From Laetmonice hystrix (Eukaryota): a DNA stretch of 64,000 bases. Below, piece by piece: positions 1 to 64,000 of this stretch; within the stretch, counting starts at the first letter, position 1, and every line of letters begins with the position of its first letter. Made by a program: the position numbers and the translations under genes. The DNA is taken from assembly GCA_965235115.1 (NCBI GenBank), contig OZ249436.1, forward strand, positions 20,708,001 to 20,772,000, read 5' to 3'. The notes below the pieces were generated by a model. The model was not told the DNA's origin. It saw nothing but the letters and a program-made list of their open reading frames with translations, and ran no database searches.

Positions 1-105
1 TGGTTCAAGTCTCTCTCCCGAATTGTTATTAATGACAAGACAAACATATCCCTTATAACGACGCACTGTAGGATACACAATCGATGATCAAGGTATTTTA
101 GACCT

Positions 106-234
106 GGCACCGGTTCACAAGCACAGTCAAGTCAATTTTCATTGATTTGAAGTCAATGTTATCTAGAATCTGATTGGCTAAAACGGATTTCAAGTTAATT
201 AAAGTTGACTTGACTTTTATTGTGAACAGGGCCC
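106..234. mobile_element. Short MITE, PIF/Harbinger-like
   Basis: Imperfect ~30-bp terminal inverted repeats (ggcaccggttcacaa..agtcaagtcaa / ttgacttgact..ttgtgaacagggccc). No clean TSD could be read. Confidence 0.45.
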
Positions 235-835
235 AAGTTTTACACAGAAGTCCTTAGGACCCCCACCCACTCCACCCCATATCCAGAGGTGCTCAAAGAC
301 TTTATCGATAGTTAAATTAACCGCTATATATGGCATCATCAACAGTCGTGCCCAAATACAAATGCCAATCGACATTTCTGTGAGGGATCACTCCCACCCC
401 ACCCCCGCACAAGCCCCATCCCCAGCGCTCGAGCCCCAGCCCCAGCCCCAGCCCGCGCCCCAGTCTCTGTGTTCGCCCCCGGAGGTCCCAGGATCACGTA
501 CCACCGATGCCCCCCACCCCTAGTCTACTATGCAGTTCTCAGACTTTTCTCCACTTTCTGTTGAATCATGATGGTATATTTTACTGTGCCAACACCTCAT
601 CACTCCGGATGTAAGCCTCATCATAAATACCGCGAAAACAGGATGCAGACATGGCTGATGGGCAGAGGTTTTTTTTAAACGCTCTCTCTTCTATAGCAGG
701 CCATTCTTCAAAAAGGGCCCTGCAGTCAGGACTGTTATCAAGCTACACGTCTCATAAGTTTGGAACGAGACGGCTGGATATAGCCACACGTGGGCTAAAT
801 GAACGAGGTAACGGCACGCAGACCATCAAGTACCA

Positions 836-1596
836 CGTGGACACCCACCAACCTGAGCGACGTCTACATTCTAATGGACACCCACCAAACTGAGCGACGT
901 CTACATTGTACCCGTGGACACCCACCAACCTGACCGACGTCTACATTGTACCCGTGGACACCCACCAACCTGAGCGACGTCTACATTGTACCCGTGGACA
1001 CCCACCAACCTGACCGACGTCTACATTGTACCCCTGGACACCCACCAACCTGACCGACGTCTACATTATATCCGTGGACACCCACCAACCTGACCGACGT
1101 CTACATTGTACCCGTGGACACCCACCACCCTGAGCGACGTCTACATTGTACCCGTAGACACCCACCAACCTGAGCGACGTCTACATTGTACCCGTGGACA
1201 CCCACCAACCTGAGCGACGTCTACATTGTACCCGTGGACACCCACCAACCTGACCGACGTCTACATTGTACCCGTGGACACTCACCAACCTGACCGACGT
1301 CTACATTGTACCCGTGGACACCCACCAACCTGAGCGACGTCTACATTGTACCCGTGGACACCCACCAACCTGAGCGACGTCTACATTGTACCCGTGGACA
1401 CCCACCAACCTGAGCGACGTCTACATTCATTGTACCCGTGGACACCCACCAACCTGAGCGACGTCTACATTGTACCCGTGGACACCCACCAACCTGAGCG
1501 ACGTCTACATTGTACCCGTGGACACCCACCAACCTGAGCGACGTCTACATTGTACCCGTGGACACCCACCAACCTGACCGACGTCTACATTGTACC
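836..1596. repeat. 40-bp minisatellite, left array (~19 units)
   Basis: Unit cgtggacacccaccaacctga(g/c)cgacgtctacattgtacc repeated head-to-tail with no spacers. Confidence 0.97.
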
Positions 1597-2103
1597 TAAG
1601 GGTTTAAACATGATTTTCAGTGTGTGGCCCCAGATCACAGCACGAGGACCGAGACGGAACGTCGAGGTCCGAGTGCTGTGATCTGGGGCCACACACTGAA
1701 AATCATGTTTAAACCCTGTTCTACCATGACAATACCATATCTTAGACACCATTTTATTTCATAAATAATACCTAAAATATCAGAAAAAAGGCTTACCGAG
1801 TTTATAAGCTCTACATTACGACCGTGTTTACAAGTGGCAGTGCATTCCGAGCACGTTATAAAAGGCGCCACCTCAGTGGTTCATATCAGTCTAATTGTGA
1901 CGCTCTCACAATTGTTAGTAATTGTGTCGTCGTCATTGTGATTGTGTCGGCATAATTAAATAGATTCTGAACCAATCACGTTCTATCTTACAACCGCTGA
2001 CCGTGCTGTTGGTCGCTTTTACCGTGCTGTTGGTCTCGAGACCAACAGCACGGTGTTAATCCATCGTTCTCTATAGGGAGTGCACGGCTAGGCATGGTAG
2101 AAC
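1597..2103. mobile_element. Non-autonomous hairpin-ended element, Crypton-like, interrupting the 40-bp satellite
   Basis: Perfect 45-bp inverted arms (1599-1643 / 1673-1717) around a structured 29-nt loop with GCACGA..GAGTGC shoulders. A second perfect palindrome (accgtgctgttggtctcgagaccaacagcacggt) lies near the right end, and gttctaccatg (1718) / catggtagaac (2093) form an 11-bp IR. Removing 1597-2103 restores an intact satellite unit with no TSD. The Crypton assignment is from recalled resemblance only. Confidence 0.55.
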
Positions 2104-3669
2104 CGTGGACACCCACCAACCTGAGCGACGTCTACATTCATTGTACCCGTGGACACCCACTAACCTGAGCGACGTCTACATTGTACCCGTGGACACCCAC
2201 CAACCTGAGCGACGTCTACATTGTACCCGTGGACACCCACCAACCTGAGCGACGTCTACATTGTACCCGTGGACACCCACCAACCTGACCGACGTCTACA
2301 TTGTACCCGTGGACACCCACCAACCTGACCGACGTCTACATTGTACCCGTGGACACCCACCAACCTGAGCGACGTCTACATTGTACCCGTGGACACCCAC
2401 CAACCTGAGCGACGTCTACATTGTACCCGTGGACACCCACCAACCTGAGCGACGTCTACATTGTACCCGTGGACACCCACCAACCTGACCGACGTCTACA
2501 TTGTACCCGTGGACACCCACCAACCTGAGCGACGTCTACATTGTACCCGTGGACACCCACCAACCTGAGCGACGTCTACATTCATTGTACCCGTAGACAC
2601 CCACCAACCTGAGCGAGGTCTACATTGTACCCGTGGACACCCACCAACCTGAGCGAGGTCTACATTGTACCCGTGGACACCCACCAACCTGAGCGACGTC
2701 TACATTGTACCCGTGGACACCCACCAACCTGAGCGACGTCTACATTGTACCCGTGGACACCCACCAACCTGAGCGACGTCTACATTGTACCCGTGGACAC
2801 CCACCAACCTGACCGACGTCTACATTGTACCCGTGGACACTCACCAACCTGACCGACGTCTACATTGTACCCGTGGACACCCACCAACCTGAGCGACGTC
2901 TACATTGTACCCGTGGACACCCACCAACCTGAGCGACGTCTACATTGTACCCGTGGACACCCACCAACCTGAGCGACGTCTACATTGTACCCGTGGACAC
3001 CCACCAACCTGAGCGACGTCTACATTGTACCCGTGGACACCCACCAACCTGACCGACGTCTACATTGTACCCGTGGACACCCACCAACCTGAGCGACGTC
3101 TACATTGTACCCGTGGACACCCACCAACCTGAGCGACGTCTACATTGTACCCGTGGACACCCACCAACCTGACCGACGTCTACATTGTACCCGTGGACAC
3201 CCACCAACCTGAGCGACGTCTACATTGTACCCGTGGACACCCACCAACCTGAGCGACGTCTACATTGTACCCGTGGACACCCACCAACCTGACCGACGTC
3301 TACATTGTACCCGTGGACACCCACCAACCTGAGCGACGTCTACATTGTACCCGTGGACACCCACCTACCTGAGCGACGTCTACATTGTACCCGTGGACAC
3401 CCACCAACCTGACCGACGTCTACATTGTACCCGTGGACACCCACCAACCTGAGCGACGTCTACATTGTACCCGTGGACACCCACCAAACTGAGCGACGTC
3501 TACATTGTACCCGTGGACACCCACCAACCTGAGCGGTCTACATTGTACCCGTGGACACCCACCAACCTGACCGAGGTCTACATTGTACCCGTGGACACCC
3601 ACCAACCTGACCGACGTCTACATTGTACCCGTGGACACCCACCAACCTGAGCGACGTCTACATTGTACC
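2104..3669. repeat. 40-bp minisatellite, right array (~39 units)
   Basis: Same unit as 836-1596, nearly homogeneous, with g/c and occasional small indel variants. Confidence 0.97.
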
Positions 3670-6526
3670 TACGTTTACGTCGACTACCTTTGTATTGATT
3701 CTCAAGTCTGGGTTCCCATTTATACCTGTAAAAATCATAATTATAAAAAATGATCCTTAAAATGGCCCTGTCCAGGCGTGAAACCTTTCGGCGTTACCAT
3801 TTCGATGGAGACTGAAGGGACAAGACGCATCTCAAGAACGGGTTAGATGCTGTGGTGGAACACTGAAGGCTGATTGCATTGTATTGAGGACAAAAATGTG
3901 TCAGCAAGGAAACACCCTCGAGTAATGTTTCATAGAACAGGTGGCTGCAGGCTGCAGGGGAGGTCTGGGCGGGACAGGGCGGATCTGTGTATCAAACTAC
4001 ATGGTAGTAGGGGCATGTGTTCTACCCAACAACTATTAATGCTATTTTCATATAGTTTTAATTTCAGTACTTATTTTTATTAATACCATATCTCGCTTTC
4101 TCGTATAATATATTGTTATAACCGTGTCCATTCCGGTCCTGCCTACATATAATAAAACTCGGTCTTGGTAGGCTGCCTTTGACATGGGACGTATACCTGG
4201 TGAAAGAGTACGATTTACCCAGACACAAGAACGTGCATGTTTCTCCAAGCTATCAGTATTGCTACACAGAACTTTACTTATGTCGGCAGAAAAGTGATTC
4301 TCCATTCGAACAGAAAAATCACTACCATATCTCCAGTCCTTATCATTTCTCCAGATAAAAATCCCCTCTGGACCGTGCAGACTTCAGATATATTGTGATG
4401 TCTTGAATGGAATCTGTGATGAACTGCTGAGTGTATCCCTATAGCCACATACCATGAGGGAAAGCTCAATGAGTGGGAGTTAAATCTGTTTTGTAGACGT
4501 TCATCTTTCAATACCTGAAAGTTGTGAAACTGAAAGAATTCCATTATATTCATTCAAAATTTTCCATCCAATACCTGGATATCGCAGTAAATCTTCGTTC
4601 CCTCTGCGCTAGGGTTAAACTAATATCTTATCTCAGTGGTTCTGGACTGTTCAGCTGGCTCCCTTTGACCTCACCGACTTGTAGTCCCGTCATTCAGGGA
4701 GGTCGGAACCGTTCTGCTTTACATCTCATGCCGTAAAACATTGTCTCCAAATTGTTCTCCACTTTCTTAACATTTTTTGACTCGTTTTTAACACATAACC
4801 CATATTTTTCCATTAATTAATGGTTGCCCCATATTACATGACAGCTGCTGGCTGGCTTCCCCTTCCCCCACGTTGAATACCTTCCGGCACCCTTGTGTAT
4901 ATTATGGATTCCTGTTAAAGTCCAGACAGTGGGAACGTCTAATATTTACATCATCCCAAACTGAGTTGTTGGTAGCTTATAAAACACGGCCAGGAAGCAA
5001 TTAGGCAGAACGAGCATAAGAAGCGTGGAAACCTAGCCTTCAATTAGCCCCCTTTATCATTTGAAAGTGGCTGCTTCCTTCCTGTGCCAGGACCACAGTA
5101 TTCATGGATATAAATCATGTGTGAAAACTAGTCCCGCCACAGCCTCTTATCCCCAAGATCAGGTATAATGGCCCCCTGCACTGCGCAACCATAGAGTATG
5201 GTAGGACCAGGAGGCCCACCACACTTACACTACCCACCTTAACTTCTACTTCCTTTCAATAAACACCCCGCCCCCCAAAAAACAGAACATATCCAGCCCA
5301 CTTCCGGTGCCAATATTATACCTGGCTTTTAGCGTCTCTCCCCGTTTATGTGACCCTCAGCCGACGTTCCCAAGTGGCTGGAATGAGTAACAGTGGCCAA
5401 TATTGAGGATGTTAGCCATCAGTGGTGAGAGGGGCCCCAACCTACGAGGGGGTCCTGCTGCGGCTGGCCTCTGTCCTTCTGGTGACAGCTGGGGAGGGGC
5501 CCCGGATAATGTGTTTTGTAATGCGGTGCAACTATCACAATTACCAGGATGTGGTCCGCTAGTTGATCCTTTGAGTTACTGCTACATCAATGGGGGTTCC
5601 CGTTTGTGGTTGAATAATGGCAATAGAGATCGCAAGAACTTGAAACTACGCTGTTCGGTTTTTGAGTTCCACGAGGCCAGGTATATGGGCCCAGCTGGAG
5701 CAGAAACTGCGCAGTGTCAGAGTGCAATGGATTTTTCTACCAATGTACATGCGAAACTAGCAAACACTGTGCAGACCACTGATAAGAGAGATACGTGAAA
5801 CTGTAATATTTTTTATGGGAATATGTAGAGCTTTCTCATGGGAATATCATGACTTATTAGGCAAGGTCACGTTTACAAGGTCACAAACAACAATCAGAAG
5901 GTAGAAAAACCAGGAAAGGGAACCGATCTGGCACTGGTTTGCACGCGGTCAGTCACACTGATCTCTACTTGACAATATTTCAGTCCCAACCCATCCATCT
6001 TTAAAAACCTACTGAAAATCGACCCCCAAATCAACGTTTTCACCCAGGAGCACAAGGATTTCCTCCGTGTGCATCAATCTGCCATTCTGTTATCCCCCGC
6101 TTTTTGAAGTGTTAGGACTAGTAAAAGATATCTATAGATGCAGTGTGGGAATGATAATTCAGGCTATATCTTACCACCCTCCGACATCTCTGATCTAATA
6201 TAAACCCCGTCTAGTGTAAAAACTCTCCCGGTTTCTACTGTTTTTTTTGAGTTGGTGATACCTATAAAAGCGGTCATCATGTGAGACCCAGGTAGATACA
6301 GCTTACTGCTGCGGCCAGTGATAGAGACTGGCGGGATCTTAGTGGGTCACTACCAGGGGTCCTGTCATCAACCGGCGGACATCCCACTCACCACTCCCCA
6401 TTCCGACTCCGGGAGGAGGGGGGGGGGGGGGCAGGACACACACTCCACACCCTCACTGGAGAGTCCACCATCATCATGGCTCATATTTGTGGTCCTCAAT
6501 ATACATAATCGAACTCTGAACATTTC

Positions 6527-6782
6527 CAGAGGCGGATCTAGGGGGCAGAGGCCCGCCCCCTAAATTTTGGACAAGTATAGTATAACTTAGGCCCAAATGA
6601 ACCCAGCCACCCCTTTCGAGCAGTAAAGTAAGGTTTAACAGTAAACCTGGAGATTTATGAAGATTGACATTTGTATAAAACATGATTTAGTTATCAGCAG
6701 TTCAGGACTAGCCACCCCTTTCCGACTTCGTCCCGGTGCCCCCCCCCCCCCCCCCCAAGCGAAAATCCTGGATCCGCCCCTG
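6527..6782. mobile_element. MITE with CAG(A/G)GGCGGATC TIRs, hAT-like
   Basis: TIRs cagaggcggatct / ggatccgcccctg (11/13 match). Flanks atttc / attta give a 4/5 match to a 5-bp TSD. Confidence 0.7.
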
Positions 6783-7953
6783 ATTTACCCTTCAAATATG
6801 TGTAGCCTACATGTACGATCTGTCAATCACAGTGAACACCGGTGGGTGACTTGACTCGTGCCCCGTCAATCTGTTCATTCTTCACAGTTCTCTGGGACTC
6901 AACCAGGGAATGATCACGATTTGAACAAATCGGGGTTCACTCTAGTCAAGGTGGGCCTATGCCTAGGTACAATGGCTATGGAGAGATTCATGAGTTGCCA
7001 GTGACACTGACAGTTGCAAGTCCCTACATGTGCGAGGAACATGTTAACAGCCGCCTCCGGTCAAGAGAAAACTCTGACAGGGAGAGTGACGCAGTGAGCG
7101 TCACGTCTGTCACCTTGACACAGCGTTCACGGCTGACTGAGCACGCTGCCAGAGACACCCCAGTCATCTCCATGGCGACATCAACCACACTTCATGCATG
7201 ACCTTGGGTGACTCTGGCCTTATATTGTTTCCTCCATGTCTTCAATGACCCGCTCTGGTTTAGATATCCGTAAAAATGCATGATCAATGGAGTGACTAAT
7301 CATGATCTATGTTTATAGGGGAGTTAGTGATTAAAGAGAGAAAGGGGAATGACCTGATCGGCTGGACCGGCCATTTTAATGTGAGAATATTGATGCAGTA
7401 GTTCTACTTTTCCAGTCCATGCAGTGGGGATGATGCGATGATTAACGTAATATTAAGGACCCTATTTCAAAAGTGCATAGAGGTAATTCCGTAGGCCTAC
7501 TTCAGTACCAGATAGCATTTCTGTGTTGGGGGTTCCGTACTTAAAACTCACCAAAATCACTGTTCCACGGAAACGTCAACCCCCCCGCCTCAAAGAAAGT
7601 ACCATAGTAAATAACAAACAAAAACAAACAAACAAAAGACCCCCCAAATCCCCCCCGGTATTTTGAGGTTGTATTACAGTATGTGTATTCCGTCTTCTGG
7701 GCTGGCAGTACAAACCTAGGAGCATTGTTCTGGGATTGGAAACAATACTGCACGTACAATTCGCTCCATGTATGCTAGTGGGTGACTTTTATAAAAACAA
7801 GTTTCTCTTCAAGATAAATACCCCGGAGGGGAGGTAGTGCAACATATTCCATCAATTGACTTGTTTTATAAGGCTAAGTCCAGCCTCGCGCACCCAGAGC
7901 CTGTCCTTGCTGACCTCACTGAGTTGGTTTTGTAATGGCTCCCTTCTTAATGA

Positions 7954-9101
7954 TCTGATACACACCATGCCATCACGAGACAGAGGTAGTCAGTCAGGGA
8001 TGAGATGTTGTGACGTCCTCACAGACCCAATGACGTATTATCCAGATACTCTGATACACACCATGACATCACGAGACAGAGGTAGTCAGTCAGGGATGAG
8101 ATGTTGTGACGTCCTCACAGACCCAATGACGTATTATCCAGATACTCTGATACACACCATGCCATCACGAGACAGAGGTAGTCAGTCGGGATGAGATGTT
8201 GTGACGTCCTCACAGACCCAATGACGTATTATCCAGATACTCTGATACACACCATGCCATCACGAGACAGAGGTAGTCAGTCCGGGATGAGATGTTGTGA
8301 CGTCCTCACAGACCCAATGACGTATTATACAGATACTCAGATACACACCATGACATCACGAGACAGAGGTAGTCAGTCCGGGATGAGATGTTGTGACGTC
8401 CTCACAGACCCAATGACGTATTATCCAGATACTCTGATACACACCCTGCCATCACGAGACAGAGGTAGTCAGTCAGGGATGAGATGTTGTGACGTCCTCA
8501 CAGACCCAATGACGTATTATCCAGATACTCTGATACACACCCTGCCATCACGAGACAGAGGTAGTCAGTCCGGGATGAGATGTTGTGACGTCCTCACAGA
8601 CCCAATGACGTATTATCCAGATACTCTGATACACACCCTGCCATCACGAGACAGAGGTAGTCAGTCGGGATGAGATGTTGTGACGTCCTCACAGACCCAA
8701 TGACGTATTATCCAGATACTCTGATACACACCATGCCATCACGAGACAGAGGTAGTCAGTCGGGATGAGATGTTGTGACGTCCTCACAGACCCAATGACG
8801 TATTATCCAGATACTCTGATACACACCATGCCATCACGAGACAGAGGTAGTCAGTCGGGATGAGATGTTGTGACGTCCTCACAGACCCAATGACGTATTA
8901 TCCAGATACTCTGATACACACCATGCCATCACGAGACAGAGGTAGTCAGTCGGGATGAGATGTTGTGACGTCCTCACAGACCTAATGACGTATTATCCAG
9001 ATACTCTGATACACACACTGCCATCACGAGACAGAGGTAGTCAGTCCGGGATGAGATGTTGTGAGATCCTCCTCACAGAACCAATGACGTATTATTCAGG
9101 T
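7954..9101. repeat. 95-96-bp tandem repeat (~12 units)
   Basis: Unit ctgatacacaccatgccatcacgagacagaggtagtcagtc(a/c/-)gggatgagatgttgtgacgtcctcacagacccaatgacgtattatccagatact. One-base indels shift the apparent 32-aa ORF. Confidence 0.96.
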
Positions 9102-10002
9102 CCAAAAGTGGCGATGACGAATACCTGTTGAATCCTGTGGAGTATGCCGGTCTTCCCGATCGGGAATTTGAATGTGTTTTAATCTGGCCACAAACACTTA
9201 CCTGAAGAGGATTACACGCGGGCCCGTTAAAACGTTACTGGTGAGAGTCTATAAGATCGCTTACGTAACTATCAATGACGGACAAAACTTTTGAGGCCCT
9301 TACAGACTTCGTATTGTCCGCAAAATTCCGGCTAGCTCGTTTTAGACTTCCGCGAGACCATTAGGGAAACACTCATCAGTGTCTGACGACCAGCTGATAG
9401 ATGAGAAGGCATTCAGACAAACTAGTTTGATTCAAGTCCCCACTAGATGAACCTCGGCGCAATGAGTTGGCCTAGTCTGAGCCTATAGAGAGACGGAATC
9501 CGGTTCGATGAGATACAAGTAATTTAATCAACCTCTTTGATAACGTTTGCCTATATCGTGATTCAAGTGGCGGTTTTCCACGGAATAGGAACTTCACTCT
9601 GCTACAGTTGTCATTCTGTGCCCCGCCAAACTGATTCCAAGGTGACTGGGGAACCCGTCGTGTGGCTGATAAGCAGGGTTTGGGTGCCGCCACGTCACAT
9701 CAGGGTTCACAAATGTACGCATACCTTTATGTGTCTGTGGTATGTAAATGGTGCTGGTCTGGGGAGAAATCCCAAAGTTTGAAGTATTACTATTAAGACC
9801 ACGCACGCATGCACTCCCTGAGGTGCACGTTCGCTGAGTCCATCTTGAGTAGTGCGCCATCAAGTATTCCCCGGGTGGGGTTGGTGTGGGTGAGGGTGGG
9901 GGTATGAGGTTTATCCCCTGCGAAGACCAGGTCATGTCTATCAACCAACAATCACGCCTTATACATCAGGATATCTATATGGTGTCCAATAATGATCCTC
10001 TT

Positions 10003-10193
10003 TCAAAGCGAACTTATAACAGTTATCAGTTCTTACTCGCAGATTGAGTATCAAAGCGAACTTTATAACAGTTATCAGTTCTTACTCGCAGATTGAGTAT
10101 CAAAGCGAACTTATAACAGTTATCAGTTCTTACTCGCAGATTGAGTATCAAAGCGAACTTATAACAGTTATCAGTTCTTACTCGCAGATTGAG
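10003..10193. repeat. 48-bp tandem repeat (4 units)
   Basis: tcaaagcgaacttataacagttatcagttcttactcgcagattgagta x4. Confidence 0.95.
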
Positions 10194-13100
10194 CTCTGCT
10201 GTTTCAAAGGTGAGGATCAATGAAAATGTCCATGCGTTACAAAGAACTCGGGACACCGATTTATTTCTATTGAATTACCACCTTTTTTTATGGGAATGTG
10301 TGTGTTACCATAACAACATGCACCCCAGAGCACAGTGTCGGCTCACATCGACAGTATCAGTTTGGTGTGCGTGTGTGCCTGAGCCTTTACCTAACAACAG
10401 GAAGTTGGTGTGGTCTCCGGCAGTTTGGTGACGAGCCACCCCCACACTTGCAACTCGGACCAAGGTCACTTTCAATTATAATCGACCATGCCGTCAAGGA
10501 CCTGTCACCTAACCTTGGATAGATGAAGGCCTTTTAAAGAGGTAGCACAGCTATGAAGTGTCATTACCACTTTTTCTAAACCTCTTTTGCTTGCAGTTGA
10601 AAGGATAAACAAAGAATCTTGTTATGTCTAGCAAGAGAAATCAGTTTCTGCTCAGTGTAACCATGTGAGGATTATCTAGGAATACAGGAAGTGTCCGAAA
10701 CTAAGCAAAGATATCACTTTAAAGGTTTATTACACAGACCTTCTGACTAACAGTGGCACTGCCACAGAACTTTTGTTTGGAGCTGGTGCAGATGCAATGC
10801 AATACACTTCTTACAGAGTGGTAACAGTAAATTAAGGAAGGGGAAATCGTGAGATTGAGGAAGTCGATCGCTCGCACTTTTGGAACCGGGATACAGTTGT
10901 GTTGAGAAAAAGATGTCGATGTCAGGCTAAACCAATGATATCATGACTATAACCTTTAGGCCTACCTCATAACTTGATTACTTCTGCTGGAAACTCTTTT
11001 TTTACCATTATTATATAGCCCCGACCCTCATCTCAATCTTATCCTACCAAGTAGGCTACTGGTGGAGATATGTAATAAGTGCCTGGGGGAGATGTCCTAG
11101 CTTTTAGGAGTAGGCCTACCTCGATCAGATAATCAAATTCGCAGTACCTAAGATACTGGTGAATATCCGAGGGCCAAATGCTTACATAGCCTACTGATAG
11201 GGTGGAAGTCATTATGATGAGGTGACCAGATGCACGTCTATAATACAAATTCCAAAGAAGCCTGTCGGCCTTAGCTATAGTCCACTCATAACTCACAGGA
11301 TTAAAAAAATTACAACCTCTATTTAATTCCTACTTCTGAAACGTGACTAGCCACAAGAATCTCGATGTCGGGTTTGAGGAGGCACGTTTCTCGAGCCCTC
11401 CCGTTGAGACAGCACATCGGTTTGTCAGACGACTGCAGCGCCTCTGCTGCCACTGTGTCTGAGGCTGCCACTGTGTCTGAGGCTGCCATTGGGGCTGGGC
11501 CCGCTAAACTCCAGACTCGAAAATCACGTGAAGCATGCAGCTGGCTAGGATCCTGACACGCCAACGTTGCTGTCAGGTTACCTGAACCGTTGCGCGATCT
11601 CGCGAGAAAGGACTTCCATTCTGACGCTGAAGCTATACGACATTGTCTCAACCAATCAATGATCCGAACCACCGTAATGCCGTCAAACTACGCTAGGTGG
11701 CGCAGGCGGCAGGCAAACAAGGATGTTTCAATAATCGACATCTCTATGACGAGTCGTCACAAGATTCTGCAACTCGTCAGCGTAAAGAAGATCTAAAGGT
11801 ATTGGACGACGTTAAAGATACCCCTACTTAAATAGTCGAGCCCTTCCTTATAAAATTTAAGCAAAAGTATTACCTGTGAGAAAGTTTAAAGTTGTGAATT
11901 AAGGAGGCTTACAAGTGTAGCTCTATCATAGTAGGCCTATCTAATATACATGTATATAGTCTGCTGAGTATACAAATAAAGTGATTTTTCTTTATGGAAA
12001 CCAAGGCCAGATAATACAAAGATAATTTCAGTATTTACATAATAATATGCACTCCACGTTTGTGTTCCTGCTCTTCCACGAAAAAAAATCTTCACTGGCC
12101 AACATGTCTGTAGAGTGTAGACATTCTTTACTTAGTAAATGGTATTTAGGAAACCTGGCCTGTGAGGCCTTGATGCTACAAAAGGAGCCCTGCCATATAC
12201 CTCCTGCCTCCTCTGCCTGCCAACCATGTCATGTTATGACACAGTAGATGACAAACGCCAGGTCAACAGTCAGGCATGGTACACTTCATGCCTGGATATT
12301 TGCCCAAGTCTAAATACCGGGGGTATTCCGTCCTCGCTCGTTTCTATATTTGTACGGCTCAAAGTTCAAACAGTCTACATAGGAAAGGTTACCTGTTACA
12401 TAAGTTGTACGAATCCGATGAGATAGATAGATCAATCGCCGTACCCTTTTAAAAAGCCCTGTTCCTGTGTGCTTGTCGTTGAGCCAAATTTCTACAGCCA
12501 ACCCCTTACTGGAGGAACCCCCGGCAGTCCCTACTCTCAACCTGCTGTAAGTAGGCCTATGTACCCGCACGACCTCTCAAATAAAACTACCCTGCTCAAA
12601 CATTTCTTTTTTCATATCCTGCCCCCTTTATCTCACCATTATATCACCAGATGTCTTTACTTATAAAAGTGCGGAATTTTACAGCAATCTGGAACCTGTA
12701 TTTCACAGAAGGATGCCCTGTTCCCATAATGCTGTCCTAGAAATGCTAGAGCAAGTGAACGTAGAGGGTTAATTTGTGGTAAAGTAACCAGAATTCAGTG
12801 CCAACAGACCCTATAATTACCTTAGGTGTCATTCACTTATTATGGACCATGGTTCGAGATGACACAGATGTGTACAAATCCACTCTATAGATTAAGATCA
12901 ACATTTATTGTTATCTTTGTATTAATGCCATTAAATGAGAAATGAAGTATCTGACAAAAAAACACTGTTAATTCACCCCTCAGGCTTACACCCAACGAAG
13001 CTAAAAACGGCCAGTGTCGCCAAGGCAGCTGCTTCTTGTGAGAAAGAGCAACCAGAAACGATAAGTGCTTTAGACTAGATAGTAAATTGGGACAGAATCG

Positions 13101-14311
13101 TTTTTCATGTGAAGCTCTTATTCTTTGAGCCAACAAAAACATAGGCCGTTTTCTTCAGGAAGAGGCCTCAAGATTGGTTGAATGAAGTCTGGGCTGAGAA
13201 CTCATTCAAACGATATGAACTAAAATACCAAAACAACATACTGCCTTTTCTCAAAGCCTATAAAGAATATTTTATTTGTCCTAAACGTGAAAAAAGGTTG
13301 AGATCTGTAACGTTTAAGATTTAAATGACTTGTACAAGACGTGGAGGCATTAGGTTATCCATTATCATCCTGCCCCACTAGTCTTATCGTGAAGAAAACA
13401 TCTGCGAGTTCAGCCCACCAACGACCAATTAAAGCCGCATGCTGCACATGCATCCCTGAATTATTGGCGGCAGTAGCCTATACTACCACTTCCGCCACCG
13501 TTAGGTAATACCCTGTCATTCTGCTCGCCATGTGTGTGTGTCTATCGCACAGCCTGGCTCAGTCTTGCCATTACCAAACTACCTCCAGCATATTATAACA
13601 CATTTTCAGTTCAGTGCGTTTCATTCAGATCATCGTTTGTCATGGGGTAAAGACTTACATGACAACGAGTTTCTACAACCTGAGGGGTGGGAGGGTTGAG
13701 CATGAACAACGGAACATTTTAAGTCAGATTATAATTCAAATAATAATTCTGGTTATCATTTAAAACAATTCTACCATTGTAGCGCTATAAGGATTGCATT
13801 TCGAGTTTTGACTTTCGAGTGGCGAAGAACTTCCTTCGCCACATGTGATTTGGGTGAACCCAACGTAACACTAGGAAACCAACATTTATCAGGAATTATT
13901 TATAGCCAGACTTGAAGCTGTTAGGGTTGACCATTTTCAGAGTCAGCACTGACGTGTTTTCATTACAATATATACAAACACGACATATACCTCATGTTAT
14001 CATAGGCAACACAAACTATTTTGTTGGCAGTGTACGTCAATATGTACAGTTTTTCTTGACCTGACTCTTGTTTCCGAGGTATACTGTGTCCAATGCCACT
14101 ACCCAAATTCCATGACTAGTTAGAGTTTCATATTGTTACTCGATCCCCATGTCATTAGCACCGTACCCTCGAAAATATACCCCATTTGAACAAATCTGAC
14201 AGATGGCAATTGACCTTTAGTGCGACACCGAAAAAAATATATCCGTAATACCGTGTAGATGCGAATCAATTTGTTCTAACGGTTCTATCGCAGTTTCTGT
14301 GTGACAAGACT

Positions 14312-14413
14312 CGGTCCTGCTGAAGACAGAGACAGGAACGGACGACCTAGGGCGGTGACATGCGGTCCTGTTGAAGACCGAGACAGGAACGGACGACCTA
14401 GGGCGGTGACATG
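14312..14413. repeat. 51-bp tandem duplication (2 units)
   Basis: cggtcctg(c/t)tgaagac(a/c)gagacaggaacggacgacctagggcggtgacatg x2. Confidence 0.9.
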
Positions 14414-15939
14414 CCCTCCTGTTCTGCCCTGAGAACGTACTCTTACCATAAAACGCTGCTGTGAGCCCCAAAACGCAGCGTTTACCTTCATACAAACATC
14501 AGATATGCCTGATGTGCCTTTCGCCTGGCTATATTTGATATTGAACTTACTTCAATGTGGTTTTATCTGCGACCATCTTGGTCCTGGCCCTGGGGGGCTG
14601 GGTGTGGGGCGCGGACCACCTGGTAAGAGGGCCACAGGGACCGCGCTGAGGGTACACTGGTAGAAAGCAACTTGATCAAAACCAGATGTGGTAGGAGGGC
14701 GAGGGTGGAAAGGGTCACAGGGCCGGTGTGATTTGGTACAAGCCCTGTCATGTCACCGGTAGGACTGTGGTGGTCTCAGCTGACAAGTCCATAAGGCCAG
14801 AATTTCCTAATGTCACTTTGTAACTTCAGTAGAGCATCCCAGGGCTTTCATGATGGAAGGACGTTGGAGCTTGTAGTATCACAGAGGGAGGGCAGACATG
14901 TCAGGCGTTTCTCAGCTCCCTTCTTCATGAAGAGACTGAAAGACGGGCAAATGAGACGCTGTGGTGGACATGGCGTCAGACAGGCAGTGGTGTGAGACAG
15001 TTAAAGGTGCTGTCATCGGGGTGCAGGTTTACCCCCTATCAGACTGCAGGTCTACCCCCCTATCAGGCTGCCCAAAAAACCCTATTGTTGATGGAGCAGA
15101 CAACGTGGGCCGGCACGCACGAACCGTTTACACATCCTATAGCTGGTAATCATCAAACTACTGAAGACTGACACCGCATGAACAAGTCATCAAAGAGTAA
15201 TTAGACCTTGATAACGATAGCGTAAGTGGAAGTGGTAGTCGGTGTAGAGAAACACTCTTCATCTTGTTGACTTTCTTGTCCATCGTAACGGTACATCGTG
15301 ATTCTTATCTAACTGGTTGATTTCTGAAAATAGTCTATTACGAAATTACGACCACCAACTTATCCCGAGGGTCATCCAAAGGTGAGCAAGTGGCAACGTG
15401 CTATGATAAAGCTCACATTTTGTCTTGGTCGTGACCGATGCTCAAAGATTAATTAGGAAAATGAAACACCAAACAGCAGGACTAAAGCGCAGGGAATGAA
15501 GGGAGGATGAAAATTTCTGTATAACATTACGAGGTCAAGTTGGTTTGCAAACATTCTGTGACTGATCGACAAAACACTTGGTAAACAATCGGCCCTCTTC
15601 CACTTTCGTTGGTATCTATCCGCTTCAAACTCTTAGACGTAATTTTCCCGTAAATGTAACATACTCATGTAATGTTTAGTCTGTTCAAAAGTAACAATAA
15701 TACAAGAGATTACATAATGACTAAAGTTGATCCGTGTTTATTTTATGGGGACGGGCCTCACATTAGACCAGCGACAATGAAGTACCCGGTATGTTGAATC
15801 TCAATGCTTAGGAAATCCCTGACATATGATCTTTGTTTGATGTGTTCTAATAAATGGTACCTCTTGTTGAAGGTCTTTGTTTTCTCCATTTACCCACGGG
15901 TTGGTGAGGGTTACTTGAAATCATGCAGTACAGTCACAG

Positions 15940-16183
15940 TAGTGGCGGTTCCCGGATGTGTGGAACGGTGGGGGGGGGAGGGGCATCCACCCATCTAAGT
16001 GTGTGACCCAATCAGAATGTCATAACCTAAAAAATAACTAATTATCAAACACCGTGTTTCTTCTCCATATAATGTAGCATGTTAGCTTAAACCATGAAGG
16101 TATTATAATAACTTCATTAAACAGGTACACAAAATGAAATGAAATTGTCAGGCCTAGCCCCCCCCCCCCGAAATCCGCCACTA
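15940..16183. mobile_element. MITE with TAGTGGCGG TIRs and 5-bp TSD, hAT-like
   Basis: tagtggcgg ... ccgccacta, flanked by an exact CACAG duplication (15935-15939 and 16184-16188), with internal G and C runs. Confidence 0.75.
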
Positions 16184-17350
16184 CACAGCCCCAGTTTAAT
16201 TTCGACCAATCACATGAAAATCCGGATTTTTTGGTTAATCTCGAAAAACTTTTTCAGGACCAGCCCGTTGAAAACTGTGACAATGTGATACACCCATCAA
16301 TGTTACCAAACACACACGATCAAAGATAACCAAGATTTACTTGGAAAGCAATTCCATCGGTCACAAAGATTTACTGCCGTCTTGCGTGCAGTATGTAGAC
16401 ATCGCCGATAGGAATTTGATTTTCTTTGACATTCTGTGGACAGCACGTAGCGCGGCTATGAGCGGGAGTAATGGGTCAAAGTGAATGTCCCGAGGCAAAA
16501 GTAGAGTTCCACTAATGTCGAACGACTGCTGTTGAAAGGTGGCTCAGCCATCCGACCATCGTTATCTCAGCACTACAGTCGTAAAATCACGCTTTGCCGC
16601 AGAAAAAGGTGAAAATTCGGCATCCACCCTTTGGTTTACACTGTCTATATAAAAGGAACTCTTTCAAAGGACGGACTGTACATGACGCTTCCAGGAAACG
16701 GTGAAAAATTGTGGCTATCATTTCAAGTGAAGGTTTCCTTGAACTTGTACCACGACAAGGTTCCGATCTCGGTGCGGTATGTTTGTTTTTCTCTCTTTTT
16801 TCAACTCTTCTTCCCCAATGTTGAAACTGAAATTCCCGCTGGATGTGTAGTCCCAGTGGTTCTCATGTCGTCCGGTCCAGTGCAGTCCGTACGAACACAG
16901 CCTGGGTTTACCGCGAATTGACAGAACTGTGCCAGTAAGCGACACAACTACAACATGTGTTATGACACTGTTAACATGATAATTGATGTATCCCTCAGTC
17001 AAGGGCAATGAACATCGTGCTGGGACAAGGGGTGAGAAACAAATGTTAAACAGCTTGAAACGAGATTATAGTTAAATAATTTGTGAGCTGACGAGGAATT
17101 TCGGGTGTGGGCCACTGGACATGGAGGACGGAAACAGCCCGGCGGAGAGTCTACCATTACAAAGGGAAACGTTCTGTAACACTCTTCATGCAGGACAGCC
17201 ACTCTGGGAGTGGCCGAATGGTAAAGATATTAACTTTTTCGCACGACTCACTCACAACAGTAAGTCTAGGCTAATATTGATTACAACATTCATATTGTCA
17301 GCACGATGCATTATGTGTACACCTTCTGAACTGGCACCTTAATACTTTAA

Positions 17351-17665
17351 CTATCAATGATCCCAGCCACTTGAGGTGGTTTTTGCATCGCGAAGCAATG
17401 AGTTTAGTCTACATTATGTAGGACATTCCTAAGCGGGACACCTAAATACGTTAACTATTAATCTATCAATGATCCCAGCCACTTGAGGTGGTTTTTGCAT
17501 CGCGAAGCAGTGGGTTTAGTCTACATTATGTAGGACATTCCTAAGCGGGACACCTAAATACGTTAACTATTAATCTATAAATGATCCCAGCCACTTGAGG
17601 TGGTTTTTGCATCGCGAAGCAGTGGGTTTAGTCTACATTATGTAGGACATTCCTAAGCGGGACAC
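17351..17665. repeat. 112-bp tandem repeat (2.8 units)
   Basis: Units start at 17351, 17463 and 17575 (ctatcaatgatcccagccacttgaggtgg...). Confidence 0.93.
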
Positions 17666-20149
17666 TGCACTATTGTAATGTATTCTTCTGAAGATCATTG
17701 ATATATTGGGTGTCGCTAGTGGTTATAATGTCTGGGTAGAAACTGCCTCAAAAACTGATAAAAACAGAGGTTGTTTAGTTTACACCATCACAGTAACTGA
17801 TCAAAAACCTTTTCCCCTCATCTGGTAGACTAACTGGTCTATCCGTCCAAATGGCCTGCTTTAAAAAGAACCCAGCTCAAACGCCCTAGATAGTTGTCCT
17901 GACGGTGCCAAAGAAATCAAGCAACAGGAAGAAGCAGACATGTCAGTTGTCAGGTGTTCAAAGACCTGTCTTCAACTGGGCACCATAGCATGTCTACGCG
18001 TGACCCTTGACCTTGAGAGTCAAGGCCAGTCATTATAGCCATCAATCAGGATGGGTGTTGTGAATGGCCTCCTGTGGCACGACCCGCAGACCGAGGTGGA
18101 CATAGTTAGCTACCCATTAACGTCCTCATGCTAGTGGTTTGTGATACTTATTAACACCAGACATAATTAAGGTTTAGCTATACACCGTCAATTCTTCAAA
18201 CAGGAATGCAAGCGCATATGTTGTATGTCACAACTAATAAATCTAGACTAGCATTAGTGTAACCTGTGTTTAACCTACCGGTAACCCTATTTCAAAGCGC
18301 ACCCTTTAGGCACTTAACCGATAATACGTTTGGTGGGGGCTATTAACACTAAACGTTCAACACGTTGAACAACCAACAAAAAGCCTGCGAGTCCCATTCA
18401 GTGATGTCACTGTAGCGAATGTGCATGAATCAACTTTGTTCAATTTCCTGAATTTCGAGACAGGCAAACGCTCTGTACCATTCTCTGCCAGTCGGCATCA
18501 AGACTCTTGGTCTGTCGCATTAGTAACGATGAACTGAGTGTGAAGTATAATGTTACCATGTCAGTAATGATGAACTGGGTATGATGTATACGGTTGCCAT
18601 GTTAGTAAATGATGAAGTAGCCGTGATGGTAGAGAGAGTGAATGGATGGGGGTTGCGATGAGGCTGGTGGCTATCTAGTTAGGCGGCGGTGCCACTGGCT
18701 GCCCGCCAGCCTCCCTCGGCGGGTAGCGCCACCATCCCCCACTCGCCTCCCTAACCTCATATTTCGGCAGGCACCCAGTGCTGACACGCAGGATTCGGGC
18801 ATCGCCGACCTACCCTACTTCCCTGCACAGACCAGTCCTACCCCACTACCCCCTCCACCCCACCCCTAGGGTACTGCACCCGTCAGGCTAGGTAAGCAAG
18901 CACCGCGCAGTCCTCAACATGCTTCTTGGTAACCATGTGCAAATGGCTGGGGCCGCACCACCTTCTGAATCTGAAGTGAGACTTTGTGAGAAAAGGACGC
19001 CTGCAGAGGGCACTGGGTGCACTGCCCCAATCTTTTTTACCCCACCTGTAATAGCATCCACGTAGTATGATAAGAACATGGCCGTTCAGCGATGTAGCAA
19101 GTAGCCCAAGTGTCTCGTGGTCAATGCCTTACATACTGTACTCATTCTCGAACTTGAATTACACAAACAATATGAAGTCATTATCCGTAAACGTCTTGGT
19201 TGAACTTCCCAGATTAATTTAAAACCGGAACATATATAACATTTTAGGAGACGAAAATGATAAATATAGCTGCTTCAAATGAACATCCATAACTGCTTCT
19301 GCTACAAATTTCCTATTCTTGTTGGCTTTTCAAATGTGAAAATGTAAGTCAAACAACCTTACACGAGTATTCAGTGGAAGTACATGCATATTACAAGGAT
19401 CTTCCTCAAAATCAAGGTCAAGGAAGAAGAATCTAAGAGAAACTTAAAATTAACAGCAAGATTCCAAAAGATCAATTTAATGACCAAACCGGTTTCTCTT
19501 AATTGGGTCAAAGGTCTAGGTGAAGTTCCTTGTTCCGGCCGTGTCTCCGTCACCGAGTACGACATCGTGGTCTATTGTGATGTGTACCTGCTACGGTCTG
19601 TCAGCAAACAATTGGGCGGTTCGGCCCGGATGGTCGGTGGCCATGGTCAGATACGGAGGAGCTGTTTTGCCGGCGCCGATGACATACAAGTAGCTGCTTC
19701 TGACCCCTCCTCTTCCATGCGGTCCGCCATCACTTGTGAAACCCACCAGGTTGCTAAGCACAGCAGGACTGTGCTGAGGCCGTCTAATATTGCGACCCTA
19801 AACCTCTAGTCATGACCACCTGCCAACCCCTCCCCACCGTCTGTCTTACCGCCTACTCCTGATAGGGCCCTGACCCGCTGGAATAGGTTGGCCTGTCAGT
19901 GTGCTGTACTCGGCTCCTATACCCTCTCTTATCTATCTATGTTTTACCATAGAGTTGAGATGAACCAGTTGGTGATGTGCAACTAACAAGACTTATTATT
20001 CATTTCACTAAGCCTTTTTACCCCTCCTGAATTTGATTGATTGAAATGCTGATCTGAACTACTTCGCAACAATAACAAACCGAGGGCACCGACTATTTTT
20101 GCCTCTCTCAGACAGGATAACTTTGTTTGGATAAGTAGCTCACAGTGAA

Positions 20150-20500
20150 AAGGACAGCCAAAGGTTCAGCAGGCAATGAATGAGCTGAGTACTTTCAAAC
20201 TGTTTCCCCTCAGCAGGCTGATTTCGTCGGGAAAGTAGAAGCAACGTCAACCTCAGCATACCAAAGTGTATCGGTTGTTGCTCTGGCTTCCGCTGAGGCT
20301 GTAATACTTCGCAACCGTTGGCCGGCCGAACGGGGCACAACTAACAAAGTTATGGCCCAATGGATGGCGCCTTCCATCATTCCCGAGCTGAATCAGCACA
20401 ACATCCGCTGCTACCTTTGCTTCCATGGCGACCACATCGCCACATCACAGTCTGCAACTCTCTCGTGTACCTAAAGTAGGTGCATGAGCGGCGTACTTGC
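20150..20500 (-). mobile_element. Possible degenerate LTR-retrotransposon (Gypsy-like) RNase H remnant
   Basis: Frameshifted translations MEAKVAADVVLIQLGNDGRRHP and GKQFEST..HCLL resemble Gypsy RNase H motifs TDAS..GAVL.Q...G..HP and GR.F...TDH.PL. Judged by eye only. Confidence 0.3.
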
Positions 20501-20976
20501 TCATCAGGGTGCCACCAAGTGGCAATGCAGTGCCCACTTCCCAGTGCTCTCCCCGCACCTACTGGCAGTAGCACATGTGGCTGTATTTTTACGAGCCACT
20601 AGGCTACTGCCTGTTCCCCTATATATACTTACACACCAGCAACTTGCAGCCCCCAGTCCACCAGGTTAAGAATGCTTGTTGCTAGGCAACTTCATTTGGC
20701 AGTGATGCATCATTTTTTTGTAACTGGTTCTTTTAACTGGCCTGCTGGCTATAGGTGGCAGCAGTAGGTGGTGGTCGGAAACACTCCCCTCAGGTACATC
20801 ATCATCTTCACGAGAACCTGGGCTCAGAAAACCTCAAAACCTTTATTCGATTTCCTGCCTCTGCGGCAGCGATGTGGCCTCTCAGATGGATAACCTGTGG
20901 ATAAACCCGGTCGGGCTCAAACTGCACTGGCTGCAGGAAGGAATTGAAAGATTGTCAGAATATCAACATTCTTAAA

Positions 20977-21756
20977 TATGCGGCACACGTCCACCACTAG
21001 ACACTATAGAGGGGTTGGCCGAGTAATCTATGCGGCACACGTCCACCTCTAGACACTATAGAGGGGTTGGCCGAGTAATCTATGAGGCACACGTCCACCT
21101 CTAGACACTATAGAGGGGTTGGCCGAGTAATCTATGCGGCACACGTCCACCTCTAGACACTATAGAGGGGTTGGCCGAGTAATCTATGCGGCACACGTCC
21201 ACCTCTAGACACTATAGAGGGGTTGGCCGAGTAATCTATGCGGCACACGTCCACCTCCAATCACTATAGAGGGGTTGGCCGAGTAATCTATGCGGCACAC
21301 GTCCACCTCTAGACACTATAGAGGGGTTGGCCGAGTAATCTATGCGGCACACGTCCACCTCTAGACACTATAGAGGGGTTGGCCGAGTAATCTATGCGGC
21401 ACACGTCCACCTCTAGACACTATAGAGGGGTTGGCCGAGTAATCTATGCGGTACACGTCCACCTCTAGACACTATAGAGGGGTTGGCCGAGTAATCTATG
21501 CGGCACACGTCCACCTCTAGACACTATAGAGGGGTTGGCCGAGTAATCTATGCGGCACACGTCCACCTCTAGACACTATAGAGGGGTTGGCCGAGTAATC
21601 TATGCGGCACACGTCCACCTCTAGACACTATAGAGGGGTTGGCCGAGTAATCTATGCGGCACACGTCCACCTCTAGACACTATAGAGGGGTTGGCCGAGT
21701 AATCTATGCGGCACACGTCCACCTCTAGACACTATAGAGGGGTTGGCCGAGTAATC
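20977..21756. repeat. 52-bp minisatellite (15 units)
   Basis: tatgcggcacacgtccacctctagacactatagaggggttggccgagtaatc; 780 bp = 15 x 52, nearly identical units. Confidence 0.97.
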
Positions 21757-23853
21757 CGTGCACCTCCATGTTGGCCGGTCTGAGGCTGCAGTGTACGCCT
21801 CCAGTCTGCCTTCCCAGCCCAGCCCAGCCTGTGTTTACATTATCCTCTTCTGGAATCAGACACCTGGGGTGCTACTCTTCCTATTCCTATCCTCACCGCT
21901 AACCTCCACAAAATTCTCTACGTCCAAGATCACACAGATGGTCACTAAACCAACTAAAGTTCATTTCTTACAGCTGAAACCCCCGCCGAACTCTATCAAG
22001 GTATCCTCCCCTGTTAGTTACCCCCATCTTTCAATATACAGTCGGGTACATATAACACAATAACGTCCGTATCTACCTACTCTGTACCGTGACCTTGTGA
22101 ACATGAGGTTGAGGTCGTGGCTACAATATAAGACGCCTTAACTGCCTGTATTACCTTTCAAAACTTTTATGGAACTTTGGCTTTCTCTTAACCTGCAACT
22201 CGATTAATCAAGTCGCCAACACGTCGATAGCTTTGTAAGGAAATTGAAGATAACGTTCTGGTGATGTCTCAGGCCTCCTCAATGGCATGATTTCCATGGT
22301 AACGTCAGAATGATACAATTGAGGTTAGCGGGTTATAACACCAGGGATGGAGGTATAACTCTCGATGGGACATTGCTGTACTTGATAGCCCGGTGAAAGA
22401 AACTTGTGGAATAGAAACGGTCTGAAACACCAGGTGGTCATCTGTAAATGAGGTCAAACGTTTCGGCTTGGTCACATGACAGGAGGAGGTGTTAATTAAC
22501 GATATCAGCAAGGCGGTTGTAAAGGACCTTTTGGGTCGCAGGAGGGCCAAACTTGAAAGCAGCCAACAACTGGTTATCACACGCTGCGTTCGGGACCCGT
22601 CTATACAGGTAGTAGGTCTGGAGTTAAGGACAAGGCCAAGCTAGGTCACTCGCGGCAAAAAACAACTTAGAGGGTAAATACTATGTCGTTGATATGGTTT
22701 TCTTAGGAATGTTTAAATCAGAAGCGTTTAGTTCTCTATATCAATCATATAGCAATACTAGGGAGAGGCAGGTTCTACTTCAGAATACCGGTTATACATC
22801 AGACACTGAATGGAGCCTTAAAAAGTTTCTGACATCCGTTTTTACCTTAGCCTCTGTTCCAAATCATGAATCGCCGAACTTCTATAGCCTATGTGTCAGT
22901 AACAGCAACATATAAATCACATTATAGCATGCCTGAATGCAGTCAAATGATGGCTTTGACTGCCTTCACTGAACTAAACTTTAATACTACCTCTGTAAAA
23001 AGTTCAGATACAAATAGTAATCACTTATTCTCCGCCCTGCTTCTCCATGTTCCTATATTTTTTGTAGTTTTTCCCCCACTCTGCGACAAGCGTTAGATGG
23101 GGGCCAGCTATGGTTCACATGTGTCGTTCTCACTAACATGGGGCCAGTCAAAGTGCATTGGTGGATCAAGTGGCAGCGGTAGAATAGAAGTCGGCATCAG
23201 CCATCGAGAGCCAAGTGCCAGGTACAAATGAGTGGGGCAAACTGTTACACTGCCTTGGGAGATTGTGTCGGGAGGCAGAAACTATCTCGGTGTGAAAGGT
23301 GGCACACCGGGCCGGCTCTCGGTGCGGGACACACGAGTCGTGGCCACGGATCATCTTACAAACAAAGGAAGTGGCGGGCATCCCGTAAACACACCTCGGC
23401 TTGCTCGGGCCCGTCCCTCCCCGACCCCGACCCGTCCCCCCAGCACCCTCCGCCGGTCGGTCGGTCGGCTCCCCCACCCGGCGGCCACTCACGATCCGTC
23501 TCCGCGGTCCGCGTCACGGCACGGCATTCAGGGGGTCTCCTAGTGTTAGGATGGAGGAGTCACCAATAATAACGGAGTGGTGAACGACAGGACACCATGT
23601 AAGGTACCACCATCCTCCACAACCTGACACTATGTACGACGGCACACCCACAGATCAGGTCGCTCCTAGCATTCATTAAAACAAACTATCGCAACCACAC
23701 TGTGAGAACAACAGGAGGAAAAAAAAACATCGAAAAACTAACCTAGGGGTGAGGACGGGTGGTCGTCAGGGGCGTGGTAACCCCACCATGTAAATTATAC
23801 ATGTGCCGTCAATGTCTTCACTGATACACCTGTTGAATTTGGCGATGAAAAAA

Positions 23854-24006
23854 GTGGGTGGGTGGGTATGGGGTTTTACGCCTTGCAACAGCCAGGGTCA
23901 TATCACGGCGGTGAAGATGATGATGAAAGTCAGTTTTTCTTGGTGGAGGAAACCGGAGTACCCGGAGAAAACCACCGGCCTTCGGGAAGGAACTGACTGA
24001 CAAACC
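23854..24006 (-). mobile_element. tRNA-derived SINE fragment with V-domain core and 3' tail
   Basis: The minus strand reads ggtggttttctccgggtactccggtttcctccacca, the conserved core of V-domain SINEs. It is followed by ...gatatgaccctggctgttgcaaggcgtaaaacccc and an (accc)n tail. The 5' head is missing. Confidence 0.72.
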
Positions 24007-24051
24007 GCGATGAAAAGAAATTCGCTTGTGATAAAGCCACCGTCGGTCAAG

Positions 24052-24696
24052 CAGGGAGTATTCCCATCGTGATTCAGGGAGTATTCCAGACCGATTCAGG
24101 GAGTATTCCTAGACGGAATAGTTCCAGAGCAATTGAGAAAGTCTTCCCACTGATTTAGAGAGTATTCCCAGACTGATTCAGGGAGTATTCCCAGACTGAT
24201 TCAGGAGTAGTCCCAGACTGATTCAGGGAGTATTCCCAGACTGATTCAGGGAGTATTCCCAGACCGATTCAGGGAGTATTCCCAGACCGATTCAGGGAGT
24301 ATTCCCAGACCGATTCAGGGAGTATTCCCAGACTGATTCAGGGAGTATTCCCAGGCCGATTCGCGGAGTATTCCAGTGGCATAGGAAGCTGGGCCAGAGG
24401 GGCTGCTGTGCCCCCCAGTATTCCCAGAGTAATTGAGAGAGTATACCCAGAGTAATTGAGGGAGTATTCCCAGAGAATTAAGGGAGTAGTCCCAGAGTAA
24501 TTCAGGGAGTATTCCCAGGCTGATTCAGGAGTATTCCCAGAGTAATTGAGGGAGTCTTCCCTGACTGATTCAGGGAGTATTCCCAGAGTAGTTGGAGTAT
24601 TCCCAGAGTATTTGAGGGAGTATTCCCAGACTGATTCAGGGAGTATTCCCAGAGTAATTGAGGGAGTCTTCCCTGACTGATTCAGGGAGTATTCCC
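24052..24696. repeat. 23-bp degenerate minisatellite
   Basis: Units cagggagtattcccagactgatt and gagggagtattcccagagtaatt, interrupted at ~24372-24416 by a cagtggcatagg MITE-like fragment. Confidence 0.92.
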
Positions 24697-25623
24697 AAAG
24701 CCAGTTTCAAACGTGTGTCCGCCTGTTTCCAGTGACAGCACGTGTAACCGGAGAACACACCATGGAGGCAGACGTCACCGTCGTCGAACTGCTCATGCGC
24801 ACAACATGCACACTGACGCTAAATGGATTCATACTGAGTTCCTAATGACTGCTGTGGCAACTGGCCAAATCTTCTAATTCATTTCAATTCAATCAGGAAC
24901 GCCACAAATCAACTCGGTTGGGCACTCAAGTTGCGGGAGTGTTGTCTTTTAACGACCACCAGACAACCATGTACCACAGAGCATCATGTAACAAAATGTC
25001 ATCTGTTAACTCTTAACCACACTCGGAAATTTGCTGTTGTGACAGATGTTTATAAATGACAGCAAGTCCCACAGAGGTTGAGATGGTAGGATCTACATCC
25101 TGAAATCATCTTCCTGAAGTTATCGTTCACACATCATCCACCTGCTGCTCCGTGGCAGCCAGCAAGTAACTCGGAAAGCCCAAACATGTATGAATAGAAA
25201 CATTAAAAATACTGGCCTCAGCTAAATGTAAAGTTCTGCCCTTGGCAGACAAGTGTTATGGCGATGTATGTTAGCGACCATCAGAAAAAGTCAAGGTGGC
25301 CAAGGTCGTGTATCACAAACAAACAAAACTCTTGAGGTTGAAAGTAGACCCAGAACGGCGAAACTCGAGCCCGTGTGGCGCTGCATGATGGTTGGCACTG
25401 CGCGACGGCCGCCCATCCGTGGTCTACCCCTACCATCGAGTCTATCAATAACTGAAAGTATTCTACCGAGGTGGAATCAACCTGACATGGTTCAATTCTC
25501 TTCCACAACACATAATTTTCTAAACTAACATAGTCGTAGCAAGTCTACGGAACCATGATCGATTACTTCTATCACTTATTTTTAACCCAAATAATCAATT
25601 TCTTTTACCAGTCCAGACGTTAG

Positions 25624-26119
25624 AGGCGAACCATTTTGATACGGGGGCCTATGGTTTTTTCTTCATGAGCAAACTTTTGTTTTGCCCCCAGGCTAAAGTG
25701 TTGAACCCACCAAGGCGATTCCCCTTGCGACGCCCATGCGATTTTGACATCACCCTTTTATTTTACTGTAATTTTGAGATTAAAGGATGCAACCCATTTC
25801 CTGAAACGGAGAAGGCCAGTCAGGAAAAATTTCAGAGTGAAATTCCACCATTAAATCAAAAACCGCATGTCCGTCGCAAGGGGAATCGCCTTGGTGGGTT
25901 CAGCACTTAAAGCTATGTTTTTCGCTATGACCATTAATCAAACTTTATTTTTTCCATTTCGACTATACTATAATATATTTTTTTTACATATCGAACAAAC
26001 TATTTTTTATGTAGTTTAATGAACAAACTATTAATATTTTTCCTGTGTTTGGTGAACAGATTTTTAAAAAAACCAAAAAAACATATCCCCCCCCCCCGAC
26101 TATCAAATGGCCCACCCCT
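25624..26119. mobile_element. Non-autonomous TIR element (outer), 3-bp TAG duplication
   Basis: Imperfect TIRs aggcgaaccattttgatacggggg / ccccccgactatcaaatggcccacccct, with TAG on both flanks (25621-25623, 26120-26122). Confidence 0.6.
25697..25907. mobile_element. PIF/Harbinger-type (Tourist-like) MITE nested in the previous element
   Basis: ~35-bp TIR with one mismatch (agtgttgaacccaccaaggcgattccccttgcgacg / cgtcgcaaggggaatcgccttggtgggttcagcact) and TAA TSD at 25694-25696 and 25908-25910. Confidence 0.8.
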
Positions 26120-29100
26120 TAGTATAACTACGTGAACATCTTCATTGACGACATGGCGCAAAAACCACTGACTGACTGATGATTTCTGACTGACTGATTG
26201 ACTGATTATTTCTTTTCTAAATTCGAAGCTAGATCATTGAATAATTGCATATTTGTGGCGTATGGAGTCTACTCTTCAAACGTACCCAGAACGGCGAAAG
26301 CCAAAGGTTCGAGTCCTCTTCACGGTATAAAATCTCTGGTTACAATGTGGTCTTCGCCTCAATACTTCCCGAGTGAGGGGTGGACCAAGGATGTTATGGA
26401 AGATCTCTGGGAGGACCCAGGATTTTGTAAAGGAGGGGGGGGGGGGGGGTCCAATGGGAAAGGATGTCAACAAGGCGGTCGAGGGCCCATTATGGTCAAT
26501 TCCGAAAGGTCTATGGTGACATAATTCACCTGAACCATGCTGAGTTTTACCACTTGTCTGAGCCCATCGTACAGATAGGTCCTACATGGAAGGTCAACCT
26601 ACACTAAACATCGTGTCACAGTTCACTGACTCGGAAATTCGTTCAAATCGGTAACAAGTCGGAAATAACGGGATCGTAACTGTCCCACAGATCAAATGAT
26701 CCAGATCAAATGGGTCATATTGTACTTGGCATAACATTACGGTTTTTTTAAGATTATACCTAGAAACCGCTGTATTTGGCATCATTCCGTGACGTAGATC
26801 TACATTACCGTATAACTTTCACACTTTCAGGACAGATAAAGGCGCTATTCTGCAGATCCTACCGACCAAATCTTTTAGTAAAACTGTTTTGACAACTCCT
26901 AAATGGAGCCAAATGGAAGTGGTCAAAGAAGGGGGGAAATTACGTGGATGATTACACTTTCCTCAACTTTTGAAATAACAAGAGTCTAGATCGGACAGTG
27001 TTACAGACACACGTCAAGAACTCATCATCTGACTCCTCCGTCTACTTGGTTGGCCATTAAACGTTCACAGCAACAATCCTGATATCGGACGTATCCTGCG
27101 TTTCGTGGCTGTTGACTTTCCTATATCGAAAAGTTTCAATGCACCACTTGAAACCATGTTCACACATTGATGGTGGCCCACCACTGGCATGCAGTCCCCT
27201 AAAATAAACAGAAATGGAAACCAGAGCCAGAAGAGTGGCACTGCCATCGTGGCCAACTCCCCCACCCATCTCATTCTCACCCTCTGCATGCACACCTACG
27301 GCTGGCGCCAATATGTCATTTTGTTCTTCCTCTCCCTTTTGCTTCTTTACTGACGTTGATAACTGGCAGATTGGTAATTGCGCATAAAATATTTAGATAC
27401 TAATCACAGACAGGAAGTCTAGACCAGGTCTTCGAGTCCATAGTCGTTCGCGCCCCCTTTGGCGAACGGTGCCCCTAAAGATTTCAAGATTCTTTGCTGT
27501 CAAACGTGCCAAAACGGAGTTAATTAAAGCACGAAAGTACAGCTTATAGTTACGGTATATAATAAAGCAACATTTTCCCCCAGTAATTTTTCTTCTGATA
27601 GCTCTGGTGACCAGGTGCTCCCCTGAAGTCGAATTCGGCCCAGCCTTTGGAAATCCTGAGGACGTCTATGTAGTCCTCATTAAAACTACCAACTCCAGTC
27701 ACTCCGGTGTTAGAAGTGTTAAATATCACGTCCTCGGCCTACACACAACATGGTCCCAGTTAGAACAGTTTCTCGTCCGTTTAACCAAACACCGGCCCCT
27801 ACTCTCCCAGCCAGGTTAACCTGGAACATTCGGCATCCTCTGGCCACAGTCTTCTTACCAACGCCCAGTTCACCGCTGGTCTCAGGTGAAAATAGGGCGA
27901 AATAACTGGCGGTAAAGATGCTTAGAAACATAATTTTGTCATGAATGATGGAAAGCCAAAAAGAAAACACCAGATTACATCAATAAGGTACTTTCAGCAT
28001 ATAGTATACGTATAGACAATGATCTAAATGCTATCAATAATAGCAGGATACCACAAAGATGGACCGAATCTGGCGGCGTTGGACGTACTCGACAACCAAG
28101 AAGTCCGAAACGGTTTGCTTGCCACTGTTCGAGCCTTGGACCATCCAGCATCACTCGCTGACTTTAGATAAATCTTGGTCAGTATATAAACTGGTACGCG
28201 TTATAAGGATGTGCAAGAAAAAGACAGAACGAGGACAAGAGAGGGAGAGAGAGGGAGGGGGAGAGAGACTGAGACTGGTGGCACTTTTAATCTTTCTCTA
28301 AACACGGCAGTACTAGCCAGGGGCTTTAGCCAGAACCGAGCAGTGGGTCCCGGCACCACCTCAAGACCACAGTCAGTGAAAGTTGACTAGCTTCATCAAA
28401 GACAGATCTAGAGCAATGGAATAGTTCTGTTGGCCTACGACTGCACACCAAAAGCGAAGTGTTTCCCCAGATCTAAAGCAATACCAAAACTTCGCTGGGC
28501 CTGTGCCAAACACCCGTTTTGTTGGTGAATCAAGAAACATACCATAGGATCAGCGATGGTTGCCTCATATACCGACATATGAATCCTGCAAACAGCAGCA
28601 GGGAATTTATTACAACATTTCTTTAGAGTTAATGTGGATCGCGCCAAAATATGCAGACCTGTATCTAAATCTGTTTGTACTACTGAAGTATAATGTTGCC
28701 ACGGCCATAGTCAGAGCTGTAGACAGTATTGCCTTTGTTTTCTTTTTTCTTTAACACCCCGCCCTGATCACTTCTGTTCTGGTCTCTGTGAAGGTAGATA
28801 TCAATGTCAAAAATATACAGTGACACTGTAACAAGGCAGCGACAGCAAAGGACAGCCCCTGATATTTGCCCTGTTTGTTTTGGAGGCGGAGGGGGTGTTG
28901 AGGTACGTCCTGGGTTATAAAAAAAGTTGAACATGGGTTTGGTGATAATTTACTGACACACATGTCATGATGTAATCTGGGACATGGCCATAAATATATC
29001 TGGCAATCGGGGACTACAAGAGGTTACAGCACGCTGTGATTACTACAGGCAATTGGTACAAATCCCAACTGTCATGCGCTCAAAGGAGAGCGGCCGTCTG

Positions 29101-32100
29101 AGGCATGCCCTTGAGCCGGCAGATGGGTCACACTAAAGGTTCGTGTGACACGTCCAATTACCTCCTACCGTGTCGGAAAGAGGGGGAAAAGGATGTCAAA
29201 AATCACTTGCAGGTAAGGGGAAAAAATAACATTGGTTAGTGTTCAGGACAGGCAAAGGAGAGCCATTATAGTGGTGCCATGACGGCCCTACACGTCTAGC
29301 ACCCAGCCAGCATGGTTTACTTCCAAATGCATCGCCCCTCCTTCATATGCCCTCTTACCGTGAAATGCTGCAACATGAGAGCAAATGCTGAAATTCCAGA
29401 GATTCTTCCATATTATATTGGAAACATGTTGAACAATTCCGACCAGGAGAGTGTCCTGTTTGCTGGAGAGTAGAAACAATCTTCAGCCAAGATTTACTAC
29501 AACAGTAAACATCAAGTAGCAACAATGGCTCTGTTTCCATGTGGGTGTTGGTCGGCCTTGTGAATCCACGGCAACCACTGACTTGTTATGTATACATGTA
29601 GACTCACCTCATCCAGTCTACAGGTCAACCAACCACAGTATAGCGCAAATTTTAACCTTCTAAATTAAGATCGTAAATTTTCCGTTCCTACATTCTAATT
29701 TCTGTTGCATAAGTGTTTAGGAAACTTTCCAAAAAATATCAACGAGACTAAATGCAATCTAAAGATCAAAAATTTCTCTCACTGCTATTTGCCAGTTAAG
29801 TTAGTTGCCGCTGCCATTTTCTTTCCTCAGTTAAAGACCGCCCAAGCATCCCCTGGGTGATTTATACTACTGCCTTCCGCCGAGACATCCGTCAGGTGAC
29901 CCAAGGTGGAGAAAAATTAATCTACGTGTGAAATGTTACTTTGATAGTTGTCATGGAGCTCGGGGAGCGCCAGCAAATACTACACCAGCTACCTGTTGCA
30001 TTCAGTACCTGTCCTGGCAATGAATGTCCTCATAATGTCAGCTCCTTTTCAATGTCGCCAAAGCTTTCATGGCTTTCACATGAAGTCAAGCATTCACTGG
30101 CGCGGCCTTCGACTTTCTTTTAAATCCTGCATGCTTTTAGGATAAAGAATGGTGCAGCAGCAGGGTGTCTGTGTGGAGAATCAGCGAGTTTCTATTGAGG
30201 ATTGACTACCTGCTAGGTGCTCTGTCTAGGTTTCCGTTCCAGCTGGCCTCGACACCCCTGGTCCAACTCTCTACGCCATTTTCTGACAACTCACTTCAGG
30301 CAGAGGCACACGCTCTTGTTCCTCTATACAACTCCCACTCTAACAGAAATCCACTCCCATAGAATTCGGTCACACAATAGACTTTCTAAGGTGGGGCTGG
30401 GCTGTCTTTATGTCCAGGTGATGTGAGTGGCAGTGAGATGGATCACTAGTCTCAGGATTTCAGAGGAAGGTGTTTGATTCTTCATACAACATCACACAAC
30501 CACCCACGAAGTACAACACCTCTTCACCCTAAATTACACATTTAAGCACTGGTTAATGGTGATAAAGGTGCAGTAGCGTGTAAAGACATGGCGTTTGCTT
30601 GAAGGTGTAAATTCCCTTTCCATAGCAGTGCGGAAAGTTTGCTGGCCTTAGTTCCAGTCCGGAACCAGGGCAAACAGAAATTTCTAGAATGTTCTCTCAA
30701 GTGCACAGAATTACGCAACCCTTCTACTGCATATCGCCGTCGGTTGATTCCATTATATCCAATGACACGGACATTTTCTATCAAAACCAATCAGAATACG
30801 GATTACTCCTAAAAACATTGTCCAATTACAGTGAATTAATTACATTTGAGGTAATGCAGTTCACGCTGACAGATAAGAGCCTCAGGGGTTCCATATTGAT
30901 TGCGGCTAAGTACTCCATTGGTTCAACCTGATTGCTCACCTTAAACAGTGCAAAGAATTTCCACCAGATGACACGTGGTCATACCTAGAGAAGCCATAAC
31001 CTTTGTGTCGGCGATGATATGACCGTGACCTACTGCAAGAAGACCAAACACCTTCTTTTAGCTATAGGCCTAACCCATAACGACCTAATTTACAGCAATG
31101 TGTTCAACAACGACGCGTTTGCCTCATCTCTGAAACATTTTACGCGACAAAATTTTCAGAGAGGTCCTGGCTCTATCGCTAGTCCCGTATACCAGCCGTC
31201 TACCGTAGTCACGATACGGGTCTGGCCACGAGTATATGGAGTGTTGACGACATGTGTCAGCAGATCAGTCAATTATCATCACTCAAAGCTCTGCTCTCAC
31301 CCAAGTCGGAATGTTTACGTTACTACGAGCCTAAAATAATGTTTTCCTGCTTCAAATCAAACTTATCGCAAAAACACCTCAAAGAACTCCCAACATTTCA
31401 GGAATCATGACCTTTCTCTGTTCGAACCTCGTGGTGGACCTTATCCGGCGGCAAGAGTCAAGTGTTTTGGTAATCATTTAATTATTACACAATTAGGGAA
31501 AACGAGGAATTTCAAAATCCCGTCGCTTGTTCTTCAAATATAGTTTATTTTTAGCTACAGCACGAATATAACAACGCAGTTAGATCGCGAGGGTAGGATT
31601 AGGGAACCAGCAACATAGAAATAAACGGGCCTGTCCCATCATCTTATGCTTGAACAGGTGCTCAGGTCTACACGACCCAGACCCACCGGTCTGTAGAAGG
31701 TAAGTAAAAAGGAATATATCATAGCAGTCTTTCTATACGCATACATGACCATATACTCAGGTGGAATACGATCGACTTTACAAATCAAATCTGATCAGTA
31801 ACACGCGCTGATCTATTTCCTTTAAGCACCCAGAGCGCGGACACTATAGCGGTAAAGTCCAATTATTACAGTGTAGGCCAACAGCCATTTATTACAGTGT
31901 TGGTCAACAATTTTAAGCCATCGTTATCTTCAGCCTGACAGTTGCTATTAGTGGTAATTAGATGCCGACTAAGGCGTTATCATATGACAATTCTTCGTTT
32001 CAAATTTCAGGCAACTGTGCAGTTCTCAGGACCATTGAGCAAAGTTAGATTTTCTCCTAACCAGAAGCACTGATCAGCTGAGATGGACTCAGCCTGTGAG

Positions 32101-32990
32101 CCCGTCGGTACTTTAAGTTTGTACACACTGCATGCAGAGCCTATGGTTGTATCATTCAAAACCTAGTGCATCACCTTTATCATGCAATTGCATGGGTGCT
32201 CAGGTCAGACTCTAATAGGCCTACTCCATAGGTCTAATGTTTTACAAAACATCTATGTATCGCGGACCTCTTCTGTTATTGCTTAATGAACCTTGTAAAT
32301 TACAACCACCATTGCCTACTGCAATCACCAACTTTTACATATCACCCTTTCTTCATGAGCAAAACGTTATCATCTACTATAATTATTTTAACTGACTAAT
32401 GACTTAAATCTCCCCTACAGTGTCCTTGCGGTTAATCCCAGGTGATGATGTTTTCGATTGGATCTTTACAGGGTGTGCTAATGTAGGTTTCAAGGGTACC
32501 GAGGCTGGAAACACATTTCGGATGTACTGACACAGTCAGGGCTGGTAAATGCCAAAGTTCCAATGTCAGGAGACTGTACAATTACCCTTTGCAACTGGGC
32601 CAGGTCAGCAGTAGAGCCCATCATTTCTGCGGCTCTTTTGAACTTTCAGCTTTATCATATGCAATATTTCATATCCAACAGCATGCCTTTGGACATGATG
32701 TAAGTCCACGTAATCAGTTCAATGATACATAAACAGAACAGAAGATACACGATTTTATTATTAGGTATAGTAGAATACGGGCTAACATCGTTTCAAATTA
32801 CTCACACTTGTCCAGTTATTTCACTTCATTGCCGATAGTCAGCTAAAGATCAGTATATTCATAAGAGTATGTGCCTTTAGTGGATGCAGACTGCGCTGAT
32901 TTGATTTGTGTCCCTTTCGTTTGGTAGCGACTGATCAGATTATTTACCTTTGCTGATTGGGTACCCTTTTGTGTTTCTCTTTGGTGGCCT

Positions 32991-33869
32991 TTGTCGGATG
33001 GGGACTGCCTTGATTAGTGGGTATTTGTCGGATGGGGACTGCCTAGATTAGTGGGTATTTGTCGGATGGGGACTGCCTTGATTAGTGGGTATATGTTGGA
33101 TGGGGACTGCCTTGGTTAGTGGGTATTTGTCGGATGGGGACTGCCTTGATTAGTGGGTATTTGTCGGATGGGGACTGCCTTGATTAGTGGGTATTTGTCG
33201 GATGGGGACTGCCTTGATTAGTGGGTATTTGTTGGATGGGGACTGCCTGGATTAGGCATTTGTCGGATGGGGACTGCCTTGATTAGTGGGTATTTGTCGG
33301 ATGGGGACTGCCTAGATTAGTGGGTATTTGTCGGATGGGGACTGCCTTGATTAGTGGGTATATGTTGGATGGGGACTGCCTTGGTTAGTGGGTATTTGTC
33401 GGATGGGGACTGCCTTGATTAGTGGGTATTTGTCGGATGGGGACTGCCTTGATTAGTGGGTATATTTGTCGGATGCGGACTGCCTTGATTAGTGGGTATT
33501 TGTCGGATGGGGACTGCCTTGATTAGTGGGTATTTGTCGGATGGGGACTGCATTAATTAATGAGCCTTTGTTTGATTGGAATGCCTTCATTAGTGGGCCC
33601 ATGTTTGATGGGGATGCCTTGATTATTGGGCCCATGTTTGATGGGAAAGCCTTGATTAGTGGGCCTATGTTTGATGGAAATGCCTTGATTAGTGGGCCTA
33701 TGTTTGATGGGAATGCCTTGATTAGTGGGCCTATGTTTGATGGGAATGCTTTGGTTAGTGGGCCTATGTTTGATGGGAATGCCTTGATTAGTGGGCCTAT
33801 GTTTGATGGGAATGCCTGGATTAGTGGGCCTTTGTTTGATGGAATTGCCTGGATTAGTGGGCCTTTGTT
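32991..33869. repeat. Compound minisatellite: 34-bp units switching to related 33-bp units
   Basis: gccttgattagtgggtatttgtcggatggggact (34 bp) up to ~33550, then gccttgattagtgggcctatgtttgatgggaat (33 bp). Confidence 0.95.
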
Positions 33870-36800
33870 CCGACGCCAATCCATCGGAAAGTTTTATGGT
33901 CGGGGCAAGAGGCATCCTGTGTCTAGGCAAAGTTTTTAACAGCATTCCATCACATTCTGTGGCTCGTATACATACGCCCCTCTCTCACAAGAACAAAGCA
34001 ATTGGTAACGCTGCACTTCTCAGCCGCCTGAGAGAGTCGCAAACTAGCAGGCTATCATGAACGAGGTCTGATTGACGCAATGTGTAAGAACAGAAATAGT
34101 ACATTGTGCGGGTTTGTTACGAATATCAAAGTCCTGCTGAACAGGATGGACGCCATTAGTAAAATTATCGTGATTATCACAGCAACTATATCAGGTTCGT
34201 GTCCCTATCAATACCAGTATTACTGGGATCCATGTGAATCAAGGAAATCAAGTTTAGTCGACTCCAGTCCGTCCATCACTACACGCATTCACCATTACAT
34301 TCATGCGGTATCACTGACATCGCCGGCATGTCATATACAATGTTTTTATTTTCCCCCTTCGGATGTGCCTACCTTTGTACTTGTTGCAAAGCGCGGATTT
34401 CCCTTTTTTAAATTCAATTTGCACATGTCAAAGTGATTGCATTTTCCCAAAACGCTTCGATTTTCATACCACAGGAGGTGAAAACATCCTAGGTAAAATA
34501 TAAATACTTCTGATCTTATGGGGGACGATTATGTGGGTGGATGTGCACTGAATATGAAACAATATGTAGTTTTGTCATCAATCAGTTGACACCAAAGGCG
34601 GACGCACAGCTGCCCTCTGGTCAGTAGCGAATTATGCCGGGCATTTATTTCAGAGGGGAAATGAGGAAAAGGGGGTTGACACTGAGTGTGGGGCACCAAT
34701 TTTGCGATCTGACAGACAGAGATGATACCGGTCTACTGGACAGAGATGAAGCCATCGACACGACACCCCGAATTCCTGCTTCCCGCCTTCTGCAAACCTC
34801 AGTGACAGACCATGTGGATGAGAAACTCACACACCTTACACTGTCGGTACAAATTGGTCAGAAATTTTGAGCATCTTTTGCGACTTTTGTTATTTAACCT
34901 GAGCAAAGAGTAGCGCATTGTAAGCCCCCATAAGGAGAGGACCTTTAATGGTTCTTGACATTTATCGCTGTCCAAGGGCGGTTGGCCCTCTACCAAACTT
35001 TAAACACCAACAAAACCGTCTAAAGACATCAAGTATAAATGATACTGAGACAGGGTCTCTGTCTAAGGCAGTTAACTTATAAAGCTAGCAGTTGTTGAAA
35101 GTAAAGTTCAAAGGTTGTTATATTATGGTGGACTTTTGACAAGTATGCAGGGTGCATTAGATCAGGGCCAGGGCCACACTGCTGATACACATTTCCTCAG
35201 CCCCCATTCCCCAAGTTACCCGCCAGCCCCACATACGGCACATGTGGTTCCCATTGACATGATAAAGCATGATGTTACTGTTAGGGTTCAAATACATTAT
35301 GCACAGTACCCCAACTGGTGGAACCAGTACGGCAGTAACTGCACACAATCTGATTCTTCAAATCAATCATCCACGGCAACGGTTGCCTATTCTCTTATGG
35401 TATAATACTGTTATGTACATTACGTCAAAATCCTACAAATGGGAAGGCTCTGCTTCATGTAGACATTAGAAACCCCTGTAGAGCCTACAGACAAACTTTA
35501 GTTTTTGTAAAATTTTATTTGATAACTAGAGTCTGCCAAGACCACCATACTAGACAAGATCTTCAATGAGTCTTCCGATCAAAATCACTCCCTTGAGTAT
35601 ACACTTGACACCAGAGTTATAATTGGCAAATGTCACCAATGTGTGTCACCTGACACGCATATCAGGCGCGATCAAGTGGGATCAAAAACGTCAATTTGTC
35701 AACCAAAACAAAGTCTTATGCCTACCTGAGATAAGGCCAAAGCTTCTACGTGACACTAACTGTGACCACAGCCTATATTACACTCTCTAATATTGCACGG
35801 TGAGCTGCCTGAATGACGCGTTCTCTTGACAAGTCATTCAGTTCGGTGATATAACTACAACTCGATCTCAAATAAATCACTTTCAACCATTGTGTCGGTA
35901 CCATGCTATCGAAAGTCGAAAATGGCAGGAATTTACGTCAGTAACACTATTATCGACATTCGGCATCATAAAATATCTCGAAATTAAAATTTTGATCCAA
36001 CATTCCTCCAGAATCATCCATATTGTCTGCCAGATGTCACAGAACTCTTTGTATCTTGTCTGCGACATGTGGGTATAGACAGCTATAGGTTTCTACGGAA
36101 TCCAAGAGAGACGGCTAAAACACTGCAGGGCTACAACCTTTTTACCGTGAACGACCCCAAGTACCAAAGCGGAAAGTTGCTGCAGATGCAGATCATATGT
36201 CTAGCATGCTCTAGGATGTTATGACAAATTTCAGCCTTCTGAAACCATTATAAATGGTTTCAGAACGGTTATTTATGCCAACAGATGGTTCACGTTTCTC
36301 TATTATATACACCAGCCATTATTATGAGAAGACACGCGACTTTTAAACTCGGATGCACTTTGGAAGTTTATGATGTTTATGTTATCGCAAGAAACGTTGG
36401 GGGGGGGGGTAAAAAACATACGTGTTGCATACCCCCAATATATTTGTTTCTAAGAACTTATTATTTCTGCGAGCATTTCTACTGTCTTACATGCGGATTT
36501 TCCATACTTTCCTTATAAATCTTACACGTTAATGAAAGATGACGCTGCAACCTTGGATAATTTAGCTAAAAAGTAAATGCCTTTGGAATCACCCTGAAGG
36601 TAAGTTAACCTCAAAGGCCGGTAGTTCACTAGTCTATAAACCTAGAACCCTTGGTGCATTTTAAGGATTGTCAAGCAGTTATCCCCTCGGCCAATTGATG
36701 CACACCTTGAGCAAAATTTGGCGCCCAAGGAATGCTTGAATTCTGTGGGACCTGTAGTCGTACCCCGTGAAGCAGCCGACATTTCTGAGAGGCTGCAGTG

Positions 36801-38168
36801 CTGAGCGGGGTAAGGGTGGGGGTGGGGGTGGAGTCAAGGAGGCAGACGGTATATAGACAGCGACCTTCCAGAGTCGACCAAACAATCTGCTAGAATTGGG
36901 ATGTCTGCCTGGCCAACTGGTTTTGCAATGAGGTTCTGATCAAATCTGCTGTGAGCGAAGCCTTTCAGTTTATCTTTAAATAATGTGATCTGACCAATCT
37001 GCCACATTCTTCCGACCAAATGGTAAACAAATAAATAGGACCCGGCACCTATAATTACCATCGCCCGACCCCTGGGAGCTGCTCAAACTTTTTTTACTAT
37101 GATAGAATAACAACTATTCCTCTTTTTTCGTTTGTCTCTGATAATGTAAATCACACATCATAGTATGATGATGAAAGCTCACGGGTCAAACGGTCTGTGC
37201 CTACAAAAAGTGAGGAGCAGGCTATCATGGCACAGCGAGGAAGCACCACTTCTGTCCGTGTATCTATGAATGTAAACACCTCCCCACCACGCCCTACTAT
37301 AGCACCCCCACTCCGGCCACCTTCCTACATACTCCTAGGATGGGGTCAAACAAGGCCACAAGGTTCCACGTTTGCCCTGAGCTTCTTATGTATACTGCCG
37401 GATGCTCAGCTAGTGGAAAGTACCCCTGAAAATATTGCCCAATAATTGGTGGCCAGGAACAATGAATGCCTCTGTGTTCACACGGGTGTCATGCATCAAA
37501 CCAATTATGTGTATATTTGTGGCCGATCATGCTGACTGGCTGGGAACACAGCACCAGTTGACACCCTGGCTCGGTGTTATTAGCCTGATGACTAGCATGT
37601 CATACGGAATGACGTGATGTTCACATCCATGAAATGTGCCCCACATGGCCCAGCGCCTCAAGACTGACATGTCTGTTCACAGTTGGCACAAGCACAGACA
37701 TTAAAGCTAGTGACCCTTCTACTTGTGTTGGCATCGTAATAAAGCAGTGAAACTTGTTAGGGTTAAACTTGGCAGTTGTCTAACACTTTTTATGCAGATA
37801 TCCAAGAAAACTTTATATTTGGACCCCCCCCCCCCGACCTATCTTTTGGCACCCTCCCCCCCCCGGACCAATCCTGGGTACCACTTATGTCCATGATCCG
37901 CCTTCTCTTGTGTGACGTAAAGATGGGTCCAAGGGTTGGTGAATTTACATCTGGTAAAGTAAATAAACTGCTCTCTGAGAGTGTTGTTAATAGAATACCG
38001 GTATATAACAACTTTATGAATAGCGGACCACCAGCTGATCGTTACATGCAGACGTGAACTGTTCAGAGCGGTATACGCACAGTTCTATACCCGACCGACC
38101 CACCGTCAGGCGAGCTCGGAGCAGACCCCCGGTCACCTCCCGGACTGTAGATATGACAGATGACTTAC

Positions 38169-39212
38169 CTGGCGGACACACACATCCCGATGCATCTCTC
38201 CGTGTCCGGATCTTTGCTTCTATCTGTTCTTCTAGTTTCTGTTAAAAAGAAACTTATCTTTGGTAAACTATATTACTCTGACAATCAAATATTATTTGTC
38301 TGAAATGGAAACACTATAATACTGCAGTAAGGAGAATACAGGTATACTTAGGTGAGCAGCTATATCGTTTTTAGTTGTCATGGTTTTCATTAGCTTTTCA
38401 ATTCCTATTCTGTATGTTCGGTTGTTCACAGTAAGTTTTATGAGAAAATGTTTCAGATCACTTTTTTTATCACAAAGTCCTTTAGCCCTAAAGTATATAC
38501 CTGGAAGAGTCGCGCATACGTAGTATTATATTATGCCCCACTACCATACTTGTTCTTACATGAATATGTATGATTAACATAACGTTCCTTCAGATACCCC
38601 CCCCCCCCCCCCCCGACTTACTTTGAAAGAAGTTAAATGTTTTTGCATTTTCTCATTTACTTCAGGCATAATCAGACTGGGAGAAAATTCACGTCAGCAT
38701 GCCTATTTCTGTTTGGACAATATGGGGCTCTTAACTAAACTGACGAAGTCTATTTTCGCGAACCAACACGTTTCAGAGGTTCATTAAATAATTGTCATCA
38801 AATGGATTTGTTATAGATTTTTCCACTTTCACTATACTTTATAGGAATGACTCTTTCAAACGTGCCAAATTTATAGCTCGTGAGCTAGTGAATATCATCG
38901 GCCCTGACAGGAAAGAAAAACACCTGACGAATTATTATAATCAATACAAACCTCTTTAAAGAGTTTGTCGAGTTGTTGGTCGACATATTGGTGTATGCTG
39001 TTTTGTGAGAATACATTTTGCCGCTCCAGGTTATCAAGCTGATCCTGTAAACTGCGCAGCTTCACCGTGTAGAGCGCTACCACCAAACAGGAAAAGCCTA
39101 CCAGGCCTAGAAAGGTGAAGGTGATGAAAACTGTCCGGCCGATCGTGGCGCAAGTCGACCTCGGCTTCCCGCCGCCGCCCATCGACGGTGAAGGCGGCCG
39201 TACCTTCTCCAT
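38169..39212 (-). CDS. COL23A1-like: Type II transmembrane (MACIT) collagen, COL13/COL23/COL25/col-99 family; first two coding exons only, gene continues leftwards
   Basis: Exon 1 (39212-38952) is ATG to GAG|GTTTGT, phase 0. It encodes a short cytosolic tail, a hydrophobic TM (VFITFTFLGLVGFSCLVVALY) and a coiled coil (LRSLQDQLDNLERQ). Exon 2 (38238-38169) runs from tttctttttaacAG| to G|GTAAGT, in frame, and encodes KLEEQIEAKIRTRRDASGCVCPP-G. That is a furin site (RTRR) followed by the CxCPxG motif that precedes the first collagen triplets in COL23/COL25. No Gly-X-Y exon was found in the window. Confidence 0.85.
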
Positions 39213-39499
39213 GACGCGGCCGGTGAGGGGTCCACGCGAACCGCAAGTATCGGGCCTGGCTACCCTCACGCTATGTCTGCCGTACACAGATGAAAACGAC
39301 TACTTGCTAAGACACCGAAAACAAATTCGACCGGAGGCAAAACACGATCTTATATTCCTTGAGTCGAGTGTACCAGTTCATAACTTTGTCAAGAAAATGT
39401 ATGGCACGCTCCCAGTCGTGGTCACGGCTGTGCCGTCACAGTAACTGGCATCGTGTGTCTAAAAGCCATCCAAGTAACTTTTCCGCCCAGGACGGTTTC

Positions 39500-39650
39500 C
39501 ACTTGTCAGGTTAGCTGTCCAAGTCAGACGACCGTTTGCACAGAGTTTGTAGGCAGATGGCTGACACGCGCTCCAGGAGAGGCGGGGACGGGCGCCAGGC
39601 GTGGACGCAACCATTCAGCGATGGGGGAGACAGGCTCGTCCATCTCCGAG
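39500..39650 (-). promoter_or_regulatory. Putative promoter/5' region of the MACIT collagen gene
   Basis: CpG-rich stretch with a GC box (ggcggg, 39581) about 350 bp upstream of the ATG. The TSS is not determinable. Confidence 0.3.
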
Positions 39651-40407
39651 AACATCGCCAAGATGGAGCTCACAGTCAGTTCCATCCATCTGCGAACCAC
39701 AAAGTTTTCCTAACAAAATATCAAATGGACACCCAGGGTAAAACACACTTCGGAATTTCTTCAAATTCACTTCAAAAGTTGGGAAAATAATAATATTCTG
39801 ATGTGGCCCTACAGGGGCGGATCCAGAGGGGGTCGTTGACGGAGGGGGGGGGGCACCTGAGGTTGACCCCGGGGGGGGGGGGCGTATGGGTTAAACCCCT
39901 GCCTATAGGTTTTGTCAGGGCAGAAATGAGGGGAATGAGGGCAGGCAAAACAGCAAAAACAAGTGATATTTTAAGGATGATCCCTGATAAAACTTATAAA
40001 GTGACCAATAATTGGAACTTTGTACAAGCCAAATGAAGGAAGCATGATGCACGAGGAACTCATGCAGGACAAACCTTTACTTGGACCTATACAAAGTGGC
40101 AGTCCATTCCTCTACTACGGCGAGTACGTTGGTGCGGGGTGGGTACCAGAGGCGGATCCGAATTTTGTTTAGGAGAGGGGGGGGGGAAGCTTGAGGCTGA
40201 CCCGGCTGACCGTCGAGTAAATCTCCTGGCCCTCGGGACGGGGTCTCTGTCTATCCTGTTTATAACATCATCAAGATTTTAGGGCACATATATCCTCCTT
40301 AACACCCCCCCCCCCCCCATGGGCATCTAGGAGTGGAACGCCTATAAGCTGGCCTTCAAGCTGTGATTTTAACAAATGACTTTTAATAAACTCCTTCAAA
40401 GTCTATA

Positions 40408-40926
40408 CAGGGTGTAGAAAAAAAGTATACAGGCAGACATACGACCCAAAAGCAAACACCTTACATATTGGTAGATAACGGTTTCACGCTTTAATTAACA
40501 TCATCCTGTTGTCTTATCATCTCATGCCTGAGTGAACAGGGCATTTGGTGTACACCAGGTGAAAATCAACTTGCGCACAAGAAGGGAGAGCCTGTGGAAT
40601 GGCCCCCACGATCACCGGATCTAACATCACTGGCCTTTTTCTTTGTGGGGATTGGTTGTCATTAAAGGACATGTAAAATTTGCCTCTGGTGGTGTCTCAC
40701 TCTTTTTTAGAGCTTCCATTGTTGTGCGCAAGTTCATTTTCACCTGGTTGAGAGAGGGAGCCCCTGTTCACTCAGTTTTGAGATGATATAAAATCACGAT
40801 GATTAATGAAAGCATGAAACCTTTATCTACTAATATGTATGGACGGATTTCCTGATAATCTTACAGGGTTTGTTCCTGTATTGTATTTCTGCGTGTACTT
40901 GTATACTTTTTTTGGGATACACCCTG
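40408..40926 (+). mobile_element. Tc1/mariner deletion derivative with fold-back structure
   Basis: TA|CAGGGTGTA..aaaaaaagtataca and tgtatacttttttt..tacaccctg|TA ends, long internal inverted arms, and a central remnant tggcccccacgatcaccggatcta (WPPRSPDL) at 40600. Confidence 0.85.
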
Positions 40927-43187
40927 TAGTTATACAGATCTATATGTACAGATATTTTGAAGTAGGCCTATACAATCATGTCTAGTACTGTCTGGAATGA
41001 TGGTCAACAGCCAGAGACAGAGATCAATGGGAAGCCTGACCATGGGGTGGTATCTCTTACGCCTACCCAAAGATAACTTTTTCCTTTCCTCCGGTTTTGA
41101 GACCCATTTTGCATCGGCCTAGCCTTGTGACAAAAACACATCGGTCTCCAAATATGGCAATCCACGTGATTATTTCGCCATGGCAGTGAAATTCTTCCTT
41201 GTTTTTTTGGGTGTTACCGTTGTAAGTTACCCATTATTAACAGTGAGTGGTAATTATTTTTTCTTGTGTTTCGTACTTTCCTGAAAAAAAACGAACTTTT
41301 ATCTGCTAAAATACCCCATCATGAGGCCTATCCCTTCTGGTTTTAAAATTTATTCCTATTATACAGGGATAGTTTAATCGGGGGGTGGGGGGCAGGGGGC
41401 TTCCCCCCTTGAATTTTGATAACCCCAAAAGGTACATAATTTGGGAGGCATAATATCGGAATGAAAGGTCCACAATTTTGGATGTTTTGTGAAATACCCT
41501 TAGAAAAAGGTCCAATTTCTTTTAGAAAAGGTCCAAAATCTCAAATGTCCCCCCTTGGAGATTTGATAAAAAAAAATCCCCCCCCCCCCCGCAGCGCCGT
41601 AGATCCTCAGAGTCTATCCCCGCCTGTTTTGTACCTGAGTAGGTGCCCTTTGACAAGACCCTGAACCCCACCCTTCAAGAAATCGTGGATCCGCGCCTAT
41701 ACAATGACGAGATCGCCCACGCCAACTTGTAACACCAGGGAACGCGGTCGAAATGCGACAGCGCCGACAAGCGGGAATAAGTTAAAGCATAGATCTCGGC
41801 TGTTCAGTTGGACATTGGCCTACACCTTTTTCAGAGGAATTCAGGGAGTCTATGCTCGACGGTAGGCCCCCATCATCTTCCCATAGCTATAGGGACCCAC
41901 AAGAATGGTGGGGTTTAGATGATCATAGCGTCTGTATAACCCATTGGAAAGCATGGAAAAGTCAGACCACAATTAATTTTTTGTAACATATTGGAAAGCA
42001 CCGAAAATCCAGAACGTCATTCATTGGTGAAAAAATTATGTTTCTAACTTTATTGGTTCAAAAGTTATACATATTATACCGGGAAACAGGTGAAACAGCC
42101 CACGAGAGCATGCACCCATGCATTAATATAACCTAACAATCATCGTGTTTACTTGTCCCATTGTAGAAATAAACAGCGCATACTTTTGACGCATTTAACA
42201 TTTTGCCGGATAGGAATTGTGTTTTCGCTCATCCGCTGTCCTTGCTACCTGTAGTCAGCACAGACCTGGGTTTAGCCTATAGTTGTGACTGCACATGTGA
42301 CTGTGACTGTGGGACTGACCCCCGTCGATTTGCCCACCCGCCTCGGCTGCCTTTACTTTAGTCTAGTCTAGCCTAGCCCCGGCATGCAATAGATGGGCAC
42401 AATGACGTCACTTACTTCCAGCCAAATGGCTGCGCCACTGAAGCCAGTGATTTTGACACGGTTGTCATGTTCAACATATGACTTCTTGGAATGGGGGGAC
42501 ATTTATTTCCAACCACTACTCTGAAAGGTGAGTAGGCTATATTCTATATAGAGGCCTTGCAGCTGTTCAATTATGTGATTTTTGACTGGACTTCTCCTTT
42601 AAGCCTTCCTCGAGCTCTCAGATCTCGCGTTCCAAAGGCAAAGAACCATATCTAGGCCTATATTATGGTTCTTTGGAACCATCGACAGTTTTTTCAAGAC
42701 CCTGTAGGCCTAGCCTAACCCGGCCCCTCTTTTCCGGTATAACGAACTCAGTGTCAGGTATATGGAACCCTCTGGACACAATGTCATGTAGGCCTATAGG
42801 CCTATAGGCCTAGCCTATGTCTAAAGAACCAGTTTTCTTGAATGGGACCACCCCCCCCCCCGTGCCAAAGTTTTTTTTAGAGGTCCTAACTAACACTTGT
42901 ATCCGTCCGCTGTAACCCCTCCCGCCCCAATAGCCCCCCCCCCCCGGCCACCACCAATCTCTGGGCACGGCCCTGGAACCATCAACATTTCTAAAGAACC
43001 CTTTTTCCTTAACTAGGCCTAGGCCTAATAGGGTTCTCCATGGAACCATCCACATTTTCATGCCATTTCCAAAGAACCCTCGTAGAACCATGCTTCTAGT
43101 AAAGAGCATCTAAACTCTATAGGCGTAGGAACCGAGGGGGCGGGGGGGGGCGTCAACCCCCCCCCCCTCCCAATAGGCCTAGGCCTA

Positions 43188-45302
43188 GGGTAATTTGACC
43201 TACTATCGGCCACTACCTAATATCGGCCACTTTTCTCACATTTCCTGAAGTTTTAATAAACACAAGAATGCCATCTAGCGGTTTGTTATTCAAAAGAGAC
43301 AATAACGCCCTCTACCAACAACGTCACAAATCTCTTCTGACACATACGTCATCGGGAGCAGACGACCGTACGAGGTGAGGATTTTTTTTTGTAGGAATCC
43401 TACTATAACAATTTGACACAAACGCCATATAACAGTCCTGTGTTGTAATCATAAATGGCCCTAGATCTTTAAAATGACTAAGTTACTCGAAACTTTATGT
43501 ATTTTGCTGAGTATTTTCCCAGTTTAAGATGTGTCATTGAAAAAATTAAACATGCAGAGAACTCAAAACTGTCACACTCTCTATTTGACCTATTATCGGC
43601 CCCCTTTACGATCTAATATCGGCCTGGCCAATAATAGGTGAAAGGTGGCCAATAATAGGTTGAGACTGTCACTTCATAAAAACTAGGCCTATAGTTATTG
43701 GATATTAAAACAAGTTTAATATCGTACTCAGGGACATCACTGTAGAACATTTCTTTTGTAGAACAATTCAAAAAAAAGAGAGAGAGAGAGAAGATAATTA
43801 ATAGATAATTACTAATATTATGGTTGGGAACCCCCCCCCTCCCATCTCAGTTGGACCCCCCCCCTTATCTCAGTTCTGCCTACACCCCTGGAGGGGGGGG
43901 GGGTGACCATTTAGAAAATATGGACGTCTAGTGTGCAGTCCAGAGAGAAGATAGATTTTTTTTGCCTTGATTCTATGTATAAAGAAATATTTTTTAAATC
44001 CGGACCTGTCAATGCGTAGGGGGGCAGTGACGTGTACCCACGTCACCCTCCCTCCCCCCCCCCCCAGCTACGAGCCTGGACTAGGCCTATAAAAGGCCCT
44101 ACATTAAGTCTATCGTAGGGGAAATATAGGCCTAGGCCCCTATATAAAACTTTTCAAATTTACCATATAGGCCTAACTTAGGCCCATGGTGAATTAAAAT
44201 GGGATCTACGATACGTAAAATGTAATAGATAATCTCGGTTTATAATATGAAGTTTATTTAGATAGTATATAATTCTACAATTTAATTACTAATTTAATTT
44301 TATAATTTAATTATAATTTAATATTTTAATTTAATTATTTCATTTAATTAAATAAATTTAAATATAAAATTTAAGAAGTATAAAAGTACCCCATTAAAGG
44401 TATATCTTCCTTACGTAAAGATGTGGAGGGTCTACAGTCCCTTTTTTTAATTGCAGATGGCCCGCATTAAAAATATAAAGTAAGAAAACGGAAGTTATGG
44501 CACGAAACGGACATGGAACGAGCAATTGCATGCGTAAAAAGCAGGAGCTTGAGTGTGAGAACTGCAGTAAAGGAATTTCGTGTACCAAGATCGACGTTGC
44601 AGTATCGCATACAGTCTATGTGGGCGACATGGTCCTGGAGAGAAGCCTGGTCCAAAACCAAAACTCTGTCACATTATTTTAAACCATTTATACACGAATA
44701 GCAAGTAAACGATAAAATTTGATTTTGATTCAATAAATTCCTTGAGACTGTTTGTACAGAATTTATAGCCTACACGACTTCTTGTATTTGTTTAAGAAGA
44801 AGAAGACTTTTTTTAAGAAGAGGAAGAAGTCTAAGGCATAGGAAGGGCGGGTATAGACGTCCTAAGCTATGGGTCTAGCCTACTTAACACGTTTAGACCC
44901 TATCTGAAGGTCTCCATACCAAATTCTTCCCAGGGCTTCGTCCCAGCATGCCGTAAATAAATGAATTTCACTGTCTTTAACAAAAGGGTAGGCCCTACTG
45001 CTAATGAAAATCATGTGGCCGATAATTGGTTGCGCACAATTGAGACCTGGCCAATATTAGGTAAACCTGGCCGATAACTGGTAGGGCTAAATATAACATG
45101 TCTAAAATTTGGGGCCCTAGGCCTATAGGCCTAAAGGGCACTCGGAAATGTGTCACAAGCCTGTTGTTGTTTAAAAGTATCAAAATAATACATGTGCCAG
45201 TGGCTGGTTTCCAAAGACCCATGTGGATTCTTTTTCGTGAAGGTGATATGAGCTCTGAAAACAAGAACTTGAAGAAGTGGCCGATAACTGGTCAAATTAC
45301 CC
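43188..45302 (+). mobile_element. pogo-like (IS630-Tc1-mariner superfamily) defective DNA transposon, 2.1 kb
   Basis: 27-bp TIRs gggtaatttgacctactatcggccact / agtggccgataactggtcaaattaccc (3 mismatches), TA on both flanks, repeated subterminal tatcggcc/ggccgata motifs, and an internal HTH-psq remnant. Confidence 0.85.
44457..44617 (+). pseudogene. Truncated transposase N-terminus, pipsqueak-type HTH (HTH_psq/CENP-B-like)
   Basis: With one +1 frameshift it reads MARIKNISKKRKLWHETDMERAIACVKSRSLSVRTAVKEFRVPRSTLQYRIQS, matching W...DM..AI..V....S.R.A...F.VP.STL..R. The ATG follows a splice acceptor (ctttttttaattgcAG|ATG). No DDE domain follows. Confidence 0.8.
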
Positions 45303-45537
45303 TAGCCTAGGCCTATGTGTTTCAGCCCTCCAACATTTGGGTGCTTTCTTGGTCACGAGTCGAGGCGGGTTTCATGCCGATGTATCACGCATAAAAATTT
45401 TGTGAATTGGAATTTTGTTGATAGATTAGGCCTAGAGAGATTTTTGCTCCGATTCCGAGATGCTCAGAAAACGCGTCTCCGGCATTCCTGAAAAAAAAAA
45501 TTCTGGGGGAGGGCCCCCACATAATAGGCCTAGAGTA

Positions 45538-46582
45538 GAGAGGGGCAAGGCGCCCCCTTGAGGAAAGACGCCCCCTAGTGTTAACTCAGTTATTTATCCT
45601 TGAGTTGGGATTCCCTAGCGGTTATTTTGTGCACTAATGGACGTATAGTGTTGACGCCAGGCCGTACAAGACGATTTGAGATATTTTCACGAAAGTAGGT
45701 CAACATTACATTTCATGAATATTTTCGTATAAGGTTTGTGCAACACGCTTGTCCTCTGGTCACATTACCTTTGTGTGATTCAGCCTATGTAGGCCTACTA
45801 TCATGATAACATAACAGAAGTAATTATCTGTAAATGAGGGAAAAGAGTTCGACCATCCACGCCAAAGATTTTATGTCACGCTCGCCTCGGTAAAAAATAT
45901 ACCCGTGAGGCAAAACGCCCCCCACCCTGGGGGCAAGACGCCCCTAGGGGGGCCTCATGCCCCAATGGCCATTCGTATATCAAAGGATAAAACTGGTTAA
46001 AAAATCAAATAAAATGCTTGGGTGCAAAAGGGCGTTTAGAATTGGGCTAATTAAGCTAGCTTAGGCCTATTTGGCCTCTAGGGTGACAGACCTACTTTGT
46101 CCTGGGGCCTATCGATGTTGGAACTAGGCCCCCACCCCCAAAATAGCCATTTTTAATAGAAAAAGGGGGCCAGCCCCCCCCCCCTTGAAATTTGGGGGCT
46201 TTTCACAGCCCGCAAATGCATCTTATTTAAAATTCAACATAACAGATTGAAAGACCCACATGTATTCAAAAGAAACGAAAACTCGTGAAATAGAAAAAGG
46301 AAAAAGAGGAAATCTGCCAGGCTTTTATGGCTTGGATATAGGCGGATGGGGCAAGACGCCTCCAGGGGGGCGTCTTACCTCTGGTATGGGGCAAGACGCC
46401 CCTTTGCAATTTTATTCGAAATAATTCATTTTTTAAATGTTGTAAAAAGGATACAGCTAAATGATATCAGCAATAAGTAGCTAAGATGTATATGTTTCTT
46501 TCCACAAAAAAACTACTCGTGCTGATAAAACGGGACGGCCTGGTAATGCTTTGACCCTTAAAGGGGGCGCCTTGCCCCTCTC
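45538..46582. mobile_element. Non-autonomous TA-TSD DNA transposon (pogo/Tc1-mariner type)
   Basis: Perfect ~22-bp TIRs gagaggggcaaggcgccccctt / aagggggcgccttgcccctctc, TA flanks (45536-45537, 46583-46584), and internal repeats of ggggcaagacgcccc. Confidence 0.82.
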
Positions 46583-47359
46583 TACTCATCCCATACCCAG
46601 AAAAAGCTGACATGAAAAATCCGCAGGGAGACGCTGCAAGCGCTAGCATCGCTCGTTACCCTTGTTACGTCACAATGGACTGGTGATTGTTGCACCCATT
46701 GTGTCGTCACGATTATTCTATTTTCGGCCAGTGAGACGACTGAGACGATTTCTCAACTGAACCAAAGCTCAATCTCAACTAAACAAAACGATTTGAGCTC
46801 CGTCTCCACTGAGATCATCTCAAACTCACCATGGCATGAGATGAGATGAGCATGAGTCTGAGACGATGACCAAAAAACCGGGCCCTAGTCTTGAAACGAA
46901 TTTATTTTAGCCTTTTCTGAAGCGGGACTCCAGTTTCTTCCATACCTAACATGTTTCATGTCAGTAAAAACAGCTCAACTTCAACCCCCCCATGTAAACG
47001 AAAAAATTTCCTCGGAATTCCTTGGAACATACCCTGACGGGTACAGTACAATGTCGCCATCTGTCTATTAATCGTGCAACTAGAGTATCTCCCATATTGT
47101 GGTGCTGAGCACCGTTGATAATGTTGTGACATGCGGAAAATATCCTCGCCTTAGCGTTAAAAGGCTCGTTTGGGTCCTCATACTTCAACCACACCATGTA
47201 AATAGGGAAAAATGGTCAGATTGCTACGATTTTTTGAGAGAATACCTATAAAACCTCTCTGGTTCGAACAGCGATCGGGCAAATGGCACTGCTATACTTT
47301 ACCGCCCTCTACAGGCAATTTAAATAATCTCTCCATTCGATTTGGCTGTGGGCCCAATG

Positions 47360-47714
47360 GGCCGGAACTGCGCATGCGCAAGGCGCCAGTCATGAATTTC
47401 TGGACATGCCCCGCCAGGGCCCGCCTCGGTGGCCATGGATTATCACCCCCACCCCCCGAATCTTCAGCCCCCCCCCCCCCCCCCCACACACACTCCCAAC
47501 CAACCAAAAAGAGCCTCCTACGCCTATGACGAATGTAGCAGGCTTAGGCCTAACCTCATTAGCAGGGCCGACTGGCGCGGCTTTTTTTGGTCCTCGTCGC
47601 ATTTCTGAGTGGGACATAATGTTAGATCAAACCGCTAGACGGCGCTCCAAAACCGACGCCATCACACAGCGCCATCTAGAGTGAATAATTGGTGCATTCT
47701 GAACAAGACGAAAG
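47360..47714 (+). promoter_or_regulatory. Putative promoter and non-coding first exon of the 810-aa gene
   Basis: Perfect NRF1-type palindrome TGCGCATGCGCA (47369-47380), CpG-rich context, and a strong donor AAG|GTGAGA at 47714/47715. The matching acceptor (tttttttttctcttttacAG|) is at 50620, 32 nt before the ATG. Confidence 0.55.
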
Positions 47715-48170
47715 GTGAGAGTTGTGTAAAGGACCGGTTTGTTGTTATATTACGTGATCGTCTTCAGCATTTCGTCCCGTCCTTTAACATTTCGTCTCTA
47801 AGAATTTAATAATATTCAGAGAATAACGGGGAATTTTGTTTATGGCTCTAGGCAGTTGTATTTTTGGAAGCGAGTGTAGGGTCGAAGTTTGGGTCATCCG
47901 ACATCTCCCTATTATCACCCAGTGTCGTTGCCAAAACTGAATCAATTTCGACGATTTTGTCTATAATTTTAGGCTTCATGGCTTACATTATTTGTTATAT
48001 CGTCCTGAATAATATCTTCTGTTATAATATATGCAGTTTATTAATCTTTGAAGTTAATGTTTTGATCCTAAGACCTAAGTGGTCGTGTTCTTGGTTGTCC
48101 GATTGTTGAGTTGCATCTGGCGGAGTTGAGCCAGTGTAAACACTGACTAACGTTACAGGGAACCCACTAA

Positions 48171-49298
48171 TCTCTCCCAGGGTTCACCGCGCGGGCCGCC
48201 GATTTCACCTCTGTGGACATCCCGTTGCACAAAATTTGAACATACGATGTTCCCAGCAATATCATCTAGAAATTTGTATTAGTCATTTTTCTGTTTGTCC
48301 CCGACTTTACAGAGCAATGTCCCAATGACACACATTTCATGTCATGGATTCTTTGCATGGAATTTTGACTGATAACTGAGGAACTCTATCTTCGGACGGG
48401 TATTACTGGGGTATGTAATAAGGTCAGTGAACAAGTTGTGTAAATATACATTCGCTGGTTGTCAAGATTACGAGGGTACGAAATTGTAATGTAGAGCCAG
48501 TCAATTTCCGCGATCACGGAATCGCGGACGGAATCGCGGAATTTACTGTTTGAAACGGAATTTCCAGTGTAAAACGGAAAATAACGGAAAACATCTTTTT
48601 TACTACTGGTAATTCCCCAGCCGACCGTATACAGTGTCGCTGGGAGCTGGGTTGGTCTGGCTGGACCCTCTAGAGGAGTGGGGTGGGAGGGTCATGAATA
48701 TGCTCGAGCTCTTCTTAGAGCAAACAGACTGGACTTGCAAATGTGACAGGTGTGTATATATGGTTGTGCATTTTTTGGGACACGGGTCCTGTATACTGAG
48801 AAAATACTAAAACGGAAAAAAACGGAATTTTAAAAATTGAAAACGGAATTTCCTGGCAAGGATCATGGAATTTGACTGGGTCTAGTAACGTCACAAACTT
48901 TGCCGCTCTCCGGCGATGACAGTGCTTGGATTAAGAAGGAGGGACCTTCCTAAACAATTCTAAGTCTGTGACATTGTTTAGTTCAATATTTTATCCCTTT
49001 ATGTCACGTTTCGACGTCCGTCCTTGTGTATTTTAGGAGTTATGGGCATTTGAACTGCCGAAGCGAAGTACCGCCCGCCATTATATTTAGGGCCCGTTAC
49101 GATCACATTCCATTGTGACCCATTGTGACGTAGCAATATTGTGCATTGTTCCTGACGTCGCTGACATTGACAACGGGCTACACGTGCTCGTTGTTGCCCT
49201 GGTTATTCTCTAAAAAGCTAGTCCCGGCTAGATGTCAACAGAGGTGAAATCCGCGCCATCCGCGCCATCGTCCCCGGCGCAGTGAACCCTGGGAGAGA
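48171..49298. mobile_element. Long-TIR element ends (inverted pair) in intron 1
   Basis: tctctcccagggttcacc..gatttcacctctgtggacatc (48171-48221) is the inverted counterpart of gatgtcaacagaggtgaaatc..gtgaaccctgggagaga (49231-49298). No TSD was read. Confidence 0.55.
48492..48884. mobile_element. hAT-like MITE with 6-bp TSD
   Basis: TIRs tagagccagtcaatttccgcgatc / gatcatggaatttgactgggtcta (20/24), flanks GTAATG / GTAACG, and internal acggaa(t) repeats. Confidence 0.72.
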
Positions 49299-50652
49299 AT
49301 GGAAACCCACTACAATGAGAGACTTGTGTTACCGTCTTTTCCGCGTGGTGGCAGCACTATCACCCCAGTCCCCTTGGGCACATTATTATGACGTTAGATA
49401 GTACGACCAACGACGAAATGCTAATCTTTCGCTGGGTACCGTAGTGCTATTGGATCCATGCTATTTGTTATGAAATATTATTGTGCGTTTAGGAGTTTTT
49501 CAACATCGTGGAGCCTATCAAGTTATTATTTTTCATAACAAATAGTCTAAATGCATCCTGCCACAGATTAGCATTTCGCCGTTCTATCGTCATACTAATG
49601 TATAGCCAAGATGACCAAGATACCCAGGTGACCATCTTCGATTTTTTTCAAATTTGGCATGCAGTTAGATCTGTGTATCTGAAGTACAATCCTAAAATTT
49701 TGCTCCAAAATACCCGACGGTCTCCGAGTTACACCCCGATAAGCGGGGGAGGGGGTACCCCTGAAAAAAATGTGTTTAATTCTGAGCCGTATTTAGAGGG
49801 CTACCATTCAGAAACTAAGAGCTGGCAACCAACTAAAAGTTAAACTTCAATATGTAGAGACCAGGGAAAAGCAATAACATTTTAATTCTTTGCTTATTCC
49901 TTGGAGCACCATGCCCCCCAAAATAAAAAAAAAACACATCGGAGAAAATGAAATTAAATATTCAAAAAATTTTCATGCAAAGGTTCCTTCTTGCAACTTC
50001 TTGATCTTTGGGGATTTGATTTATGGGTATATGAAATGCATGTAGACACCAAAATAATCTTGCAAAATTAGACACAGGTGGTGCCACTAGTAACAAAAGT
50101 TGGCTGATCGCTAAATTAGATGACCCATTTTGAGAGGCCATTTTGCCTATGTTGACAAGGTGGAAGAGCATTAGGACATTTTTCCTTGATAAAGCCCATT
50201 TTTGCCATTAAGGAAAACTAAGTCCCTAATCCCTTCCATTATTCCTTCCCTGTCAAATAATTTTTCAAATATCCATTTTGGTAAAATTGTTTTTATATCA
50301 TAAAATTTTTATTACTTGCCACAGAATTCTTGAAAGTGGTAAACAGCCTAAAACTGTTGGTCTTTTGTAGATTTTGTATTAGATTTAAATCTAATTAGAT
50401 TTAAATTAATTAGTTAATTACCAGTAAAAGCTCAACAGTTTAGGCTATTTGCCGGCATGCACTGTGACCTCTGTACTAGTGTGCTAGGATTCTAGGAATG
50501 TATCAATAGTATGCAAGCTTACATGTGATTTCATATTTTCCAACACAGATACAATATGAAGTCAAAAGAATGTAAACAAATAAATTAAACCAATTGTGTG
50601 TTTTTTTTTCTCTTTTACAGTGTAGATTGAGTCTGGATTCAGCTTTCCAAAC

Positions 50653-53416
50653 ATGAAGCCTGATCAGGAGAGGGTGCGAAATCTACTGACAGACACAGTG
50701 ACTCTCCTCTGTAAAAATGGCTTAACATATAATGACGAACTGAGGGTTGAAGCCCTCATTGGGATTACAGTTGATGAGGATGTGTTTCTTGTTCATGTCA
50801 ATGAATCTTACAAGAATGATGATCCGCGGCCCAAAAGTCCAGAAGTGCAGGCGTCGGACCAACCACCTCCAAACCTACGGGAGAAAGAGCGGCGTGGTGT
50901 CGGATCTGGTGAGAGTCCTGGCAGCAGGAGGCAGAGACAAGAGATGTTTGTTGATCTAACAGGGCGGGATACTCCAGCACCAGCTATGATGTCACCCCAC
51001 AGACAGGGACGTGGTGGCGTGGCCATCAGTCCCCGGATGGCGACCTCACCTCGCATGCGGGGTCCTTACGGGCGAGGGCAGCAGATGCAGTCTCCAGTCA
51101 ACCAAATGCGTCGTGGAAACCCAATGGGAGCCGGGGCTCGCCAACAGTTTTATCGTTCACCAGGAGCAGCGGGACAGATGCCACAGCGTCAGATGAGCCA
51201 GCGGATGATGTCGCCACAGATGAGAGGCCAGATGTATGCTCGACAACAGGGACCGAGACAGTTTAGTCCCATGCATGCATCACCACAAGTCAGACGAAGT
51301 CTTTCTGGAATAATGAATCAGCAGGTCAATGTGAGAGGCTTGTCTCCGCAAGCACAGGCTCAGCTCCTTAAGCAGCAGCAGCACGCAATGGCCAGTCAGA
51401 TGGCTGCACGACAACTACAACAACAACAACAACAGCAAAAAGGTCCACAAAATCCCGATGAGGTCATAGTGTTGGATGAGCCACCAGCCCCAGCTGGAGA
51501 CAAAGAAGCAGCATCTGTGCCCACGGTGACGCCTGTAGGTCCTGCCCAGAGGCGGATTCTTGGCTCGGTGCATTCTCAGCCCGGGTCCCAGCCAGGATCA
51601 CCAACGGTCTCAACCCCAGGAACCCCACCACAACCCATGACCATACAACCGGTTAATATCCAACCAATTGTTTCACAGCCACCCCCTGAGTCCAATGGGT
51701 CTCCGACAGTTGTCTTGCCAGAAACACCCCAGTTAACAGACACTGAGACAGAAGGTCCTGCATCTGATACACTCTCTCAGCTGGCAAGCGAAGTTGGCAA
51801 ACAGCAACGAGCCCGGGTTATGTCAGAAGAACCAACAGAAATCAAACCACAATCTGAGAAAACAGAATCCAACAGTGAACCCGTAATAGATGAAGCTACC
51901 ATTTCAGTGTTGCAGCAGATGGCAGAAACAACAGTGGAAGAACTTCAGAAGATTGCAGTTAAAGATAGCAGTGGTACCGAGCAGTCTGACTCTGAGAGTA
52001 TGCCAAGTGGAACGGTAACTATTGCCCCAACAGGAGTTCCTCCAGATGACAGAGATACAGGAGAACCAATCTCTCCCGGTCAATCCAATGCCACCAACAC
52101 AGGATCGACTCCTTCTCCTGCAGGAAGCCAGAAAAATGGTGAAAATACAACCAGAGGGACTGATGATACTAACATAAACTTAACTGTTCAAAGTGTTCAA
52201 GGTAACTTTTCTCAGTATGATCGCTTGGGTCAGTTCCGGGTTGTGAAAAAACCCCCAGCAGATGACCCTGATGATGACAGTGAGCCCCCAGCCAAGCGGC
52301 GAGCCTTGACTCCAGGCTCTGAGGCAGGCAGTGAGACAGGACAGTCGTCAGTTGGTGATGATGCCAGCACAAGCAGCATTCTGACAGACCAGGCTATGGA
52401 CCGGTCCAGTGTCAAACAAGAAATGACTGATGGGAACAAGAAACCTGTAAGTGTTAACATATAATTTTTTTTTGAGAGAGAGAGAGAGAGAGACTGAGCA
52501 CTTAGCAACGACAGTTGGGTCTGGCTTGATTTTTGTCATTTCCAAGGTAGCATCGGCAACTGACGGGTGAGGCCTCGTCCACATAGAAGTGTTAACATAC
52601 TATACATGATTAAGTAAAGTGTAAAATTTTGTTAAAATGGCACATTATGTAAATATACATGTCAAGACATCTTATATTTCTGTGAACATTTGAGGAAGAA
52701 AGGTACCGGTAGTTGTGAGCAGGAGAATATTTACATTTTATATTAAAGTTACTCTTTATTTTGTCTTTACCTTACAGGACAAAGGGACTATGGTGGTTCA
52801 GATGTGCAAAAATCCAGAGAACAACCTGACATCGTGGGAAGTTCGTGAGTTGTTAGAAAAGCACATCGTCAGTCCAGTTCTCAAGAAACAGGAGTGCACA
52901 GTGACAGCTTTCCGCATGTTCTGGAGAAGTAGTGCAGAAGATGTGGAGAATGCCTGGAAGAATATTGTTAAACAGCGACAGGAAATTGATGATATTGTTG
53001 CGAAGGAAAAGGGCCTGTCGTTTTTCATTTCGGCTGTGACCTGTGAAAATGCTCCTGCAGCAACCTTCCCGGCATTGGGTTATTGGGTGGTGACGCGACA
53101 CCCAGATTACAGCAAGGAACACTTGATGGCGACTGTCAAGGACCACAGCCATGATGCTGAACTGCGACTTATGTTGAAGGCTGATGGTATGAAAATGGAT
53201 GAGTTTGGGGCCCTCTGTCTTATGGTCAAAGACTATGGAGAGGGACTAGTGCAACGGAAAATTGGTGAAAGTGCTGCTGCCTGCTTGCAAACAGACAAAT
53301 CGCACCCTGTTGTTAGATTCATTCTCAAAGAGAATTTCTTCGAACATTTGCTGAAAAATGCCATGAAACATCTTCGGTCTGCATCATTTACAGCCAGCTT
53401 AGAGAAGGTTGTATGA
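50653..53416 (+). CDS. Uncharacterised 810-aa putative nuclear protein (orphan N-terminal domain, long Q/P/S-rich disordered region, folded C-terminal domain)
   Basis: Exon 50653-52446 (598 codons, CCT|GTAAGT, phase 0) joins exon 52778-53416 (ttacAG|GAC, 212 codons plus TGA) in frame. These are long non-repetitive ORFs with canonical splice sites. The product is not recognised. Confidence 0.88.
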
Positions 53417-53955
53417 GTTGGGCACAATTTAATGTGAGAGACTCTTTCTGGAATGGTCTTCAGCTTTATGGTAAACAAAGATGGCAGACCTACAAATCAT
53501 GGCACAAATGGCTTTTAATGTTTGAATGTATAAAGCCCATGAAAGCCTCACATAATTTTTAAAACCGCCGATAGGTACCACCAAATTGTTCATCATACTG
53601 TAGTCTTTTATGTTTGTTTTTTTGAAGCTAGTATATAGGTATTTTGCTACAAAGGATGTTGAATACTTTCTGGAAAAGTTTTCCTTAGTCTAGAGATTTT
53701 GAAATGATTTTTTTCTCCCTGTAAATGATTATTTATCGTTTTTCTTGCATGTAGTGATGATGAAAATTGTTCCAACCAATACAAGCTGACTCATGTATTA
53801 GGCATACTACTAACAGGATGGAGATGTTTTAAAATCATTGCACTGATTGATCAGTATTATACTAAACCAGTTAGTTCTCCAATTCCTTTATTTAAGTCTT
53901 GTCTATACTTTTCCTAAATTTATGAAGATCTATGTAACATCTAAAGGACCATCTG

Positions 53956-54319
53956 CAGAGGTGCCAACTATTAAGACCTCCACGTAATCATTATGATTTG
54001 AGGATAATGGCTACGATATTATGATCTGTGTGATAAAAAATATAATTTGGGGCTAATTTTTGGCCAACACCCGTAAGATTTAATTTTGGTAATTTTTGTA
54101 TAATGTGCCTCAGTAAATGCTATTAGATTTCTGAAATATGATGCAAAAATGCCCCCAGAATGTACCATTTCACTCCTAGTTTTGAAAAATTTTACAGGGG
54201 AGCATGCTCTCAGACCCCACTAGAGCACTAGAAGCGCTTTGCGCCTTTGGCGCTCGCTATGTCAGCGACTTTGCCGCTGCATTATTACCATATCACATCT
54301 TCAAAGGTTGGCAACTCTG
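53956..54319. mobile_element. hAT-like MITE with exact 6-bp TSD
   Basis: TIRs cagaggtgccaac / gttggcaactctg (12/13), with CATCTG duplicated at 53950-53955 and 54320-54325. Confidence 0.78.
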
Positions 54320-57300
54320 CATCTGGCAACTGTCTGATTTGTCAGAGTGGAAAATTATTTGTACATCACTTGGCAGTAGATTTATTCAAACTTCAACATC
54401 ATTAATGATTAAGGAACTAGATTCCATTGATTAAGTTGATCGTGTAGACCAATAAGTACTAAGACATTACTGATTGTATGTGGTAAATTGACTCATAAAA
54501 TTTATTAAGGCATGCTCGTTTCAGTGCTCCTAAAATACGTCGGACATTCGGTCATGGCTGACAGTTGTCGACATTGTCCGACATTTGTGACTTTCCGTCA
54601 CGGTCTGATTTTCTAAAGCATACACTCGCTGCCCGTGTGATGAGATCCTGAATGTCGCTGGGTATTGATAACTAGTAAAAATATGTAAATGGTAACTGGT
54701 TAAAGAGTTTGTCATTTAGGCCCATGTGGTGGTTGATTGTGATGTCTGACATTGACCCAAAATGTCTTGACTTTCAGCTGTTCAACATCAGACAAAATGT
54801 CTGACGTATCTAAAACATTTCGGGAGCACTTTTGTTTCTTTACATCCATAATCACCTCAAAAGTTGGAAGTTCTCGAACTGCTTTGAAATATTTTTGCTT
54901 AAAAATGGAAACTTTGAACCACCATTCCATTCATCCAAAATGTTGGAATCTGTATTGCATGTTTGACAAAATACTTATGAGTAAATACTGAAACTTTAGT
55001 AATTGCGACTCGCTCTTGATACATAACAAGACCTCAGACCGAATTATCCAAGCCGTTTTTGCCTCAAGAACATGATTAAGAACAGACAATTTATCGGTGT
55101 TGTCTCAAGATTATGATTATGTAAAGCAAAGTCGAATTCAACAGGGGCTATGAGTAAGCTGTGCCTGTAGAATGCCAAAAGTACCAGCAAGAGGCTCTTT
55201 TCACACCTGTTGGCCATCTTAGTTTTCAGCCCTGTTGGAGTTCTACAGGGGGAGCCCTGTAACAATCTCGTTCAGATGGCAACTTGTGTGGAAATGAAAG
55301 GGGAGATGTTAATATTAACAAGTAAAGGCAGACGTTGGTATGACGGGCCCTGGCAGCAGGTTGTTCGGTCAGTTTATATCTGTCCACTTTATTGTTGTGT
55401 TTTTTGTATAGCCATGAGATACTTGACCGATTTACACCTAAAAGGAGTCAGTCAGAAACATTTGATCATTTTTTTACTGCACTTAGTGTAACAGTGGTCA
55501 GTCTGCAATATTACCAAAGTGGCCGTTGTGTTAAGTAGAAAACTATGTTGTGTACACAACTTTGGTGACGAGTATGAGTGGTGATTTGGGCTTGCAGTCG
55601 CCTGGTAATTTTCTAGGATATCCAACCACGTCAGGTCGTGGGCGTGTGTGCCCTCGATAAGAATAGTCCTAATTCGTGTAGTAGTTGTAAAATACTACAA
55701 TGTTGACAGATTGTCTAACTCTAAGAATCAAACTTGAAATAACGACTTTGTTTATATCAGAGTAGAGACTCGATGGTTATATACATACCTTGTGAATTAA
55801 TTTTTTTGGGATAAGATGCTGTCTTTGTAGAAAATTAAAAGTAGTTACTACATCATGTACGTATGTAGCATGTTATACGTTAGGGTATGTGTAAAGACCG
55901 CAGTACTGCGGTTACTGTATACATTCTATGGCTGGTGGCATGGACTTAGTTCAAAGATTCTTTATTTGAAGGATTGAAAACGGTATTATATGGCTAGATG
56001 ATGCTTCTAAATAAGCCTATAATGTACATGCCTAGAACAGTTTGGTACCGTCGATGATGTTGTATGTCAGGTAAACATACGTTTTTTTATGTATGGTATT
56101 CATATTTTATGGAAAGAATTTCATTTGTCGCCAGATTGAGCCACATGGTAGTGCGGCACATTTCCTGAAGGCGTCAGCCTGAAGTAATCGGATGCGAGTC
56201 CCTGTAAAGTTCATAAACAAACGTGGAATAATATAAATCCACCATTGAAAGCAAGATAATTCTTTGTTCTGATTTGAGCCTTCACTGTCAACTAACGTGC
56301 TTAATAAAATTTGCAGTTTGATTAGTTGCCTGATACCGGGCTATTCATTGAAGACAGCCATGTTTTTCTGCAGTCTTCATTAGTTCCGAATAACAACTAC
56401 AGATATGGGGAACGAGGTTATGGCATTGCTTTCTTTATCTGCTTATTCTGTTCTTTTTGTGACAAAATCTTCCCTGTAGTTTAGGGAGGTGCCATATCCT
56501 TTTTAGTAGTCCCCATCAGTTTTCATAAGAATTACATCATACCCATCAAGGTATCCGTTTAGAAATAAATGGGATGTTATTTTATAAGGAAAGATATTTA
56601 TTACATTTACATCGTCACTTACAAGGGTCCAATATATAAAACTCTACAGGACACTAACTTGACTAAGCATCTGTTGTGTAAATGTGTTACCATTAAATCT
56701 GTGTTGTAGCCGAATCATTTCTGTCGGAAGTCTGAAGGCCTGTGAAACGAATGTCGGGTGGTCTTGTCCACTGCTATGTTTACACAGTGTGGCTACAGAT
56801 AACAGTTCTATGAAAACAAATTAACACCTTTTATTTTATTTTCGCAATTTCAGAAGAATTAATGAGGTCCCTGTAAATTTGAGGTCAGATGTGAGGCGCA
56901 CCTTGCCGACACGAAGACCAAATTCTCTCTCTGTATCTGACTCCAGTCCAAGAAAACTCGGTTAGGGACAGAAGGATATGGAGTTTTATAGCAAGTAGAT
57001 ATTCGTCGTATGAATACTAGCTCGACTGATCTTTTAGTGCTCTTGTAACGTTCATCCATCAGCATGACTGGGAGAAATAGTTCCCATATTTTCTGAGAAA
57101 TAAAACAGATTATTATAATGTCACTAGATGGTTTATTCATTGACTGGCGTTACAACTAATGCTAATATTTTACCGTTTTTTTTTTTGTTTTTTTTGTTTT
57201 TTTTTTTTTTTGGGGGGGGGGGGGGGGGGTGTCACCGTAAGAGGTTCAGGATGGGCGGAGCCTTCTTTCAATCCTACCGATAGGTTTACGCATTGAATGA

Positions 57301-58787
57301 CACAATTTTGAATAACACATTTATATTTTGCCATATAATCAATAAAGAAAAGATTTCTCCCTTTAAAAAATGTCTTTATTTCATCCTAACATTACATAGC
57401 TGAACATATCATGACTGGATACAACTCCACAGTCAATTATTTCTGTGCATTTTGAATTGTGCAATGTTGGGATTGTAGAAAACAAGTCTTACATATTTTT
57501 TAAAAATTTTAGACGGCTCAACACTGAGCTATTTTTGCACTATAATTACCATACAATGCGTAGCCTACATGGCACCTTTATGTACATGGAACTGTATGTC
57601 ACATTATTAATGTAGCAAAAAATAGAAAATATACAAACAAAATGCACATAAGAAAAGATCTTGTACAAAATGCCTGTATGTTTGTGTTTCAATTCAGACA
57701 GGAGTGACATACTCTACAATACTGAACTAAATACCGTGTTGCAGGGAACTGTACAATAAAGTATTTGTAACAGACGACGAATCATTTGCACGTATATACC
57801 TATAAAATACAGGTAAGCGCCCCCCCCCCCAAAAAAAGTATTCTTTATTTAGACGTAAAGATGTCTATCATATGAAGTCAACACTCTGACTGAACATCAA
57901 ACCAACCACGCCTTCAACCATCAACATGAAGAAATGTTCAGAAGATTTCTAGGGGCTTGAACAGCTTCATTACGGTCATTGTAAAACGAATCTGTACATT
58001 TTAATATTAAAGCTTACAAATTATGTACGATATACAAAACTTTAGTAGATGCCTCCTTACCAGATCTGAGCACTAAGATATATACACAGAACACAGACTT
58101 TTACGGATATTACCGGTATATTCGATCTGTATAAAAATTATGCTGACATTCAAAATGTAAAATTCTTTTCTGTTCAATATTGCACTACTTTAGTTGCACA
58201 GGAAAAAATGACACCAAGTGTAGACTAGGAAAAAATGGCACATATTTAATTAAAAGGCTAAACTTAGGTAGTCATACTGTGGCATTTAATTTAATCTTAT
58301 GACACATAGTTGTAAGAAGAGTTTTGAGCCATTCCACGTAATTGGTAAACAAGACGGTTTCTATAACTGAGGATTTTTTTGGGGTCTTGTTTCTTTACAT
58401 ACATTTAATAGTCACCGTTATTCCATTTTAAGCAAACTGGCAGCCGAACAACAAGATGAACCTCTTTGACTGTCATATAACATGAGTGTGCAATGTACTA
58501 ACTAGTGCCAAAGTAATACATTAACTGGGGCAAGTTTTCTGTCTTTGGAACAGTTCACGTGTATAAAAGGAGATGTATGTACAGGGACGGCGCAGACATC
58601 TCATGATTGGTCAGGCAACTTAAGCATGTGGATTCGTTATGATGCAGATGCGAGTTCCGATCGGTGCAAATCGCTGCTAGGGCCAAAATTATTGGTCAGG
58701 CGAGTGCCGGAGCTGTCGAACCACTTGCGCCGTCCCTGATGTATCATACAATGCTAAAAGCAAAGATATTTTGGCAGCAACCACTAT

Positions 58788-61700
58788 TTATGGAATTGTA
58801 ACTTCTATGGGCCTGCTTCTTCTCCTTCCATCCAACGATCTGAAAACAAGCCAAAGGTATCACAGGCAGCAGCCAACCATGCAGTACTAAAAACAACACA
58901 ATAGAAAATGTTTCTGCTTAACATAAAATGAACAGTATAGTCTCTCAATCAAGGAGCACAAATAGACAACGATTCACCAATAAGATCAAGTCATCAAATT
59001 TGTCTGTGGCCTCCAAAGTTTCTACCAGTTGTTGGTTATACTACATAAATGGCATGAAGCTCCAAGAAATGCTGTCCTGGGACAAAAAGTACTGGGTACT
59101 GTAACTTTGATAACTGGGATAAGGACAACAATCCTCCATCAACTGCACTAACCTTGTTGCCAACAGAACTTTCCCACTGGCACGACTGTTGGACACTAGA
59201 TCGTTCCACGTTTGACCTCCATCAGTACTTGACAAAAACGACAGGCCAGGAATTGCTGAGTTCACCTTCAGTTTTCCTTCGTCAATTCTATACAAAGGTT
59301 ATGAAAAGAATTGGATTAACCAATAATGATTTCATAATACAAGTGTGCAAACAGTGTGCATTTTATATGCAAGACCTTAGCTGGGCACAGCTTATTTTAT
59401 GCTATTTATATAATAGGGCTGAGGATTACAGGCTTTTGGAAAAGAAATAACAGAGATACACTTTTTTCACATACCCCATGTCCGGTATACACATAAAACC
59501 AGAGGATGAAAGAAGATAAAACATTTTGAAGAAACATGAAGTTTCGCAGACGTTTTAGAAGCAGATCATGCACGTCACACCCACAATGCAGGGCATTCCA
59601 GTACATGTTCTGGGACCTTGTTCACAAAGCACACGCAAGACTTGCGGACCCGCAAACTATTATTAAACAGTTGGAGGATGATAGTTTTGTGCTTTGTGAA
59701 TAAGGTCCCAGCTCTGGGACATCATCACTGTGCCTGGAGCTGGAGGCACACTACAATCCGGTACTTTAAAAGTAAAATTTTTACTTTCACTTACAGAGCT
59801 CCTGGTGGAGGGAGGTAATATTTTATGCCCAGCTTCTCGAGGCGCTGTAGTTCCCTGTAACCTAAGGTATTGGCAAACTTTGTCCAGTCTTCAGTCTTCA
59901 TGCGTTCCCGTCGATGATGCTGCATTTCGAGTTCCCATGGGGCACGGTGCCATGAGCGCTCCGCCAAGGCCAACATGCGGGGGTAGAGCATCATATGAAG
60001 GAACTCTGGTGTTCGCAACAACTCACCCCAAAGGTGGCCTTCCATGCCTAAAGAATGTAATATCAATGATGACATCCTCAACATACTACAGGACATTACC
60101 CTAATTCATACACGAACATAAACAGATTCTAAACCTTACAACTACCTCTATTATTGTGCTGGTGTGAACAGTCCATAAATTCTGATTTAGACATTTTAAT
60201 TGTCACCACATTTTTTATAACACAGCCAAATTTGATTACATAATCAAACTTACCGGTACATGCTGATAATTTATTGGGAAAAACTGGCAATTTTTATGAA
60301 ATTTTTCTTTCAATAAAAGGCCAATGATCCAAATTTAACTGGATAATTGAAAAGACCAAAAGTGAAATAGAACGGAAAAGTTGTATGGACCCTAATCATA
60401 CGGTTAAACCTAAAGTTTACCTATGATGTTTTCTGGCTTCTCCAGGGGTGGACATTTCCCAGCATCCTCGTCACAGACATCATCGCTGGTGATTGCCTTC
60501 CCATACAATTCAACATCAATGTTGTCATAGAAACGTTCGGGCATGAAGCCAAAGACCTTCCTGATATCGATGAACCTTGTAGCCCAGTACAATCCCCTTT
60601 CCTCCGGATCTGGTTCATGAGCATGGTCAAAGTACAGATGTGTAGCAGAACCAAGAACTACCTGTAATACCAGAAGCAGATTAGATTTTATTGGCCAGAA
60701 ACTAGGACATGGTACTAATTGGTAGCAATAAAAAAAACCCACACACCCCCTATCAGCCCAGTTTTGGGCCTTCCATGGTCGCTATTATTGATTTACATTT
60801 TATGAAACAAATTAATAAATATTTCAAATATTTTTTGTTTGACCAATTCCAACATTAATAGTGAAGGGCTGACTGTCAATTTACAAGATTTTTTTGAATT
60901 GCTAAGTGCATATACGATAGGGAAGGTGCCAACGGTAAGTATTGACAGCTTGACTATACCTTGTAGTTATTGTTGGCGAGTTCATGTGCCCGTTTTGCAG
61001 TATGGCCTCCCCATACATTGTGCCAAGCATTGGCTGTCAATGTTGTTGTGCCATCAAACTGCTGAACAACATCTCCTTTATAGAATATATCCTCCCATCC
61101 TTGTATGGCCACCTCCAGTTTTGTTGCAATCTGGACAACCCTATGACCAAAGTATTTCACAAGATCAGTCACATTATGAAGGTCGTCATGTTTTCTGTAA
61201 AACTCCGCACAGATGGGGGAGTCTGTAAAGGCTTGTGTCGGTACTTCATCTCCGCCAACATGGAATGTTTTCAGAGGCATCACATCTTTGTGTAGCTCAA
61301 TAAATGTGGCTATGATATGCTTGACAAACTTGTACGTTGACTCCATACACGGGTTAATGGCATTATCTTTGAACTGCTGCACACTCTGATAGACAGATTT
61401 ATCCATTGGATCTGACAGCAAATACTCCTCAGCCTCTGCCTTCTTCCCACTGTCCATAAATTTGAAGTAGCGAGCCTCCATAGCCTTGATGGCTGCACGG
61501 GCATGGCCGGGCATGTCTACCTCTGGAATGACCTCAATGTGACGCTCCTTGGCAAACTGGAGGATCTCCTTGTAATCTTCAATGGTGTAGTAGCCACAGC
61601 CAAGTCCTGTTGCTTCAGGCCCAGAACCCAGCGTTGGAATCAGACATGTCTTTTCATTAGGAGCATACCCACGCTTACTTCCCACCTGTCATGATGTCAT

Positions 61701-63230
61701 CAACACAAGAATAAAGATTAAATACCAAATTACAGACAACAGGGAAAAAAATCGCAGGATGTTTCTACCATTACAGGCTACACAATATTCAAAAACATCT
61801 TTTATGAGAAAAGAATCTCAGCAGAACAACCAGATATATTCCAGTACCTCCTGTAACTGTACTTTTACAATGTACTTAGAACTTTAACATGGTACACCCA
61901 CAACAAGGCATTCAAAGCAATCTGACCATGAAAAGGGCCATTTTTGGAAATAGAACTTAGACGGCATGGTTTACCTCAGTAAGCTCTGGCAAGCCTGGTA
62001 TCTCGACTCTCCATCCTTCATCCTCAGACAAGTGAAAATGCAGCTTGTTTAGTTTATACTGTGCCATTGTATCCAGAACTTTCATAACCTCCATCTTTGG
62101 GAAGAAATTTCTGCCAACATCTAACATTACACCCCGGAATGCAAACCTAGGAGCATCTACTATTTTTAGATCTGGGATTGCTTTTTGACTTTGTAGAAGA
62201 CAGAGTAAACTCTGTAGTCCATAGAAGACTCCCACTGGGCTCGCTCCAATGATGTTCACTGCAGATTTACTTCTCGACACCTCAAGGCTGTAAGCGTCTT
62301 CACTCATTAGCGTTCCTTTACCAGGCCTTGGCAGGTCTACTGTGCCAACTTGCAATGATATGTAGTTTTGCTCAGGGGCAATTCTCTGAATTTTCAGGCT
62401 AGTCTTTCCTGAAACAACATATGCATGTACAATCTATTAGTAAACATTTCTGGTGACATCTACCATGAAGTGTTAAACGAATTACACACACCAAGTTTAA
62501 TTTGGTATCAACCTACTTATTTGATGGAATGATTTTCAGTACCTGCCAAAAACGTTGCTTCATTTTCCAGGAGTACAGGTGCAGCAATGACCCATGTAGT
62601 ACGGTCAATCACCATTGATGCCTTGTTTTCAACAGTTATCTTCAATGGGGTGGGTAAAACCAATTCCCCTGCAACACCCTGGTCTTCAACCTCATTCTTA
62701 AGGTAACGAACATCTGGTGTGTATGGGTCGATTCGGTCTTGGTTCCATCTTTTCCACTTGGATGGCTTATCAAATTCTTTAACAAATGACAAGGATTCAC
62801 CCTCAGTACTTTTCAGGACCTTGGCTTCAGTATCTTTGACAGTAACAAACCAATTGGGGTATACATCAGTCCTTGCAGCTATGAAGCGGCCACCATTAAA
62901 ATGAATGTCCAGTTTTTCTCCTGGTCCCAAGGGTGACCACAATGAAGTGGGCTGCAGCTTGTGAAGGCCACCATTGATGTGACTGAGAAGCATGGCCCGA
63001 CTGGCCAGTTCTACATGCCCAAACTCTCTTACTTGCTCTCCCTCAATGTCGACCGGATGGAAGAAGAAGATGGCCCATGGGCCAGTTGTTACTTTCTCTG
63101 TGCCTGTGTTTGCCAACGTTATTTTGCCAACATAGGAATATTTCTCTACCAGGTTGTTCTCCACTTCATATGTGATAGTCAGATATGAAGACAGATAGGA
63201 CACAAGGCTCTCCTTCTCCATCTTGGTCAT
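58788..63230 (-). CDS. chb-like: Beta-N-acetylhexosaminidase / chitobiase, GH20, four-domain (CHB_HEX, GH20b, GH20 catalytic, C-terminal Ig-like); 842 aa from the in-window ATG
   Basis: Exons 63232-62543, 62408-61975, 61685-60960, 60661-60421, 60047-59795, 59287-59153 and 58839-58788, all GT-AG with compatible phases (1,0,0,1,2,2). The total is 2529 nt from ATG 63230 to TAA. Motifs include RGVMLDVGRNF, KLHFHLSEDEGWR, IEVIPEVDMPGH, catalytic HVGGDEV, HLYFDH, GHLWGE, YPRMLALAERSW and YLPPPGA. An acceptor 2 nt before the ATG implies an upstream exon outside the window. Confidence 0.95.
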
Positions 63231-63591
63231 TCCTTTAAAAAATTAAAAAGAACGTTGCATCTCAAACATAAATCCTAAACACAAATATACAGGAAGGGTT
63301 GTTTGGCTACCCTTTCCATTAAACTTCTGGTTTTTGATACAACCTCCATGTATATCATAACATTATAAGTTCTGCACCACAACGTTTAGTTCATGTTTTT
63401 TAAAAAGGAAATGACAACAGTTACAACATGGCCCCATTTAATGGTTCCTATAAACTGCATGTATCAAAATTATATTACCTCTGTATTGCAATACATATTG
63501 TATGGTGAGAAGATATCATTCTGGCCCTCAAATACAGTAAAAGAGAAAGATGTGATGTACAAATTTAAAGCCAATGTCCCATACTGTGATA

Positions 63592-64000
63592 CAGGGTGAT
63601 CCAGAAAAAAAGGATAGTATATTTCCAGCATTCAAGCACCGAAACTAAAATATTGAAAGAACTTTTATTATGAGGAATTACACCAAGATTGCCAAAATTG
63701 GATGAGAATTTCTACTTGACAGCCTTTTTTGAGAAACAAGTCGGGGCCAGTTGTCATCATCGACATCCTGAAGCTCTGAATAGCTCAGCAATCCATTACT
63801 GTATTCCACTGGGTGTGTCAAGAATCACAATTAGAGTATATATTGGCTGGATACCAAATCGAAAGATTTGGGGGATCAGAATAACAGAATGCTATTCCAC
63901 TTTTCTCGACCACTCTGTACACCAGAACCTACTGTACCTTGTCCCAACTCTTCTCCAGCTTTCACTTCAACATATGGAAATAAATACCGAGATGCCATGT
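63592..64000 (+). mobile_element. Left end of a Tc1/mariner-type element (runs off the window)
   Basis: TA|CAGGGTGATCCAGAAAAAAAGG, the same TIR style as the element at 40408. The right end is not in the window. Confidence 0.5.

What the first reader, a model, noticed from the sequence alone, without database searches (positions are those of the whole stretch)
52778..53416. Last exon of the orphan gene may encode a tandem EthD-like (dimeric alpha/beta barrel) module fused to a nuclear disordered protein
Seen: one exon, in phase 0, encodes a 212-aa globular-looking region made of two loosely similar halves (MVVQMCKNPENNLTSWEVRELLEKH...FWRSSAEDVENAW...AKEKGLSFF and YWVVTRHPDYSKEHLMATVKDH...DEFGALCLMVKDY...TDKSHPVVRF). 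Known: EthD/ABM-like DABB domains have the pattern beta-R.P..S.EEF.....H...beta...F.S.E...A....D...F and occur mostly in small microbial enzymes. Inference: an enzyme-like or ligand-binding barrel was joined as a single exon to a SUMO-linked nuclear scaffold. I do not recognise this architecture from any described protein.
Basis: partly seen in the sequence, partly recalled or inferred. Interest (0 to 1): 0.72.

Follow-up and report, generated by a model that had tools for sequence, protein, structure and literature searches.

The report
Rep-like terminal exon of worm regulator
The last exon of this marine-worm gene encodes one compact domain shaped like the DNA-handling head of plasmid and virus replication (Rep) proteins but without their catalytic residues. 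It belongs to a large, undescribed family of interchangeable last exons, sometimes mixed with zinc-finger exons, that sit behind a shared front-end exon, much as in the fly genes lola and mod(mdg4).

Summary
The exon is real. Window 52778-53416 (+) has a phase-0 acceptor that matches a phase-0 GTAAGT donor at 52446/7, and it encodes 212 aa plus a stop. The tandem EthD/DABB reading fails. The two halves are unrelated (hhalign probability 1.4%). A confident AlphaFold model (pLDDT 93.5) shows one domain: a beta-alpha-beta-beta-alpha-beta core plus an alpha-alpha-beta-alpha-beta extension. Its best structural matches in four libraries are rolling-circle Rep (HUH) proteins. No HUH histidines or catalytic tyrosine are conserved, and there is no sequence-profile link to Rep_1.

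The gene is not an orphan. The genome holds 56 intact copies of this domain in 10 loci, each downstream and on the same strand of one conserved N-terminal "hub" exon. Arrays reach about 16-17 copies. Of 24 array exons tested, 23 have a phase-0 acceptor at the domain start. One array also carries C2H2 zinc-finger terminal exons. A second genome has the same layout, and one 2.2-kb JGI contig joins hub and domain in a single ORF.

Best reading: a catalytically dead Rep-like module, probably nucleic-acid-binding, serves as the variable end of lola/mod(mdg4)-like regulators. No RNA data were available. DNA binding is inferred. The scan had not found this before on other DNA.

The parts
50653..50814 (+). 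N-terminal 'hub' domain (aa 1-54): one helix followed by a beta-hairpin
   Evidence: It is 70-85% identical in more than 100 public proteins, with L11, L12, L19, C20, N22 and G23 invariant. The genome holds 36 hub exons. The AF2 model has helix 3-21 and strands 29-40 and 43-54, with pLDDT 76 and pTM 0.33. No Pfam or known-fold match was found.
50653..52446 (+). First coding exon: 598 codons, made of the hub plus a roughly 540-aa P/Q/S/G-rich disordered linker
   Evidence: The open frame runs from the ATG at 50653, and a phase-0 donor AAACCT|GTAAGT lies at 52446/52447. An ortholog (P0001) is 72% identical over 99% of it.
50947..50961 (+). FVDLT, a SUMO-interaction-motif-like hydrophobic/acidic patch in the linker
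   Evidence: It is conserved in P0001 and P0002 (VVDLT) and in P0097 and P0098; position. The SIM reading is an inference from the motif only.
51463..51483 (+). VIVLDEP, a second SIM-like patch
   Evidence: It is identical in P0001 and P0002. Similar V/I-rich acidic patches occur in the array-type hub exons. The SIM reading is an inference.
52447..52777 (+). Intron of 331 nt, GTAAGT...TTACAG, containing a (GA)n run
   Evidence: Read directly from the sequence. The laid DNA contigs carry many indels and SNPs here, unlike the exon. The junction is not verified by RNA.
52778..53416 (+). Terminal coding exon: 212 aa plus TGA, one Rep/HUH-like alpha+beta domain without catalytic motifs
   Evidence: translation, model and fold matches; no conserved His or Tyr motifs, no sequence link to Rep_1; family size.
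52898..53170 (+). Ferredoxin-like core, residues 41-131 (beta1 AFRxxW, alpha1, beta2 FF[IV]SA[IV]T, beta3 PAxxYWVV, alpha2, beta4)
   Evidence: Secondary structure from the AF2 model. Conserved columns are R46, W49, W60, D71, S85, P98 (invariant), Y102 and W103.
53201..53407 (+). C-terminal extension, residues 142-210 (alpha, alpha, beta, alpha, beta), carrying the invariant K151-D152
   Evidence: The Rep_1 structural matches extend through this part (query residues 21-200; 5-205).

Best explanation
The exon encodes the C-terminal module of an 810-aa nuclear-type regulator. That protein consists of a small conserved N-terminal 'hub' (a helix plus a beta-hairpin), a long disordered linker with SIM-like patches, and this 200-aa domain.

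The domain is a single alpha+beta fold of the Rep/HUH-endonuclease type, closest to the pC194-family rolling-circle initiators (Rep_1). It has kept the scaffold but not the HUH metal site or the catalytic tyrosine, so it most likely binds nucleic acid rather than cutting it.

It belongs to a family of terminal exons that are spliced in phase 0 onto a hub exon. In paralogous loci one hub exon is followed by up to about 16-17 such exons, and in at least one locus also by C2H2 zinc-finger exons. Those loci probably produce many isoforms that share the hub and differ in the target-recognition module, as Drosophila lola and mod(mdg4) do. The window's locus is the single-variant form.

Shown: the exon and its phase, family size and layout, intactness and purifying selection, the predicted fold and its matches, and the loss of catalytic motifs.
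Inferred: actual alternative splicing, nucleic-acid binding, hub oligomerisation, and descent from a Rep gene.
For: Exon anatomy.

Model: pLDDT 93.5, pTM 0.89.

Fold matches:
- AFDB Swiss-Prot: the top 8 hits are all plasmid Rep proteins. The top seven have E 2.4e-6 to 1.2e-4 and TM 0.45-0.49 over query residues 21/22-200, well ahead of the next class at E about 2e-3.
- ESM Atlas: seven of the ten rows carry Rep-type Pfam families (Rep_1, Inovirus Gp2/YagK_YfjJ_C, REP_ORF2-G2P, Rep_OBD) and an eighth is named 'Replication protein'. TM by query is 0.41-0.61 over 123-182 aligned residues.
- AFDB clusters: many hits named 'Replication protein' at E 1e-5 to 1e-3.

Layout:
- All 56 intact copies lie in 10 loci, each downstream and on the same strand of one hub exon.
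- 23 of 24 tested exons have a phase-0 YAG acceptor with a pyrimidine tract within 5 codons of the domain start, against 3 and 6 of 24 in the other phases. Many lack any usable ATG.
- Hub exons end in phase-0 donors.
- The same tandem layout with phase-0 acceptors occurs in another assembly, GCA_022702875.1.
- P0108, from a 2237-nt JGI contig, is one ORF of hub + linker + domain.

Selection: the closest paralog pair has dN/dS 0.24, and median identity between paralogs is 30% with no stop codons.

Link to DNA binding:
- In the C1:19.92-19.95 Mb locus, two terminal exons with phase-0 acceptors encode paired C2H2 fingers (Pfam E 3.6e-9 and 1.1e-9) between the hub exon and the domain array.
- Other hub proteins end in HTH_psq or C2H2.
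- The family's median pI is 8.8.
Against: - There is no RNA evidence for the 52446-52778 junction or for alternative use of the array exons.
- Profile-profile comparison with pC194 Rep and with a 12-sequence Rep_1 alignment gives probabilities of 0.5% and 0.3%, so common descent is not shown.
- The window's own copy is near neutral (pI 6.8, net charge -1), which is not typical of a DNA binder.
- The homodimer test of the hub gave no verdict.
- The window's locus has a single terminal exon, so the isoform-array mechanism applies to its paralogs, not to this gene.
Confidence: 0.6

Rival explanations
1. The domain is a generic ferredoxin-like or ACT-like module that binds a protein or a small ligand. 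Its resemblance to Rep would then be convergence on a common alpha+beta sandwich, and the variable exons would diversify partner or ligand choice rather than DNA targets.
Against: Rep proteins are the only class that matches nearly the whole domain, including the C-terminal extension, and they head four independent libraries. The domain exons share arrays with C2H2 finger exons, and the hub also pairs with HTH_psq, which points to a DNA-recognition role. The family's median pI is 8.8.
Confidence: 0.22
2. One reading: a tandem EthD/ABM-like dimeric alpha/beta barrel, meaning an enzyme-like or ligand-binding pseudo-dimer.
For: The first half is a beta-alpha-beta-beta-alpha-beta unit of about 90 aa, the topology of a DABB monomer. 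IsdG appears in the Foldseek PDB list.
Against: The second half is alpha-alpha-beta-alpha-beta, not a second beta-alpha-beta-beta-alpha-beta unit. The halves are unrelated (probability 1.4%). No EthD or ABM Pfam hit appears in the exon or in 75 relatives. IsdG ranks 29th with TM 0.21.
Confidence: 0.04
3. The ORFs are copies of a mobile element or endogenous virus gene (an active or decaying Rep/transposase) rather than host exons, and they lie near hub genes by chance.
For: The fold is Rep-like. One relative (P0222/L032) is followed by a P-loop segment with Walker A, Walker B and motif-C-like signatures and a weak papillomavirus E1 (SF3) helicase hit at E 0.012. An AFDB hit is named 'SF3 helicase domain-containing protein'.
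Against: All 56 copies lie on the same strand downstream of one of 10 hub exons. 23 of 24 have phase-0 acceptors and many have no start codon. There is no HUH motif and no catalytic Tyr. The paralogs are old (30% identity), yet all are intact and the closest pair has dN/dS 0.24. A hub-domain fusion ORF exists in P0108. No helicase-linked form was found in this genome with two queries.
Confidence: 0.04
4. The exon is coding, but the array ORFs in paralogous loci are separate single-exon genes or constitutive exons, not alternative last exons. There would then be no isoform diversification.
For: No RNA data exist. Some array ORFs do begin with ATG right at the acceptor position.
Against: About half of the array ORFs have their first Met 40-65 residues inside the domain. 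Every ORF ends in a stop, so they cannot be consecutive internal exons of one mRNA. The acceptor phase matches the hub donor phase.
Confidence: 0.1

Closest known systems
Rolling-circle plasmid initiators of the pC194/pUB110 family (Pfam Rep_1, PF01446) and the wider HUH endonuclease superfamily (Inovirus gpII-like proteins; CRESS-DNA virus, parvovirus and geminivirus Rep nuclease domains)
   Same: The predicted fold and element order match: helix, beta1, long helix, beta2-beta3 hairpin, helix, beta4, then a helix in the position that carries the catalytic Tyr in Rep, plus the C-terminal extension. Coverage of query residues 21-200 is nearly complete. By the Foldseek ranges and element order and the pC194 Rep sequence, beta1 (AFRxxW) falls where motif I (FLTLT) lies. 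The invariant P98 before beta3 falls where the Pro of the NPHFH (HUH) strand lies. This mapping is my inference, not a residue-level alignment.
   Different: No HUH histidines are present (no column has more than 36% His). No conserved Tyr lies on the motif-III helix, where an invariant K151-D152 sits instead. There is no profile-level sequence similarity. The domain sits at the C-terminus of a spliced animal protein behind a disordered linker, not in a plasmid or virus replication protein.
Drosophila lola and mod(mdg4) loci (my own knowledge: common 5' exons encoding a BTB domain are joined to one of many alternative 3' exons encoding C2H2 or FLYWCH DNA-binding modules)
   Same: One exon for a conserved N-terminal domain is followed on the same strand by an array of stop-terminated exons. 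All have acceptors in the same phase, and each encodes a variant of one module. C2H2 finger exons are mixed into one array.
   Different: The N-terminal domain is not BTB; it is a 54-aa helix plus hairpin with no Pfam match. The main variable module is the Rep-like domain rather than zinc fingers. Alternative or trans-splicing is not demonstrated. The window's own locus has only one terminal exon.
   Same: Residues 41-131 form a ferredoxin-like beta-alpha-beta-beta-alpha-beta unit of about 90 aa.
   Different: There is no second unit, no internal repeat, no Pfam hit, and only a rank-29 structural match at TM 0.21.
Origin-binding domains of papillomavirus E1 and polyomavirus large T antigen (my own knowledge: Rep-like folds that bind double-stranded DNA without nicking it)
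   Same: They are a precedent for a Rep-type fold that has lost the nicking chemistry and serves as a sequence-specific DNA-binding module. That is the mechanism proposed here.
   Different: They are viral proteins fused to SF3 helicases. They did not appear among the top matches here, so this is an analogy of mechanism only.

Membership tests
EthD / ABM dimeric alpha+beta barrel (tandem form) | Two ferredoxin-like beta-alpha-beta-beta-alpha-beta units (or a homodimer of one) whose sheets pack into a barrel | tested here: not met
   The AF2 model has one beta-alpha-beta-beta-alpha-beta unit (residues 41-131) followed by alpha-alpha-beta-alpha-beta. Profile comparison of the halves gives probability 1.4%.
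EthD / ABM dimeric alpha+beta barrel (tandem form) | Sequence match to Pfam EthD or ABM models | tested here: not met
   The exon has no Pfam family at E<=1. Neither EthD nor ABM is among the 8 families matched by any of the 75 members at E<=0.1.
EthD / ABM dimeric alpha+beta barrel (tandem form) | Closest structural neighbours are DABB proteins | tested here: not met
   The only ABM protein listed is IsdG (1xbw) at rank 29, with E 0.017 and TM 0.21. No DABB protein appears among the top AFDB, Atlas or VIA rows.
HUH endonuclease / Rep_1 (PF01446) | Rep nuclease-domain fold | tested here: met
HUH endonuclease / Rep_1 (PF01446) | HUH motif: two metal-binding histidines on the central strand | tested here: not met
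   No alignment column reaches 40% His. The beta3 consensus is P-A-V-x-Y-W-V-V, whereas Rep_1 proteins show HPHFH at the corresponding strand.
HUH endonuclease / Rep_1 (PF01446) | Catalytic tyrosine (motif III, ExxKY in the pC194 family) on the helix after beta4 | tested here: not met
   The only conserved aromatic Tyr column is Y102 (Y/F), which is on a strand. The helix at 142-152 ends in an invariant K151-D152 with no conserved Tyr.
HUH endonuclease / Rep_1 (PF01446) | Detectable sequence or profile homology | tested here: not met
   There is no Pfam hit. hhalign of the family profile against pC194 Rep gives probability 0.5%, and against a 12-sequence Rep_1 alignment 0.3%.
HUH endonuclease / Rep_1 (PF01446) | Association with a helicase, as in Rep-SF3 helicase proteins of eukaryotic ssDNA viruses | tested here: inconclusive
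   One family member (P0222, HMM E 1e-33) is followed on its contig by a GAPDSGKT / IFIDEA / PMLIACQ segment with a sub-threshold PPV_E1_C hit at E 0.012. An AFDB hit is named as an SF3 helicase protein, with probability 0.57. No such form was found in the window's genome.
lola / mod(mdg4)-type multi-isoform loci | A common 5' exon encoding an N-terminal domain, upstream and on the same strand as the variable exons | tested here: met
   Each of the 10 loci that hold the 56 domain copies has one hub exon 1.7-20 kb upstream on the same strand.
lola / mod(mdg4)-type multi-isoform loci | Several alternative 3' exons, each with its own acceptor in the shared phase and its own stop | tested here: met
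   This is met in paralogous loci: 23 of 24 exons have phase-0 acceptors and all end in stops, and hub donors are phase 0. A second genome shows the same. It is not met for the window's own locus, which has one terminal exon.
lola / mod(mdg4)-type multi-isoform loci | Transcripts that join the common exon to different terminal exons | not testable with these tools
   No RNA run holds the stretch, and the four runs found behave as DNA. The only indirect evidence is one contiguous hub-linker-domain ORF on a 2237-nt JGI contig.
lola / mod(mdg4)-type multi-isoform loci | BTB/POZ N-terminal domain | tested here: not met
   The hub has no Pfam match. Its model is a helix plus a beta-hairpin, with no known-fold match.

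The most novel reading that the evidence does not exclude
Annelids, and possibly other spiralians, may possess an undescribed transcription-factor superfamily. In it, a catalytically dead Rep (HUH) nuclease domain, captured from a Rep-helicase gene of a virus or transposon, serves as the sequence-specific DNA-binding module. That module is diversified by arrays of up to about 17 alternative last exons spliced to one small oligomerising hub domain. This would be an independent, non-BTB and non-zinc-finger reinvention of the lola/mod(mdg4) strategy.
Probability: 0.35. Interest if true: 0.82.

Novelty: new variant of a known kind. Interest (0 to 1): 0.68.

Why it matters
If the reading holds, this adds a new DNA-binding-domain class to animal regulators. 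The class would derive from a replication-initiator nuclease fold and has no Pfam model. It would also be a second, independent example outside insects of isoform diversification by arrays of alternative terminal exons behind one shared N-terminal domain. It would assign a role to dozens of 'hypothetical' ORFs per annelid genome that gene predictors currently call as separate small proteins. It is directly testable by DAP-seq or SELEX on each exon and by Iso-Seq for splicing. Even on the conservative reading, the finding corrects the EthD/DABB idea and shows that the gene is not an orphan.

Tried and rejected
- Sequence searches of the exon gave nothing usable: Pfam, PDB by sequence and by profile (only chance-level Pumilio and SeqA rows), PHROGs and the ESM Atlas by features.
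- PDB Foldseek found no match at E<=1e-3.
- Internal-duplication test of the two halves was negative.
- Profile-profile tests against Rep_1 were both negative: a single pC194 Rep and a 12-sequence alignment built from plasmid records. My last homologous-protein search returned only near-identical pC194 Rep copies and was useless for building a diverse profile.
- RNA evidence: the run search found four runs of one sample, none on record as RNA. The laid contigs run through the intron and show no 52446-52778 joint, so they are DNA and say nothing about splicing.
- Complex prediction on two copies of hub residues 1-56 gave no verdict (score 0.02, partner pLDDT below 50). This is neither for nor against oligomerisation.
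- Hub fold searches found no convincing match.
- Searches of the window's genome for the helicase-linked form, using the P0222 middle region and the P-loop segment, found nothing.
- Literature searches found nothing relevant on domesticated HUH/Rep transcription factors, lola/mod(mdg4)-like arrays outside insects, or the accession codes of the second genome.
- The organism names of most relatives could not be recovered.
- No canonical poly(A) signal lies on the + strand within 2.4 kb of the stop; the first is ATTAAA at 55834. The 3' end is therefore undefined.
Full report
**1. The observation**

Window 52778-53416 (+) translates into 212 residues followed by TGA. The six bases before it are TTACAG, behind a pyrimidine-rich tract. 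The upstream open frame (ATG at 50653) ends at AAACCT|GTAAGT after codon 598.

The exon is clearly under constraint. In a related assembly the orthologous pieces lie about 2 kb apart on one contig. The disordered exon there is 72% identical and the terminal exon 92% identical. In the DNA contigs of the only public sample that holds the stretch, the intron and 3' flank carry many SNPs and indels. The exon carries a single difference, 52945 G>T, which is a synonymous Val codon change.

Those four runs behave as DNA: their contigs run through the intron and show no joint. The splice junction is therefore supported by sequence logic and comparison only, not by RNA.

**2. It is not an orphan and not a duplicated barrel**

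A six-frame search of the window's own genome (627 Mb) finds 56 matches to the 212 aa, none with an internal stop. An exhaustive HMMER search of 1.8 billion cluster representatives finds 138 relatives at E<=1e-3, nearly all 200-250 aa long.

An alignment of 75 members (A1) shows a clear signature. P98 and K151 are invariant. R46, W49, W60, D71, S85, W103 and D152 are at least 90% conserved. The consensus motifs are AFRxxWR, FFVSAIT, PAVxYWVV and KDxxxGxV.

Profile-profile comparison of residues 20-94 with 95-212 gives probability 1.4%.

**3. The fold**

AlphaFold2 with alignment A1 gives a confident single-domain model (pLDDT 93.5, pTM 0.89). The element order is helix 20-36, strand 41-48, helices 53-75, strands 80-92 and 95-106, helix 113-122 and strand 128-131. 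These are followed by helices 142-149 and 157-170, strand 179-183, helix 186-201 and strand 206-210. In short, it is one ferredoxin-like beta-alpha-beta-beta-alpha-beta core plus an alpha-alpha-beta-alpha-beta extension, not two barrel halves.

Four structure libraries give the same answer:
- In AFDB Swiss-Prot the eight best hits are all rolling-circle plasmid Rep proteins. The top seven have E 2.4e-6 to 1.2e-4 and TM 0.45-0.49 over query residues 21/22-200. The eighth, pC194 Rep (P03862), has E 1.3e-3 and TM 0.36. They precede a different class of short generic matches at E about 2e-3.
- In the ESM Atlas, seven of the ten rows carry Rep-type Pfam families (Rep_1 PF01446, Inovirus Gp2/YagK_YfjJ_C, REP_ORF2-G2P, Rep_OBD) and an eighth is named 'Replication protein'. 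TM by query is 0.41-0.61 over 123-182 aligned residues.
- AFDB clusters list many 'Replication protein' entries, and BFVD lists microvirus, CRESS-DNA virus and rudivirus Reps.

The only ABM/DABB protein listed (IsdG) is rank 29 at TM 0.21. I conclude that the fold is Rep/HUH-like with moderate confidence, and that the EthD/DABB assignment is refuted.

**4. Membership in the HUH family fails on chemistry and on sequence**

No column of A1 has more than 36% His. The strand that corresponds by position to the HUH strand reads P-A-V-x-Y-W-V-V. The only conserved Tyr (Y102, Y/F) lies on that strand. The helix in the position of Rep motif III ends in an invariant K151-D152 without a Tyr.

For comparison I took pC194 Rep from the plasmid record, plus eleven diverse Rep_1 proteins. 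They show FLTLT, HPHFH and ExxKY motifs. hhalign of A1 against pC194 Rep, and against that 12-sequence alignment, gives probabilities of 0.5% and 0.3%.

So this domain has the shape of a Rep nuclease domain, but it is not a demonstrable member of the family and almost certainly not a nuclease. From Foldseek ranges and element order, beta1 (AFRxxW) falls where motif I lies, and the invariant Pro98 falls where the Pro of NPHFH lies. That mapping is my inference, not a residue-level alignment.

**5. Genomic layout**

The first 54 residues of the protein form a second conserved unit, the 'hub'. It is 70-85% identical in more than 100 public proteins. Two of these are named as hypothetical proteins of the tubeworms Ridgeia and Lamellibrachia, so the organism is an annelid or close to one. 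The genome has 36 hub exons.

Every one of the 56 domain copies lies downstream, on the same strand, of one of ten hub exons:

| Hub exon (G000) | Strand | Domain copies downstream |
|---|---|---|
| C1:19946203 | - | 16 |
| C1:46642147 | - | 17 |
| C1:29327427 | + | 7 |
| C2:16943822 | + | 6 |
| C3:12932393 | - | 2 |
| C1:36756653 | + | 2 |
| C18:1917523 | + | 2 |
| C3:44484669 | + | 1 |
| C1:20797294 | + | 1 |
| C1:20758653 (the window's own locus) | + | 1 |

In 30 kb, 29 kb and 8.5 kb of three such loci I located the domain ORFs with an HMM and inspected their starts. Of 24 exons, 23 have a YAG acceptor with a pyrimidine tract in phase 0 within five codons of the domain start. The other two phases give 3 and 6 of 24, and a control position inside the domain gives 0-4 of 24. 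About half have no Met before residue 40-65 of the domain, so they cannot be free-standing genes.

Hub exons end in phase-0 donors: TCACAG|GTGGGT, GATATG|GTCAGT and the window's AAACCT|GTAAGT.

The array members are old. Median pairwise identity is 30% and dS is saturated, yet all are intact. The closest pair has dN/dS 0.24.

The same layout exists in an unrelated NCBI assembly (GCA_022702875.1). Eight domain ORFs lie in 13 kb on one strand, each behind a phase-0 acceptor. A 2237-nt JGI contig (P0108/L018) carries hub, linker and domain in one uninterrupted 444-aa ORF, which is what a spliced mRNA of such a locus would look like.

**6. What the module probably does**

In the C1:19.92-19.95 Mb locus, the stretch between the hub exon and the first Rep-like exon holds two more stop-terminated exons with phase-0 acceptors. 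Each encodes a pair of C2H2 zinc fingers (Pfam zf-C2H2 E 3.6e-9 and 1.1e-9, above the curated cut-off). A third exon there encodes an unrecognised 174-aa module. Elsewhere, hub proteins end in an HTH_psq domain (E 9e-11) or in C2H2-like fingers that are below the curated Pfam cut-off.

The Rep-like domain thus occupies the same slot as classical DNA-binding domains in one family of alternatively terminated genes. Three points make a nucleic-acid-recognition role the most economical reading: that shared slot, the Rep-type scaffold, and a basic family-wide median pI of 8.8. The array would supply alternative specificities.

This is the logic of Drosophila lola and mod(mdg4) (my own knowledge), but with a different N-terminal domain and a different variable module. 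It remains an inference. The window's own copy is near neutral (pI 6.8). The hub's oligomerisation is untested: its monomer model is an open helix plus hairpin with pTM 0.33, and the dimer test gave no verdict.

**7. A lead on origin**

One family member (P0222, HMM E 1e-33) sits on a 3.5-kb contig from another animal sample. Its ORF ends at AAG|GTGAAT. After about 90 bases, behind a pyrimidine tract and an AG, another frame reads a P-loop segment with GAPDSGKT, IFIDEA and PMLIACQ. The only Pfam hit spanning that whole segment is the papillomavirus E1 (SF3) helicase, below threshold at E 0.012. An AFDB cluster hit to residues 12-161 is named 'SF3 helicase domain-containing protein', with 19% identity and probability 0.57.

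A Rep nuclease domain followed by an SF3 helicase is the standard architecture of eukaryotic ssDNA-virus Reps (my own knowledge). These two hints therefore fit capture of the domain from such a gene, but they are weak. I only describe that contig. Nothing similar was found in the window's genome.

**8. Verdict**

The EthD/DABB interpretation is wrong in its specifics but right that an unusual alpha/beta module is fused to a disordered nuclear-type protein.

What is there is a member of a large, unannotated family of Rep-like terminal exons attached to a shared hub. In sister loci the family is arranged as lola/mod(mdg4)-like arrays.

- Novelty: a new variant of known kinds, namely isoform arrays and exapted replication-protein folds.
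- Interest: fairly high.
- Limits: no RNA evidence, and no biochemical evidence for DNA binding.

Noticed in passing
L011:5001-6089 (-) = G000:C1:19942001-19943089: Two stop-terminated exons with phase-0 acceptors lie between a hub exon and its array of 16 Rep-like exons. Each encodes a pair of C2H2 zinc fingers (Pfam zf-C2H2 E 3.6e-9 and 1.1e-9). One locus therefore mixes finger modules and Rep-like modules.
   Followed up: yes
L011:4170-4691 (-) = G000:C1:19941170-19941691: A further 174-aa stop-terminated ORF with a strong phase-0 acceptor lies in the same array. It has no Pfam match and may be a third kind of terminal module.
   Followed up: partly
L032:362-2187 (Logan contig of SRR30401269): A family member (HMM E 1e-33) is followed, after an intron-like gap of about 90 nt, by a P-loop segment (GAPDSGKT, IFIDEA, PMLIACQ) with a weak SF3-helicase (PPV_E1_C) hit at E 0.012. 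This is a possible Rep-helicase relative of the domain. I described it only.
   Followed up: partly
P0177 / L019:10001-17725: A 2574-aa protein in a bacterial gene neighbourhood (GreA, beta-lactamase, MFS genes) matches residues 115-171 of the domain in six stretches (E 2.3e-8). It may be a chance repeat match or a distant bacterial relative of the K-D helix region.
   Followed up: no
window 50947-50961 and 51463-51483; hub exons in L011, L012, L015: SIM-like patches (FVDLT, VIVLDEP) in the linker are conserved in orthologs. Array-type hub exons carry similar V/I-rich acidic patches and a conserved PGCS[TAQ]W motif near their 3' end, which the window's long linker lacks.
   Followed up: partly
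window 49500-50400, 52506-52672 and 54009-54342: Contig word depth is tens to hundreds of times higher than over the gene itself: hundreds to about 23,000, against about 30-60 over the gene. This suggests dispersed repeats flank the gene and sit in its intron.
   Followed up: no
window 60410-63230 (-): Several minus-strand ORFs (for example 60954-61685 and 61957-62355) look to me like exons of a beta-hexosaminidase (GH20-type) gene converging on the 3' end of the hub gene. This is judged from motifs by eye and was not tested.
   Followed up: no
ESM Atlas row 3: The hub hairpin gives a weak shape match to a mollusc cluster named 'zinc finger and BTB domain-containing protein 3 isoform X9', with C2H2 fingers. 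This hints that molluscs may have hub-plus-finger multi-isoform genes too.
   Followed up: no
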